Below are positions 1 through 64,000 of a DNA stretch of 64,000 nt, one piece after another. The position numbers and the translations under genes were made by a program. Source of the DNA: Guillardia theta CCMP2712. Lineage: Eukaryota; Protista; Cryptophyta. How positions within the stretch are numbered: position 1 is the first letter of the stretch; each line of letters starts with the position of its first letter. Location of the stretch: positions 124,001-188,000 of the forward strand of contig NW_005434635.1 of NCBI RefSeq assembly GCF_000315625.1. The letters run 5' to 3'. The notes beneath the pieces were generated by a model. The model was not told the DNA's origin and made no database searches. It was given only the letters and a program-made list of their open reading frames with translations.

Positions 1-74
1 TCAAATTTAAACATTCAGAAGTAAACTTCTGAGACTCATAAAAACAACTACACCCGGTGGTGCTCTCCCCTAGA

Positions 75-288
75 CTTTACTCAAAGTTAAGTTAAAAATC
101 CGATGATTCACCGACAGCGGCCGCGCCGGGCCCGGGCCGCGCCCGGGCCGGCCCGGGCCGCGCCCGGTGCTGAGGGCCGATCACTACGGGCGGCGGCGGA
201 GGCGGCGGCGGGCCGCACACCGTGCCGTACCGTACGGTGGTACGGTACGGTACTCTATACTGGATCTTTAACTTAACTTTGAGTAAAG
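75..288. mobile_element. Inverted pair of a 26-bp motif (MITE-like, or two opposed retroelement 3' ends) enclosing GC-rich sequence
   Basis: ctttactcaaagttaagttaaaaatc at 75-100 and its reverse complement gatctttaacttaactttgagtaaag at 263-288 (1 mismatch). The same motif occurs at 21626 and 54763, and partially at 533. Confidence 0.5.
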
Positions 289-645
289 GACGGTATCAGT
301 GGTTCGCCGTTGCACCGGGCCGCGGTTGCCAGAGTGGCGCGGCTTGGTCCGACCGGATCGGACTCAGTCGAACCGCCGGGGGGCCCGGGGAGCCTGAGTC
401 TCGCTCCGGGATCAAAGTTCTCAGCCTGGCCCGGCTGACCCGGCCTCACTGACAAACCGACTGCCTCGTGTGACAGGCTGAGTGAGTGGTGACCGCGGCC
501 GGGGTGGCACTGCACTAGCACTAGGGCCGCCTCTTTACTCAAAGGGCCACTCCGAGTGGCTCGGACCGTGAACCGCAGGGCCCACTGAGAGTCACTGAGG
601 CGGCGGCACGGCGCCGGGCGCCGCGGCCGCGGGGGCGGCACGGCG
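117..645. repeat. GC-rich palindromic low-complexity island
   Basis: Dense CCGG/GGCC/CCCGGG/GAGTC words. Shares GCCGTACCGTACGGT (224-238) with 22237-22251 and GAGTCACTGAG (589) with 19545 and 22172. Confidence 0.7.
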
Positions 646-2206
646 TCTGGAAATTTCGTCTGGTATCACCCCCTGCTTCTCCTCAAATGGTGTAATGGTG
701 GGTGGGGTGGGGTAATCATACCTGATGGTTACAGGCTAAAACTATTCTTTTAGAGAAACCATACAGTACCCCATGTTTTCTCATTTGAATGTAGGGTAAG
801 GCAAATGTCAGCATGGATGCGAGTAACATCATCCGTGCAGGTGCTGACATTCGATGTGACAACACGGATCTGTCACGAATCGACGCGCTCCACTCGTCGC
901 AAGGTACTGGAAATTTTATGTCAGCAGCTATACGACATGACGGAGGCTGACTCCGGTACGCGCGGCAGGTCATGGGAAATCATCTCGTGTCGAATTGAGA
1001 GATCTCTTTAATTATTTACAATTCATCACATATTTTGAAAGCAAAGGAGAGATATGTTTGAAAATTTGGAAAGATCTGGTTGTACCAGCTTGTGGATTGC
1101 TGGTACCGTCCGCCTCCTTCCTTTTCACAGTCTAATTCTTTGATTCATATTTGAACTTTCTGATTCAATTTTCAATTATTGTACAAGAAAATTTGAACCA
1201 TGTGTTTCGTCATGCCTGGCTTTACCCTTGCACCTGCGCGGAAATAACAACGGTTCAAAGACACTTCCTGAAAGGAAGCGATGTCTATCCATAAAGCACT
1301 TTTTCGATGTGCCTGCCGACTTCGGCATGCTTTCTCGATGATTCTGTCCGCTTCAAGCAAAAAATCAAAAAGTCGAAACAATGCATTAGCGGATCGATTC
1401 AGCTTTCATTCCATTGAAACCATCAAGGAACCGTCGCTATGTAGGGTGGGAGTAACGTGATGCCGGCTAAATGATTGTTGCTTGTCCACGTACCCCTCAC
1501 GGACCGCCTGGACACATGACTCCGTGCCGGCCTGTAAGGGAGTGGGCGGGCAGGGGGGCGGGTGGGGAGGGAGGGTGGAAGTTCCTCTAGGGTGCACAAA
1601 GTAGAGGGTGGGTCATGAGAATTGAAGGGGTGGGGGGTTTACAGTCGCTTGTTGAACAGCTTGATTCGCACGATGAACGGTCGATACAGGTAGGTAGGGG
1701 TACAAGGATACATATCATGGCTTATCATATGAACCATAGGTTCTGCATTTACATAGTCTTGTATCAATATATTTCACACTTCTTATAAGCTTATCCCGTA
1801 TGTTTCTGGGGGGTGCAGAGTTCAACAAAAAGAGTGGGTAGGGTAGGAACAAGTCGGACAGATATGTAGGAATCGTCGCAACGGAGAATAATGTAGGGGT
1901 GGGTACTACGGACTCAGGTAGGGTGGGTGCTATGTGGGCGGGGGTGGAGGGCATGTGCAGTTTTAATCTCCCCGTCGTTCGTATCCGTACATCCAGCTTC
2001 CCTTACCCACCGCCTCCTCCTCCTCCTTCTCCTATCAGCCTGCCATCGATCCCCCCTCCCATCCCTCGCCTCATCCAAGCACTCCCCGCCTCCATTGTGA
2101 TTGTTCGAGAATTGCAACACCTGCTTGACCTGCCTCCTTCTTGTAATTGCTCCTGATCCATTCTCCGAGAGATCGACGTCTGCTACCAGTCTCAAGAGAT
2201 CGAACG

Positions 2207-3052
2207 ATGCCGGCAAGCCGAGCGAATACAGCGAATGAGCACAAAGCCTCTGGCATGGGAGCTAAGATTGTAATAGAAAAGAAGAGCCGACAGTCAAAAA
2301 GGAAGCTATCACCACGTGCATCGTGCCATGTATCCGATGACGAGCATCACGAATGTATCCCAGCGCACGCACTAGAAAGCTCCAAATCGTCGGAACCAAG
2401 TCAAAGGGCCCCTGAATGCCTTCCAGACGGATGTGCTATCGGGATCCCAATCTACAAAGGACAACCAGTAATGCAAGTGTCTATCGATCAAAGGTGCATG
2501 GAGGTTGCCATGATGCGGAGTGTACAGAACAACAACTTCAATTTCGTGACACATATGATCCTGTCGGGCTGGAAACCGAACCTCGAAAATCCCTCCCTGT
2601 GCCATTTCTCGGTTACAGTTCATCGCTCTTCATGGAATCATCGGGATCACCTCAGAATCAAGAACGCCTGCCTGCTTCACTATGCAGTTTGCTGCGGATC
2701 TCTGCAAGCAGCGGCAGTTCTCTTGATTGCTTTCCCGAAGCTGGCTTCACTCTCTTGCATGGTGTCGGCTGAAAATGAGAATGAAACGGACGAGGAGTGG
2801 AGCATGTTGCGCCTTACTGATTTCTTCAGAAATCTGTACAAGGATCAAAAGAACGATCTGTACAACAACTATAACGCAGCCCACATGGTCCTCCAGAGTT
2901 TGCAGAACAACCAGAACGCCTTTCCATTTCTACAGCTGCAGACCATGAAAGAGAGGTTTCAGGCCGCGGGATCTGAACCAGTCGCAATGGCCAACATGCT
3001 CTTTGAAGCTGCTTCTCAGATCCAGAACACCCCTCCTACCCGCTCGTCTTAG
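2207..3052 (+). CDS. Hypothetical protein with degenerate ankyrin-like repeats, intronless
   Basis: Long ORF with ATG at 2207. LLHYAVCCGSLQAAAVLL and RSVQNNNFNFVTHMILSGWKPN resemble ankyrin helices. Confidence 0.6.
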   Translation: MPASRANTANEHKASGMGAKIVIEKKSRQSKRKLSPRASCHVSDDEHHECIPAHALESSKSSEPSQRAPECLPDGCAIGIPIYKGQPVMQVSIDQRCMEVAMMRSVQNNNFNFVTHMILSGWKPNLENPSLCHFSVTVHRSSWNHRDHLRIKNACLLHYAVCCGSLQAAAVLLIAFPKLASLSCMVSAENENETDEEWSMLRLTDFFRNLYKDQKNDLYNNYNAAHMVLQSLQNNQNAFPFLQLQTMKERFQAAGSEPVAMANMLFEAASQIQNTPPTRSS

Positions 3053-3260
3053 ACACGTGGCATCCGATTCTAAGTAGATTTTTTTGGTGCAAACCCCGGA
3101 ATAAATTCTTTGATCTTCATTGCATATGTTTGTAGCATTGCTCATCAAGAAAAAGCGTTTTGCATTCAATGATTGACAAGCGAACTTGTTACTTGGCTAT
3201 TTACATTTCATTCCAATCTAAATGAAGAAGAAGGAAACTTTCCTAGATGTAGTGTACTCG

Positions 3261-3320
3261 GTTTGTCACCTCTGAATGAACGTTTGTCACCTCTGAATGC
3301 CACCTTTGAATGAACGTCTG
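3261..3320. repeat. Short tandem duplication (21-bp unit gtttgtcacctctgaatgaac, about 2.7 copies)
   Basis: Directly visible, between convergent 3' ends. Confidence 0.7.
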
Positions 3321-3449
3321 TTTGCCCGGTCCATGTCAAAATCTTCCCTAAATCGATATTTACGATCTCAACATTGAATATTATTTCTCATTCCCGATGT
3401 AGCAACTTGAATAAAGTGCAAGCCAATTCCCTGAAAGGCGAAGAAGTGG

Positions 3450-4827
3450 CTAAGACTGGACCTTGACTGTCCCTCTTAGCTTTGGGCTCTTCCTGAATTG
3501 GCTTCCTTCCGATGACGAACAACTTTCAAGATTTCTCTGTATCTTAGCTTTTAATTTGTTGGCTGCAGTCGTTACGTCCGCGCTCGATTTCTCTGCCATG
3601 ACCAATTCCTGCAACCAAGCCGAGTACGACAATTCTGCGGCCAGTTTCCTGCCTTCCAGTGTGTACAATTCTGAAAGGGCTTGACGTTTGATTTCTGTCT
3701 GCCGATCAAGATCCTCGGATAGTGTAACATAATCTAGCTGTGCCTTTCTATACAAAGAATCAAGTTCAGCCCGTGCATCTTTCAATGTGATGAGCCGTTT
3801 GGAAATGATTACAGATGAATTTCTGGCTTGATCCTGTAAGCCAAGTCATTACGGGGAGAGAGCAGGTAGGTGTAAGATCGACGGACCGCAATTGTGTCTA
3901 AGAGCAAGGATGAAGCTTCGTTCGGGCCTGCTGGAGCAGAGATGCTTTCAGACCTACAATTCAGTCAGCGAGGTGCTTGTCGACGAGGAAAATAACATAC
4001 AGAATCTTTCTTCTCGAGTCATCAATGCTCATGCGATTGATGATCTTCATGACCTCTCCCAATCGATCATCGTATTCGTCTTGATTCCCTGTTTGTATCG
4101 CGGAATGAAGAAGCTCAACGTAACGCCGAACATCTTCCACGTCGCTAATGGTTTTGATAGAACTTGCTTCCACTCCCAACTTTTCCTTCTGTATTTCTTG
4201 AACCTCTGCATCCAGATCTTTCATCTCCTGCAAATGACAACAAAATCACAGATCGATTGACAGGGTCATGTTGGCAGTGCCCACCTGTTGGAAAGTCACG
4301 AAATTGTTCTTCGCCTTGTTCACCATGGCGCTAGTCCTTTCCAGCAAACTTGTGGCGTTGTCATATGCATCCTTGACATCCTGCCAGTTCTTGATTGCCT
4401 TGTCGCGTATTAACAATCTCTCTCGATCTTGAAGGCTCCTGGTCGTGTTGTCCTTTGCCACCTGATCGAGCAACTGGTTCAAGCTTGAAATTGTATTCTC
4501 GTAGTCCTGTTTCCTGTCACATACAACAGCTGTACTGCTCATGTTGCCATCGAGCAACTGCAGGAGGACGAGAGCATCTTTCTCCATGTGCGCAACATCT
4601 TCCAAGCTTGATATCCTCTCACGGGCATGCAGCCTACCCTTAGCTTTCTGAAGCAACCTCACCAGGGAACCAACGCTAGTGAGCAGTTCGGTTCCTCCTG
4701 CACCAGAGAAAAGTAGCTGGAGCTCCTCCTCCCTCCCTCCCTCCCTTCCTCTCTCTCCTCCCCAGCTCACAAGGATAAGTAGGAGCGCAGAAAGTAGCGC
4801 CGTCAGCGCCCTCACCCGCTGCGCCAT
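3450..4827 (-). CDS. Secreted or signal-anchored coiled-coil protein (multi-exon)
   Basis: N-terminal hydrophobic segment ALTALLSALLLILVSW. Successive heptad-rich ORFs 4827-4246, 4233-3961 and 3785-3450 are separated by short gaps. Confidence 0.65.
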
Positions 4828-5203
4828 GCCTATCGCACCATTCCAGAAATAGTTTCAGCCCTCATACCACCCATCCTCCTCGTAGCCCTCGTCCCCACTG
4901 AATACCAATCTCATCTCCCTCATTCAACCGCTGACCCTACCCACCCTGCTACCCACCATCCACATAGACTCGAATTTCCCCACCCCCCCACTGAAAAGAT
5001 TTAGCATCACCCTACCGTTTAGCTTCAAAATGAATGTACCCCTACCCCCTGGAGGACACAAAACTGTCTTCAAAACACCAGCATTTTTGTACCCCTACCC
5101 TACACAAAAGAATTGACGACCCTTTTCCCGTTCGAAGCATTGACTACCCCCACCTTCTGGATGATACGTGTGGGGAGGCGCATGTACAAATCACGGATGA
5201 GAA

Positions 5204-5600
<397 letters not shown>

Positions 5601-6017
5601 GAAGAATAGATGGAGGAATAGATACCGTTAGGAGCAGAAAGAAAAATCATCGTGACATGAAAGTACAGAACTCGAGACGCTAATCAGGCTCATTTCATGG
5701 AGCAATCCAGATTTTACAGATGGGCAGAACACAGGTTTGAGACTCTGAGAGAGTTTGTACATTGAGGCTCATAAAACTGCGACGCCATGATGGACGAAAG
5801 TCCATTTTCGTTCATTCAGCATGGTAGCCGTGCCGTAGGCAGGCGAGATTATAAAGCTGCCTTACAGAAAATTGGAGCCACGTTGAGGTAGTGATGAGAA
5901 AGATAGCGTCCTTGGAAATTGAAATGTTCTCTTGTAGTCACTTGTCTTGGCGTAATGACACGATCCTTGTAGGTGAAGGCAGGAATCCTCCTCTTCCTCT
6001 ACCTCCTCGTCGTTTGC

Positions 6018-8387
<2,370 letters not shown>

Positions 8388-8524
8388 AGACCTTGCAGCC
8401 CTTGGGTGCTCATCTTTCCGCTTGCCCGCATGAGTTTGGATCTGTCTACCAGCACTCGCACACGTCAAGACAAGGTTCTAATAAGAATATTAGAATTGAC
8501 ATCGTCGCTACAAGACTTGTATGC

Positions 8525-11500
8525 TCAGCTGCTGTCGGACGAGTCCGACGAACTGTCCGGCTGAAAGACGCGACGTCGCTGCTTGGAGGAGTAGCTCTCT
8601 ATGGGCGACTCCCGCTCGTCGTCGCTTCCTTCTTGCTGCATTGTGCTGTCGACAAACGTTTGCTTCTCCTCCTCCTCCTCCTCCTCCTCCTCCTCCTCCT
8701 CCGTATCAGAGATTTCCATGGACGACATGTCGGAGGAGGCTGTGCCGCCGTAGAGGATGGCTTCATCCAGAGCATACAGGATGATAGCAATGGATCCAAC
8801 GGACGTGTAACTGCAGAGCAGCTCTGGCCCGAAGTCATCCTGCCTGCCCGCCCCGAGCTCGCTCACGTTCATACTCTCGTTCTCGTTCTCGTTGTCCTGT
8901 GACTCCCCGTTGTCAAAGTCCTTCTTCTCCTCGGCCTTCCAGGGTTGCGGGAGGCCGGAGAACCAGGGGCGCAGCCAGTTGCCCTTGATCGAAGTGATCA
9001 GGAGCCTGAGAACTTCGACGAGGTCATGAGGGCAACGAGCCATCTTGACCATCTGCAGCCATTCCTTCCTCATCTTCAAGAACTCTGAATCTACAGCAAG
9101 CTGCAATGACAACACGTCAGCCATGGTGAAGGCTTGAAGAAAGAATACCTCGTTCAAGGCCATCTCGATCAGCAAAAGATCTCCTTTGAGTTTACACAAG
9201 GATGCCGGCAGGTGCCGTGGGAAGTCACTTTCACTGTCGTCCGCCGGCAAGTCGATGCCAAAGTACGCTCTTGCCGCATCAATCTGCCCAAGAAAACGCA
9301 AGTTACTTTCTATGCGAGATAAGGTCACAAGGAACACAACCTCTTCTGAGCGGATGGAGCTGTAAGCTTCTTGTACAAACTCACAAGCACGATGTCCACC
9401 CTCAGGTTGCTCTTTCTCAAGGAACTTTGAGGCGTTCGAGACGATGCTTTCTATTCCAACCTTCAATGGCCGAGGAGCTCTCTTAGGTGGTTGCTTTTCC
9501 GTCACATTACTGGTCTCAACTTCCATTTTTTGGTCTCCAGTCGCCTCGGCCTTGACTTCACTCTCTTTCTTGGACATGTGACTCAAGAAATCGTGGCGAT
9601 AAAGCTCCAAGTTCTCGATCAGTTCATGCTCGCGTACGCCATACGATTCCAGGGACTGAATCAAATGTTCCAACTGGTGAGGTTTGGATATTGTACACCA
9701 TGCGTGCTCTGATTGGACGTCGCCGAACAGATCTTTAAATTCTTCCCGCTCGCATGAAGAAGCTGGAGGGGATTGAATCCAGATCCTTGAAAAATCACCT
9801 CCAAACACCCAGTACCGGCGATAAAACCTGTCGCACCCCAAACATTCAGACTTAGGCCTTCTATCATACAAAGTAGACTTGTACTTCTGATCCAGGGATC
9901 TCTTTTTGTTGAGATCTTCCTTCCTGATACCTTTCTTGAACGACTCACTTTCATGGATGCTGATGAGAAACTTCAGGTTGTCATCGATGGCTGCTCTATG
10001 TACATCGTTTGGACTCGCCCTCGAGGGATCGTCTGTTCCTCCATCACCAAAGGCATTTTTCCTCGCACCCCCAAGGAACCACTCAGAGCTGATCGTCCTT
10101 GGATTCTTGGCCATCGCAAGAGAGATCTTTGTTGGTTTGTCATACACTGCTGGGATGTTGGTTGAACCATATTCTTCTTCATACCTCTCCAATTTCCACT
10201 TCTCCCACTGCTTTGGCATATACCCATAGCCACGTCCTTGGAGCGGGAAGCAAGGTTTTCCCATCTTGCGAATCATCATATCATTTGCTACTAACTTCCA
10301 CTTGTCAAACTTCTTGGACCCTCCAAAGGACTGCATAGACCAATACAATTCGTAGACAGAAAACTCAATGGATTCGATTTTGAACTTCCTCTCTTCCGAC
10401 ATGTCTGGCCCCACTATCTCAGTCCATCGCTGCAAGAAAGTTTGCGCCTCTTCTTTGAAGTCGTCGAAGTTATGAGGGATTGGGATTGACTCATCTTCCT
10501 CGACTCCCTTATCATTGTCGGAGTCCCTCATTTCCTTCTCTTCCACATCGAACACAGGCTTTCTCCCTAACGCTTTCCTCACCCCCATCATTGCCCCCCC
10601 CCGGGACCGACGACAATCACCCTTGGCACTGTATAAATATTCCTGGGGAGGCGGAATGTTGCCGTAGATCTTCTCGTACTCCGAGAGTTGCCACTTCTCC
10701 CACTGACGCGGCATGTACGCTATACCCCTCCCCGGAAACGTGATGCATTTCCTTCCTAGCTTGCGGAGCATCATGTCATTTGCAACGATCTTCCATCTCT
10801 TGATTCGAACCGAACCTCCGAGAGATTGAACAGACCAGTAAAACTCATGCACAAAGAATTCAACACCTTCTAGCACCAGCTTGAAGTTTGATTTGACCTT
10901 ATCTCCGACGATTGTATGAAGATTAGTTGTGAAGGTCTCTGCTTCATTGGTTTCATCGCAAGTCAAATCTGCTGCAGAGCATGACCAGGGACGGTTTTCC
11001 TCTGACTTGGAGAACCCCTGCTCCAAAAATCTCCAAGAAAGGCATTGTTCACACCTTCTCCAATATTTGATGCTTGACAAAACATCTTCGTCTTGAATCA
11101 TTTCTGTGTCAGCGTGCGATGAACCTCGTTTCTCCGATCTTGATGGTGTTCTCCCTCTCCCTGCTGCTCGTCCTCTTGTACCTGTGCTTCTCCCACCCTG
11201 ACCGCCACGTCCGCCACGACGTCCCCTGCCTCCCCTGCCTCCCCTGCCTCCCCTGCCTCCTCGGCCTCGACCGCGACCTGTCGATGCAGAGGAGTCCGCG
11301 CTTGCCCTCTGTGAGGCTCCAACTTTCGATCTAGACCGAGATTCACTTGCCACTTGCCTTCCACCTCTGCCCTTTTGAGCCAGTTTCCTAGCATCGGATT
11401 CGTGTGAATCGTTGAGAGCAAAGTCAGAAACGTCTACGTCATCAACGTCTTTCCCCCCTTCATCCTCATCCTCATCCTCATCCTCATCCTCCTGTCCCCA

Positions 11501-13590
11501 TCCTTCCTGAGAAAGCCTTTCATTCATGCTCCCATTTCGATTTCCTTCATCCTCCTCGTCCGCATTGTCGTCATGGTCATCGTCAACATCATCGTCATCA
11601 TCGTCATCATCGTTTTCATCGTCGCGCATGTTCTTATCGTCATCGTCGTCGTCGTTGTCGTCGTCGTCGTCGTCGTCGTTGTCGTCGTCGTCAGCATCGT
11701 CATTTGCTCCATCCATCTGAGCAATAGGTTGGAATTGAATGTTCGATTTGACTACATTCTCTGTGGCATTTTCGGGTGTCGAGCCAAGCAACACTGCAGC
11801 TGCTGAAATGTTATTTGATTGCTGCAACTTGTCCGTATTTGGAGATTTGTTATCAACCTGCATGGGCTGTGCAGCAATGCTTGGACTTCGATTTCCATCT
11901 TGCATATCCACTCTTTCTGATTTGCTTTCACCTCGATGCTTCTCGCGTACCGAATGATTGAATTCCTGTTTCTTGTCCATCAGAAGCATCGAATACGACT
12001 CAGCCTTTCTATCCAACAATCCTCGGATAGATGATGTTTCAAGAGCAAGATTGACATTCAAAATCAACATATCCAATCTTGCCTTCATTGGGAGATCTTC
12101 ATAATAAGTCTCCGACAAATATCTACAGAACTCAAGCAATCCCATTCGTTCGTTCAAGGAATCAAGGCAGTCAAGTTGATGCTCTTTGCAGACCATGGCT
12201 ATGTATTGACGGAAAAGCTCGGGCCAGGTTAAGGCATTCAGGGGTCTACCCAAAAAGGCCTTCTTGGATGACCCCAGGTCTGTGAAAAGAGCTTCAATAA
12301 GGAATATGTGGATTCCACGAAAGATTTCGCAGCTAGGATTGCAAAGGAGTTGACAAAATTCTTCGAAGGAGATCTTTTCGTTCTTGAAGTGTTGTGAAAA
12401 GAAATTTGTGAATTCCCATACCTCAAGAGAGTCACATATCACATCAGAATTGAGTTTCACTTGGAGTGGATCGGCCTTGAGAAAGTCTGCATGCAAGTTT
12501 GCATTATCCCCATTCGGTGAGAATCCCAACTTCTTCTGGATATGAATAAGTTCCAGATCATCTATCATCACAAGTCTGTGTTGATATTTCTCAATTGTCT
12601 TCTGCCAAATTCGTTTCTTTTTCTCATCCTGCCTGTGACGCTCCAACTCCATCTTGATTTCTTCCTTCTGCATTTCATATTCAGCTTTTTGTTTAACTCG
12701 TTCCATCCTCAACCATTCCTTGGCTTCTACTTTTTTCCGTTCTTGGATCAATTTTTGCTTGATCATTTCCTGCTTCATCATCTCACGGCTCGAAACTTTA
12801 TTCCTTTCGGTTGTCACTTCGGCGAAGGACTCGCTTTGACGGTTCGTAACGACTGGCAGCTGATGTGACCAAAGCAAGGTTGGCAACTGGACTGGAGTGC
12901 TGCTTTTGTACTGCATGCAGGAACTTGCGCCTGGGAGTTTTTCTATCTCCTTCACAATTGTTCCTGAAGTGAGACCAAACAAAGCATGACCGTTCACACC
13001 CCTCCTCCAGGGGTACCCTCCAGACCTCAATCTCTCCACCACCTTCTGCCACACCTCATCGGGCGACGAGCCTTGCATCTCTTCCTTCACGCCACACTGC
13101 CGGACAACAAAAGAGGGTCCTCCCTGGGGTAAAAAGCCGCCATAGCGAATCTCAAACGAGAAATGCCCGAGCTGCCGAGGGTTCTCCATACTAGGGAAGC
13201 AACGAAGACCCTTGTAGCCAATGGGGTATATGTGGTCGTAGTTGTGATACCCTGGAATATCCGGTAGCACAGCACCTAGTGAAAGGACAGTGAAGGCATG
13301 CGGTCCATCCAACGCCTGGAAAGGAGATCAGCGCAACATGAAGTACACAACAAAAGACTGACTTCGAATGGACACAGGATGGCTTCTTCGCTTGCAAACT
13401 TCTTGTAGACCTCAAGGGAATTCATCTCAGGGCCTTGCTCCACTTTCCTCTTCTTCTGAGTATGCTGAAGATCATCGTCTGCAGACCTGGAAAGCGCATC
13501 GCTCCCTTTCACCATCGACCCTGCGTTCTCTTCGTCGAAGTTGTCTTTCCTCATGTTGAAGAAATGATCGTCCATTGTTCAATCCGTTAC
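8525..13590 (-). CDS. Chromatin protein: FYRN/FYRC - coiled coil - DDT - WHIM1 - acidic/RGG - zf-CW - 2x ARID-like - WSD (ISWI-partner type); 5' exons may extend to about 14.4 kb
   Basis: FYR: YHNYDHIYPIGYK...GHALFGLT...IEKLPGA. DDT: LEVWEFTNFF...FEEF...IHIFLI...LTWPE. CW: WRRCEQCLSWR...WSC...C. Two ELYWSMQSFGG...WKLVA...WEKWKLERYE-type repeats. WSD: LGCDRFYRRYWVF...W...L...GVREHEL. Confidence 0.85.
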
Positions 13591-15133
13591 ACAGCCAGAT
13601 ATCAACTGATGTACACAAGTTAAACTCGCCGTGAAGCCTTCACAGTCAGATTGAATTCCATGCAATCCGATTTGCGCTTGTTTCAGGCCGGCCACAATGT
13701 TGGTTGGAACACCATTGGAGAGCGGCACTACCTGCATTTGCAAGGTGAATCAGAAATCTTGGAATGCATATGAAGATTTTCATCTATAGTGCAACTCAAA
13801 CACACGACTCTCATAAAGCAACAAGGGACAGACAGCAGAAAACATCGTCAACGACAACTAATACGATCATATGTCAAGACGGTGGAATCGATATCATTCG
13901 GTAGAGGTAGGGAAGTGTTTGAAGGGATGCCCTTTGAGAAGAGAGACCATTGAAGTCCAAGTTGCAAGAATGATGAATGAAAACCAGAAGAGAACAAGCA
14001 GCAAGCAAGGCATGCGATGCTAACCCCGTTGGCTCACGAAGCTACAATTCGCGGTTTACGAATGTCTCTAATGGCTGAGCGTGTAACAAACCACCAAACT
14101 ACACGTTCACTTTGGTTCACACCAAAGATCTGCACACCGAGCACATCTCAACGCAAACCAAACCAAACCAAAACTGGATTCCGTGGGAAAAGTTGGTTTC
14201 ATGCTAGAAACGTGGCATCATCCAGTACGAAAACGACACTAGAGCTGATGGGAGTGAAGGAGGAGGGTGGAAATTGGGGATGGAGAGGCACGGAAAGGAG
14301 GGAGGAGGAGGTGGAGGAGGAGGAGGAGGGAGGAAGAGCAAGTGACAGCTGCCAAGACAACAACCCGCGAGGAAATCAACGCGGGAAACCTTGTCTTCAA
14401 TCCGCGGGAATTAATGTTACCGAATCCTCAAATATCAAGACAATGCTTGAATACGTGGTCCTAAATATACCTGCTAAATTTCTATAACAAACGAATAATT
14501 TGAAAAGTTTTGCTCAACAAAAGAGATGTGTCTTGAGAGGTAGAACCCCGGATGAAAAGAAATCGTTTGTCGGTAACGGAATCATAACTGTGCATGAGAG
14601 ATAAAAAGAATGAACAAGAGCAATAAAGACAATCTTACCATCAAATGAGAAACGGGTGAGGGATAGAGGGAGCGATGGAGATGGGGAAAGAATCGGAGGA
14701 TGAGACAAGAATGGGCGAAGAAATGAGTTGACAAGAGACAGTTGAGGGCTAGGAGGAGACCTCCGGGGGTAGTAAGGATAGATGTCGGATTTTACATGAA
14801 AATGGCTGACACAAGAGCACTAGAAAAGCTGAAACATGTTTCTCTCTCCTGACTGAAACATCTTCTATGTGTCTCTAAGATTTTTTTCACGTGGGCGCAT
14901 GCATGGTGTGTCAATTTTTTGTTGCCAGATCGCTAATAACCAGCCGCTTGCCGCTGGGCCCTGACAAGATGCTTGACAAGATGATCGTTTCTGGTCTAGG
15001 TTACCAATGTGAGCGGTAGTTCCTAGGAGTCTAAATTGTTTGTTTCGTCTCACATGGAGTTTCAAGATGTATTTACAAAGGATAAGTTTCGAAGGGTAAT
15101 CAGCATCAACATCCTTGTATCTGGATTTACCCA

Positions 15134-17159
15134 TCAGAGTTGGGGCGAGGTTCCATCCTGTTCCAGTCGCTCCTTTCGGTTCAGAAGGAGCGACGCTCCC
15201 GAATCGCCATAAGAAGATAACCAAGATCGAACCTGGTCCTTGACCGTTGGCCTTCTCTCCTTGAAGCCCCCCTCCTCCCCTGGTGTACTCGCTTGTTTGC
15301 TGGTGGCCCGAGCTTCCTTCCTTCTCTCCTGCTGCTCTCTGAGTTGTTGGAGCGCACGAGAGTCAATCCGATGCTCCAACGTCCCCTCAGAAGCTTTCCC
15401 AGAATTGAAGGAGCTCAGGTCAGCAGACAGAGCCAACTGTTGGAACCTTCCATGTCCTGAGCCCTGAGCCTTCTTCTCGGCCTGAGACCTTTGCCACAGC
15501 TGTGCAAGGCGATGTTCGACTCTGCGGTTTCTCTGCTTCAGATCCCAAGTCTTGGAGAGCTTCTTCCACATCCGCTCATCGCGTTTCCAAGCCCAATGCT
15601 TTTGACCTTCATCCCTCGGAGTATGGAGAAGGAGAGCTCTTGTCCGAGATGGTGAGGAGCCCAACAAGCCCTGTGTCTTGCGATGTTTCAAACCAGCAAG
15701 TAGGTGAACAAGCGTCTTTGCAATCTGCTCTTCTTGGTCCTCTTGGGTCCCAACCTTAGAAGGTTCAGTGTTAGAATGTTCCGGGCCCTCATGCTCTGCC
15801 ACAAAACTCTTGTGTGCTTCCCAGTCTCTGGCTCTCTCCTCTTTCGAAGGTCCTTCCCATCCCAACGAGTAATCATGCGTCCTCTCCCGAACCCATTTGT
15901 CTGTTCCACATTCAGGATTGCTGCTCCCGTCCACACAATAGTATCTGTTCAAACTTTCAATACAACAACACAGAGAGAATGCAAAGCAAGAATCAGGGAA
16001 GATGATAGTCAACGGGGCTGAAGTGAAAGATGTGGGGTGAGAAGCGAACTTACGGATCGGAATACGGCGAGTAGACATCGACTATCGAGTGCGCAGGGTG
16101 TACCCATCTCTGGCTAACAGGCAAACTGACTGACTCCTCAGACGTAGAGCCGGGCCCTTCTTGACGGTTCTTGCGATTTGGAAACGAAATCTTCCACCCT
16201 CGAGATCCTCGAGAAAGGATGCTATCATACGGAACGATAATCCTCTCGACAGATCCATCCTTGGAGGTGATCACACTGACGCTGGTCCTTGACTTCTCCC
16301 CGCGGGACAACCACTTGGGCAGGGGATGATCCAACACAGCACTCTTGGAAGAATTGTTGCTTATGATAGCCGAGGCAATGGTCTCTGCGATATGAGATAT
16401 CATGCACTTCAGATCACAATCGTGTGCCCCATCCCCCGTCTCCTCATCGAAGTCCTCTGCCTCGTGCGCTGGTGTTTTGGAAGGGTTGTCGTACGAGTAG
16501 GAGCCATCGTGGTAATACCAAACATTCCTCGTGGTGTCTGTGTTGGATGGGTATCCTGGTCCCTCCTCTTGGCGTTGAAGTCGCACGTGCATTGAGGCGT
16601 CTCCGTCAGAAACATGGTCAATCCAGTTTCCGACGTGGGACCATCCGTGCCAACGTGAATCTGGGTGCACTTCGGAATTCCAGAACTTTCTCAAGAGCCT
16701 GTTTTCATCCCACTCCCTGTCACTAAACTGACTTCGCTTCAACCACTTGCGAGATTTCTTGATGTGTCGGTCCTCGTCATACAGATCCCGCTCCTGCTCA
16801 TCCGGCAATGAAACCTCGTACCCGTCGGAGACTGGTCTGATCACCGCATCCCCCGGAACATCGATCTTTTCCAGCTCTCCATTCCCTGATCGCGAGACGT
16901 GCATGGACCTAGTTCCTACGTTGACCCACCCTGCGGGGGGGTCGTCAACTCGATCGTATTCTGGCCAACCTTTGTGGTATCCTTCCTTGTCACCATCCTC
17001 ACCTCCCCAGCCCTGCGAGCTTGCCTTGAGCTGAGCTCCTTCGTTCTCTCGGAGCGCAACGCTGGAAGCAGGTGATTTGACAACGATGAGGAGGAGGAGG
17101 AGGAGGCTGGTAAGGAGGAGCAGCGAGGCCGCACTTACCCCCGACGCCTTGATCGCCAT
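15134..17159 (-). CDS. Signal-anchored or secreted hypothetical protein, 2 exons (intron about 15945-16053)
   Basis: N-terminal LLLLTSLLLLLLIVV. Two long ORFs joined by a GT-AG intron. Internal repeat of about 35 aa. Confidence 0.7.
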
Positions 17160-17627
17160 CACGCCCCCCAAGCTCCCGCTTTTAGAGACAGGGCTGAATG
17201 AGGGCCTAAACTTAGCGGCTATGACGCCTGCAAGCAGGCTTGGAACTGCCGGGTAGTACAGTCCGATTACGGTCGGGCCTCATCATCCGGGCAGTCTGGC
17301 CTGGCGACCGGGTGACCATCATCATGCGGGGGACTTATCGGAGTGCTGTACTCTCGAACGCACGGCCGGCAGTGTCAGGTACAGCCTGGGGATGATCATT
17401 GTGAAGTTGAGCTTTCATATTCTTAGCAAAAGAGCGATGAATGAGAGCCATCGTGTTAAAATACGACCCGGCGCGATCGGCAAGGACTCGAACTTCTGAA
17501 ATGGAACGGCAAATCTAATTAGAAACGAAGCACTATTACGCCAATGATTTTCTGCGCCTTCCGTGCCCCGGCAATATCCACACGATCTGTAAGACTTGCC
17601 GACATGCAACCAGCGCAATGAACATGT

Positions 17628-19060
17628 CTAAGCACCAAAGTTCTTTGCAGTTGCAGGAGGGTTGGTCTTCACAGCGATCAACACGGACTTCATGCGAGAG
17701 ATCTGAGTAAGCCAAATTAGATGAAGTGAATGAATGTAATCAGGATGCAAACGTACCAAGTTGTTCCTCTTTGGATCCGAGCTCAAGTCCAAATAGGTAC
17801 AAACCTTGTCCCATGAGTCCTTGCCTTTTCAAAAATAGCAAAATTAGCAATCCGACACGCTGACGGCACAGAAAGAAATCAAGGGTAAAACAGGCTACAT
17901 ACCAGCAAGACCAGCCTTCAAAGCAGCATCACGGTTCTTCACAAATTCGAGCTCATCACTTTGATTCTTCTTCTGGTTGGAATCCATCATTGACTGCCAT
18001 GGGGGTAAGAACCAAGAATATCGCGCGATCATATAAGTCCACCTTGCGCTTGTTTTCGTGCTCATCGATCTGTTTCTTGGCATGCTCCATCTGAGCTGAC
18101 TTCTTTGCAAGGGCTTCTTCCCTCCTCTTCTGAAGCTTCACTCGATTCTCTGCCTCCCAAGCCCTAAGTTTTCAATCATCAAATCCTAATCAAAATGAGA
18201 TCACAGTCATACTCGAGGATTGAGTTGTCTTCATGCACAGGTGCAGGATTCGAGAACCCAGAGGACTGAGGAGCTGGAGAAGAATCGAACATGTCCATGT
18301 TGCTGCCACTGGTAGGGGCCCCAAGAAGACCATCATCGTCCATGGCGACTGGAACAGCATTGCTGGGTTGGGCCTCTTCACCAAAATCGTCTCCAAGAAG
18401 GCCATTATCTCCTTCCGGAGCATCACCTCCTCCAAAAACATCCTCGGAAGGAGCAGCAGCTGGCTGTGACTCGTCCCCAAAACCATCGTTGGTGCCAACT
18501 AAATCTTCTCCACCGAACGCATCATCAGCTCCAAACGGATCTGCATTTTCTGCCGGTGGGGGCTGGGTGTTTTCAACTGGTCCACCGAGGGCATCCCAAT
18601 CATCGTCCTGCATGGAAGTATCAAGGGAAGCATGGAGGCGAAGAGACATTGAATGAGGAGCCTTTCCGGGAAAACACAGCAAGGAGGAATTTCTTACAGG
18701 TGTTGATTGATTTTCAAGAGAGACATGTGTACGTGAGTGTGAAACTTGGGACCCAAGGAGCCAACACACCAATTAAGAACGATAGGATCGAGGAATTCAT
18801 GGGGACAGTTGAATACATCAAGGAAATTCCAGAGAAAAGATCATCAAGAAGCAAGTTTCAAGAAGAACGAATCGAAGAGAAACTGACTTACAAGCAGTGG
18901 GCCCAACTCTTCATGGCAATACATAAATGCAACCAGCAACCCAGAGAAAAAAACAGAACACGAATCATTCAATGTAATAAATCAAACTTGCAGATCCATA
19001 AATTGTGAACGAACACGACACGGGAGATGTTATGTTTAACGAACACGCATCTCTCACCAT
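17628..19060 (-). CDS. CLC: Clathrin light chain
   Basis: Acidic low-complexity N-terminus (DDDWDALGG...), then WEAENRVKLQKR...AKKQID helix, SWDKVCTYLDL and ISRMKSVLI. Likely ATG-terminated first exon (ATG|GTGAGA at 19060-19058); an alternative in-frame ATG lies at 18613. Confidence 0.8.
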
Positions 19061-19451
19061 GGCGTCTGGAGCGGAGGAATCTGCCGCGTGGCGGGGGAGG
19101 AGGGTGGGTACTGAATGTTACGGGTGGGGGTGATACAAAAGTGTCTCAACACCCCCAAAGCACTATGAAATTTTGCCCAAATGACATGGTAGGGTATACA
19201 TGGGGAAAGTTGTGATGGTGGGTAATACTACAGCGTATACTTTAGGTGTTATGAAGGCTCTAGGAGATAGGAGATAGGTTCTAGTATTTTTCACCCTACC
19301 CCCGTGCACGACTGGAATGAACTGTCGAAATGTGGGGTTCAATGGCGTTTCTCTACGCCTTCGTCGAAACTTTTCCAAAGTTGGGAAACTTTCTTGTGGG
19401 GAATGTATGAACTTCCGAAACTTTGAAACTTCGACTGACTCACCGTCTATG

Positions 19452-19870
19452 AGGGCGCCGCTGACGGTCCCGGCGACCGTCGGACTCCGGCGGCCGGGCG
19501 GCCTGACTCAGACTGGCCAGTCGGAGCCTCACGGCTGAGCCTCGGAGTCACTGAGTCACGTCCGAGCGGAAGCCTGGCAGCTCGGAACTTCCGAGCCGCC
19601 CCAGTCACTGCGGCCGGGCCGGGCCGGGCTTCTCGGAACTTGTGTGACTTTGAACTGTGACGGGCCGTCCGACTCCGACGGTCTTCCAGTTCGGAAAGCG
19701 GCTGCCCGGTGACCGCACGGCACTGATCATCGCCGTCGGATGGCCGCGGGCCGCGCCGCGCCGCGGCCGCGTCGGACTCCCGGACTGAGGACTCACTGAG
19801 TCACCGTCCGAGTCAGTGTACGGTCAGCCGCGGCCCTGGCCGGCTATGCCAAAGCCACGCAGCCTCCGGG
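19452..19870. repeat. GC-rich palindromic island
   Basis: GAGTC/GACTC, TGAGTCA and GGCC/CCGG-rich. GACGGTCTTCC is shared with about 21585 and (reverse complement) about 54735. Confidence 0.7.
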
Positions 19871-20318
19871 CAGATATCAGAGTCACATCGACCTCACTGA
19901 GTTGCAACAAGACAGTTTTTGCTCAAGACCGAGTTTAATGCACACAAAACCAGAATTGAGGAGCACATGAGACTCGGATAGACTGTATGCTAGAATCATC
20001 CGTGAAACCGAAGCATCCCGGACATGAGACAGAGAGGACCTTAGCAAGCCGGCGGCTAGGAACCTCGAATGCCATTCGAAGTTCCCCTCTTCGTCCCACA
20101 CGCCGCCGCTACATGGCCGCCTTGAAAACACGTAAGTCGTCTTGGTTTACAGGAGAGTTTTTGTTAACTCGGCGCTATCAGACTGCGGCACGGCTGGCAT
20201 ACTAGCGATCCATCACCATGAACTCTGTTGCTGTCCTACTACTACTACTAGGCTAGCGGACCATAAGTTGTTTTAAAAGTAGGGACGAATCGACGAAGTA
20301 ATTCATTCGGCTTCAAAA

Positions 20319-20966
20319 CTATAATCCGTTAAATAGAAGAGAATACACCTGCTTATCGCTACCTATCTCTTTGCCAATCTCTAGTTTCTTAGCAATAACT
20401 TTTACCCTCAAGCTGGTTCCATGATACGACATGATCATCGTTTCCCGGGCGTTTTCCACACAATTCAAAGATTCTTGTCTGTCATGGTGCTGCATCAATA
20501 ATGCTTGCCGCAAGCAGCATGCATCAGGTACATACTGCCACATATTCACGTCGAAAGGAAGTTGAAGGAATTTCTGGAGCTCGTAGTTGATATGGAGAAC
20601 CCTGAATGAAGGCATCTCCACAACCATTAATCCCGTATCCATAGATCCTCTGCTGGGATCCAAATCGAAGCACTTGATGAAGTGACAACTTTCGCATGTC
20701 TCGCCACACTTATCATTCATACAATCTTCGACCAAGCTCATGTTCAAGTCCCTTGCAGAGGATGTGTCGTTGTTTTGAATTGTTTCGGGAGGCTCATCAA
20801 ATGCCGATTCTGACTTCCTCTTTTTGTGAAGCTCAGATGATTCCGATTTGAAAAGCGCTGGACTTGGAATATAGGAGCAAACGAAAAATCCTAAGCTAAG
20901 GCCCGCAATGAATGCAACATTCTCATTGCTGAGCAAATTCTGTGCGAACGAGGGAGGGTATGACAT
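20319..20966 (-). CDS. Hypothetical protein, N-terminal TM helix and possible PAS-like domain, intronless
   Basis: 215-aa ORF. TM segment VAFIAGLSLGFFVCSYI. TGLMVVEMPSFRVLHINYELQKFLQL resembles a PAS N-terminal motif. Confidence 0.55.
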   Translation of the reverse strand: MSYPPSFAQNLLSNENVAFIAGLSLGFFVCSYIPSPALFKSESSELHKKRKSESAFDEPPETIQNNDTSSARDLNMSLVEDCMNDKCGETCESCHFIKCFDLDPSRGSMDTGLMVVEMPSFRVLHINYELQKFLQLPFDVNMWQYVPDACCLRQALLMQHHDRQESLNCVENARETMIMSYHGTSLRVKVIAKKLEIGKEIGSDKQVYSLLFNGL

Positions 20967-21625
20967 TGACGACTATTTCACAGAGCGGAGGGAGGTGCGA
21001 TGTGAGAAGGGGGGGGGGGGGGGGAAGGGGGAGGGCAAAAACGAACACGGAACAAAGGATGAAACGTAGGGGAAATGGTGATGACGTTCGTATAACCTTT
21101 AATATCATTGGAAATCGTACCCCACCCCACCCCCTTCATTAGAGCATGAAATGTCTCAATCAAGGGGTGAAAGGGGTGTTGCGTCCCCTTCAATGCTGAC
21201 TCCTTGTACAGTTACATCCGTTGCATGTCATCATTTGCAGGGATTGGAGGTCCGAAGAGGCCGAGGACAAGTTGTAGCCCAGGGTGGACGGGGGTCCTTT
21301 TGTACCACATTTGTCGAAAGGTTGCGGTTTGGACCCCGTGAGCTTCTTGTTTATATCTCAGATATCTGCTGGGGGTGGGGTGGGGTTGATAGGGGTGGTA
21401 GGGGGATGTACTGGGGTGGCTGTACTAGGCTTGAACACAACTAGAATATGACTCAGTTGATCATAGTTAGTGCCGGGTACTAAAGGGTGACACTCGGACG
21501 ACATGAAAGTTTCGGCGGCGTGGGGTGGGTGGTCGAATGTGGGGGGTAGGGGTAGAAGAGTCAAAGGAGATCAGACATAGACCCGACGGTCTTCCCCGTT
21601 GAGCTCTTCTGTTCCTTAGCTTAAG

Positions 21626-22325
21626 TTTACTCAAAGTTAAGTTAAACATCAGTACTGCTAGACAGCCTTCAACGAACGCCGACCGTCCAACGGCGCGGCG
21701 CCCCGGGCCCGTGCCCGGGGGCCACGGTGAGCCGCTCAGTCGGAGTCGGAGCCTCCCCCGGCCCGGCTGGGGGCCCGGGGGCCCGTCGCTCACGGTCAGC
21801 CTCAGTCACCTCACTTGTGCCGACTCTGTGACGGTCAGGAGCGGCTGAGCACGGCGCCGCCGCGACCGGGGTGACCCGGGGCCGCCGCCGCGCCGGGCGG
21901 CCCGCCGGGCGGCCCCGGCCGCGCGGCGGTGAGTCAGTCCCGGACGGCTCAGTCCGGGCCGGGCCCCCGGGGGAGTCCGAAGGCTCCGGCGGGAGTCCGG
22001 CGGGCCCGTGACGAGCCTGTCACTTTGTCTCGGATGTCTGAGTGACTTGCCGCCCGGCGGCAGCCTGCGGTACCGTAGTACCCGGGCGGCCGCGGCCCGG
22101 CGGCGGCCGGCCGTCGGATGCGCGCCGCCGTGGGCAGGCTCAGGCCGCGCGGCGCAGAGCACTGCCCGCACGAGTCACTGAGTGCCGGTGACCGTCACGC
22201 CGGGCCGTCACGCGGGCCCGGCCGAAGTACGCCGCCGCCGTACCGTACGGTCCGATCCGATGATCGCTGCGGCCGCCCGGCCCGGCGCCCGGATCGGACT
22301 CCCGGGCGGCAGGCCGGGCCGGGGA
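21626..22325. repeat. tttactcaaagttaagttaaa motif followed by GC-rich palindromic island
   Basis: Motif at 21626-21646 continues catcagtac (compare aatcagtac in the 54763 copy). Island spans 21680-22325. Confidence 0.75.
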
Positions 22326-22413
22326 ACTTAACTGAGGCAAGCTCAGTTGTGGTCTTGATGAAGCAATAATTTAGACAACTTGATTGTTGCCTACTTGCAG
22401 GATCCTTCAAGCC

Positions 22414-25014
22414 ATGGAGGCCTTGCTAGAGGCTGCGGCGGCAGGGGATGAAGCGAAAGTTGACGCCATGCTCGGGTCCTCGGCCGACCCCAACTGGACA
22501 GACGAAAGCGGATGGTCGCCATTGATCATGGCCGCCAAGGTGAGGAGGGCGGTGATGGTAGCACGGTGGCGCGCTAAGTTGAAAGTTTGTTGCCGAAATT
22601 CATAGGAGGGGCGTTTGGAAATGGTGGACTCCTTGTTGAGAAAAAAAGCGAGTCCAGATCCCCAGCGGGTTGCTCATTCTGCGATACGGGGCGCGTCTCT
22701 TGGAGGGCACGTGAATGTTGTTAGACTTCTTCTGCGGCATAAGGTTGGATACTGTGTTGTCTGCGGGTCTGCTAGTGATTGAAGAGGCGCGCTGAGGGGA
22801 AGAGGCGGGGGCAGGTATAGGTTTTGAAGTATTGGCAGGCAAATCCTAACTATCCAAGCTTCCACAATAGAACAGCTCTGATGGGAGCATGCATGAATGG
22901 CTACGAAGACGTTGTGAAGACACTTCTAGAAAGCCAGGCAGATCCATCGATCAGGAACGATGAGAATGAGAATGCTTTGGACTTGGCCAAGAAGAAGTCT
23001 TTCAATAAGGTGTATGCATCTACTTGGAAGGTTTAGAAAGGGCTCAGCCTATGCTTGTGCAGATATCCAACCTGATCTCAATAGCGCTCGAAATGGACAA
23101 CGTGGGCTAGGTGATTTTTCCTTTTGCAAGATTGCTGACCCGTCAAACAAGGTACGCAATCGGCGTTGGCGGGAGGAATCAAGCTTTCTATGTCACGACG
23201 AGTCAATTAGAAGTGAGATAAACCTAGAGGTTGGAGGGAAAACTCTCCTGGACTTCGCTTTCGAGACTGGAAACTCTGAACTGGTAGCGATCTTGATTGG
23301 GTTCAACGCCACACGGGGCAACCTCAAAGATCAGTGGAGCCCGCAAGACTCACTCATGGAAGAAGGAAAGCAAGAGATTCCAGAGAAGGTTTCAGAGTCG
23401 CTACGTATTCTTGTCATCGGAGGAACTCAATTCATGGGTCGCCAGACAGTGGAGGAACTGGTAGCGGCCGGTCATGAGGTAACGATACTGAGCAGGGGGA
23501 AATCGAAAAATCCTCACGGCGAAGGTAATTCCTTTCACACTTTTCCGAACTGCTGCAGTGGTTTGTGAGCTCTTTGTTCCAGCTGTACGCCATATTATCT
23601 GTGACAGAACTCGAGACCGCGAGGCGTTCAGGAATCACATATCAGAAAGCGGCCCGTGGGATGTTGTGATAGATTTTGCCGCGTTCCACAAGGCATCAGT
23701 CATGGATGTTGCACTGGCAAGTAAATTGCATTGTAAGTTGCCGTTGTTTTGAAAAATGGTTCAATTGCAGGGACTGGGAAACGCCCCAACTCATTACATC
23801 CTCATCTCGACCGACTCTGTTTACATGGCGTGTCTACGAACATCGCAGTCCGAGGTAGCGAAAGTCATACCGGTGAAAAAAGAGGCTGAGATGTCCATCA
23901 GGAAGGAGGAGTCAAGGAGGAATCTGCACAAAGACCTCCTAGTGAAGAGCACAAGGTTTGAAAGTGCACGAGGGTTCCCTTTTGATATCGCTGGTTTTAG
24001 GAGGAGCTTCGACTCAGATCTCCCTATCAGTACGAATACGGCAGCAGGAAACTAGAGTGCGAGGAAAGCTTAAAAGTGCTCCATGACAAGATGGGTTTCC
24101 GATTCACTGCACTCAGATTGTGTGACGTGGTAAGAGATCGTACGGACTTGTTGATTGGCCAACAAGTTAACTTCGAATCGAGATGGGTCCATACGACAAC
24201 TTGGGATCATTCTTAAAGCTGCAAGCGCTGATCAAGACTCATAGACCAGTACACTTTCTTGTTGCTTTGATATCTAGATTGATTCAACCTGCAGATACCC
24301 GTTGGAAGAGAAATGTCCGGGAATGAGAACAGTGTCTTGTGTCAACGCATCAGCATCGGTCAGTTCACTGCAATCGTATACCTTGCATCTCAATGTTTGC
24401 AGTTTACTCGCATGATGTTGTCTCTGCAATCATCAAGACAATCGAGGCGGGACCTAGGTGAGTTGAAGTGTTGCACGAGTCGCTTCAACATCATGTACGT
24501 CATCAGAGTTTATGGACTTTCTCTCAACATCGCCGGGCGAGAGCAGCCAACAATGAAAGAGTATGTTTCTCATTTTTGGCTCTTTCTCAATGACAGTATC
24601 TGACAGGTTTATCGAAATGATAGCAGAGGCTTGCGGTGGTGATTCAGATGTCTTTGACTTGCTAGTTCAGAGAGTGACCCATGTTGTGTAGGAGATGAAC
24701 TTTCCTTCGACGAAAACAAGCGCTCTTTCTTTCCTTCAGTGGATTTCGGGCCTGTAGCCTCGTAATGCGGAAGAATCTTACGCCATGACCTGTACAAGTC
24801 ACACTGCTTGTCCCTGGCAGGTCCAAAGCTCAAGAAATTTTGGCCTGGCAACCAACAGAAGTAGATTCAATATGCGGCACTACTCCCAGCATCGAACTGA
24901 TCATAGTTGGTGCAGATCAAGGATTGGATTCGAAGGACGACAGCATGGAACGATGTGCCGGCGAATGCTGCATACACTATGGCCTTTGTGCGCGCCAACT
25001 CATACCTTGCATGA
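22414..25014 (+). CDS. Ankyrin-repeat plus atypical NAD-dependent epimerase/SDR fusion, multi-exon
   Basis: Ankyrin: ADPNWTDESGWSPLIMAAK, RTALMGACMNGYEDVVKTLL. SDR: ILVIGGTQFMGRQTVEELVAAGHEVTILSRG, YILISTDSVY, YGSRKLECEE. Confidence 0.75.
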
Positions 25015-25019
25015 GGCAG

Positions 25020-25340
25020 CCCGGTGGCCGCCGGGCCGCGGAGCCTGCAGTGGCAGGCCGCAGTTTGGGGGCCCGGCCCGCCTGGCCGCCGATGGCCGCC
25101 GGGGTCGGACTGACCTTACACAGGCCACCGGGCTGTGACTGGCAGGCCGCACTGTCGGGCCCTGCTCCCGGAGTCCCGGCCGGCGGACCTCCGGGCCGGC
25201 CTGCCGCGAAGTCAGCGGCCAGCCTGTGGCCCGGACCTTCGCCGCAACCGTCAGCGGCGAGTCAGTCCGGGAGTCCCCGGGCCCGGTCCCAGTCCGGGAC
25301 CGTAGAGTCACGGCGGATCGGACCGTCGTGGCACCGGCGG
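25020..25340. repeat. GC-rich palindromic island
   Basis: Same word composition as the other islands. Lies between two tandem + strand genes. Confidence 0.65.
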
Positions 25341-25515
25341 GTTGATAAATCTTGTAAAAGTAAAAAAACGATTGGACCTAAAAAACTTTAAGTTACTCGG
25401 AGAGAACGTCGTGAGGAAATTCTTTCGAGGGACAGGGGAGGAAACGAGAGCAAGGGGGGGAGCAAGGAGGAGCGTTCTCAGCACGAGCAATGCGGATAGA
25501 TCGATAGCAAACACC

Positions 25516-27445
25516 ATGAGGACAACATGCAGGGAAGGAGACAGCTCGTCAGACCGGCCTTGTCACTCAACTGGGGTGATGCGCAATGGAGCGAACGTTG
25601 AAGAAGTAGCACCTCATGATGAAGACTTGAGGGAGGTGCTGAAGGAGATAGGAGCCGAGCCTGTCTACCAGGTGGCATACACTGTCACCTCCCTCGCCTC
25701 TCTCCTTTCCGCTCTTGTGAACTCTGGCTGGTGCAGGACCTGAAGGATGCTTTTGTCGACTTGGACGCCCTTGCCCTCATGTCCGAAGAGGACCTGCGGT
25801 CTCTCGGCATCCCGCTGGGACTTCGGGTGAAGCTCCTGGCATGGATCAGGTCTTCTTCCATCAGGAGGAGATCTCCTTGCTGTGACTGCCCTGTGCTTCT
25901 CCTGCAGGACCGCGGGGTCACACCAGGGGAGGAAGATAGCCCATGAAGATTCTGACATTGTGTCGGATGTATCTGACGCGGGGGAGGAGATGTTGTGCTG
26001 GAACATGGAGTCTTATGACGATGTGCTCCTGCTACAGAAATCAAAACCAAACCTAGTGAGCCCTACTGTCTTCTTTCCGCTCCTTCCCCCCCCGATCCGA
26101 CTCCCTTCCTCGCTTCCGACCCCTCTGCTCCCAGACCTTCTTGCTCGTGACTTTCGATGTCAAGCTGCTGGACCTCAAGACTGGCGAACTTGGTCGCTAC
26201 ATCAACTCAGAAGCAGCTGGACATGCTGCTGGAGATGGAGATAAACTCTTCAACATCTTGATGGCCAAGGTATGGAAGCTGGGTGACTGCCTTGTCCTCA
26301 CTCTATGCAGGAAGGTCGATCGTTCATGCTCGCTGTAGCCGGCTGCTCGCCTCCTCTACACATCGTCGGGGTCTCTGTGGAGGAGGCATCAGGCACAGGC
26401 AAGTTCAAGACCTCCCTCACCTACTCTCAGGCAAGTACTTCCCACCTGCCGGAGTCACTTCCCTTGCCTTCCAGTGCCTCCCCTTTGTCACGCACTTATG
26501 CTATCTCCTGCTCCGCGTCTGAGTTGATCGTGTAGAGGAAAGTCCTCACCGAGCTCTGCAAGAGCGTCTGGGGCGACCCCGTGCTGCCTCCGCCAGCAGG
26601 CACCAGACGTGAGCCGGCGAGTCCAGATGAGGAGAAGGGAGGGAGGAGCCCGAGGATGAACTTCGATGGCTTTGGTAGACAGGAGGACATGGGGGGAGGG
26701 TTGAGGAAGCGGGTGCTTCAGCAGAGCCCTCTGATCGCAGTGTTCGACAACATCTGCTCTCCCGCCCTCCACCGCGCGGTATGCCAGGTCTTCAAGTCTC
26801 CGTCAGTCTGGACGTGGGGGCACACGTCCAGCGGGGCAGGGGAGCTGAGCGAAGCAGACTCGCTCTTCTGGAAGTGCAACCAGAGCTCGTTGGAGGAGGA
26901 GGAGGCCATTCGGCACCTCAGCGCCATCGTGCTGGATCTATGCTCGCATGCTACTGGGAGGCCGCTCTTGATCCAGCGGGTCTATGCCAATGGGCACACG
27001 TTCGGTCAGGGAGGAAACATCCATGTGGACGAGACGGGAGCTGAGAACTACGCGGCAATCTACTACTCCAACGAGGAGTGGCGGTCCCACTGGATGGGCC
27101 ACACCTTCTACTTCCCCGGTGATGCCGTTGACATCCGTGACGCTCCCGAAGAGCTTGACGTCGCTCTTGCTGTCCTTCCTAGACCGCGACGGTACAGTCA
27201 CACATAGCATGGAATGTGCTGACGCTCCTTTTCAGGCTCGTGCTGCATGACGGGCGGCAGGTTCGCTCGCTCGTGCATGGCTTGTACTGCTCGAGCTGAC
27301 TGGCTGGCAGGCACATCTGGGAAGTGCTCCACATCGAAGCTTCCGAGGGTTGCGGGTCAGGAAATATCGAAGTGGGAGAGGAGAAGCTGAAGCAGCGCAG
27401 GTGACCCTTGCGTGGAAGTTCGGAGTGAAGCAAGACGATGAATGA
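25516..27445 (+). CDS. SAM domain plus unknown middle domain plus 2OG-Fe(II) oxygenase, multi-exon
   Basis: SAM: VDLDALALMSEEDLRSLGIPLGLRVKLL. Oxygenase: RVYANGHTFGQGGNIHVD...WRSHWMGHTFYF...LVLHDGRQAHLGSAP...LRVTLAWKF (HxD...H...R). Confidence 0.75.
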
Positions 27446-27658
27446 TGAGCTCGAAGGAGGGAGAGAGGTGAGTGTAGAATTAGCAAGGAGGTGTGTAGAA
27501 GAAGAAAGCACTTGCAGTATCACGACTGGAGAGTTGAGATTCAGTTATGTTTAATCTTGCCAAGTGAAATCAACATCTGCAATAATAATGCAACAGAATA
27601 TCAAAAACAATATCTTGATGCAACGATTTCAAAATCTTAAGGGGGTCCTCGATAAATC

Positions 27659-29450
27659 TCAACAGTCGTCATGCGAAATCGTATCATACTGCACTGATCG
27701 TCGTTTTCTTCTGTAGATCAACACAAGGGCGACCATGCAAAGGTTGAAGATGACAACGCCAGCAGCAAACTTCGTGTTGGTCACGCCAGCAAGCGGAAGA
27801 GTCGCGGTCGACGAAGATTTCTGCTCGAGCATGTAGAGGCTCGTGGAGATCATATCGTCGGGCAGCTGAGCTCTGATCGACATGGGGAGGTCATGCTTCA
27901 CCACGAAGACGCCAAAGACAGCCGATCCGGTGTCGAAGATGACGGTGAAGGGCTGTTTGGGGGTTCCGACGCCCACATCCATGAAGTACTGAGTTCCCTT
28001 CTTGTTGAAGATCGGGATCTGATCGACCTGAGTGAGTCTCTCCGTGTGCTCCGCCGGGAACATCGTCTCCTCTCCACGCAGAAGCTGGAGCTTGGTGATG
28101 GGAGCATGGTGAAGTTCGAAGGCACCGAGCTGAGGGTTCCTCACAGGGTTGTACTTCAAGTTGAGAGGAGCAATGCCGATGATCGGCCTCTCCCTTTGCG
28201 TCATGTCGAACTCAACCATGAAGGATCTGAAGAACACGTCTCCGATGAGAAGTCCTTGCATGCCGGCGGGACTCGGTTGCACGCAAGTCTGGTTGGTACG
28301 TGCCAAGAACCATGAGGAGAAGGGAACCTGCCACTCTCTTCCTCCGATTCCGAGCCAGAAAGACTTGCCCTCCTCCCAGAGATTCGTGAAGTCATTGAAA
28401 GGAACGTTCCTCAGCTTCCCGCCCAGGGTGTCGCCCGGCATCACCAAGCAAGAAGTTCCACTGTCCATGATGGATGGAAGGTAAGGCTCGTCCATCGGAT
28501 CGGAGAACTTGAGCAGCTCAGTAGAAGTGTCGTACGATTGTCCGAACCTCAGGGAAGTCACCCCAACGATGAAGTCGTTCTCCGATAGACAGGGAGTGTA
28601 CCACATTTCCCCCACGGTAGTGGAGGGATCATACCCTCCCAGCTGAACCTCAGCTGTAGAAGAGCGTCAGCGGAGGTCATGGAAGAAGACTTGACGTACC
28701 ATCAATGTCAGTGGAGAAGAAGGAAAACTTCCTCGTCAGGTCCCTGGCGTTGGACATCTTGTTCTCCTGGTCCGTCATGGCGAAGAGAATGGGGGTAGGA
28801 AGCTCCCTGCCCTCCTCGCCCGACTTTGGAAGACCAAAGCCAAGGATTCCATCAACACCGTTGAAGTCGGGGCTGTTGCAGTCCGTGATAACACCGAAAG
28901 GAGCAGTGCACTTATAGTCTCCGAGCTGCGGGTTGAGTCAGAAACCAGCTATGTAACTGACCAGCTATCCTACCCAGACTTGGTCAACACCGTTGAATCC
29001 TCTCAGATGAGATCCATCAGCATAGTGAAGGTCAAAGACCTGCCATCAGAAGTCATGTACAGCACGGCAAGGCCATCATCCGCTTCCATAAAACTCCTCA
29101 GACTGTTCCGATATGGCACCTCACACAAATCTGCTAGACGCCTACGAAAGATGCAACAGACTCTAACGCAAGTCTCACAACCGTTTCGATCGCATTGTAT
29201 GCAATCTTTCCATCCACATACTACCCAGCAACTTGTCTCCACAACCATCCCTGTCTGCCTCCACCAACCCACACACTCACAGTCAAACACCCTGCAACTG
29301 GCGTCTTACCTTCTCTGTGATGGGATTGAAGGTCGAGCTCTTCGTTACATCGAAGTGCCTCGACTGTTCTGGCTTGTAGGGCGTGTGAAAGCTTGTTCCT
29401 GCTCCCACCAGCCCCACCAGCACCAGCGCGCGTACCGTCCCCCTCGCCAT
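27659..29450 (-). CDS. Pepsin-family (A1) aspartic protease, circularly permuted, with signal peptide and C-terminal TM anchor
   Basis: Motif order: signal peptide, HFDVTKSSTF, LHYADGS, DGILGFG, IMDSGTS, LLIGDVFFR, IGIAP, then QYFMDVGVGTPKQPFTVIFDTGS, TM helix, RRKRR..YDTI. Confidence 0.85.
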
Positions 29451-30185
29451 GGCTGGTGCCTCTTCGTAGAAAGGCGCACCGTTACAAAAGTTACGTATTC
29501 GTTACTGTACGTTACAACAGTGCTCTGAAAACGTTATTAGACGTTACATATCATCAGGATTCTCGCTCTATTTCGGATGGAAAAGTGAATATGTACCCCT
29601 ACCCCCTCTATCATGATAGATTATGTGGAAGTACCCATGATTTTATACTGATATGTGAAGGATATAAGGGGGTACCAAAAGTACCTACCCCAGGATCCCC
29701 CTTTCAACATCCCCCACCCCTACCCCAATGACCGAGAGTCGCGGGATGATGCTGTGGCGGGGGACAGGAGAATGCGAGAGATGGAGCAGAGCGGGAGCAG
29801 AGGGAGCGGCGAGAGGAGGAGGACGAGAACAAGGACAAGGACGAGAAAAGTGAAAGATATCAAGGAAGATAGCTGGGTGAAACGTGCGAGGACCCGAAGG
29901 CACTGACAAAGTGTCGTTTGAAGGAGTAGAGAAGAAGAGAGGAAAGAATTAGACGAGGTCTGAATATGGTTGAATGCTCATAGTTGTATCATATTCGTGC
30001 ATACGATAATGCAACAGGATGTAGGCAAACGCATCAGCTATGAGATGCTGGTTCCAAATTTCGTTGGCGGGCGGTAACTCTGATTGCTCAGGATGTCTCA
30101 TGAGGAACATGAAATGGTGGACGAAACAAGAAACCGAACAACCCAAGCGGAACGAACTGCATGCATGCGCCGTGCTTGCAACGTG

Positions 30186-30952
30186 ATGTCAACATGCTCT
30201 ACCGCCTTCGTTGTCGGTGAGATGGTCGTTATGACATGACATCGTTAATAACCACTGTTACAGGCGCGATCATGCTACTTCACATTGGTTGTGTGGCAGG
30301 AAATCCCAACGACAAGCTTCAGACTGCAATTCATGCGAAATCTGCTCCTTCCTCCGCTGCTGAAGTTGCTCGGGAGATATCGGCGAAAGCACAGAAACTG
30401 CAGAGCGAGATCTCGAGCATCCATGCGAACATGGGGAGCGCAGACGACAAGTTGAACTCGATCAAAGAGCTCAAGTCAAAGCTTGCGACCAAGACTGTGA
30501 AGGGCAACGAGTTGGCCGATGCAGAGGTCAGCTTGCAGCAGCATACGATGAAGGTTTGTTCTGAGAGTTTTGACAGGAGAAGGTGCAAAAGATGAAAGCA
30601 GCAGTTCATGCAGCTGCCATGATCAAACAGAACGCCATTCATCACCTCGCTCTGTCTCACTCGGCTGGACCTCGCAACACAGGTAGGACGAACGCGATGG
30701 ATAAGGGAAAGGGCTGAGAGGCTGTGCAGGCGGCCAGCCTATCTACCCCAAGAAACTCACGCTACATGCGAGTGGATTGTTCGCAGACGGGCCTTACGTC
30801 ATCATGGGTGAGCGAACTCAATGCTGATGAGATGTTTACCTGACAAAGAGGTTTTTAGCCGTGCTGGCCACAATCCTCCTCACCTTCTGCTTCTGCGCAT
30901 TTTCTTCTCGTCCAACGTCGATGAGCGGCAAATACGACATGCGGCGATAGGG
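30186..30952 (+). CDS. Small secreted coiled-coil hypothetical protein, multi-exon (ends approximate)
   Basis: Hydrophobic AIMLLHIGCVAG followed by a helical K/S/A-rich ORF (30236-30595). Downstream GT-AG introns. Confidence 0.45.
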
Positions 30953-31172
30953 CAGAGTTTCCTCGGTAGCTTGGAAGCGATTGAATGAACTTGTCTGAAA
31001 CGGAGAAACGATCCATCACTTTCCGCATGTGTATGCAAAGGAGGAAAGGCAAGGGCAAGATTCACCCACTGAACAAAGAGGATTGATTAACAGTCTCAAT
31101 GAAGTTTCCCAAGTGCTACTTTAACAAATCTAGTTGCTGAATGAATACTTTGCTACCAACAGCCTTCACTCC

Positions 31173-33443
31173 TCATTGCAAGTGAGGCATGTGCACACTG
31201 ACTGGCAGCTTGTTGAAGTTCGTGATCCTGCCCTGTGGCATCCTCAACTTCTCCTGCAAGGGAAGGTTAGGAGGGACAAGACATATCCGACTTTCAGGTT
31301 ACACACCATGGTGTTGTGGCTCCCATCGGCCCTCACAGCTGAGGCCTCAGTCGACTTGTCCTGGATGGTGGCCTTGGGAGCTCGTCGCAAGTTCTTCCAC
31401 GTTCTCCCCAGCTTCCTGTCCTCCTTCGCGTCCTGTCAAAGCTTGTCAACGGACCATCAAACGCACGGAGACCCTTCGTCACCTGATGAGCGCCAAGGGG
31501 GATGGCAATGCGAGCAACGGGCGCGTTGGGGTCCTTAATGAGAGCTCCGTCGTCCAACAGCGTCGCGTCTCCCTTCGCCTGCTGGACTGAAGCAAGGCTC
31601 GCCTTGGGGAAGGAAGTGAAATGCTGATTGTTGCTGAACGAGGACGAACTCTGCGAGCTTTTGGTCGCTGCTGATGAGCTGCAGACGTAAGAATGTCAAG
31701 GATCGGAACGAGGGAAAATCAAGGTATGGAGAAGGAGGTTGAAGATATGGGATACCTCACGGCCTTGAAGTCTTGATCAACAGAAGAAATATCCACACCC
31801 GTCTTCTTCGCTTGCTTCATCAACGAGCGAAGGTTTGAATCAATCTCGCTATGCAAGGCACTGTCTTGCACATTGTTGGCGGAAGCCTTCACTTTCTTTT
31901 CATGGTTCAAAGCTGCAAGCTCCTGATCTGCTTGCTGCATAACACGAAAAATGGAGGATTCTTGATTATTCTTCTCCTTGGGTGCCTGCTTGGTGTACTT
32001 GCTCGATGTCTGAGACAACTGAGTAAGTCCAGCCTGCTGTGCCAACTTGGATGTCCCCGTCTGCTTGTACGAAGGGCTTGTGAGAGAGTCAAGAGTGCGG
32101 AAGGGAGCGTCGTTCATGAAGAGCGCTGGGTCAACCTCAGGTAGATTGCTCGCTATGGGGGGTTTCTGCCAGGTGCCACTAACCAAGCGAGGGCCTGGGG
32201 CAGCAGCTTCCTCCGCGCTCTTCAACCGGTTGAGGGTTGACATGTCATCACTCAAGTTATCTTGGAGAGAGGAGGTGTAGTACTGCATCGCCGAGCTGTA
32301 GTCTCGGTCCTTGGCTGCTCGCCTGACAGCCTCATTGGCCCTCATCTGCGATTCAGCCTGGGCAGCGCGCTGCCAGGCAGTCTGACCCTGCGAGGTGAGA
32401 TCTGCCAATCTCTTGAGCTCGTACTGGGCGATGGCATCCTGATTCTGCACGATGATGCGGGCCTCCCTGGCTCTCTGCTCCGCGATCTGCGCAGTCCGCA
32501 TCGCCGCACGGATCTGACGGGCAGATGAAGTTGCCTCTGCGCGATTCAACCTCAAGGAATCAGCGTACAGGGCATCCTTCGCCACCTTCGCAGCAGTCGA
32601 CTGCCTCTGGAGCTTGAGGGCTGAGAGGATGTCCTGCTTCTTGTTGGACAGAGTGCTGAGTTCCGACTGAAGGCCATTGAGTTGAGTCGTAGTCATCGTA
32701 CTCAACCCGGAGGCATCCTGCCTTGTGGTGGAGGAGTAAGTCTTGGGCAGGTTCTCGAGAGAATCTAAGGTGTCGTAGTTCGCTAGATGCCCAGTGTGCA
32801 ATCCAAGAGGATCACCGCTGCTGAAAGTTCCAGAGTACAGACCCTGAAGTTGTGCCTGGTCCAGATGAGCAATCTCCTTGGCCTGCTTGGCCTCGTCTTC
32901 GGAGGACTTGATCAACCTATCATACTTGTTCGCCGCCAACATCTCGGCTTGAGCAATCTTGCCGTACTTCTGTGCCCGCTGTCCTGGATGAAGAATGCTC
33001 TTCAAGGCAAAATCGTTGTCCATCTTCATTTCGTTGTTGTCGAGCGAGTAAAGGGCTGATGCTCTCATTCCAAGGTTGGTGGTGGTCAAGACTACCACTA
33101 CGGTCAGAGCCATGACTGCCAGAGCAGCCAACGAAGCCATCTGAACAAAGAGTCAGGGTAACACAGAACAGAGCAAGAATGACATGCACTGATCAGCCAT
33201 ACCTGGTAACGAACACGCTTCATTCCCTCCACTCCTCCTTGCGGTATGGAACCATCTGAAGATTATCGATGAGCAAAAGTAAATTCATCCTCCCATCCTC
33301 CCATCCTCCCATCCTCCCATCCTCCCTATATCCTCAACTGTCCAACCTTATCCTTTCATCTCTTGCATTGATCTAACCTCTCCTCCTCCCTCCTCCTCCC
33401 TCTCCTCTTCTCTCCTTGATCACTTACACTCCAAAGATCCCAT
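31173..33443 (-). CDS. Type II membrane or secreted coiled-coil hypothetical protein, multi-exon
   Basis: Spliced N-terminus MGSLEYGSIPQGGVEGMKRVRYQMASLAALAVMALTVVVVL, a 473-aa main ORF, and three more 3' exons to the stop at 31173. Confidence 0.7.
33285..33325. repeat. (CATCCTCC)x5 intronic tandem repeat
   Basis: Directly visible. Confidence 0.85.
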
Positions 33444-33774
33444 TGCCGCCCAGGCGTCTCTTCGCACCACCCTGACCACCCCTACCCATGCGAACTCCAT
33501 CATTGGACCCACAGGGGACCATCACCACCCCCACCCCTCCCTACCTCTATCGCAACAAGGGGAGACGAGTTCGGAATCAATACTACCCCTTGTTTTGTTT
33601 CTGAGAATAGGGTGGGTACTAACTTTCCTCGTGACCCCCATCTACCAGATGAAATCTGTAGGAAGTGAAGGGGGTGGAAGGATTTGATGTAACGGTTTTA
33701 TAACGGCGTGGACACGCAAACGGCGATGGCGGCGAGAACTCGAGGAAGAGGAGGAGAGGCCGGGCAGGAAGAGG

Positions 33775-34002
33775 ATGATTAAGGCTGTTGGTTGGGTCAT
33801 ACTTGTAAGCTCTGTCGCCTTTCTTCTCCTCTTCGTCTCTGCCACCTTCTTGGTCAGGCTCCTCCCTCAGTCTGAGAACCCAGTAGTCAGGTTCATCCAG
33901 GGCGACTCCCACTACTGCCTCCTCGTCCCAGTGACGATTCCTGTTTACTTCATCGCTATTTACTTCAACTGGTTCTCGATCAACCTCTACAAGAGCTCTT
34001 AG
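33775..34002 (+). CDS. PIGY: GPI-GlcNAc transferase subunit Y (PIG-Y/Eri1)
   Basis: 75 aa with two TM helices. DSHYCLLVPVTIP...YFNWFSINLY matches the PIG-Y C-terminal pattern. Confidence 0.8.
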   Translation: MIKAVGWVILVSSVAFLLLFVSATFLVRLLPQSENPVVRFIQGDSHYCLLVPVTIPVYFIAIYFNWFSINLYKSS

Positions 34003-34048
34003 AGCGTCGGAGACAACTCTTTACGCATTGAAAATCTCGACCGATAGG

Positions 34049-34786
34049 ATGGTGCTTGGTAGATTTTTCCAGAAGGCTACTAACTGGAACAGGATCGCCT
34101 CGCCCTTGGGCGGGGGATTTCAACCAAATTGCAGCAGAAATATCTCCCTTCTGCTGAGACAAAATCACCCGTCATTGAACTCCAGAAGCGTTAAATTCTT
34201 CCATCATCTTCCAACCCCACTGCAAACATTTAACCCAACCGCAAGGCGGCTCCCTTGGCCCGTGAGGCACATGGGATTGGACAAATTTTCTCTTCTCGAT
34301 TCCAGCTCCCTCGAGGATATGACTGTCGTCCAGTCTTACAACCAATATGGCATCGTCGTGAACAACGTCATCCTGCCTGGAGCAGTGCTGCTCCTACCCA
34401 AGACTTCGTTCCTCTGGAACGTCAACTCGATGGAGGACATAACGGTGGACAGCCTGAAGGTGCTCACGATGCTCAGCCCACGGATAGGTACGCCTGCAAC
34501 TTCCCTGTGCTGCTGTCTGCTGACCTGTAAATGTCTTTCCTCAGAGGTCTGCATTCTAGGGACCGGCAACAGGACTCGGAGGCCGCCGGCTGAGCTGATC
34601 TCCTGGTTCGGTGACCAAGGGATCTCTCTGGACTTTATGGACTCTGTCAATGCGTTCGCCACCTTCAATGTGTTGACGCAGGAAGGGAGAGTTGCAGCAG
34701 CTGCCTGCCTGCCTGTGGAAGACTACGAAAAGCAGTTGGAGGCTCTGAAGAATGCGAGTGGTGGCCAACCTCCGTCGGAGAAATGA
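34049..34786 (+). CDS. NDUFAF3: Complex I assembly factor NDUFAF3 (Mth938/DUF498), one in-frame intron about 34488-34544
   Basis: Arg-rich presequence. VQSY...VNNVILPGAVLLLP..W, EVCILGTG and MDSVNAFATFNVLTQEGRVAAA. Confidence 0.88.
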   Translation: MVLGRFFQKATNWNRIASPLGGGFQPNCSRNISLLLRQNHPSLNSRSVKFFHHLPTPLQTFNPTARRLPWPVRHMGLDKFSLLDSSSLEDMTVVQSYNQYGIVVNNVILPGAVLLLPKTSFLWNVNSMEDITVDSLKVLTMLSPRIGTPATSLCCCLLTCKCLSSEVCILGTGNRTRRPPAELISWFGDQGISLDFMDSVNAFATFNVLTQEGRVAAAACLPVEDYEKQLEALKNASGGQPPSEK

Positions 34787-35158
34787 CCTGCCTGCCTCTG
34801 CAATTTGCTGTCTTGGAACATGTGTGTGTGATATTGTCATTACGCCACCCTCGAGCATGAGTGATATGAGAATAGACGGTGGGAACCACAGTAGCGCTGC
34901 TGTGTTCTCATATGTCTCCTTGTATGTCGTGTACTCGTTTTGACTGTCAGCAATCTGAGGCAAAGATTCCTAGATTTGTACCTCATGCTTACTGGTGATG
35001 AAAACCGTATGGTGAAGAGTAAAGATAGTCGAATGATTTATCAGTCCTTATCGTGGAAGCCGAGTCAGCCAATCAAAGTCAGAAGTAATGTACATCAACA
35101 TCAAACGACTGATACCACCTCGAGAACAAATAATTCATTCTTAACGGGAAAACTTCTC

Positions 35159-37372
35159 TTAGATACGATTCAGATACTGCCCATTCTTGGAAATATATCG
35201 CACCCACTGCACCCAAACAAAAAACAATCAGGATCGAAATTGCGATACGAACTCACAAAGCACTTCACCTTAATTGTGTTATAGTTTGATTTCTCGTAAA
35301 TCTTCAAAAACCTCACGTGCAGACCAGATGCTGCAAGCATAGGGACCTAGAGACCAGACGGTAAGAATCGACGAGGGCAAGATGTACAAGTCTCGAGCAC
35401 CTGAAACTCCATGCTGATGGGTGGTCTCGACCATGGCTTCTTGTCCTCAATGCGAGCAGACATCTCCACTTCTCCACTCAAGGCATACTCGGTATCCCCA
35501 GGGAACTTCCTCATTCTCCACACCAGCTCAGAAGTCTCAGGCTCATACTTGGCCTAACACCACCAAATCATATCAGATATCAATGATCTTGCGACAGACA
35601 ATAGGATGGATCCCCGTCGAAAGAAAGGAGAATTTGCATATGAATTTGAGGGAAACTCCTTACCTTGCCAGCAGCAGCAGTAGTGGTAACCTTGGCTGTG
35701 TTGGGAGGGAGTGGTATTCTCACAATGACGTTCAGTCCCGTCACGCTACTGTACTGTGCCTTGACTTTCACGTTGATCTGATACGGGGACACATTCAGGG
35801 GCTTATAAAAAGTGACAGATATCGCCTCACCTCTAGACGGGTCCTTCCAAGTTCCTTTACAATAGGGGAAACCTTGAAGGGGAGATTGATGTTGTCCGAC
35901 ACACGATATTTCATCAAGACAAACTCTCCTGAAGATAGCAGATTAGAACATGGCATAGCCCAAGACTGAAGGGACCGTCGGGAGGAATGAAAGTCACAGC
36001 TTTATCGCTGTCAAATTTGCCAAGCTTAACGCACTAAAAACGCAAATGAGCTCTATGTAAAGATAAAATTTGATACAAACCTGGTGAAACGAAACATCTT
36101 CCATTTCAATCGATCCTGAAAGGCAATGATTTTCCCATTCAGTTTGCGAGAATCGGAAAAAAGAAATTGACACCAGATCCTCCCTTCTTGCCCTCTCCTT
36201 GCATCATAAGCTTATCATTCAGACCGAATTTGCACTCTTGAGCTTTCGTTAAGAAAACGGTACTTCAAGATGTAGGTCGAGTACCTGGCATGCCTGATAG
36301 GTAGGTCTTCATGACAATCTCTCCAGTGACATCGCTCTTCAGAACAGTTCCCTACCGCATTTCTCAATCATCGAGTTCAACAGCTCCATGCATAATCCAC
36401 CTTAGAAGACATCAACAGATTGACGTTTTCGACGACATCCAAGAAAACTTCATTCTTGCGATACCTGGACAAAATAACCCACATGTAAACCAGACATTCA
36501 CTCTCACTTGATTCCTTCACGTCTCCATGAGACGGCACCAGTAACTTGTGCAGGTGCAAGAGAGGCTGCCACAAGTGCACGGCCAGGATCAAGCTGCTGA
36601 CCCTCTTGCATGATGAATGTTTTCAACAAATCCACAGAGCAACTCTGGGTCACGTTGTAAGAGAGAATGAACTGTCCATGAGCACAGGCTGGGAAACAGA
36701 TCTCATCTTGAATTCACCTGAGGATATCCGAAGTCCATGACCTCGTCCAAAAGCTGCAGAAACCATCAGAACATCAACCTCAGCCCTTCACTTTCCCACC
36801 TCATACACCAGAGGAAAATTTTCTCGAACCGCTTCCTCCTCGAATGCTCCGCCAAAATAACCCTATTTGCATCAATCAGATTCAACGTTGCCTCCACCTT
36901 CATCATACCTTGAATACTTCTACCAGCGCAAACAAAAATTGGAAAGCCATACTAGCATTCACATTCTCTCGAGTAGCAGCGACAAGGTAGACGTTAGAAC
37001 TCCTGGAAAACAGAAAGGTTACCCTCAGATGCTGTTAAAGTTACCCTCAGTTGCCGCAGCAAGTCGTTATACCTGATGTGAAAAAAGCTGGCTTTTTCAA
37101 AGACTTGAACTGGCGAACGAAATTCCTTCGCCGCCAAAACCTGCAACTCTTGCGTGAATTTCTCGGAGGTACAAGGCACGCAAGCCCATTTTGATGTCAA
37201 GACAGGATAAACGCACCTGCATTCGGAAGGCATCTGCTGCTGCACGGCTGACATCATCTCTATATGCCTGAGGAGGGTGAAATTCAATATGATTCTTCGT
37301 CGGGGTCTGGCGACTTACCCGATAAATCAAGATTTCGCCTTTAAGGTTGATTAGATACACTGCACTGATCAT
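35159..37372 (-). CDS. AP2M1: AP-2 adaptor complex medium subunit mu2, many exons
   Basis: MISAVYLINLKGEILIYRAYRDDV...ADAFR, YRKNEVFLDVVE, FHQCV..FIPPDGEF, WSRPPISMEFQVPM..SGLHVRFLK and WVRYISKNGQY. Confidence 0.92.
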
Positions 37373-38879
37373 CTTGGCAAATCCCTAACCCGAATAATAA
37401 GGTATACAAGAGGGAAAATGGATTCATAAGTACTCAATCGATACTTGTGAACAAGTCTTCTCGGTCCAAGCGCGACAACCTCCACCTCGCACTGCAGAAG
37501 GTCAAACAGTAAGTCAATACTATTCCTCATGAGCCAAGTAACATCCAATTGTCATTTCGAAGCAAAGTAAGGTAAACAATGCTGTCAGAATCTTGAATAT
37601 CAAGTGCAGGAATATGAGAAGAAAGATCCAGCATGATCAAACAGTTCGGGTTCCTCATGCACAACATCATGATTCGGATCAGTTCAACAGCAGCAAGAGA
37701 ATTTCAAGGGATGGCTGATTGTCATTTTGTGTGATATTACAGTATTTCACACGATCCTGCTGTTTCTGACCACGTGTGTTACCCTACATCGCCATCGCGA
37801 AACTATCAATCACACGTCCTGGGTGAAATAATGTTTGACGCGACAGAACTTCGATGAAGCTCTTCGAAAATATTCAAGACAGAACGAGTACAGAGATTCA
37901 GACATTCTGAGTAGATTACTCAAAATGAAGAGAGAGTCATCAGAGCACGAAGGACATAACAAGCTCAGGTCCGTGCGGCATCCCAGCCTGAGCTTGCATG
38001 GCAAGCGGCGGTGGGGGAAGAAACAAGATGGATATGGGGGTAGTTTGTCCTAGTATTTAGGGGGTAGGGGTAAATGGGTAGTTGGTAGGGGTACCATGAT
38101 TGGAACATAGGGGGTAGGGTCAATGATAAAAGGTAGGGTACTTTTTCAATGAAATTGAGGGGTGAGAGTGGATGGGGGTGAGCCAACACTACTCAAGGAA
38201 TTGAAACGAACAGCAGGGTGGGGTGATGAGAAAGGGTAGGGTAGGGTATTGAGCAAACACCAGACTTTGGGGTAGCTCAACGTTCTCATAATTTACGAAA
38301 GCCTTCAATTGTAAGAATTTTATTAAATGAAGTACTAAATAATGTCAGTATACCTTCAACCCTTTACCTCTTCACCAAGTCAAGATTGACCCCCCACCCC
38401 CAATATTTGCAGTACGCCTACGCCTCCAGTCCAACTTGCTTACCCCCATTTTGCCTGGTGAAAGTACCCCTCCTTTTCTGAAAGTGGACCATTCATGAAT
38501 GAGGGCAGTGATAACTCACCGGTACATTGAGTACCCTCACCCCCTTCACTACATCTATTTCATATGTTCATGAAGGTGTTCATCATATCACATACCCCCT
38601 ATTTCAAGTACCCCACCCCACCATTCAGTTCAGAATTTTCCATCCTACCCCCCACTTTGAGAACGAAACCAGAAAATAGCTCCACAGCTCCATGGGTCCA
38701 AATCTACAAACTACCACCCAAGGGTACCATTTGGATGATTACCCGTACAAAGTACTGGAAATTAAAGGGGAAAAGAAGGGGTACTTTCAGTATACCACCC
38801 CTTCACAGACCGAAATCTCAGTTTCCCGCTCTTTCTGATTGAGACCCACAAACTTTTTACGCTGTGGGACAGGAGATCC

Positions 38880-39620
38880 ATGGGCGATAACATGAAAGAA
38901 AGCAGCGTGTGTGAGACAAGAAATGGCAGCGATCATTGCGCACAAGACAGCATCGTACTAGCGAAGATGAAAGGATACCCCTTCTGGCCGGCTCAGGTAC
39001 ATGTGTGGAGGAGCACCGGAGTATTGCGGGAGGGAAGTAGGCTCTGAACAATGCTGAATCAGATTCAGACGAAAGATTTCGAAGGCCATGAAGCACAAAA
39101 GGGGAGGAGGACCTTGGTTTATTTCTTCGGCACTCAAAAGTATGCGTCATTCTTGCGAGCATGGCTCAGATCCCTTACTGATTTCTGAGAAGGTATGGAT
39201 GGGCAAGGAACCAGGACATCAAGAGCTTTTATCCCAACATTCTGACGGTAAATAATTGGCAACCATCTGTTTTTGGTGTGCCGTCTTTGCCTATATGACG
39301 TTTCCCTTCAGGTATCAAGAACAAAATTAGGCAAGTTGAAAATTGCGCTGATGGAGGCTAGAAGGACCCTTCGTCCTTTCGAATGCAAGAAGTTCGACAT
39401 GGCCTGTGCAAAAATGGGCGTTCATGGATTGAACTCAAGACCTAAAGGAGCGATGCTATGCATGGCAGCAAGCTCTTGTATTCGATCGAAGAAACAGAAG
39501 TTGGGGACTTCCGGAAATGAGAAACATCTTGAGATCTATAGACAGTTAAGGTGTTTCCGTGTCGCAGATTCTATCCTTTGGACTTCAGGGGAAAACAAGT
39601 TGGAGCTAGTGATACGCTAG
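38880..39620 (+). CDS. PWWP-domain protein, multi-exon
   Basis: IVLAKMKGYPFWPAQ | ...VYFFGTQK | YGWARNQDI | ...LKIALMEA. Confidence 0.75.
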
Positions 39621-40054
39621 GCCGTTCAAGGGTTCAATGGGAGGGGGCGAGAATTTCCAAACTCGTGTAGCTTAATCTGGTAAATCTGCCAGGAAGATTG
39701 AACTGATCAAGCCTCGGTAGCCTCTGCCTGATTCAGGTTGAAGCCTGATGTTAGCTTCGGCCCTAGATCATCCTTCTTAGTACTAAGTAGCACTGCGGCC
39801 TGAGTGGGCCTCGGAGGTGAAAGGTGTTGTATCCCATGTGATGCGATATTCTCTGTACCGCGACGGTGATTCTTATGCGTTATTATATCGAAATCTTTTT
39901 ATCATATCGCAAGTACCCTTGCAACCGCGAGCTCACGACCTTGGCATGAAACGGCCGCCCTTTCCCCGCTGCCTGGGACCGTGGCACCAAGAGATCACTT
40001 TCCGCCTTGTTCGAGGCTGCCAAGTTGGTTCTTCGATATGCCGCAGTGCTTGAG

Positions 40055-40430
40055 CCCGGCTGACTCAGTAGGAAGGGTAGTCCCCGGGCCGCCGAGGAGA
40101 TACCGTACCGGCGCCGGGATTCGCTTAGGACAGTTTGCCAGAAGCTAGCGGCCTATTTCATGCCCAGTGCCGGCGGCCCGGCGCGACTTGGGCGCCGCCG
40201 CGGCGCCCGCCGGGGCCGGGGCTTGAGGCGGGGCGGCCGGGCCTGTGCCTCGGAGTCCCGGCGAACGTTACTGAAGACTCATGATTCCAGGGATAGCACC
40301 GGGCGATCGGGCTCGATGCGGCAAGTGACCGGGGAGCCTCCAAGAGGAGCGGGGAAGAGCCCCCTTCTGCAGGAGGAGTCCTTCCGAGCTCAGTTCACCG
40401 CCGGGGCGCCGGCGGCCGCCCGGCGGAACT
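40055..40430. repeat. GC-rich palindromic island
   Basis: CCGG/GGCC/GACTC-rich, between two tandem + genes. Confidence 0.6.
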
Positions 40431-40498
40431 TCCCGGAATGCCAGAGCTATGACCTCCTCCCCGCTAAGGACCATTGCGGTCGAAGGGGCGACGAAAGT

Positions 40499-41933
40499 AT
40501 GGCGGAAGCTTGGAGAACAAGGGAGGAAGCAGGCGGAGGGTATAGGAGCCTGAAGCCCGAACGAGGGAGGATGTTCAACAGTACTGTTGCGGCAGATGTC
40601 CTCTCCGCTAACATCTCAAGGTAAGAAGATCAGATGGGACGGTGAGGGACGAAGATCAGGGGGCAGGTTGTCGGGGAGTTGTCGGGGAGTTGTATCTGAC
40701 CCTCACAAGCTATGAGATCAGATTTCTGTCTGACCTCAGGACATTAAACATCTTGACGCTCTGCACAGGCCTGTTAGGGACATCGACTGGGACCCTCCGG
40801 TTTTGTTCGACCCTCGAAGTTCAGCCGCAACGCCATCGCGCGGCCCGCTGATTGCCGAGCTCACGGTTCAAGATGTCCAGAAGCGTTTCCCTACAGCATC
40901 CATGGAAGAAATTGAGGAATTCGTCAGACTTCAGCAACAGAACATTGCTCTCTTATCGCAAATCCGTCAGAAGCGATCGGAGTACTGTCGTGCTATCCGC
41001 AACAACATGGGCGAGGTTGTCTTCACGCATACAGCTGGATCTCCAAGAACCATTCAAGAGAACGGAAAGTTCATTGTGGTCAGTCTTGCTGTTCTATCTC
41101 ACTATGAGCCAGCCATGACAAGGAACGCAGGAGAACTATGCTGGGTCCAACTTGATCAAAATCGACTGTAAGACGAAAGAGAACGTGCACATTCGAAACT
41201 GCAGGTGCGATGAGCTTGCCGATTGGTGGCAAGAGAGATTCAAGCAATGACAGGGGGGTGGATGGAACACTGAACATCAAAGTCGATGGCTTGACTAGCA
41301 ACTTGTACGTCGGTGAGTCGAGTCTTGGCTTACCACACGTCAGAAGTTCTGACAAGCTGCTGTCATGGCAGAGAACTGCACGGGAATCCGGGTCCTCGTC
41401 GAGGCCATCTTGTTTTCAGGAGCAGCTGTGGAGTGCTCTAATATCGATCTAGTGATCGGCGCGGAGGTGAGCGCGTGGGGAGGTGTCTTACACCCCTCAT
41501 TACGGCCTCTTTCCAGCTGCCAGGCTTTCTGTTGAGGAACATCCGAGGAGCAAGTTTGACTTTCTGGTGACATCCCAGTCCTTTCTTTTCTCCCTCTCTC
41601 TCTCTTCGTTGACGGCATTTCATTCCTTGTCATCAGTATCTCCCTGCCCTCTTACAACACCCTTGACTTGATTCCCAAACATCGCTCAGTGTCTTCCAGT
41701 ACTTCATCGGCATATTTCCATCCCTGTTTCTGTCTTTTTCTTCTCCTCTTTCCTCTTTCTACTCCTTCCCTCTTCCGCCATTCTCATGATTGTGATTGTT
41801 TAGTCCTGACAACATCGACGGAGCCATCGAGTCCGTTAACTGCTCGGAAGTTTCCCTTCACTGCGTCTTCCGCAACGGCTTCCTTACACTAAACACACGT
41901 CGCGATCAATGCTGCGAACATGCCCGTGTCTGA
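40499..41933 (+). CDS. CAP C-terminal (CARP beta-helix) domain protein, multi-exon; 3' end uncertain
   Basis: GKFIVENY...VHIRNC...NIKVDGLTSNLYVENCTGIRVLVEAILFSGAAVECSNI aligns by eye with the CAP_C repeat pattern. Confidence 0.6.
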
Positions 41934-42338
41934 GATGAGAATGGCAGATGATCTCGTCAACGCCAGCGCCAAGTACATCGCCACCCTCCCTTCCACCGTC
42001 TGCACTCGCATCATCCGCACGCGAGGAGAGGCGAACGCTGTGGTCAAGCACGAGGTAAGAGCATCGGTGAACGACGACGTTGACGACTGACGAGGCAGAG
42101 CAGGCAAGGGCTCGGGGGTCCATCGAGAACGACATAGAGATAGAGTGGAAGAAAAGGATGAAAGGGAAATTGAGCCAAGAGGTTTACGGGCTGTAGTGTA
42201 CAATGAAGGAAAGGAAAGAAGCAACGGATCCCTGGCAGGCACGGAGGAGGGCGAGGAAGCTACAGGTCCTCGTGAAACGAGCTCCTCCCACAGTCTGCGC
42301 ACTCAAACATCAGCATTACCCTCATACAGCCATGCGAC

Positions 42339-44786
42339 TCACTCGTGCTCGCCGTGGTGGTTCGGCTGGAAACCTCTGCTTGCAGGAGGGGAGTGACCAT
42401 CGTCTGTGATCGCTCCTCTGCCTGCGATCCTGCATCCGGCAGCGTGTCCTCGAGCTGATCCAAGCTGCATGGTAGTCACTGACACAGCAAGAACAAGGAG
42501 GGCGCTGAGCTGACTTGTAGTGGGTGGTGATGGTAAGGAAGAGGATGCCCGACGAAACTGCGACAATGGGGATGCCGACAGAAGTCTTGACAACAAGCCA
42601 GCATACTCCAACTTACAACAACAGGGTTAGAGCGCGGAGAGAAGATGGGAGTAGAGGAGGGGGAACCTGTGAGGAGCCAGCATGATGTTGCAAGGAAGAA
42701 GCTGCGTTGCAGGCTCATACGTTCCTCTCCCTCCACGCCCTTCGCGTCCTACCTCATGCACCCTATCGCCTCCCCGTTGGGGCCGAAGAGATGGAGACAG
42801 CTGCAAGACAATGCGCGGTTGAGTCACGAGAGAGGAAGGAGGAAGGAGGTAGACCCACCAGCTCGACCTGTTGGTCACCGACAAGTAGGGGATGACTTGG
42901 CTGAGGGTCGTGACCATCCCGATGACAGCGAGGAAGAAGGTAAGGGCGCGAGTGAACCTGGGCAGGTGGGGTGACAAGCCGTCTGACCTCTACCTCCTGC
43001 TCCTCACCATATCTGAGTCGTGTCGGACAATACAGCATCCAGGATCATCTGCGCAAATCTCACCGGTCGGTCTCAGTGACCTTGACAGACCTGGTCCATC
43101 GTCCGCTCTCCGTTCTCTAAGAGATACAGAACTTCTTCCGGGTTCGTGTTGGGAATTCTCCATGGACCGAAGCTGCACGCAATGCCAGGAGAGAAGGTAG
43201 ACAAGAGAGTTGAGGACAGCAGGTCAACAGAGAAGGAGATGGGGACAGGAACATTCGTAGCAAGGATCAGTGGAAGGTAACACAAGGGCAATAGTATCGC
43301 TGCGAACCTCGAATTGCCATTCTGCATAGCCAACACTGAAGCAAAGTCCGTCTTATACACCACGTACGACAGCCGAACGTCTCCTGCCGCTCCTTTCATC
43401 CAACGACGAGCGCAAGACTTACTCGCCCCGCATTACCTACAGCATCCTGAGAGTTCGCCACACTCCGGTTGACCAGGTTCAAGAAGTGCATGTAAATCCC
43501 GTTGATCCGCACGTCCTTGCCGCACACTTCGCTCTTGACCTGCTTCTCCCCCCTCGACGATTTCTCTGTCACACTCGGCGTATCGCAGATCGGCCTTGGG
43601 ACTTGAGGCTCTCCAGCCTGGTGGAGGAGACAAGGATAAGATAACGCGGGAGGAAAGAGGAGGAGGAAGCACCAGGTTGATCAGCTCCTGGTTCAATCTG
43701 AATCCTCCTGTCATTCATGCAGTCACGCTAGCAGCCTTCGGGTTTCAATACAACGAAAAACCGAATCGGAGGTTCGTCGCTCGTCCCACTTCGTTCAGCC
43801 CCATTTTCTGCGGCCCATCCCTCCACCAGCTTCGCTTCTCCGTCAATCTTCTTCCCACCACACCTCATCTTACCTCTGTTGCGTGGGATCTGGATTCGTG
43901 CAGGGAAGGCCGTTGTTGTACTTGATGGCACAGCTCGTCGGGCTGGTTTGCAAGTGAGCTAGGAGAAGGACGAGAGCGCAAGGCAGACCGGACGAAGGAA
44001 GAGTCGTCAACCAGCTGTGAGGTAAGAATGCCAATCAAGTAAGCAACTTTGAGGAACCGGGCTCTCGTGTCACCAACCTGCGCAGACCACACTTTCTTGT
44101 ATCGATACTCCTGCGATCCACACTCACTTGACGGAATGGGGAGCAGAGGGGATGGGCAAAGATAGCATGTCTCAGACGCTTTCCGTACATCGAATGTCAT
44201 CGTTCCGCCATGGACGTAGTCAGCCCTCGACTTTGTCGTGATGGTCTCTACCCATTGATACATCTGTGAGGATTCCAGTCAGAACTGTCCGAGAGCCTCC
44301 GAGATTCTATGTCACCTCCACCAATCTCTCGATTCTGATTCCCGTCACGTCGTTGTCAGGGAGCAGGCGCAATCCCGGCTGGTTCCCAAAGGCTGAGAAG
44401 TTGGAAAGGTAGCAGGTCCTGGGGCGCAACTCATGCACTGGTGCGAGAGCAAGATGCTCGTAGGCTTCAACGATCGCAAGACGAGCATCATCAGAGGGGA
44501 TCGTAACGTACGTGTGAAGCAGTTTCCCGACGTTCTCCTTCGATGGTAGACAACTTGATTCCACTGCCGCAGACTGCCATGCATAGATGAGAGGGAACGA
44601 CCGGCCCTGCTTCACACGGGAGCGCTCGCAGCTAGTCGCCTCATACCTGGGCTATAAAAAGAGCCCTGAGAGCTTCGAAGTTCCTGACTTCGTTGTATGC
44701 TGCCAGCGATATCGACACGATCAACAAGATCAGCCCTGGCATGGCATGAGCTCCAGTCCACAATGTCTCATTTACCCACCGGACAT
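42339..44786 (-). CDS. TMEM43: TMEM43/LUMA (DUF1625) family membrane protein, multi-exon
   Basis: TM-AYNE...AL, NVGKLLH, RLVEMYQWVE, YRYKKVW..LVDDSSF, GDVRLSY and C-terminal TM helices. Confidence 0.8.
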
Positions 44787-45134
44787 CAACGCGATCGCGT
44801 TTATCCTACAGGCAGAGAGTCAGAGGCGGCTCATCGACCATAGAGGAGAAGTTCGACCTCCCGTCGTCCCTCCTCCCCAAGGAGAAGAAGCTCCCTCCGT
44901 CGTCCGATGCACGCGTGGTGGCTCGCGATCGCCTCCCAGCTTCCAAATCCGAGTCTCGGCTCCTAACAGAGTGCGCCCTCCTCTCTGTCTCATCTCCCCT
45001 CCTCCCTCCTCCCCCTTCTGCCCCCCTCCTCCCTCTTCCTCCCCCCTCCTCCCTCTCCTCACTTTCTGTCGCCTCCTCTATCTCCATACTGCGACCTCCA
45101 CACACGTCTGGACCGCGATTGTCGGCAGACCATT

Positions 45135-45360
45135 TGACCCCCGGGCTCAGGCTCCCCGGGCAGCTCCCCGGCCCGGGCCCGCCCGCCGCGCGGCCCGCCG
45201 CGCATGCCGTGGGCGCCGCGGCGTCCTGGCCGGCAGCCTCAGTGCAGCAGTCACGGAGCGGAGTCAGACACTGGGAGTCACACTTGCCGCCGCACGGCGC
45301 CGCACGGGCCGCCCGGCGGACTCCGGCCACGGCGCGGCCCGGGCCGGGTACACGGTAGCC
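45135..45360. repeat. GC-rich palindromic island
   Basis: Same word composition as the other islands. Lies in the divergent TMEM43/HMGS spacer. Confidence 0.6.
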
Positions 45361-46022
45361 TAGTAGGAGTCTCAGATGAGACTACTACAGTCCGAGTGAT
45401 AATGAGGGGGATGATTCATGGGGGTTTATCTATGATGGGGTAGGGGTGTATGGGAGGGGTATATTCGACTATCAAAAAAGGGGTACATGGTATGAATGTA
45501 GGGTGAAATGGGAGGACATCAACGGGGGGTGGTAACGAGGTCCCCTTATGCGTAGCACGCGCTTTCATGGCACAGAAGAGGAGGAAGGGGACGGAGCAGG
45601 GGGAGGGGAAGGAGGAGGGGGAGGGGGAGGAACGATGACGAGCCAATGGATGCGCACGAAGAAGGAACGAAGCAGGAGAGAGAAGGGGGATGAGGTAAGG
45701 TGGGAAGTGGGGACGGGCAAACAGAGGGGAATGGTGGGAAGGCGTGAAGGAAGGAAAGGGAAGCAGGTGCGCAGCGAAAAAGATATCAATGTCATGGATC
45801 GAGTTTGCTGTTGCAAAGAGTCAAGAAGAACGATTTTCAGAGTGGAAACGCTCAGCGAATCCGTGAAGCTAGAAACAAGTCATGCAGTTTCTTCGCTACA
45901 GCAATTTTTTAAATGAGCTAGAACTAGATCAAAAAGCAAGAGAATGTCTGGCTGTAAGAGATCTCGAGCTTTGATCGAGACACCTACATCTTCTCCAAGA
46001 GATGACCTTGCTCTTCAGCAAC

Positions 46023-48654
46023 ATGACCATCCCAAGAGATGATCCGGAGGCCTTCGTCACTGCCGAATCTTCCAAGGTACTGAGTGAGTACCTCGAGGTA
46101 CCCCCGTTGAGCCCTTGCCCTCACGTCAGATGGTCGGCATTATCGGCATGGAGATTTACTTCCCCCGAACTGCCGTGCGGCAATCTGAGCTGGAGAAGTG
46201 AGTCGAGTCAGGGGCATACACGCGTTGACTCGTGCGGCAGATTCATGGGTGAGAAGGAAGGGAAGTTCACCATCGGCCTGGGGTCTGTCATGCTGACCTT
46301 GATCGAGGACGGTCTCACGATATGCGCACAGACAACAAAACATGGCCTTCTGCAACGATCTGGAGGACATCAACTCCGTTTGCATGACAGCCGTTGCGGT
46401 ACGTCGCCAATATGGTTGCGGGGTGATGGACCTCAAAGGCGCGCAGAACTTGCTCGAGAAGTACAACATCGCTCCGACTGACATCGGGAGGCTGGAAGTT
46501 GGCACAGAGACTCTCATTGACAAGTCAAAGTCCGTCAAGACCAGCCTGTGATCGCTCTTGCCTTCACCCTCTGCGTTAGGGCTGACAAGGGGGCCTGCAG
46601 GTGCCAGCTGTTCAACTCCCATGGGAACTTTGACCTCGAAGGAGTTGACAACATCAACGCTTGCTATGGAGGAACGGCTGCCTTGCTGAATACCATGTAG
46701 TTGCCCGTTTTTGTGCCGTGTACATTTTCTGACTTGTTTCCTTTGACAGCTCCTGGGTTGAGAGTTCTGCATGGGATGGACGGTATTCATCGTTTGCTTC
46801 CCCATGCCATCCTGTCTTGAGCTGACTCTCGCTTTCCTTCTCCCCTTCTCCTGCTCTCCTCGTCGCTCCTCCTCCCAGCTACGGCCTGGTTGTTTGTGGA
46901 GACATTGCAGTGTACGAGGAAGGTCCGGCTCGTCCGACAGGCGGGTGTGCGGCAGTCGCCATGCTCATCGGGCGCGATGCTCCTCTTGCCATGGGGTCGA
47001 TCCGTGCCAGCCACATGGAAGACGCTTACGACTTCTACAAGCCCAAGTTGGACAGCGAGTATGAGATGAGCGCTGTTGCTGAGGAATCGAGCCTGACGTG
47101 TGGTGTAGGTACCCCACTGTGTTTGGACAGGAGAGCAACGTATGCTACTTGCGCGCTCTCGATGGTATTTGCACTTGCCTTTCTGCACGCTGTGTGTTTG
47201 GTGTTGCTTCCATGTCTGAAACCTGTCATCTCTTCGTTTCCCTCCCCCTCTGCGACAGACAAGAAGTTTGTGTCTCCAACACACTTTCATTTCAGCCCGT
47301 CTCGCTCCTGCTCATCCCATACTGCTCAGGTTGTTATCGAAGGTTCGCATTGAAGTACGAGAGCGCCAACAAGACTCCTTTCAACTTGGGACAAGTTGAC
47401 TCAGTGGTCAGTCTCAGTCCCTCGTCTGTTCCCTGTCCTCATCTCCGCCACAAGTTCTTCGTGCCCTCCTTCCTGCACGTGCTCCTTCCCGTTCTTCCTT
47501 GTTCAGTTACCTTGTCGACTCTTGTCAACTTATGTCACCCTCCAAGGTGCTTCACTCCCCGTACAACAAGCTCGTCAAGAAGTCGGGGGCCCGCATGCTC
47601 TACAACGACTTCCTCCGAAACCCCGACCTTCCAATCTTCAAGAAGAACGGCGAGAAGAGGAGCTGGAGGAGATAGTCACTGACTGGCTGAGCAGAGAAGG
47701 ATCTCGAGCCTTTCAAGAAGCTGCTCCCAGAGAACACTTATGACAACAAGGAGCTTGAGAAGACCTTCATCGAGCTTGCCCGACCCATGTGATTCCCCTT
47801 CCCCCCGTCTCTGAGCCTGCACACCTGCTCATTCCCTCCTCTTAGGTACGCTGCCAAGGTCGAACCGTCCGTCCTGCTCCCTCAGGTTTTCTCCGCCTGC
47901 TCCTCGAGGCTCCGCTGACTCTTGAGTGAAAAGGAGCTCGGCAACTCCTACACGGCCTCCATGTACACAGGCCTCCTCTCCCTCATCCACAACTGGCACA
48001 AGCCCAAGGCTGGGGCGCAAGTGGACACGGAAGAGCAGGCCAAGGGCAAGCGTGTCCTCATGTTCAGCTATGGCTCCGGTCTGGCCGCCACGCTCTACAG
48101 CATCCAAGTGGCAGGAGCCACCGGCCACATCGCGCAGGCAGCGTAGGTTCAGGCGGGGAGAGGAGGGGACTGGCTGACCCCATCTGCCGCAGGAACTTGG
48201 AGGAGAGGCTGAAGGAGAGGAAATTTGTGTCCCCGCAAGAATTCACCGAGACCCTCAAGGACAGGTGCGTCCGCTCCCTGCCGCCTCATCCTGTCCTCCC
48301 CAACTCTCCCCATCCTCTTCCTCTCCCTGCTTTTCCTCCCCTCCCCTACTTCTCCTCCTCTTTCCTTTTCAGTGTTTCACGCTGCTGCAGGGAGACAAAG
48401 TACGGGAAGTTCGACTGGTCGCCCGAGGGAGACCCTTCGGAGCTCTTTCCTGGAACCTACAGGCTGACTAAGGTGAGGACCTGAGTTCGAGATTCGTGAA
48501 GATCATGAGGATATGCCAGGTGGACAAGCATGGGAGGAGGTCGTACGAGCGAGTCCCCGTCTCTCCGTTCCGTGAGTACACACGAGCTGCGTATATCGAC
48601 TACTCACCCGGAACTCTTGCAGGCACGACGATCAATTTTGGGAAGCAAGCGTGA
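46023..48654 (+). CDS. HMGS: Hydroxymethylglutaryl-CoA synthase (mevalonate pathway), many exons
   Basis: [58 protein letters not shown] and FSYGSG. Confidence 0.95.
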
Positions 48655-48935
48655 GTTCACTAGTCTGTTGTGCTCTGTTGTGCCCTTCTCGTCCCTTCTG
48701 TTTGTTTGTTTTCTGACTGCAGTTGTTGTGGCAGCATTCATTCGCGTATGCCGTCTCGGTCATACCACTCCTCCTCTTCGGTTGCCCTCCATGCAGGCTC
48801 AAAGCTGCTCGCAGCGGCATTGCGGTCACGACGTTTTTTTAAAGTTTGAGACTATGCGAATGTACTGTGCCTATGTTGTAAACAACAACTATCAAGCGAT
48901 GACTGTGACGTCACGTATCATGGCTAACCCTACCC

Positions 48936-49681
48936 TCATTTATTTGCAATCATAGTCAGAACCCCCTGCTGTCCGAGGAAAATTTCACGGATGAAACTCA
49001 GGACGCCATAGAGAACAATCTTTCGAGACAGAATCAGTGACTTGTAAGACACAGAGCATTTTCTCACAGGACTGATGTCAACACCAAAGAGAGGCGGAAC
49101 TGCCAGCCGAACAAGCTTGCAGAAGGGTTCTGTCGGCCTGAGACAACGTATGGATGAGGAAAAGGTAGAGTTTCCAGATAGCGAGGCGATCACACAAGAC
49201 GGCATGCGAGAGGAGAGAACAAACAAAACGACATGTGTGCATACCAGGCAACGATGTTCTGAGGAAACTGGTTGAGATCCATTTGCGGGTACCACGTGAG
49301 AGGGATTCGAAGGAAGAAGAGGAGCGAGAACAGCGCGAGACCGATGTCCAACGATGACCTGGTTGGCTCGAGCCACTCCGGTGCAGCCGCAGAAGCGGCG
49401 AGGGGGAATGCCGTCAAGATCGATGCGATCACAACCGTGGAGGGCATGCTGACACGACTCTCTGCGCTCCTGGTATCCCCCCCGGTCCTCTCCTGCATCC
49501 TCAAGCGGAAAGCCGACGACTCCCGTGCGAGCGAAACAGGAAGAGATCGAGGAGAGGAGGAGAGGTGCCGAGCAGATCCGAGCGACATTGCCGGTTGCAT
49601 CGAGAAGCCGCTCACTCCCTGTCCTCCTCCCACCGCAACTGCTGCCACCACCATCACCACTACCCTTACGGCCGCCACCAT
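48936..49681 (-). CDS. CCB3: Plastid YGGT-family protein (CCB3-like) with bipartite targeting presequence, 3 exons
   Basis: Signal peptide ending VSG-F plus transit peptide. LRIPLTWYPQ...PTEPF...VPPLFGVDISPIV...EIFLGQQGVL. Confidence 0.8.
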
Positions 49682-49824
49682 GGTCCTTGTATGTATTGTG
49701 ATCCTCATCCCCCCTCACTCCCCATCCTTGGTGGAGACCCGCATCCCCCCTTAGACCATAGGGCAGATCGGGGGATGAGGGGCAGGACGAAAGGTCTTCT
49801 ACAGCTAGCCAGTGCCAGTTGGAT

Positions 49825-52800
49825 ATGGCGAGCGGCGGGGAGGTGAAGGTATGTGGGCTGGGGATGAAGGTAGAGCGCGATGGGCACGGGAACATCGTGA
49901 TCCGAGGACTAGCACCAGGAGGTCCGGCGGATGCGAGCAGGAAAGTGAGGGAGGGAGACATCATCTACTCCCTCACCAACAAGAAAGTGCACGTCTTCAA
50001 CAAGACCACCACGCTCGAGTACGTGAAGAAGAAGATCATGGGGATGCCCAAGTCCAAGTGCAGACTTGTCCTCATTCGAAATGGTGAGAAGATCAATGTC
50101 GAGCTGACCCGTGGGGGGTTCGTCATGCCGTCGATGGGCGACTCTTCCACCGTTCAATCTTCTACCTCAGCGCGAAGCCTTCAGTCCAGCCTTTCAAGGC
50201 AGCAGCCAAGTGCACCGACACGAGAAGCGACGGTCACACACAATAGGACTATAACCCATACAGCCTCGAACACGCGTATCCCCGTTGCGTCAACCGTTAC
50301 GCAAGCTACAGTCATACGAGGACTGCCTGTCGATACGTCCCGGAACTCAATGGCACGGAACAAGCCGATCCGAGAGGCCACGAAGGAGGTGCCTTACTGC
50401 GGGATCGGGATCGAGTTTGTCAGGAGCAAGTTTGGGTGCACGGTCGTCTCCGTCAAGGAGGGAAGTGCAGCGGATGCGGTAGGAACGATCGACGTCGGGG
50501 ATTGCTTTCTCAAGGTGGATGGCAAGGACGTCGCAAACATGTCCTTGTCCGACATCCGGAAGCTGCTGCTGGGCCCTGTGGGAACGATGGTGAGGATCAC
50601 CATTCTCCGCAAGAGGTTGAACTGGGCGATGCAAGAGATTTGTCTGTCTCGCTACCCGACGAGGGAGCGTGCCTTCCAGCCGACCATGACCCACAAGATG
50701 GCGACCAAGACAGGCGCCTTACAGGCGTTGCCTGCCGAGAGAGGAAACGGGGATGGAGATCAGATGTCCTCTTCACGCGTCTCTGTCCAACTCGCCAAGA
50801 CCGTGTTGGCCCAGAAGCTCCCAGCACAGGACAAATCCGATGTCGACGAATTGGCGAAGAAGTTTTCTATACGAGCCTCGACGATCTTGTCGAAGCAGCT
50901 TGCTCTGACACAGAGACGCGATCTGGCATCAAAGGCAAAGAACAGAGTAAGCGCTCGGTATATGTCGAAAGCTCCGAAACCAGCTGGATCACCGCCAGAG
51001 CTGTGGAGCAAGACTTCACACCCTTCCAAGGACGGATCGAAGGAATCAGCGCAGACCTCGACTGAGAACTCGACGATAGTAGCGGAAAAGCTGCACAAAG
51101 TTGAACAATTCGAGTCGACTCTTGTTGGTCCCAACAAGGGCACAAAGACGAATTCAGAGGGGAAGGAGGGGAAGCGCCCTGCGGTCAAGGACGTTCCGTT
51201 GAAACATGACGCTGTTAGTCATGACGAAGAATCCATGGTCTTTGAAAGTGGTTTCAACGAAGTTTCGAGAGAAAGTCTATTGAGAAACGATGAGAAAGTA
51301 GCGAGGGAGCTGCAGGAATTTTATACAAAGTTAGACCAAGAATCTGAGAAGGCGGCCGAATCTAAACCAGCGTCAAATGTCGAGCAAAATATCAACGTAC
51401 CAGAATCGAAGATTGTGAGTCAACAAGAAATGCCTAAGTCTCCTGCTGGAGTGGTAGCTGGAGTTGTGAGCGAAGTGGAATCAACCTTGCAAGGCACCGT
51501 TGACAGCTCTGAGGGGCATCGACAATCGAGTGAAGCAGACCAGTCACAGGAGCCGACTGCTCCTGATTTGCTTGACATCCGGTCGCCTGAAGCAGAAGCT
51601 AAGGAGGATACATCTGCCGTCGAAGCAGGTACTCATGCCTTGCAGCATATTTCCACAGCTGATACTCAGCCAGTTTCTGACTGTTGCTTTGTAGGAGTTG
51701 GAGAGGGGGTGGAAGAATCGAAATGGTACCAGTTCGTCGATGATGACACACAACAAGTCTATTATTTCAGTCCCGTTACCGAGGAATCGGTTTGGGAGCT
51801 ACCTCCTGGAGGAATCATCATACCCTATGAGGAGGAGGAGGAGGAGGAGGAGGGGGAGAGCGAAGAGCGTGCGCTCGAAGAAAATCTGTGGGTACGTGAG
51901 CAGCTGGGTGTTCACAAGGGTCGATCTGATCGCTGACGCAGCAAGCCCACACCGAGACCAGTGTCGAGGAGGAGACCTCATCGTCCAGCGATGAGACTGA
52001 TGAGGAGGCGGATGAGAAGGCGGATGAGGAGGAAGCGCCGGCTGCGTTCTCCCTGATGACGCCACACACCGACTCGAACGTCGGCGATGACGAGCTGGGA
52101 ATCCATCTGGGAGACGAAACTTCGCATCCTCCGCTCGCCGAAGTGAAGCCGCTTCCTGAAGTAAGTCTGCTGCTGCCGCCTGCTGAGCTGACTATCCTCC
52201 AAGGGCTGGGAGATCCTGATCGACGATGACAGCGGTTTTGAGTACTATCACAACATGGACACAGGGGAAGTGCAGTGGGAGCACCCGGGGAATGAAAAGA
52301 AGGAGGAGTGCGAGCTCGGAGGTGTGAGTGAGGAGATCGCGCGGAAGTCGCTTGCGATCCTGGGACAACCGGACGAAGAGGATATCTCACATGCGTACAA
52401 GGAGCTGACAGATCTAAAGGTCTTCACAGCAGATATTCATTCATATAATCTTCCCTCTGACCGGCCTCTACCCACCACCACCCCCACCACAAACCTTCCC
52501 GTCCTTATTCCTTCGTCTCATACTCATTCCTACCGTCTCTCCTTTTGTGCCTCTCAACCATCTTGTATTCCCTCACTTCCACTTGCAGGCGTTCATGTCC
52601 AAAATCGTCCTCGGAAATGATTTCTCGGGAGGGACCAACGGTGACAGCCCGGCCCTCACGATCTCGCTCGCCATCACCAACTTGGCCTCTGCGACGTTTG
52701 GCCAGCTCAACCGCCTGCAGGTCGCCGGCAGGAATGCTCGCAGGGTGAGCTGACGCTTCGTGGACAGCCTGTAGGGAAGGCGGTGGAAACCAAGTGGAAG

Positions 52801-54305
52801 AAGGAGATCGAGTGGCTGCTGCTCCCGGTTCAACAGATCGTCGTGCTCGAGCCTGTAGTGAAGGTGAGGACAGGAGGTACGAGCGAGGACTTGTGACCGC
52901 TTCCCTCCGCAGATCCTTCCGGATGGCTCGAGCGTGGAAGTGATGCAGCAGCAAGTCAGGAAGGACATTCGCACCATGCTCCCTCAGCTCCTTGCATGTG
53001 ACTCCACTTTGTTCGAGGTCTGGCTTTTGGCTCCTTCGTCTCCCTCTCCCTTCTCTCCTGACCATCTCTGATCCATCTCTCACGCGTCTCCTCCCCTTGC
53101 ACGCGCTCTCCTCACTGTATCGGTGCAAGATCATGTCGAGATTCTGCGAGGAGGACATCAAGATCTCGTGGAAGAAGAGTCAGCCGGGCCAACAGGTGTG
53201 TTTGCCAGCGGCGAAGGAGGAGGAAGTGACATCATCCGGCAGACAACTGCAACTGGCAGCGACCAATGGTGGGTCGACACCCCCGTCGTCCCCAAACCAC
53301 TTGCGTCCCATCTGGCTGAGAGCCTTCGCTCGTGTATCTACCAGACCAACGAAATCCTATCCAAGGTGAGGAAGGGGGGGGTGAGCAGGCAGCCGCAGCC
53401 TCCTGGTTGCTGTTAAAAACTTTTTCCTGCACACGTGGAGGTCTCATCGTCTCAGTTTCCATCCTCGTGCAGGCGCGAGAGATGAACGTCGATGTGATTT
53501 CTCGGATGAAGGTCCCAACGGTGAACTCGCCGTGCCCTTGCCTCCTCTACGGCTTGACTCCCCTCGTTCCGCAGAACTACTTGAGCTCCCTCCCGGACAA
53601 CGCGGCGCAGGTGACGCGCCCGCTCGCGCACTGCTGGGGTTGTGATGGTACGGAAGATTGTGGGGAAGGAAGTTTCCAAGATGCTGAAGAAGAAGTCGAC
53701 CAAGGACTGCGAGACTTTCCTGTCAAAGTGAGCTCGCGGAGGTCCTCCCCCGCCCTCACGAGGAGCTGCAGGTGTGACATCCTCGACGGCTTGCAAGTAT
53801 CGTCCATGATCGGCCAGTTCCAAGACATCGCGCTGATCTGGGACCAGAAGGCAAGTCTCTCTCGCTCTCTCATGCTCGCTCTCCCCCCTGACGCAGTCTG
53901 GCAGCTGCAGGCGACCCTGAAGAAGAAGGCCGAGACCAAGGTCACCGACATGCTCATGTTTGCCAAGGACGCCAAGGACCTCGAGAGAGGGAGGAACAAC
54001 GCCCTCCACCTCGCTCAGGTGCGTCAGAGCAGCTGCTCTCTCGAGTCCTCATGCCAGCCTCAGATCCTCCGGCTCGCGCATCCCGAGGCTCCGCAGACAC
54101 GGCTGGAAACCTCTCAGATCAAGGAGAACCTCGACGTGAACCTTGTGCTCTCGCCTCCCCACACGTTGTGATCCTCCTTGTCCAGGTCGGTCTCTCTGCC
54201 CTAGAGGCCCTCAGCCGCGTCTTGGAAGGAAGAGCCTCTGCCATCTACGGCCATCTCAAGAGGATCTGCCAGCAAGCAGACGCTCCTCACCTGCTCAGTC
54301 AGTGA
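49825..54305 (+). CDS. PDZ-PDZ-WW-WW-PRONE (RopGEF-type) protein, multi-exon
   Basis: PDZ: CGLGMKV...GGPAD and CGIGIEF...GSAAD..IDVGD..KVDG. WW: WYQF..YYF..SVWELP and GWEIL..YYHN.TGEVQWEHP. PRONE: KIVLGNDFSGG..ALTISLAITNL..FGQL, WKKEIEWLL, WWVDTPVVP, DVGLSALEALSRVLE. Confidence 0.85.
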
Positions 54306-54479
54306 TAACGTCTGTAATCTACTTTTGTACGATAAAGTCGCATGTACACTTAACCTTGGACGGCGGGCAGTTGACTGGAGTCCGGGTGTGACCGCTACCC
54401 CGCATTCTCAAGCGTGACTTCAATATCGCCGCACTGCGGAATGTCCGGTCGGATCACAAGTCAAGTTTACGCTGCATTG

Positions 54480-54720
54480 GCAGCGGGGCGCCGGCGCCGT
54501 CCTCCCCCCCCGATCCTGCCGGTGCATTCAATTATTGCACTGTGACTGTACGGTCACATTCACGCGGGCGCAGTGGGCGCACGGCACTGCGGCACGCCGG
54601 GCCGGGCCGGGCCGGGCCGGGCCGGGCCGGGCCGCCCTCCCCCCGGGGACCGGCCGGTGGCGTTCGGCGCCGGAATCGCCGGTCACTGCAGTGCACGGAG
54701 TCCAAGCGGCCCGTCGGGAA
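54480..54720. repeat. GC-rich palindromic island including (GGCCG)n
   Basis: About 6 GCCGG units at about 54596-54633. Adjacent to the retroelement 3' end. Confidence 0.65.
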
Positions 54721-54762
54721 GAACCCTCTCAGTGGAAGACCGTCGACTCCGAAACGTTGGCA

Positions 54763-56100
54763 CTTTACTCAAAGTTAAGTTAAAAATCAGTACGAGGACA
54801 ATCAGGAGAGTCGAGGAGGCTTGACCCTGACACTGTCGCACAGGCCAAACGGCGAGAAGAGAAAAGACAGCGAGAACCAAACCCAATCCTGCCGACTGCT
54901 GTCCCCCAAACTTAACTGATACCTTCACTTAACGGCGCGCAGGACAAGTCCCCCGCGCGGCCATGCCAGCGATGTCGCGGTGGCCGCCGCCGAAGGAATG
55001 AGACGCATACCGGGATGCACCCGCGATGATGGCAGCGTAGGACAGGGAGGCCTTGAGCTGACGAAAGATCCTGGACCGAATGCGTTTGCAAGTCGGATCA
55101 CCTGAGACGTCTTGCGAGGCCGAGAGACCATCCAGCGCTGCCGTTTCCTTGTTCGCCGAGCGATCCGCCAGCCACCACAGAAAGCGCAACGCATCGTCCT
55201 GCAAGAGGCCATCAGTGCTGGCGATGATGGGAAGAAAGGCCTTTGGCGGGACGTGCTGAGCATATGCATTACGATGCCCTCGGATCTTCCGCTGTGCTGC
55301 CGCTTGCAGTTTGCTCCGAGCGAGGTCCGGTATTCCATCATTGTCAAAAACATGTGACATGCTGAAGTCCAGGATTAACCCATGCCATCCGCCGCCAGTA
55401 GCCATCAGTTGTGGAAGTTCAAAGTCCCCTACATGATGATCTTCAGGGCCATGCTGGGAAACGTTCTGCCTGGTGCCGGGTACGCCTTGCACGTGGACGC
55501 GGCATCTCACTCCGGAATCTTTGATGAGGGTACTGAGAACGGCATTCGGATTCCGCTCTTTTCCACTGACTTGGCAGCAGGAATGAATCGCCCCCCTCTG
55601 GTGTATTCCTCGAGGAAAGCGCCCGAAGGGATTCCCAGCGCGATCGGCTTCAATATGAGGTTAATGTATCGCTGTTTGTGATCATCATGCAGTCTGAGAA
55701 TGTGTCGCAGGTGCTGGAATGGTCGCCAACCAAATTGATCAGGGGCCGAGGAAGCAGTGAATCGCCGCAGGAATTTCCCTACCTCTCGCTGATCTAAAAT
55801 CTTGTCAAGCAATGAGGCCGGTTCATCGGCGATGGCATCGTCGAGCTGAGCACTTAGCATTTGCCTTGAGGAGCCGACTGCGTCTAGGAGCGTTGGAGGA
55901 ATGGGGTCCAGTCTCGTCGGAAATTTCTCACGAGTTTGCTGCCATAGCTGCTCAAATGGATCTGGGGAGAGGCCATGGCCCACAAGCGCCTGTCGAGCTT
56001 TCTTCATATCCCGATTTTGGTAATGCTCAACAGCCGAGAGGATTTTCTCGGCTGTTGGCAAGTTGAACCCTGAGTTGACCCGGCCGCCGAGTTGACCAAA
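54763..56100 (-). mobile_element. Internally deleted, 5'-truncated CRE-like (RLE-class) non-LTR retrotransposon
   Basis: SAPDQFGWR..HLR...GGRFIPAAK...GIR (RT motif 0/1 region) joins at about 55547 to NAVLSTLIKDSGV...GD...LDFS..H...AAAQRK...Y...FLPIIASTDG..ALRFL (RLE domain). No introns. Confidence 0.8.
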
Positions 56101-56516
56101 GGCTTAATGTATGAGCGGGGACGAGGGCAAAGATCTCAAAGATTTCCTCGAAATAGCTCAAAATGTTTTTAGTCAATCAATGTAATCTACACTCACCCCA
56201 CCCCCTCGTTGCTATGGATAGTGCTAAGGTGGTAGGGTACTCTCCATGATATTTTTCTCTACCCCCCCTTTTTCCTTAAGTACCCCCTCATTTGACTATT
56301 AAAGTACCCTATATTCAACGCATCCTTGTACTACCCCACCCCTCGAGATCGCGTCCCATCGGCGCCATCCACGTCCGTCAAGGCGAGGCAGCATTCTGCT
56401 CGACCTCGTCCCTCCTCCAGACGTCGGCTGCTCCCCTTGGACCCTCTCGCTCCCCAGTACAGACGCTCACCTCTCCTCTTGCTGCTCAGTTGAGATAGGA
56501 CGCTGTCTCGGCAAAG

Positions 56517-57140
56517 ATGCGAAACCCTGACCTGAGGAAAGAGGACGCCAAACCTCAGTTTCGAGATGAAGACTTCGATTTCGGATCCAAGAAGAAGCAG
56601 ATGCTCGGTAGTCAAGGGCAGATCATAGAGCTTGAAGGGCAAGATGACGCAAAGTCCGAACCTCCCAAGCAGTTCAAGGCACAAATAGCCGGAACTGAAC
56701 AGAAGCCGGGAAAATGGATGATGGACATGCTATCAACAGAATACACAGTATACAAGTTTACGATCGGTTTCGGAAAGCACAAGTGGGAGATAAGCAAGCG
56801 ATTCTCTGACTTTGACAAGCTAGACAATAGGGTATCTTCACTCTCCCTGTGCATTATCGCATGATTGACACGTTCACAGCTGAACGACAAATTTGGACTT
56901 CCCCCTGTCGGGTTGCCGCCGAAGAAGTGGTTTGGGTTGGCTGACCCAGAGTTAATCCTAGAGAGGCACAAGATTTTGCTGACCTACATCAATGATTGTT
57001 TGAAACGCCCTGTTCTCCTGCACAGCAGAGAACTGCAACAGTTTGTCGACATGCCGCCAGAGGTCCGCACCGATTGCTAACTTGACCATGGATCTCACGA
57101 GCATGAGCAGGTGGTTGATATCGTCACAAAAGGCAAGTAA
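56517..57140 (+). CDS. PX (phox homology) domain protein, 3 exons
   Basis: YTVYKF...WEISKRFSDFDKL...LPPKKWFG...ILERHKILLTYINDCL...LQQFV. Confidence 0.85.
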
Positions 57141-57324
57141 TCGAGCTCTGGTTGGAACAAGAGTTCAGTTGTGAGGGGTTCAAAATTCAAAGCGAGTTGT
57201 GAGGGACAAAGTGAATGTGTACAATGGATCAGGATATGGAGCCCTGAACATCGATGCTGTCATTGATTTCTCGAAATATTGCTGAGGATAAAATCTTCAA
57301 CCTTAGCCCAAAATGCTCCAGATC

Positions 57325-58408
57325 CTAAAGGCAGCCATGTAACAAGGTTCCGACATTCAAGTACAACTTGATACCTTCGTCTTTGTGCATGGAATGCCCG
57401 CCTTTCGCAACCCACACGATCTTGAATCCCTGCCCGCGTTCAAGCTTCAGGAATGATGCACGTGCAAGCTGCACGACTCTTACGCTCTGTTCTAGCAGAG
57501 TTGCAGAAGAAAATCTGCCAAAGTTCTTCTCCCCATACATCACCATCATTGGTAATCCCCCATCCTTTGAACACAAGGCATCAGAATGTTGATCACGCAC
57601 AGCTCGTGTTTCTCCCATTGTTTACCTTCAGAGCCTTTATTCTGGGCAAAAGTTCCCCTGAGCAGGATATCTCCACTAAATCTTTGGAGCTTGCATACCT
57701 GATAAATGGAATCACCTTTAATTGACAAAATTATGCTTGGCTTCTTTTCCAGCATGATTCTTACTCACATTGCAAAGTCCATCGCTTCTTTTTCGTCGGA
57801 ATGAGGGCTAACTTTAGGACAGCCTTTTTCAAGAATCTTTTTTGAGCCAAAACAATCATCTTCGTTGATGTTGCCCTCCTTCCGAAACGAGATCAGTAAA
57901 GGATTGATTCCGAGATACTTACTTCATATATCAAACCATTTAAAGTGATGTCCCGATTTTCACGAATGATCTTTTCACAGAGTTCGATAGCAATAGGCCC
58001 ACCCAGTGAGTGGCCAATGATGAATACATTCTTGACTCCTTGCTCCGACAAAATCTGGTGAATGGAATCTGCCTGTGACTTCATGGTATATGGCTCGAAA
58101 TCGAGAGGCTTACAACTCATCCCATGACCTGCGAGGTCCGGAATGATCCAATTTACTTCATCCAGTAGTCTCTGGGAGGGCAAGCACGTGCTGGAATCGG
58201 ATCCCAGACCATGAATGAACAGCGCATGATTTCTCGAAGCCATGTTTCCGAGCTTGCGGTAATGCATGTTGCCAAATCTTGTACTGACATTTTGATCAAG
58301 AGACGCCTTGGTAGGTTGTCGCAAGACGGAGCGCCATGAGAAAGCACGTGGCAGGCTCAGCAGCAGATACGCCCATCCCCAACCCCGCACAGCAAGCTTG
58401 TTGAGCAT
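57325..58408 (-). CDS. Alpha/beta hydrolase, multi-exon
   Basis: LFIHGLG, PDLAGHG, IIGHSLGG nucleophile elbow, and GGHSMH (catalytic His). Confidence 0.85.
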
Positions 58409-58754
58409 TTCGTTCGACCCCAACCCCCCCTAATTCATCACCCCATAAAACTATATTTCATGTAGGGGTGGAGTGTGAGGGTGGTGGTGGTGAGGTTTGA
58501 TGTGAGGAGTCAGCCCGGCCCAGAGCAATGCGAGCGAAGGCGGGAGAGGATGGGGCAGGAGGGACGAAGAGAGAGTAGAGGCGAGCAGCATCAGGCAAGG
58601 AAGTGATCGGAGAGCTACACGAGAGTGAGCAGGAGAAGTGGGAGATCTGAGGAAAACAGTGAAGTGACAGACTCGGACCTGGGGAGCGGATCAGCAAACA
58701 AAAGAACCGGCGACAAGGGACAAGCAGCTGCTGTGTTGATCACAAGGGCAAGAC

Positions 58755-59402
58755 ATGGCAAGGGCATACTTGTTGTCCTGCTTCCTCTGCCTTCACATGC
58801 TCTCAACATCGGAAGGGAGATGGCAGTGCGTGTGGGATAGCGAGATGGTCAACATCCACTGTGAGCCCGCATCAAATCAGAGCTGCATCGCCACAGACGA
58901 GCAGCGATGCTGCCAGAAGCATGAAAATGGCGTTCTGAGAGTTTCCTGCTGCCCTTGTCCGCCTGCCACGTACGAGAAGCGAACTTCTGGCAGCTCCTAC
59001 GGTGTCTGCGTTTCCTGTCCTGCAGGGAAGTTTTCAAGCGAAGGAGGAGAGTGCTTTGCATGCGACTGGGGCAAGTACAGCTCTGCAGGAGCGACAGCAT
59101 GTACAAACTGTGAGTCAGGGAAGTTCAGATTCTGGATGGGGGGAACGACATGCAATGACTGTCCCGTAGGGAAGTTTGGATTACAGACTGGAGCAAGGTG
59201 GCCAGATGTTTGCGTGAACTGCAGGCCAGGAACGTACTCTAACGCCAGCGGCTCTACCTCTTGTGCGGAGTGCGACGCGGGAAAGTTCAGCACAACCCCT
59301 GGTGCTGCGAGTATCGACACATGCTCTTTGTGCCCAGTTGGAAAAACCAATTATGAGAAAGGTTCCATTTCTTGCTCAGTTCCTCTGAGCATTTCTTATT
59401 GA
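58755..59402 (+). CDS. Secreted cysteine-rich protein with GCC2/GCC3 (ephrin-receptor-like) repeats
   Basis: Signal peptide. Repeated CPAGKFS / CDWGKYS / CESGKF / CPVGKF / CRPGTYS units. Confidence 0.8.
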   Translation: MARAYLLSCFLCLHMLSTSEGRWQCVWDSEMVNIHCEPASNQSCIATDEQRCCQKHENGVLRVSCCPCPPATYEKRTSGSSYGVCVSCPAGKFSSEGGECFACDWGKYSSAGATACTNCESGKFRFWMGGTTCNDCPVGKFGLQTGARWPDVCVNCRPGTYSNASGSTSCAECDAGKFSTTPGAASIDTCSLCPVGKTNYEKGSISCSVPLSISY

Positions 59403-59491
59403 TGGAGCGACACACACATGCTTGCTTACTTTGTAGTTCTTTAATTCAAATTGATTTTGTGCGCCTGGATGGCACTTGGCATGAACTTCCT

Positions 59492-61826
59492 TTACGCTGT
59501 CCCCCTGATCTTTGCCACTGCTTCACGCACCTGTAGGAAAACAGCTGTCAGTGTCGCTTCACCATCACACTGGCGATGATAGCATACCTGACTGAAGGTC
59601 GGCCTTGCCGAAGGGTTGTTGTCCCAGCAGCGTTGAATGAGGGCCGAGATCCCCGGGGGACAGGAAGGCGAGATGGGCGGGCCTGTGAAATGATAAGGAG
59701 GGGAGGATGATCGCGTGACGTGTCGGTCACTCACGGATATGGCGATGGAAGACGTTCTTGCAGATACCCATCTGATCGAGTCTTGTCTCCATGTAGGGAG
59801 TGGAGCAATGGAAGAGCTCCCAGAGCAAGATGGCGTAACTGAAAACGTCGACTGTCCTGTCGTACTCCTTGGGCATGCCCAGGAGGTTTGAAATGACCTC
59901 AGGTGCCATCCACTGAGGAGTGCCACAGGCATCTGTTGCCAGAGGCGCTGGAGTACACATCCCAAAGTCAGCAACCTTAGCAACGAGATCCTTGGAAAGG
60001 AAAACGTTCCTGAGAGAATCTCAGCGAGAATTGAAAAGAGCACAAGGGACGTACAGGGACTTGATGTCGCGATGCATGTACCCCAGCGAATGGATCACCT
60101 CGAACCCTGTAGCACACTCTTCCGCGAGTCTGAGCGAGGTGGCAGTGTCGAACTTCTTCCTTCCCTTGCTGTAGAAGTCATAGATAGATCCGAGATCGCA
60201 AAGCTCTGTCAAAATCAAGATCCCGCCATCTTCGAGTGTTGTCTTCGCGCCCAGCAGATAGTGACAATTTGGATGGTCAAGCTTGAGGAAGAAGTCAACT
60301 TCATCGATGGTTTCCTGAACTGTCCCGGCATCCGGGGCTCCAATGAGTGTCTTTCCTGCACATGACATTCCATCATAGGTTCCAAGGTGGACAGTTCCCT
60401 GGCCTCCCTGGCCAAGAAGCTTGCCCTTGGAGAACTTGGCTGGCACAACATGGTGAATACGAGCGGGCCTGGCATCCTTCTTTGCCACTGGAATCGACAC
60501 CAAATTCGGCTGAACAACTCGCTTTTCTGGATGATAGTTGTCGGGATTATACATGCCATCGGGACATGTAAGCGCATATAAGAACTTCATGAATCTCACT
60601 ACATCCAGCGCATCTCGTCCTTGAGTTGCCGAACTCTTGTATGAGTTGCTGGCGAACAAGGATGGAACTCTGTCTGGGATAACTCCAAAAAGGTCTCGGC
60701 AAAAGTTTTGAACCTCATCAAGCGTGAGGCGAAGGTTCTTGTCCGTGTCGTACTTGCGATAGAACGAATGAATGTCAATAAATGCTTTCTTGACCTTCTG
60801 GGCGCCAGTGGTATCCTCCACAAGGTCATGATAGGATCCATTCTGAGTCATCATGAAAGAAAGATATACGAACTCGTAGAAATCCAACGAGCCAGAGCCA
60901 TCCAGGTCTACTTGAGAATATGCGTACTCCAGCCTCGAAAGGATGTTGACCTTCTCCTGGGCAGTTCGAGCAGCCGGAAAGCCTCGAGTGATCTCATCGT
61001 AATCAACAACATTGTCCTTGTTGGTATCGAAATGCTTGAAATCCTGCTCCAGAACCTTGTAGGCTTCGCTGAGCTCCTTCCAGAAGGCGCTGCTCTCACC
61101 CACATTTCCGCTCGAAAAGCTTCTGGTAAGCTTTAGGCCTGTTCTTGAGTAGGTGCCCTTCAACGCAGATCCCGGGTATTTGCACATGACGTCGTACAGC
61201 AAGTACATGAACTTGGGAAAGCTGAGCTCCGAAGTCTGCATGCAGAGTCATCATTCTCGAAACAAACACAACGATCGGAGCATGACAAAGGGAACAAGAA
61301 CGAAGGCTACCTGTCGTTGGTTCTCGGGGTAGACGAAATCAACGACGGTTTTGTACACTCCCGACTGAACGGCAACAGGAATATGATCCGTGAAGAACGC
61401 AGTGAGCTCGTTGATGTTCAAAGTCCTGTTCCGATCGACATCGTACTTGATCATGGCCTGCTCCATCAGCATGAATGCCTTGGAAACGATGTGTGCGTTC
61501 TGTTGATTTCGGAAGAAGCATGAATAATTTCCTTGATCTACCCACAGATATAACAAACACAAAAATTCAGAGAAGTCAAGGGTTCCGTTTCCATCCAAGT
61601 CCACTCTCTTGAACAAGGCTTGCAGCTTTTCGGATTCCACGAAGCCCGCCATGGCAAGCTTTCTCTCCAACTCGAAGTACATGAGCGTTTCCGCTTCATC
61701 TGCATCGTACGAGTGGAAGCGAAGCTCTAGCAGTTTGAAAGCCTCTAGCAACAAGGATGCGAGAGTGTTGTCCTTGGGATTTGCGACGTACTCATCGTTC
61801 GGTATGTATTGATGCCACTTCCACAT
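59492..61826 (-). CDS. Multi-EF-hand plus TKL-group protein kinase (5' end may extend further)
   Basis: EF loops DLDGNGTLDFSE, DVDRNRTLNINE, DTNKDNVVDYDE, DLDGSGSLDFYE and DTDKNLRLTLDE. Kinase GQGGQG, HRDIKSLN, DFG, GTPQWMAPE, DVFSYAILLWE and CW..NPSARP. Confidence 0.88.
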
Positions 61827-63050
61827 CTAAAAGCACGTCAGTATCACCTTCGAACCCATCAATCTACTCTACTTCACTGTTGAGCTCAACTGCGGTGCGT
61901 TGCACCGCAAAACTCCTTGTACTACTCACTCATCTCCAACGAATGTTCATTCTTCAAGACACAGCGCTTGCTGCCTGCGTTGTGCCGATTCTACTGACTC
62001 CTATCTCCACCGACCCCGCCATTCATCCTTGGACTCATCGTCTCCTGCTCCTGTTTCCTTTCTGGTCCCTTTCCCCACCCATGACATCAAAATGCCGGTG
62101 ACTCGTCTCTCTGCTGCTTACCACCCTCCTACCCCACTCAAAATTTCACCCCACCCAGGCATTTCAATCATTTATCTTCAGATTTGCAGAGTACCCTTTT
62201 ATATTCTGGTAAAACACCGGGTAGTCGCCCATCAGTCAGCACCCCAGCCAAAGTGGATAAATTGAAGAAATCAACCCCAACCCCCCCAAAATCAACATAA
62301 AGTAAACAATCCCCACTCCCCCTGCACTCAAGAACCCCACCTACCCTCTTCCCCTGCTTTCACGTGTTCTAGTAGGGGTCTTCTCACTTTTGAGTAATAA
62401 CCGTCAGATAACCACTTGCTCCGCAGGCCGTAACGTACACGTGATGGAGATATTGCCAGTGAGCCCTGGGCGGCTTTTGAAGTATATTTCAAGTAGTCAA
62501 TCTAATTTTCAAATAGTGAGATTAATTCTATGTAACACCGTCGATAATAACCCGCCAAACTTTCAGGTCTCATTAGGTCAAGTGTGGATGCAGCGATTTG
62601 CCAATTAACTTAAATGATTAACCGTTCGCATATATCCATTTAATTGTAATAAGTGTTGTAATTAATAAAAGATTTAGCTTAATACCCTACCTACCATTTC
62701 CCTGCTTGTAAGGCTTATAAAGGTGGGTTCGTTCAATCGCTCCAGCTGCGAGCGGAGCACTTTACCACACAAATCTCCCTTGGGTTTTAAAAACAATAAG
62801 TGACACCTGATGATCCTGGTACCTTCGGCGATGTATCCCTTCCTAGGACACCAAGCCCTATCAGCTATGGAGGAAAAGATTGCTACAGGGGTATTCAGCG
62901 GTTCCACATTAGGGGTAGGGGTGATTGGGTGGAGGGGGTAGGGGGTGGTAGAGTCTGGGCTGCTGCGCCATGGTGTTGTGGAGAGGGAAAGAGGGAGGAG
63001 GTTGTTGAGGAAAGGCTACGACCAGGACACTTGCGAAGTAGAACAAAGAA

Positions 63051-64000
63051 ATGAGCGCCTCCAACCAACCACACGCAGCAAAACTGCTTCTGCTGATGGC
63101 TTGCTGTGTGCTATTTGCATTCAGTGTGGTCCAGGCAGCGTCGGCAAAGGCATTCATGAAAACTCCGAAGTACAGAACTATGACAATAAATACCAACAGC
63201 ACATCTTGTGCAACCAAGGATTGCGATGTTATGACTTCAAGGTCAATCACAATCAATGAACCATGTGACGAAGATCTGTATGGAATGGTATGTACACAGT
63301 CTTGCAGCATGGACAAGAACTGCAGCGGGCACGGGCGGTGTCGCGGGAAGGACGGGACGTGCAAGTAAGTAGGAGCGGACGAAGGCAGGAGAGAGGCAGG
63401 AGAGAGGCCAGGCCAGAGGGAGGGAGGGAGAGATGAGACCGCAGGCAGCAGGACAGCGCGGGAGGGGTACGGAGGGAAGGGGAGAGGGCTGAGCCCCAGA
63501 GGCGAGGGGGCAAGCAGACTGGAGGAGGCCTAGGCGGAGAGGGAGGAGGCAAGAGGAGAGGTCGACCAGGAGCAAGAGGAGGCGGCGCACAGGGGGGAGG
63601 GAGGGCGAGGGAGAGAGACATGGGATGGGGGGCTGACGAGGGAGTGGTGCAGGTGCTTCCCAGGATACACAGGAGACACGTGCTCGCAAGAGTCGTCTCA
63701 GCCCGGCCATGGAGGCGGAGCCTGCGCGAGCACGGAAGACTGCGGAGGGCCCGAGCGGGGCGAGTGCAAGCAAGGAACGTGTGTATGCAAGGAGGGCTTC
63801 GGAGGCCAGACTTGCTTGCCTTGCTCGGAGGACCAGTACGGGACCGTGTGCGGACAGGAGTGCTCGATGGACAAGAACTGCAGCGGGCACGGGCGGTGTC
63901 GCGGGAAGGACGGGACGTGCAAGTAAGTAGGAGCGGACGAAGGCAGGAGAGAGGCAGGAGAGAGGCCAGGCCAGAGGGAGGGAGGGAGAGATGAGACCGC
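63051..64000 (+). CDS. Secreted or membrane EGF-like repeat protein (runs off the window)
   Basis: Hydrophobic N-terminus. NCSGHGRCRGKDGTC repeats, C..GYTGDTC and C.EGFGGQTC. Confidence 0.8.
63309..64000 (+). repeat. Tandem exon+intron duplication, period 558 bp
   Basis: 63309-63443 is nearly identical to 63867-64000, including intron sequence. Confidence 0.9.

What the first reader, a model, noticed from the sequence alone, without database searches (positions are those of the whole stretch)
27659..29450. Circularly permuted, membrane-anchored pepsin-family protease
Seen: the signal peptide runs straight into HFDVTKSSTF and the flap motif YADGS. The C-lobe follows (DSGT at about 28455-28465, IGDVF, IGIAP), and only after it comes the segment that normally opens A1 proteases, QYFMDVGVGTPKQPFTVIFDTGS (Asp codon 27932-27934). 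A TM helix and a YDTI (YxxPhi) tail end the protein. Known: A1 proteases have the order propeptide - GTP..DTGS - flap Tyr - D(T/S)GT. Inference: both catalytic aspartates are retained in swapped order, with new termini in the loop after DTGS. The linker (HAPITKLQLLR...) resembles the first strand of a pepsin propeptide, so the zymogen may carry an internal propeptide and mature into two chains, with one catalytic Asp tethered to the membrane. Tandem duplication followed by trimming would produce this order.
Basis: partly seen in the sequence, partly recalled or inferred. Interest (0 to 1): 0.85.

Follow-up and report, generated by a model that had tools for sequence, protein, structure and literature searches.

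The report
Circularly permuted membrane-anchored pepsin-family protease
This expressed gene of the cryptophyte alga Guillardia theta encodes a pepsin-type protease whose first ~45 residues, carrying one of the two catalytic aspartates, sit at the end of the chain next to a membrane anchor. The same rearrangement is found in every ordered pepsin-type gene of this genome and in several distant protists, and I found no published description of it.

Summary
A four-exon minus-strand gene (29450..27659, GT-AG introns) encodes 475 aa. The order is signal peptide, HFDVTKSSTF, flap YADGS, C-lobe DSGTS, end of the normal fold (IIGIAP), a 44-aa linker, the normally N-terminal segment with DTGS (Asp codon 27934-27932), a TM helix and a basic tail with YDTI.

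- **Transcript.** Spliced transcript contigs from three studies show exactly these three introns. There is no upstream exon and exon 4 is unspliced.
- **Not an artefact.** 19 of 22 pepsin-family (A1) loci in this genome (Guillardia theta CCMP2712) have the same reversed order, 3 are partial and none is canonical. So do relatives in Hemiselmis, Hanusia, Rhodomonas and Baffinella, and outside cryptophytes in Ancoracysta twista and Andalucia godoyi.
- **Structure.** An AlphaFold model of an 81%-identical orthologue is confident. Its residues 24-309 superpose on pepsin 47-326. The C-terminal DTGS piece docks on the body and touches the DSGTS loop (score 0.79, best control 0.02).
- **Origin.** On a tree, permuted and canonical proteins separate on one fully supported branch, which fits a single origin.

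The scan had already noted the same thing on two paralogues in this genome. I found no paper describing it.

The parts
27534..29504 (-). Transcript extent: the 5' end lies between 29450 and 29504, and the poly(A) site is at about 27534
   Evidence: Depth is zero in 29505-29671 in all four runs. A loose T-run at 27534 in the raw RNA-seq run X22 marks a poly(A) tail on the minus strand.
29310..29450 (-). Exon 1: Met1, a signal-peptide-like hydrophobic N-terminus (aa 1-20) and HFDVTKSSTF (aa 32-41, corresponding to pepsin ~53-62)
   Evidence: An in-frame stop lies upstream of the ATG. The intron 29309-29040 is confirmed by joints in X1 and X6.
28974..29039 (-). Exon 2: flap hairpin with Tyr53 (YADGS, 29024-29010), corresponding to pepsin Tyr75
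   Evidence: Y53 is at least 90% conserved in alignment A1. The intron 28973-28926 is confirmed.
28700..28925 (-). Exon 3: the rest of the N-lobe body, including DGILGFG (28853-28833)
   Evidence: G95, I96, G98, F99 and G100 are invariant. The intron 28699-28654 is confirmed.
27659..28653 (-). Exon 4: a single unspliced exon from the interlobe strand through the C-lobe, linker, N-type DTGS piece, TM helix and tail to the stop codon
   Evidence: The X6 contig covers 27545-28653 with 0 differences and no internal joint.
28451..28465 (-). Second-lobe catalytic motif DSGTS (Asp208, corresponding to pepsin Asp215)
   Evidence: It is invariant in A1 and lies in the predicted interface with the DTGS piece.
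28034..28165 (-). Linker of 44 aa (aa 308-351) joining the normal C-terminus of the fold to the normal N-terminus. It contains the conserved AP..KL...RG
   Evidence: pLDDT 59-74. Linker length in the family ranges 24-151 aa with a median of 47. Homology to a propeptide is not shown.
27899..28033 (-). Relocated N-terminal segment (aa 352-396, corresponding to pepsin ~1-44) with GTPKQ and the catalytic DTGS (Asp385 codon 27934-27932, corresponding to pepsin Asp32)
   Evidence: Pfam profile 1-45. P0002 358-393 aligns to pepsin 5-40; pLDDT 84-97; it docks on the body.
27710..27775 (-). Transmembrane helix (aa 438-459), after a 41-aa spacer (27898-27776)
   Evidence: hydropathy 2.49 over a 19-aa window; helix 436-463 in the orthologue model. 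69 of 88 complete family members have a TM helix here.
27662..27709 (-). Basic cytosolic tail RKRRSVQYDTISHDDC with the YxxPhi motif YDTI (27688-27677)
   Evidence: YDTI is kept in orthologue P0002 but not in P0006. A YxxPhi motif occurs in 26 of 69 tails in the family.

Best explanation
The gene encodes a functional, single-pass type I membrane protease of the pepsin (A1) family whose chain is circularly permuted.

After the signal peptide, the chain starts at the position of pepsin residue ~47. It runs through the flap, the rest of the N-lobe and the whole C-lobe (Asp208 in DSGTS) to the normal C-terminus. A ~44-aa linker then leads back into the normally N-terminal strands, which carry the first catalytic aspartate (Asp385 in DTGS). 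About 40 residues later the chain enters the membrane and ends in a short basic cytosolic tail with a tyrosine sorting motif.

The relocated piece inserts into the N-lobe as in pepsin, so the two aspartates face each other across the cleft under the flap tyrosine. Catalysis should therefore be the ordinary general acid-base mechanism (inferred).

The arrangement arose once, most simply by tandem duplication and fusion of a canonical gene followed by loss of both outer ends. It then radiated, and it is the only form of A1 protease detected in Guillardia theta. The lumenal or extracellular orientation and the YxxPhi tail suggest action in the endolysosomal or secretory system (inferred, not tested).
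For: - **Gene model and expression.** Canonical splice sites and an intact frame. Three independent transcript assemblies show exactly these joints, with exon 4 unspliced and no coverage upstream of 29504. Raw RNA-seq shows a poly(A) site at 27534.
- **Order.** Pfam Asp positions 1-45 lie after the C-lobe. By phmmer against PDB, P0002 355-392 aligns to the renin and pepsin N-terminus, and 33-182 aligns to renin 107-251.
- **Fold.** The AlphaFold model of orthologue P0002 (81% identical over 474 aa) has pLDDT 83.2 and pTM 0.78, and the DTGS piece reaches 84-97. Model residues 24-309 superpose on pepsin 47-326 with Z 22.8 and rmsd 2.1 A over 252 residues.
- **Docking.** The split-chain test, body 22-312 with piece 345-400, scored 0.79 against a best control of 0.02. 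That mark was reached by 51 of 78 solved complexes and 2 of 108 mismatched pairs. The runs agree in at least 93% of contacts and the partner pLDDT is at least 71. The interface includes 207-212 (DSGTS) and 364-398, which holds DTGS.
- **Conservation.** D208-S212, D385-S388, G374, P376 and Q378 are invariant, and the flap Tyr53 is at least 90% conserved, across 39 relatives. Of 88 complete members, 68 have DSG+DTG and 17 have DTG+DTG.
- **Family.** 19 of 22 A1 loci of this genome are permuted and none is canonical. Of the best 150 clusters in 1.84 billion proteins, 61 are permuted, 76 are fragments, and the only canonical call is an assembly artefact. Named members come from cryptophytes, Ancoracysta twista and Andalucia godoyi.
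- **Single origin.** 47 permuted and 28 canonical cores separate on one branch with SH-aLRT 100.
Against: - No enzymatic activity, localisation or mature protein has been measured for any member.
- The structure and the docking test used an 81%-identical orthologue, not the window protein itself. No model coordinates were available, so the Asp-Asp distance was not measured. The docking pass may partly reflect the model's memory of pepsin folds.
- The canonical set in the tree is narrow, mostly cathepsin D/E-like proteins. The rearranged cores could add a junction artefact, and the tree came from a quick search.
- Three loci in the genome are partial, so the absence of a canonical A1 gene is a lower-bound statement.
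- YxxPhi is present in only 26 of 69 tails, so the sorting inference is weak.
Confidence: 0.85

Rival explanations
1. The linker is an internal propeptide that blocks the cleft. The zymogen activates by cutting the linker and matures into two chains, with the chain bearing Asp385 tethered to the membrane.
For: - The linker holds a conserved AP..KL...RG motif.
- In a greedy profile alignment this motif falls on the v-k-v-P-l-x-K first-strand motif of canonical propeptides.
- The two parts are predicted to associate without a covalent link.
- In the natural tandem-fused A1 protein P0357, the C-lobe of copy 1 runs straight into the propeptide of copy 2, so a propeptide-derived linker is what duplication and trimming would leave.
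Against: - The linker alone against canonical propeptides scores 9.6 (E 0.065), no better than a reversed control at 9.56.
- Pfam A1_Propeptide does not hit any of 39 members, even at E 10.
- AlphaFold places ITKLQ in a short helix at pLDDT 59-74 and models the mature-type N-terminal strand (351-362) already in place.
- Linker length varies from 24 to 151 aa across the family.
Confidence: 0.2
2. The protein is a catalytically inactive pepsin-fold receptor or binding protein, like TAXI-type xylanase inhibitors or pregnancy-associated glycoproteins. The permutation would be tolerated because catalysis is no longer needed.
For: - No activity data exist.
- Some distant members have degenerate motifs, such as DSAT in Andalucia godoyi; 2 of 88 members have no D[TS]G in the C-lobe.
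Against: - Both D[TS]G[TS] motifs, the flap Tyr, GTPxQ and the hydrophobic-Gly motif are invariant or nearly so across 39 relatives that share only 37-87% identity.
- 86 of 88 complete members keep both Asp motifs.
Confidence: 0.08
3. The order is an artefact: a mis-assembly, two tandem genes read as one, or a decaying duplicate.
For: Assembly artefacts of this kind do exist in the databases. P0215 is a perfect double copy of a canonical cathepsin-D-like ORF and mimics the order.
Against: - Transcript contigs from three studies match the genome with 0 differences across the C-lobe, linker, DTGS piece and TM helix, and carry the predicted splices.
- The frame is open throughout.
- The same order is found in 19 other loci on other contigs, and in transcriptomes and genomes of other genera.
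Confidence: 0.01

Closest known systems
Pepsin, renin and cathepsin D/E (MEROPS family A1, Pfam PF00026)
   Same: It has the bilobed fold (Z 22.8, rmsd 2.1 A to pepsin). It keeps both D[TS]G[TS] motifs, the flap Tyr, GTPxQ and the hydrophobic-Gly motif. Pfam Asp scores far above its cut-off.
   Different: The chain order is 47-326, linker, 1-44, instead of 1-326. There is no N-terminal propeptide. The Cys45-Cys50 loop at the breakpoint is gone. A TM helix follows the relocated piece. Identity to solved A1 structures is about 20%.
BACE1/BACE2 (memapsins) and other membrane-tethered A1 proteases such as plasmepsin V
   Same: It is a type I topology with a lumenal A1 domain, one C-terminal TM helix and a short cytosolic tail with a sorting signal. 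BACE1 is among the PDB sequence hits.
   Different: In BACE the TM helix follows the C-lobe, and the order is canonical with an N-terminal propeptide. Here the TM helix follows the strand after Asp32-type DTGS. There is no specific relationship: the permuted family is a separate clade.
Swaposin (plant-specific insert) of phytepsins
   Same: It is the one textbook circular permutation associated with A1 proteases (PMC3320104; PMC8683733).
   Different: There the permuted unit is the inserted saposin-like domain, not the protease fold. The protease part of phytepsins has the canonical order (C-A-B).
Tandem-fused canonical A1 protein P0357 (metagenomic, 763 aa)
   Same: It contains the stretch C-lobe, propeptide, N-terminal DTGS piece in one ORF. 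That is the architecture of the presumed intermediate.
   Different: Both copies are complete and canonical, with halves 83% identical. It is cathepsin-D-like and not a member of the permuted clade. A chimeric contig cannot be excluded.

Membership tests
Peptidase family A1 (pepsin-like), Pfam PF00026 | Sequence match above Pfam's gathering score | tested here: met
   Exon-4 ORF: 57 bits against a cut-off of 19.9. Orthologue P0002: 100.6 bits.
Peptidase family A1 (pepsin-like), Pfam PF00026 | Two catalytic Asp in D[TS]G[TS] motifs, one per lobe | tested here: met
   DSGTS at aa 208-212 and DTGS at aa 385-388. Both are invariant in 39 relatives.
Peptidase family A1 (pepsin-like), Pfam PF00026 | Flap hairpin with conserved Tyr (pepsin Tyr75) | tested here: met
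   YADGS at aa 53-57. Y53 is at least 90% conserved.
Peptidase family A1 (pepsin-like), Pfam PF00026 | Bilobed pepsin fold | tested here: met
   Model of the 81%-identical orthologue: residues 24-309 on pepsin 47-326, Z 22.8, rmsd 2.1 A. This is a prediction, not an experiment.
Peptidase family A1 (pepsin-like), Pfam PF00026 | Canonical chain order: propeptide, DTG segment, flap, D(T/S)G segment | tested here: not met
   The order is flap, DSGTS, linker, DTGS. The same sub-HMM test returns the canonical order for cathepsin D/E, phytepsins and others.
Peptidase family A1 (pepsin-like), Pfam PF00026 | N-terminal activation propeptide (Pfam A1_Propeptide in animal members) | tested here: not met
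   The signal peptide runs directly into the position of pepsin ~47. There is no A1_Propeptide hit anywhere in the protein.
Peptidase family A1 (pepsin-like), Pfam PF00026 | Pepstatin-sensitive acid endopeptidase activity | not testable with these tools
   This needs a recombinant enzyme assay.
Memapsin/BACE-type membrane A1 proteases | TM helix directly after the C-lobe of a canonical-order domain, with specific sequence relationship to BACE | tested here: not met
   The TM helix follows the relocated N-terminal piece. The permuted family is one clade apart from the canonical proteins sampled, SH-aLRT 100. BACE itself was not in that tree.
Permuted A1 clade (cryptophytes, Ancoracysta, Andalucia; unnamed) | Order flap, C-lobe, linker, DTGS piece, then a C-terminal TM helix, with breakpoints at pepsin ~44-47 | tested here: met
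   The window protein nests with Hemiselmis and other orthologues inside this clade.

The most novel reading that the evidence does not exclude
The permutation is functional rather than a neutral rewiring. Placing the psi-loop that carries the first catalytic aspartate on a separate module next to the membrane, behind a cleavable propeptide-derived linker, would create a two-chain enzyme. Its active site would be assembled, or held apart, at the membrane. That would be a new way of regulating a pepsin-type protease, and it could explain why this form fully replaced the canonical one in cryptophytes.
Probability: 0.15. Interest if true: 0.85.

Novelty: new variant of a known kind. Interest (0 to 1): 0.68.

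Why it matters
Pepsin-family proteases are among the most studied enzymes, and their chain order (DTG segment, flap, second D(T/S)G) is treated as invariant. A natural, conserved and expressed circular permutation would matter for four reasons:
- It shows that the fold tolerates moving the strand that bears a catalytic aspartate to the other end of the chain. The breakpoint lies inside the N-lobe, not between the lobes.
- It is a rare case in which a permuted form has apparently replaced the ancestral one in a whole genome (about 22 genes), and it spans deep protist lineages.
- It offers a test bed for the duplication-and-trimming model of permutation, and for how zymogen control works without an N-terminal propeptide.
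- Sequential domain models report these proteins only as generic "Peptidase A1" or "hypothetical protein", so the rearrangement is invisible in current annotation.

Tried and rejected
- **Upstream exon.** I laid reads over 27000-32000. No joint leaves exon 1 upstream and coverage is zero in 29505-29671. The genes at 30091-31008 (+) and from about 31010 upward (-) are separate transcripts with their own poly(A) ends.
- **Assembly error or fused genes.** Rejected.
- **P0215 as an evolutionary intermediate.** Rejected. Its two halves are 100% identical, so it is an assembly artefact.
- **Propeptide homology of the linker.** Pfam gives no hit. hhalign on the linker alone scores the same as a reversed control. 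This stays inconclusive and is not used as support.
- **Search with the Andalucia protein alone.** It found only itself and one weak hit because of the word-index cap. A profile of divergent members worked better.
- **Literature.** Five full-text searches on circular permutation or permuted order with aspartic protease, pepsin-like, peptidase A1, Guillardia and cryptophyte terms found nothing on a permuted A1 protease; the only related hits concern the swaposin insert. The 2026 CIRPIN survey of circular permutations mentions aspartic proteases only through a swaposin reference. Subscription journals are not covered.
- **Direct measurement of the Asp208-Asp385 distance.** Not possible, because model coordinates are not exposed.
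- **Folding the window's own spliced protein.** Not done.
Full report
**1. The observation**

The region holds a minus-strand gene of four exons: 29450-29310, 29039-28974, 28925-28700 and 28653-27659. All introns are GT-AG and the CDS is 1428 nt, encoding 475 aa. An in-frame stop lies upstream of the ATG.

The order along the protein is as follows:
- a hydrophobic signal-like N-terminus (aa 1-20);
- HFDVTKSSTF (aa 32-41);
- the flap YADGS (aa 53-57);
- DGILGFG (aa 94-100);
- DSGTS (aa 208-212, 28465-28451);
- IGDVFFR and IIGIAP, which close a normal A1 domain (aa 281-307);
- a 44-aa linker (aa 308-351);
- the segment QIPIFNKKGTQYFMDVGVGTPKQPFTVIFDTGSAVFGVF (within aa 352-396, Asp385 codon 27934-27932);
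- a 41-aa spacer, a TM helix (aa 438-459) and the tail RKRRSVQYDTISHDDC.

Pfam's Asp model matches the exon-4 ORF with profile positions 1-45 lying after the C-lobe. In the full-length orthologue P0002, residues 29-299 match profile 41-309 and a second stretch matches the start of the profile.

**2. The transcript is real and has no other 5' exon**

I laid reads on window 27000-32000. Spliced contigs from three studies (X1, X2, X6) have joints at exactly 28654-28699, 28926-28973 and 29040-29309. These read CT..AC on the plus strand, which is GT..AG on the minus strand.

One X6 contig of 1538 nt covers 27545-28653 and 28700-28925 with no differences from the genome; by its length its remaining 203 nt should be exon 2 and most of exon 1 (those pieces were not among the listed rows). 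Exon 4 has no internal joint, so the C-lobe, linker, DTGS piece and TM helix are one continuous coding stretch in the mRNA.

Depth is zero in 29505-29671 in all runs, and no joint leads upstream from exon 1. Raw RNA-seq (X22) gives a poly(A) site at 27534. The next genes upstream are separate transcripts: a plus-strand gene ending at 31008 and a minus-strand gene beyond it.

**3. It is a family trait, not a peculiarity of one locus**

The window is G000:C39:124001-188000 of an 87-Mb genome in 669 contigs. The genome is Guillardia theta CCMP2712. GUITHDRAFT_161360 (P0146) matches locus L002 at 100%, and its contig length equals that of C9.

A six-frame Pfam search of the genome found 33 Asp matches at 22 loci. 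I built three sub-profiles from the family alignment (flap part, C-lobe, N-type piece). With these, 19 loci show flap, then C-lobe, then N-type piece along the coding strand. Three show only partial matches, and none has the canonical order.

The same test returns the canonical order (N-piece, flap, C-lobe) for cathepsin D/E, phytepsins, and oomycete, diatom and fungal enzymes. This serves as a positive control.

Outside the genome:
- All roughly 55 full-length relatives from the first search have DSGT about 170 residues before GTPxQ..DTGS.
- A profile search of 1.84 billion representatives gave 119 clusters at E <= 1e-30 and 5322 at E <= 1e-3.
- Of the best 150, 61 are permuted and 76 are fragments. 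The single "canonical" one (P0215) is a perfect double copy of one ORF, an assembly artefact.

Named members are Guillardia theta, Hanusia phi, Hemiselmis andersenii and H. tepida, Rhodomonas and Baffinella frigidus. Beyond cryptophytes they include Ancoracysta twista (P0179) and the jakobid Andalucia godoyi (P0233, ANDGO_05950). The latter two have the same plan: signal peptide, H.TY.P..SS-type start, flap Tyr, DS[GA]T, a long linker, GTP/GNP..VDTGS and a TM helix.

Sources annotate these proteins only as "hypothetical protein" or "Peptidase A1 domain-containing protein".

**4. Structure**

The window's spliced protein has no single reference. I therefore folded P0002, its orthologue at 81.4% identity over 474 aligned residues with identical motif positions, using a 39-sequence alignment.

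The model has mean pLDDT 83.2 and pTM 0.78:
- The relocated piece (350-400) scores 84-97 and forms four strands (351-362, 366-373, 378-385, 391-394). These correspond to pepsin's N-terminal strands ending at Asp32 and LWVPS.
- The linker scores 59-74.
- Residues 436-463 form a helix.

VIA-align places model residues 24-309 on pepsin 47-326 (Z 22.8, rmsd 2.1 A, 252 aligned). A sequential alignment therefore leaves pepsin 1-46 uncovered. By sequence, P0002 358-393 aligns to pepsin 5-40, so Asp385 corresponds to Asp32. The breakpoints fall in the loop at pepsin ~44-47, the place of the Cys45-Cys50 loop.

Coordinates are not exposed, so I tested packing by splitting the chain: body 22-312 with piece 345-400 as partner.
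- The score was 0.79 against a best control of 0.02. The mark was reached by 51 of 78 solved complexes and 2 of 108 mismatched pairs.
- The runs agree in at least 93% of contacts and the partner pLDDT is at least 71.
- The confident interface includes body residues 207-212 (DSGTS), 94-100 (DGILGFG) and 144-150 (interlobe strand), against piece residues 354-361 and 364-398 (containing DTGS).

This is what completion of a pepsin active site requires. It supports that reading but does not prove it, and it may partly reflect memory of pepsin structures.

**5. Is it likely to be active?**

In 39 relatives sharing 37-87% identity with P0002, the following are invariant: D208, S209, G210, T211, S212, D385, T386, G387, S388, G374, P376, Q378, and the glycines of the hydrophobic-Gly motif. 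Y53 is at least 90% conserved.

Of 88 complete permuted proteins, 68 have DSG+DTG, 17 have DTG+DTG, and 69 have a TM helix after the DTGS piece. 63 have a hydrophobic N-terminus. This pattern indicates purifying selection on a working two-aspartate site.

The basic residues after the TM helix fit a type I orientation. YxxPhi is present here and in P0002 but in only 26 of 69 tails, so endolysosomal sorting is a weak inference.

**6. Origin**

I re-ordered the cores in a script (N-piece placed in front) and aligned them with canonical cores. The 47 permuted and 28 canonical representatives separate on one branch with SH-aLRT 100, and the trait needs one change on the tree.

Ancoracysta, Andalucia and unnamed metagenomic lineages branch near the base of the permuted side. 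The cryptophyte genes form a large radiation, in which the window gene groups with P0002 and Hemiselmis.

There are caveats. This was a quick search, the canonical sampling is narrow and mostly cathepsin D/E-like, and there are some long branches. Shared breakpoints and the shared TM position argue independently for one event.

A 763-aa metagenomic protein (P0357) is a tandem fusion of two canonical copies that are 83% identical. The C-lobe of copy 1 runs directly into the propeptide (GIVRMPL..) of copy 2. This is the architecture that duplication and trimming would start from, so the route is plausible, although P0357 is not an ancestor and could be a chimeric contig.

**7. The propeptide idea**

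The linker carries a conserved AP..KL...RG motif. A permissive profile alignment drops it onto the canonical propeptide's v-k-v-P-l-x-K. The idea does not hold up further:
- The linker alone scores 9.6 (E 0.065) against propeptides and 9.56 against the reversed control.
- Pfam A1_Propeptide does not hit any member.
- AlphaFold gives ITKLQ a low-confidence helix, with the mature-type N-terminal strand already in the sheet.
- Linker length varies from 24 to 151 aa.

I treat internal-propeptide autoinhibition and two-chain maturation as open, at about 0.2.

**8. Comparison and novelty**

By fold, motifs and Pfam score this is an A1 protease. It fails the family's canonical chain order and lacks an N-terminal propeptide. 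It works like a membrane-tethered A1 enzyme such as BACE, but it is not a BACE relative, and its anchor hangs from the other end of the fold.

The known circular permutation linked to A1 proteases concerns the swaposin insert, not the protease (PMC3320104, PMC8683733). Five full-text searches and a check of the 2026 CIRPIN survey found no description of a permuted A1 protease. Journals outside the library cannot be excluded.

The scan itself has already flagged the same arrangement on two paralogues of this genome. Those are s1-445486, which is the locus I call L018, and s1-436885, whose follow-up reached the same reading. This report agrees and adds:
- the RNA-verified model of this locus;
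- the genome-wide count;
- the non-cryptophyte members;
- the tree;
- the docking test;
- the negative test of the propeptide idea.

**9. Verdict**

This is a new variant of a known kind. It should surprise specialists in aspartic proteases and protein-fold evolution, and it is readily testable.

Noticed in passing
Genome-wide: L001-L025 (G000 contigs C8, C9, C11, C15, C19, C21, C26, C28, C34, C39, C40, C48, C55, C56, C59, C82, C91, C111, C219, C226): All 22 pepsin-family loci of the genome were checked. 19 are permuted, 3 are partial (C9:1007403, C19:210072, C56:101584) and none is canonical, so the alga appears to have no ordinary-order A1 protease at all.
   Followed up: yes
P0357 (metagenomic protein, 763 aa, contig 2508 nt): This is a single ORF with two complete canonical cathepsin-D-like copies that are 83% identical. 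The C-lobe of copy 1 runs straight into the propeptide of copy 2. It has the architecture expected of an intermediate on the way to a circular permutation. A chimeric contig is not excluded.
   Followed up: partly
P0215 (metagenomic protein, 704 aa): This is a perfect (100% identical) double copy of one canonical A1 ORF. It is an assembly artefact that scores high against the permuted profile and could mislead automated surveys for permutations.
   Followed up: yes
window 26581-27540, + strand: A convergent neighbour gene has three short introns (27191-27234, 27256-27305, 27355-27399). Its 3' end abuts or overlaps the protease's 3' UTR, and one transcript contig (X2, 2998 nt) runs across both genes. 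Its ORF has an H.D...H pattern reminiscent of 2-oxoglutarate/Fe(II) oxygenases, which I recalled from memory and did not test.
   Followed up: no
window 30091-32000: A second convergent gene pair lies here. A plus-strand gene has four introns of about 50 nt and a poly(A) site at 31008. A minus-strand gene has introns at 31253-31305, 31432-31481 and 31679-31755. Assembled contigs merge the two, as with the pair at 27000-27540.
   Followed up: no
window 29012-29337: A low-depth X1 contig (depth 56, against about 4500 for the spliced form) covers exon 2 and most of intron 1 unspliced (the listed piece ends just short of exon 1). It is probably pre-mRNA or intron retention.
   Followed up: no
L001 (G000:C15:748232-752050), 776-aa ORF: This paralogue is the best Pfam Asp match in the genome. 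It has a much longer linker, about 270 aa between DSGT and DTGS. Ancoracysta twista P0179 likewise has about 150 aa. The linker therefore tolerates large insertions.
   Followed up: partly

Follow-up and report, generated by a model that had tools for sequence, protein, structure and literature searches.

The PRONE exchange domain is viewed as specific to plants or to Archaeplastida, and it has been put forward as a synapomorphy of that supergroup (PMC11194304, citing Elias 2008; PMC12445832); a 2025 review describes it as absent outside Archaeplastida. Nevertheless, a PRONE protein outside Archaeplastida is not wholly new, as Fort and Blangy (2017; PMC5499878) already record one RopGEF in the alga Emiliania huxleyi, along with Rac and Dbl-type GEFs and no DOCK. 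The domain architecture of the Emiliania protein is not described in the main text of that paper. In animals, the PDZ-RhoGEF/LARG proteins (ARHGEF11/12) place a PDZ docking module ahead of a Rho-family exchange domain, and the layout of PDZ-RhoGEF is given in PMC5499878 as PDZ/RGS/DH/PH. A literature search that did not extend to Elias 2008 and the supplements of PMC5499878 returned no report of a cryptophyte PRONE gene or of the five-domain architecture described below.

Here we characterize a gene of the cryptophyte Guillardia theta in which a pair of PDZ domains, a pair of WW domains and a full PRONE domain follow one another in a single reading frame. It lies in the window, the whole stretch of 64,000 nucleotides that was analyzed, in which all positions are counted. 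PRONE is therefore neither limited to plants and red algae nor invariably a stand-alone domain. Because the gene is nuclear, expressed and conserved, it weakens the standing of PRONE as a derived character shared by Archaeplastida, and it offers a concrete marker for two competing ideas, a relationship between Cryptista and Archaeplastida and gene flow from red-algal endosymbionts.

Gene structure and domain content

The spliced reading frame comprises 3498 nt and 1165 aa, from the ATG at 49825 to the TGA at 54303-54305, with no internal stop (Table 1). This ATG, the probable start codon, is the first in frame downstream of a stop. All 15 introns had been derived by eye, and all 15 were recovered as joints in spliced contigs from three runs of three independent studies. 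The first-pass annotation had described them as GT-AG introns, which holds for 14 of the 15, the remaining one (53851-53904) being GC-AG. A pile-up of raw RNA reads of X19 was obtained at 53782-54400. The gene is nuclear, spliced, polyadenylated and expressed in Guillardia theta. Neighboring ORFs contain unrelated domains, or none.

Table 1. Features of the Guillardia theta PDZ-WW-PRONE gene, in window positions
Feature	Position	Strand	Content and evidence
Whole coding region	49825..54305	+	16 exons, 1165 codons plus stop; order PDZ-PDZ-WW-WW-PRONE
PDZ domain 1, aa 10-102 (approximate limits)	49852..50130	+	Second PDZ stretch; 55-60% identity to PDZ-bearing ORFs of L039
PDZ domain 2, aa 193-263	50401..50613	+	PF00595 56.8 bits, PF17820 58 bits
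WW domain 1	51721..51804	+	PF00397 25.3 bits, E 1.6e-5; slightly below cut-off 26.9
Exon 1	49825..51628	+	Start codon, PDZ1, PDZ2, long low-complexity linker; contigs span 49846-51626
Exon 2	51695..51891	+	WW1 and acidic tract; joints 51628/51695 and 51891/51942
GAG repeat (poly-Glu), 45 nt	51822..51866	+	Within exon 2; break point of assembled transcript contigs
Exon 3	51942..52160	+	Acidic linker; contig joints
Exon 4	52204..52419	+	WW2 52204-52287, then PRONE start ~52402-52419
Exon 5	52589..52720	+	PRONE subdomain 1 core; PF03759 41.7 bits, HMM 10-51
Exon 6	52768..52863	+	PRONE; PF03759 16.2 bits, HMM 55-81
Exon 7	52913..53017	+	PRONE; PF03759 20.3 bits, HMM 86-118
Exon 8	53130..53195	+	PRONE, variable part; contig joints and alignment
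Exon 9	53243..53365	+	PRONE with Trp-Trp motif; alignment
Exon 10	53473..53520	+	PRONE; contig joints and alignment
Exon 11	53575..53610	+	PRONE; contig joints and alignment
Exon 12	53657..53727	+	PRONE; phase 2 at its end; joints, ORF, alignment
Exon 13	53772..53850	+	PRONE; contig joints and alignment
Intron 13, 54 nt	53851..53904	+	Sole GC-AG; joint 53848/53903, slack 2 nt; GCAAGT...GGCAG
Exon 14	53905..54018	+	PRONE; contig joints and alignment
Exon 15	54064..54135	+	PRONE subdomain 3; contig joints and alignment
Exon 16	54186..54305	+	PRONE end (~54278), tail ~12 residues, TGA 54303-54305; PF03759 13.4 bits, HMM 326-356
3' UTR, ~48 nt	54306..54353	+	Reaches poly(A) site; run X1 contig goes on as A-run past 54353

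Pfam matches were scored on single exons, with a separate six-frame scan of the genome, and all three expected families (PF03759, PF00595 and PF00397) were matched exon by exon. Two PDZ stretches exceeded the cut-off, at 56.8-58 bits with PF00595 / PF17820. WW2 reached 41.4 bits against the PF00397 cut-off of 26.9 bits, while orthologues of WW1 also passed that cut-off, with 36 bits in L004 and 28.8 bits in L007. Two WW copies were accepted, WW2 by its own score and WW1 with the support of these orthologues. For PRONE, where the curated cut-off of PF03759 is 27 bits, exon 5 alone was sufficient (41.7 bits), and neighboring same-frame matches in the six-frame genome scan gave 59.5 bits; exon 5 also matched the RopGEF8 structure (PDB 2ntx) with an E of 1e-6. 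The exon matches are colinear over HMM positions 10-356 of 361, which corresponds to a complete domain with its three conserved subdomains in order, and the middle exons, although too short to score individually, can be aligned over their whole length with PRONE of plants and algae. The signatures of all three subdomains had been placed in exons 52380-54305; they do lie there, and the domain begins at approximately 52402, in the last part of the WW2 exon, rather than exactly at 52380. The PRONE matches of the metagenomic relatives P0003, P0005 and P0009 start at HMM 1-4, in residues homologous to that exon end.

Compared with plant RopGEFs (PF03759; Arabidopsis RopGEF8, PDB 2ntx/2nty), the Guillardia theta protein has a homologous, full-length PRONE with the conserved blocks in the same order. 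The differences concern its host, a cryptophyte outside Archaeplastida, its identity to plant and green-algal PRONE, which is 27-30% in an end-to-end alignment including plant, fern and prasinophyte sequences and is accompanied by a separate long branch, and its layout. In the plant-type layout, PRONE is flanked by variable N- and C-terminal regulatory regions and no other domains; here, PDZ-PDZ-WW-WW lies upstream, and the tail of about 12 residues after PRONE does not correspond to the regulatory region at the C terminus of the plant proteins. The earlier contrast with plants was borne out by scans or alignments of five green PRONE proteins, from plants and green algae, all of which carried PRONE only. 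The layout is likewise distinct from that of ARHGEF11/12. Their catalytic DH-PH unit, of the Dbl type, is unrelated to PRONE and is joined by RGS, without WW, whereas no Pfam match to DH or PH was obtained in any exon of the Guillardia theta gene, which lacks the DH-PH unit of animal PDZ-RhoGEFs. The resemblance is one of analogy, not homology.

Continuity of the transcript

The only interruption of transcript continuity is the 45-nt GAG repeat within exon 2, which no assembled contig or read spans. One contig extends from PDZ1 to WW1 and ends at 51821, at the repeat, and the other starts at approximately 51867, where 24 nt of exon 2 precede the joint to exon 3, and covers WW2 and the entire PRONE before it reaches the poly(A). 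Depths of the paired contigs were similar within each of the three runs (57.9/50.1, 361/236 and 11.7/14.8). Since the contigs of all three runs are split in two at 51822-51866, and since the transcript-derived protein P0001 of Hanusia phi ends after WW1, the region could be read as two neighboring genes, or two separate transcripts, one for PDZ-PDZ-WW1 and one for WW2-PRONE, with the fusion an artefact of following one frame across both. We regard this as highly improbable. The split falls in a trinucleotide repeat inside a single exon, where short-word assemblers stop; the open frame is maintained through the repeat, and no pile-up of transcript starts or ends is reported in the RNA data at the gene. 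The downstream contig begins within exon 2, already spliced onto exon 3, and exon 4 is common to WW2 and the first residues of PRONE. Furthermore, P0001 passes from PDZ1 through the acidic tract into a retained intron 2, and its C-terminal end consists of the three residues that open exon 3 in Guillardia theta. The same colinear order of domains is also seen in L007 and L039. An in-frame fusion of two PDZ domains, two WW domains and PRONE in one cryptophyte nuclear gene, as originally proposed, is therefore upheld by the Pfam matches, the RNA joints and the stop-free ORF.

Rac signaling and proposed function

A likely substrate is present in the same genome, as it is for plant RopGEFs, in the form of a Rac/ROP-like GTPase. 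When the genome was scanned with a Ras-family profile and the matches were filtered by motif, one Rac-like locus emerged (G000:C272:4011-4520), which scores 175 bits to human Rac1, aligns with it over 115 of 116 residues without gaps and has Rho-type switch I and II. Its switch II motif is interrupted by an intron, and a degenerate DNA pattern designed for that Rho motif therefore had no match in the genome. Likewise, one PRONE locus was found in the six-frame genome scan, the PDZ-WW-PRONE gene itself. Dbl-type RhoGEF and RhoGAP genes also occur in the genome, with the DH matches on contigs other than that of the PRONE gene, and the repertoire of Rac and Dbl-type GEFs without DOCK is the one that PMC5499878 gives for Emiliania huxleyi.

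With the Rac-like gene in the genome, the initial description of a scaffold-type Rho GEF is reasonable, and we are fairly confident in the explanation as a whole, namely that the protein is the spliced product of a single PDZ-WW-PRONE gene, with Rac exchange through PRONE and docking through PDZ and WW. It would be a cytosolic protein of 1165 residues. A long disordered linker separates the two PDZ domains from the two WW domains, and the complete PRONE behind these is followed by hardly any C-terminal tail. PRONE is predicted to perform GDP/GTP exchange on the organism's own Rac-like GTPase, like plant RopGEFs on ROPs, while the PDZ domains, through C-terminal peptides, and the WW domains, through proline-rich motifs, may tether the exchanger to membrane or cortical partners, and this tethering would switch on Rac locally. 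Plant RopGEFs use their C-terminal region for autoinhibition. The N-terminal modules could replace this region together with the receptor-kinase contacts of the plant proteins. In such an arrangement, PDZ and WW docking would connect the PRONE catalytic module to upstream signals, a route to local Rac activation that parallels the animal PDZ-RhoGEFs and has no equivalent in the PRONE proteins scanned from plants and green algae.

Alternatively, PRONE may have diverged to become catalytically weak or retargeted, so that the protein would bind Rac as a scaffold without activating it or would serve another small GTPase. Identity to plant PRONE is low. Five green PRONEs agree at 83 positions; the Guillardia theta domain retains 56 of these, among them W955, the second Trp of the Trp-Trp motif, which is invariant in every aligned row, and it differs at 27, so activity or specificity may differ. 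A long branch separates the clade of the Guillardia theta gene from the green PRONEs, and the Dbl-type GEFs of the same genome could serve Rac. We nonetheless consider this alternative unlikely. PRONE is present at full length, with the conserved motifs of each of its three subdomains in colinear order, and the 35-42% identity kept among divergent lineages points to selection on PRONE. Moreover, the genome yielded a single PRONE locus and a single Rac-like locus.

Distribution and origin

The closest relatives are marine metagenome or metatranscriptome proteins (P0009, P0010, P0003 and P0005) and loci (L004, L007, L008, L039 and L040), whose identity to the Guillardia theta protein is 63-73% in the PRONE core exon and 35-42% across the whole PRONE, and in which WW adjoins PRONE. 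Orthologous PDZ ORFs are present in L007 and L039. The order PDZ-PDZ-WW-WW-PRONE was found colinear on a single strand in L007/L008 (65% GC) and in L039 (56% GC), which represent divergent lineages, with local tblastn of the spliced translation against these loci among the comparisons; the architecture is therefore conserved, and the five-domain layout is not specific to Guillardia but is maintained in other marine eukaryotes. The contigs with 65% GC could be of haptophyte origin. Whether PDZ-PDZ-WW-WW-PRONE constitutes a conserved, undescribed family of Rho exchange factors, present in cryptophytes and in one or more further GC-rich lineages of marine algae, perhaps haptophytes, is a nearly even call, and we advance it tentatively. 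If such a family exists, PRONE is not an invention of Archaeplastida alone and either predates the split between Cryptista and Archaeplastida or travelled with red-type plastids, and the form with docking modules may equal the stand-alone plant form in age.

The origin of the gene was considered with a PRONE tree of the Guillardia theta sequence, its metagenomic relatives and green PRONEs including a prasinophyte. The clade with the Guillardia theta gene lies far from the green PRONEs, the prasinophyte included. This distance is consistent with transfer from the red-algal endosymbiont to the cryptophyte nucleus, with PDZ and WW added later or already present, and PRONE is reported (PMC5499878 and PMC12445832) from red algae and from Emiliania, whose plastid is also of red-algal derivation. 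However, the protein has neither a targeting signal nor a plastid role, and the data fit equally well with inheritance of PRONE by Cryptista and Archaeplastida from a common ancestor, or with its lateral transfer between algae. Endosymbiotic transfer is accordingly possible, although we lean somewhat away from it.

The giant HYDIN-like gene that lies beside the L004 and L039 orthologues has no counterpart in the window. In word searches, no protein models of the Guillardia theta genome were among the returns, and exon 1 returned solely the partial Hanusia phi protein. In searches with P0009 and P0010, low-complexity words crowded out other candidates, so that named relatives were scarce or absent, and no PRONE sequence from red algae, glaucophytes or haptophytes was among the returns. 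The ESM Atlas returned streptophyte PRONE clusters only. The marine relatives are annotated simply as "hypothetical protein", and gene calling has split them into prokaryote-style ORFs.

Gene structure and transcript evidence

The host genome was scanned as 87.1 Mb in 669 contigs, with the window lying within contig C39. Exon borders of the PDZ/WW/PRONE gene were read from the three forward frames and afterwards compared with transcript data by aligning four RNA runs to positions 49700–54400. Spliced contigs were recovered over this interval from X1, X3, and X4, three runs from three different studies, and all 15 predicted introns (66, 50, 43, 169, 47, 49, 112, 47, 107, 54, 46, 44, 54, 45, and 50 nt) are absent from them exactly at the predicted borders. 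Joined, the 16 exons measure 3498 nt and encode 1165 codons uninterrupted by a stop. The first-pass annotation had described the introns as GT-AG, which holds for 14 of them but fails for intron 13, the sole GC-AG intron. An A-run behind 54353 at the end of the X1 contig, together with raw RNA-seq reads of run X19 that pile up over 53782–54400, places the mRNA end approximately 48 nt past the stop codon. At 54222, in the last PRONE exon, three of six raw X19 reads carry a T>G change that contigs from the other runs do not show and that probably reflects a strain or allele difference. Word searches of protein databases, for part of which the 1165-residue product falls inside the length range, returned no Guillardia protein model for the gene; public annotation may lack or split it.

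Features of the PDZ/WW/PRONE gene, its surroundings, and related loci
Feature	Location	Strand	Remarks
PDZ/WW/PRONE gene	49825-54305	+	spliced ORF and transcript contigs
GAG repeat, 45 nt	51822-51866	+	within exon 2; gap between two contigs
Intron 13	53851-53904	+	GC-AG, donor letters GCAAGT; spliced contigs in three runs
Downstream neighbour	57893-58423	-	alpha/beta-hydrolase fold
Downstream neighbour	58755-59402	+	ephrin-receptor-like cysteine-rich repeats
Downstream neighbour	60021-61241	-	EF-hand pair joined to protein kinase domain
Rac-like gene (L014)	C272:4011-4520	-	only Rac-like GTPase locus found in genome
Giant ORF, ~4775 residues	L004:4073-12290 and L039:5261-11992	-	HYDIN/CFAP65-like Ig domains

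Domain composition and continuity of the gene

Database and structure-sequence comparisons used single exons, and the joined translation entered only the local frame check, the alignments, and the tree. Pfam searches bore out the two PDZ and two WW domains originally proposed: both PDZ stretches lie in exon 1 (56.8–58 bits) and WW2 in exon 4 (41.4 bits), while WW1 in exon 2 scores 25.3 bits (E 1.6e-5), slightly below the 26.9 cut-off, with orthologues in related loci reaching 36 and 28.8 bits. The PRONE assignment was likewise upheld. When each exon was scored separately against PF03759, exons 5, 6, 7, and 16 gave 41.7, 16.2, 20.3, and 13.4 bits in colinear matches spanning profile positions 10–356 of 361, and the short middle exons gave no score when tested singly. 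Exon 5 also matches the Arabidopsis RopGEF8 crystal-structure sequence 2ntx (E 1e-6). The translated PRONE exons can be aligned over the full domain length with PRONE from Arabidopsis, Theobroma, Pteridium, and the prasinophyte Cymbomonas, to which they are 27–30% identical. Of the 83 positions invariant in five green PRONEs, they retain 56, among them the second Trp of the Trp-Trp motif. A six-frame scan of the whole genome found no second PRONE locus.

The in-frame fusion initially claimed is borne out directly for its C-terminal part: in each of X1, X3, and X4, a single contig begins 24 nt before the end of exon 2 and continues through exons 3–4, with WW2, and the whole set of PRONE exons to the 3' end. 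Furthermore, in relatives with uninterrupted ORFs the Pfam PRONE match starts at profile position 1–4, in homologues of the last residues of exon 4, so that WW2 and the PRONE start share one exon. A second contig spans PDZ1 to WW1 and ends at 51821. That the two contigs stem from two separate genes is very improbable, as the gap between them is a GAG repeat inside exon 2 through which the reading frame stays open, and which was flagged in the transcript analysis as a place where records get cut. The two contigs are also similar in depth within each run. Moreover, the best protein match, the Hanusia phi transcript-derived P0001 (64% identical to exon 1), runs from PDZ1 through its acidic tract into retained intron 2, its last three residues being those that open exon 3 in Guillardia. 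The same protein supports intron 1, because it lacks the 22 residues encoded by 51629–51694.

Conservation of the five-domain architecture

When exon 5 was compared with 1.84 billion representatives in a profile-free search, 20 proteins were found. After a near-identical fragment (P0002), the next approximately eight relatives are marine metagenome or metatranscriptome products with 63–73% identity, and WW adjoins PRONE in those long enough to show it. RopGEFs from plants and Cymbomonas rank lower and have PRONE as their only domain, in agreement with the contrast drawn at the outset between plant RopGEFs and a protein bearing PDZ and WW domains. The environmental loci L007/L008 (65% GC), guessed to be of haptophyte origin, carry PDZ, WW, and WW+PRONE ORFs on one strand, colinear with residues 11–284 and 612–1155 of the Guillardia protein. 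Locus L039 (56% GC) has this layout too and is likewise colinear, with 55–60% identity in PDZ1 and 41% in PRONE; L004 belongs to the same lineage, its upstream part lost at the contig end, and P0009 (from locus L040) is also cut at the N-terminus. Divergent lineages thus share the five-domain architecture, and such conservation speaks for a function. A small tree unites the PRONE domains of Guillardia, P0009, and the related protein P0010 in one group; the branch that sets them apart from seven Viridiplantae sequences, Cymbomonas included, is long and fully supported. As its sampling lacks red algae and glaucophytes, the tree is silent on the PRONE donor.

A 2024 review terms PRONE plant-specific, with "PRONE-like proteins" in other Archaeplastida (PMC11194304), and cites Elias 2008 for the proposal of the domain as a candidate synapomorphy of Archaeplastida. 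One haptophyte RopGEF was already listed by Fort and Blangy 2017 (PMC5499878). A full-text literature search returned neither a Guillardia or cryptophyte PRONE nor a PDZ/WW-PRONE architecture, leaving room for an earlier mention. The PDZ/WW-PRONE family is conserved and apparently undescribed. The original observation holds and its interpretation is supported: the protein is best read as a PRONE-type exchange factor whose PDZ and WW domains serve for docking, and its host lineage lies outside Archaeplastida. The gene bears on Rho/ROP evolution and eukaryote phylogeny.

Rho pathway and proposed mechanism

The Rac-like gene has Rho-type switch I and II, and its main exon aligns with human Rac1 over 115 of 116 residues without gaps (175 bits); a DNA pattern for the switch II motif went unmatched because an intron splits the motif. 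The genome also has two or more clear Dbl-type RhoGEF loci and at least six RhoGAP matches. Beyond the gene, its expression, its domains, and their conservation, all directly observed, established knowledge of the domain families suggests how the protein might act. The ligands of PDZ domains are C-terminal peptides of membrane or scaffold proteins; those of WW domains are proline-rich motifs. PRONE would catalyse nucleotide exchange on Rac, and the PDZ and WW domains together could recruit the exchanger, restricting Rac activation in space. With PDZ1 beginning at about residue 10, the N-terminus appears to carry neither a signal peptide nor a transmembrane stretch. The tail behind PRONE is just a dozen or so residues long, which makes plant-style C-terminal autoinhibition unlikely. 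The Rac/Dbl/PRONE set resembles that of Emiliania huxleyi, for which PMC5499878 reports two Rac and four Dbl-like members, a single RopGEF, and no DOCK. In the Guillardia genome the profile for lobe A of DOCK DHR-2 found no match, although it was equally unmatched in the control genomes.

Genomic neighbourhood

The three downstream neighbours have no evident link to the PRONE gene. In L004 and L039, the giant HYDIN/CFAP65-like ORF follows the PRONE gene in convergent orientation, and it has no counterpart beside the Guillardia gene. Approximately 250 nt past the poly(A) site, at 54598–54637, the pentanucleotide GGGCC is repeated about eight times; the sequence there is GC-rich and has no recognised ORF.
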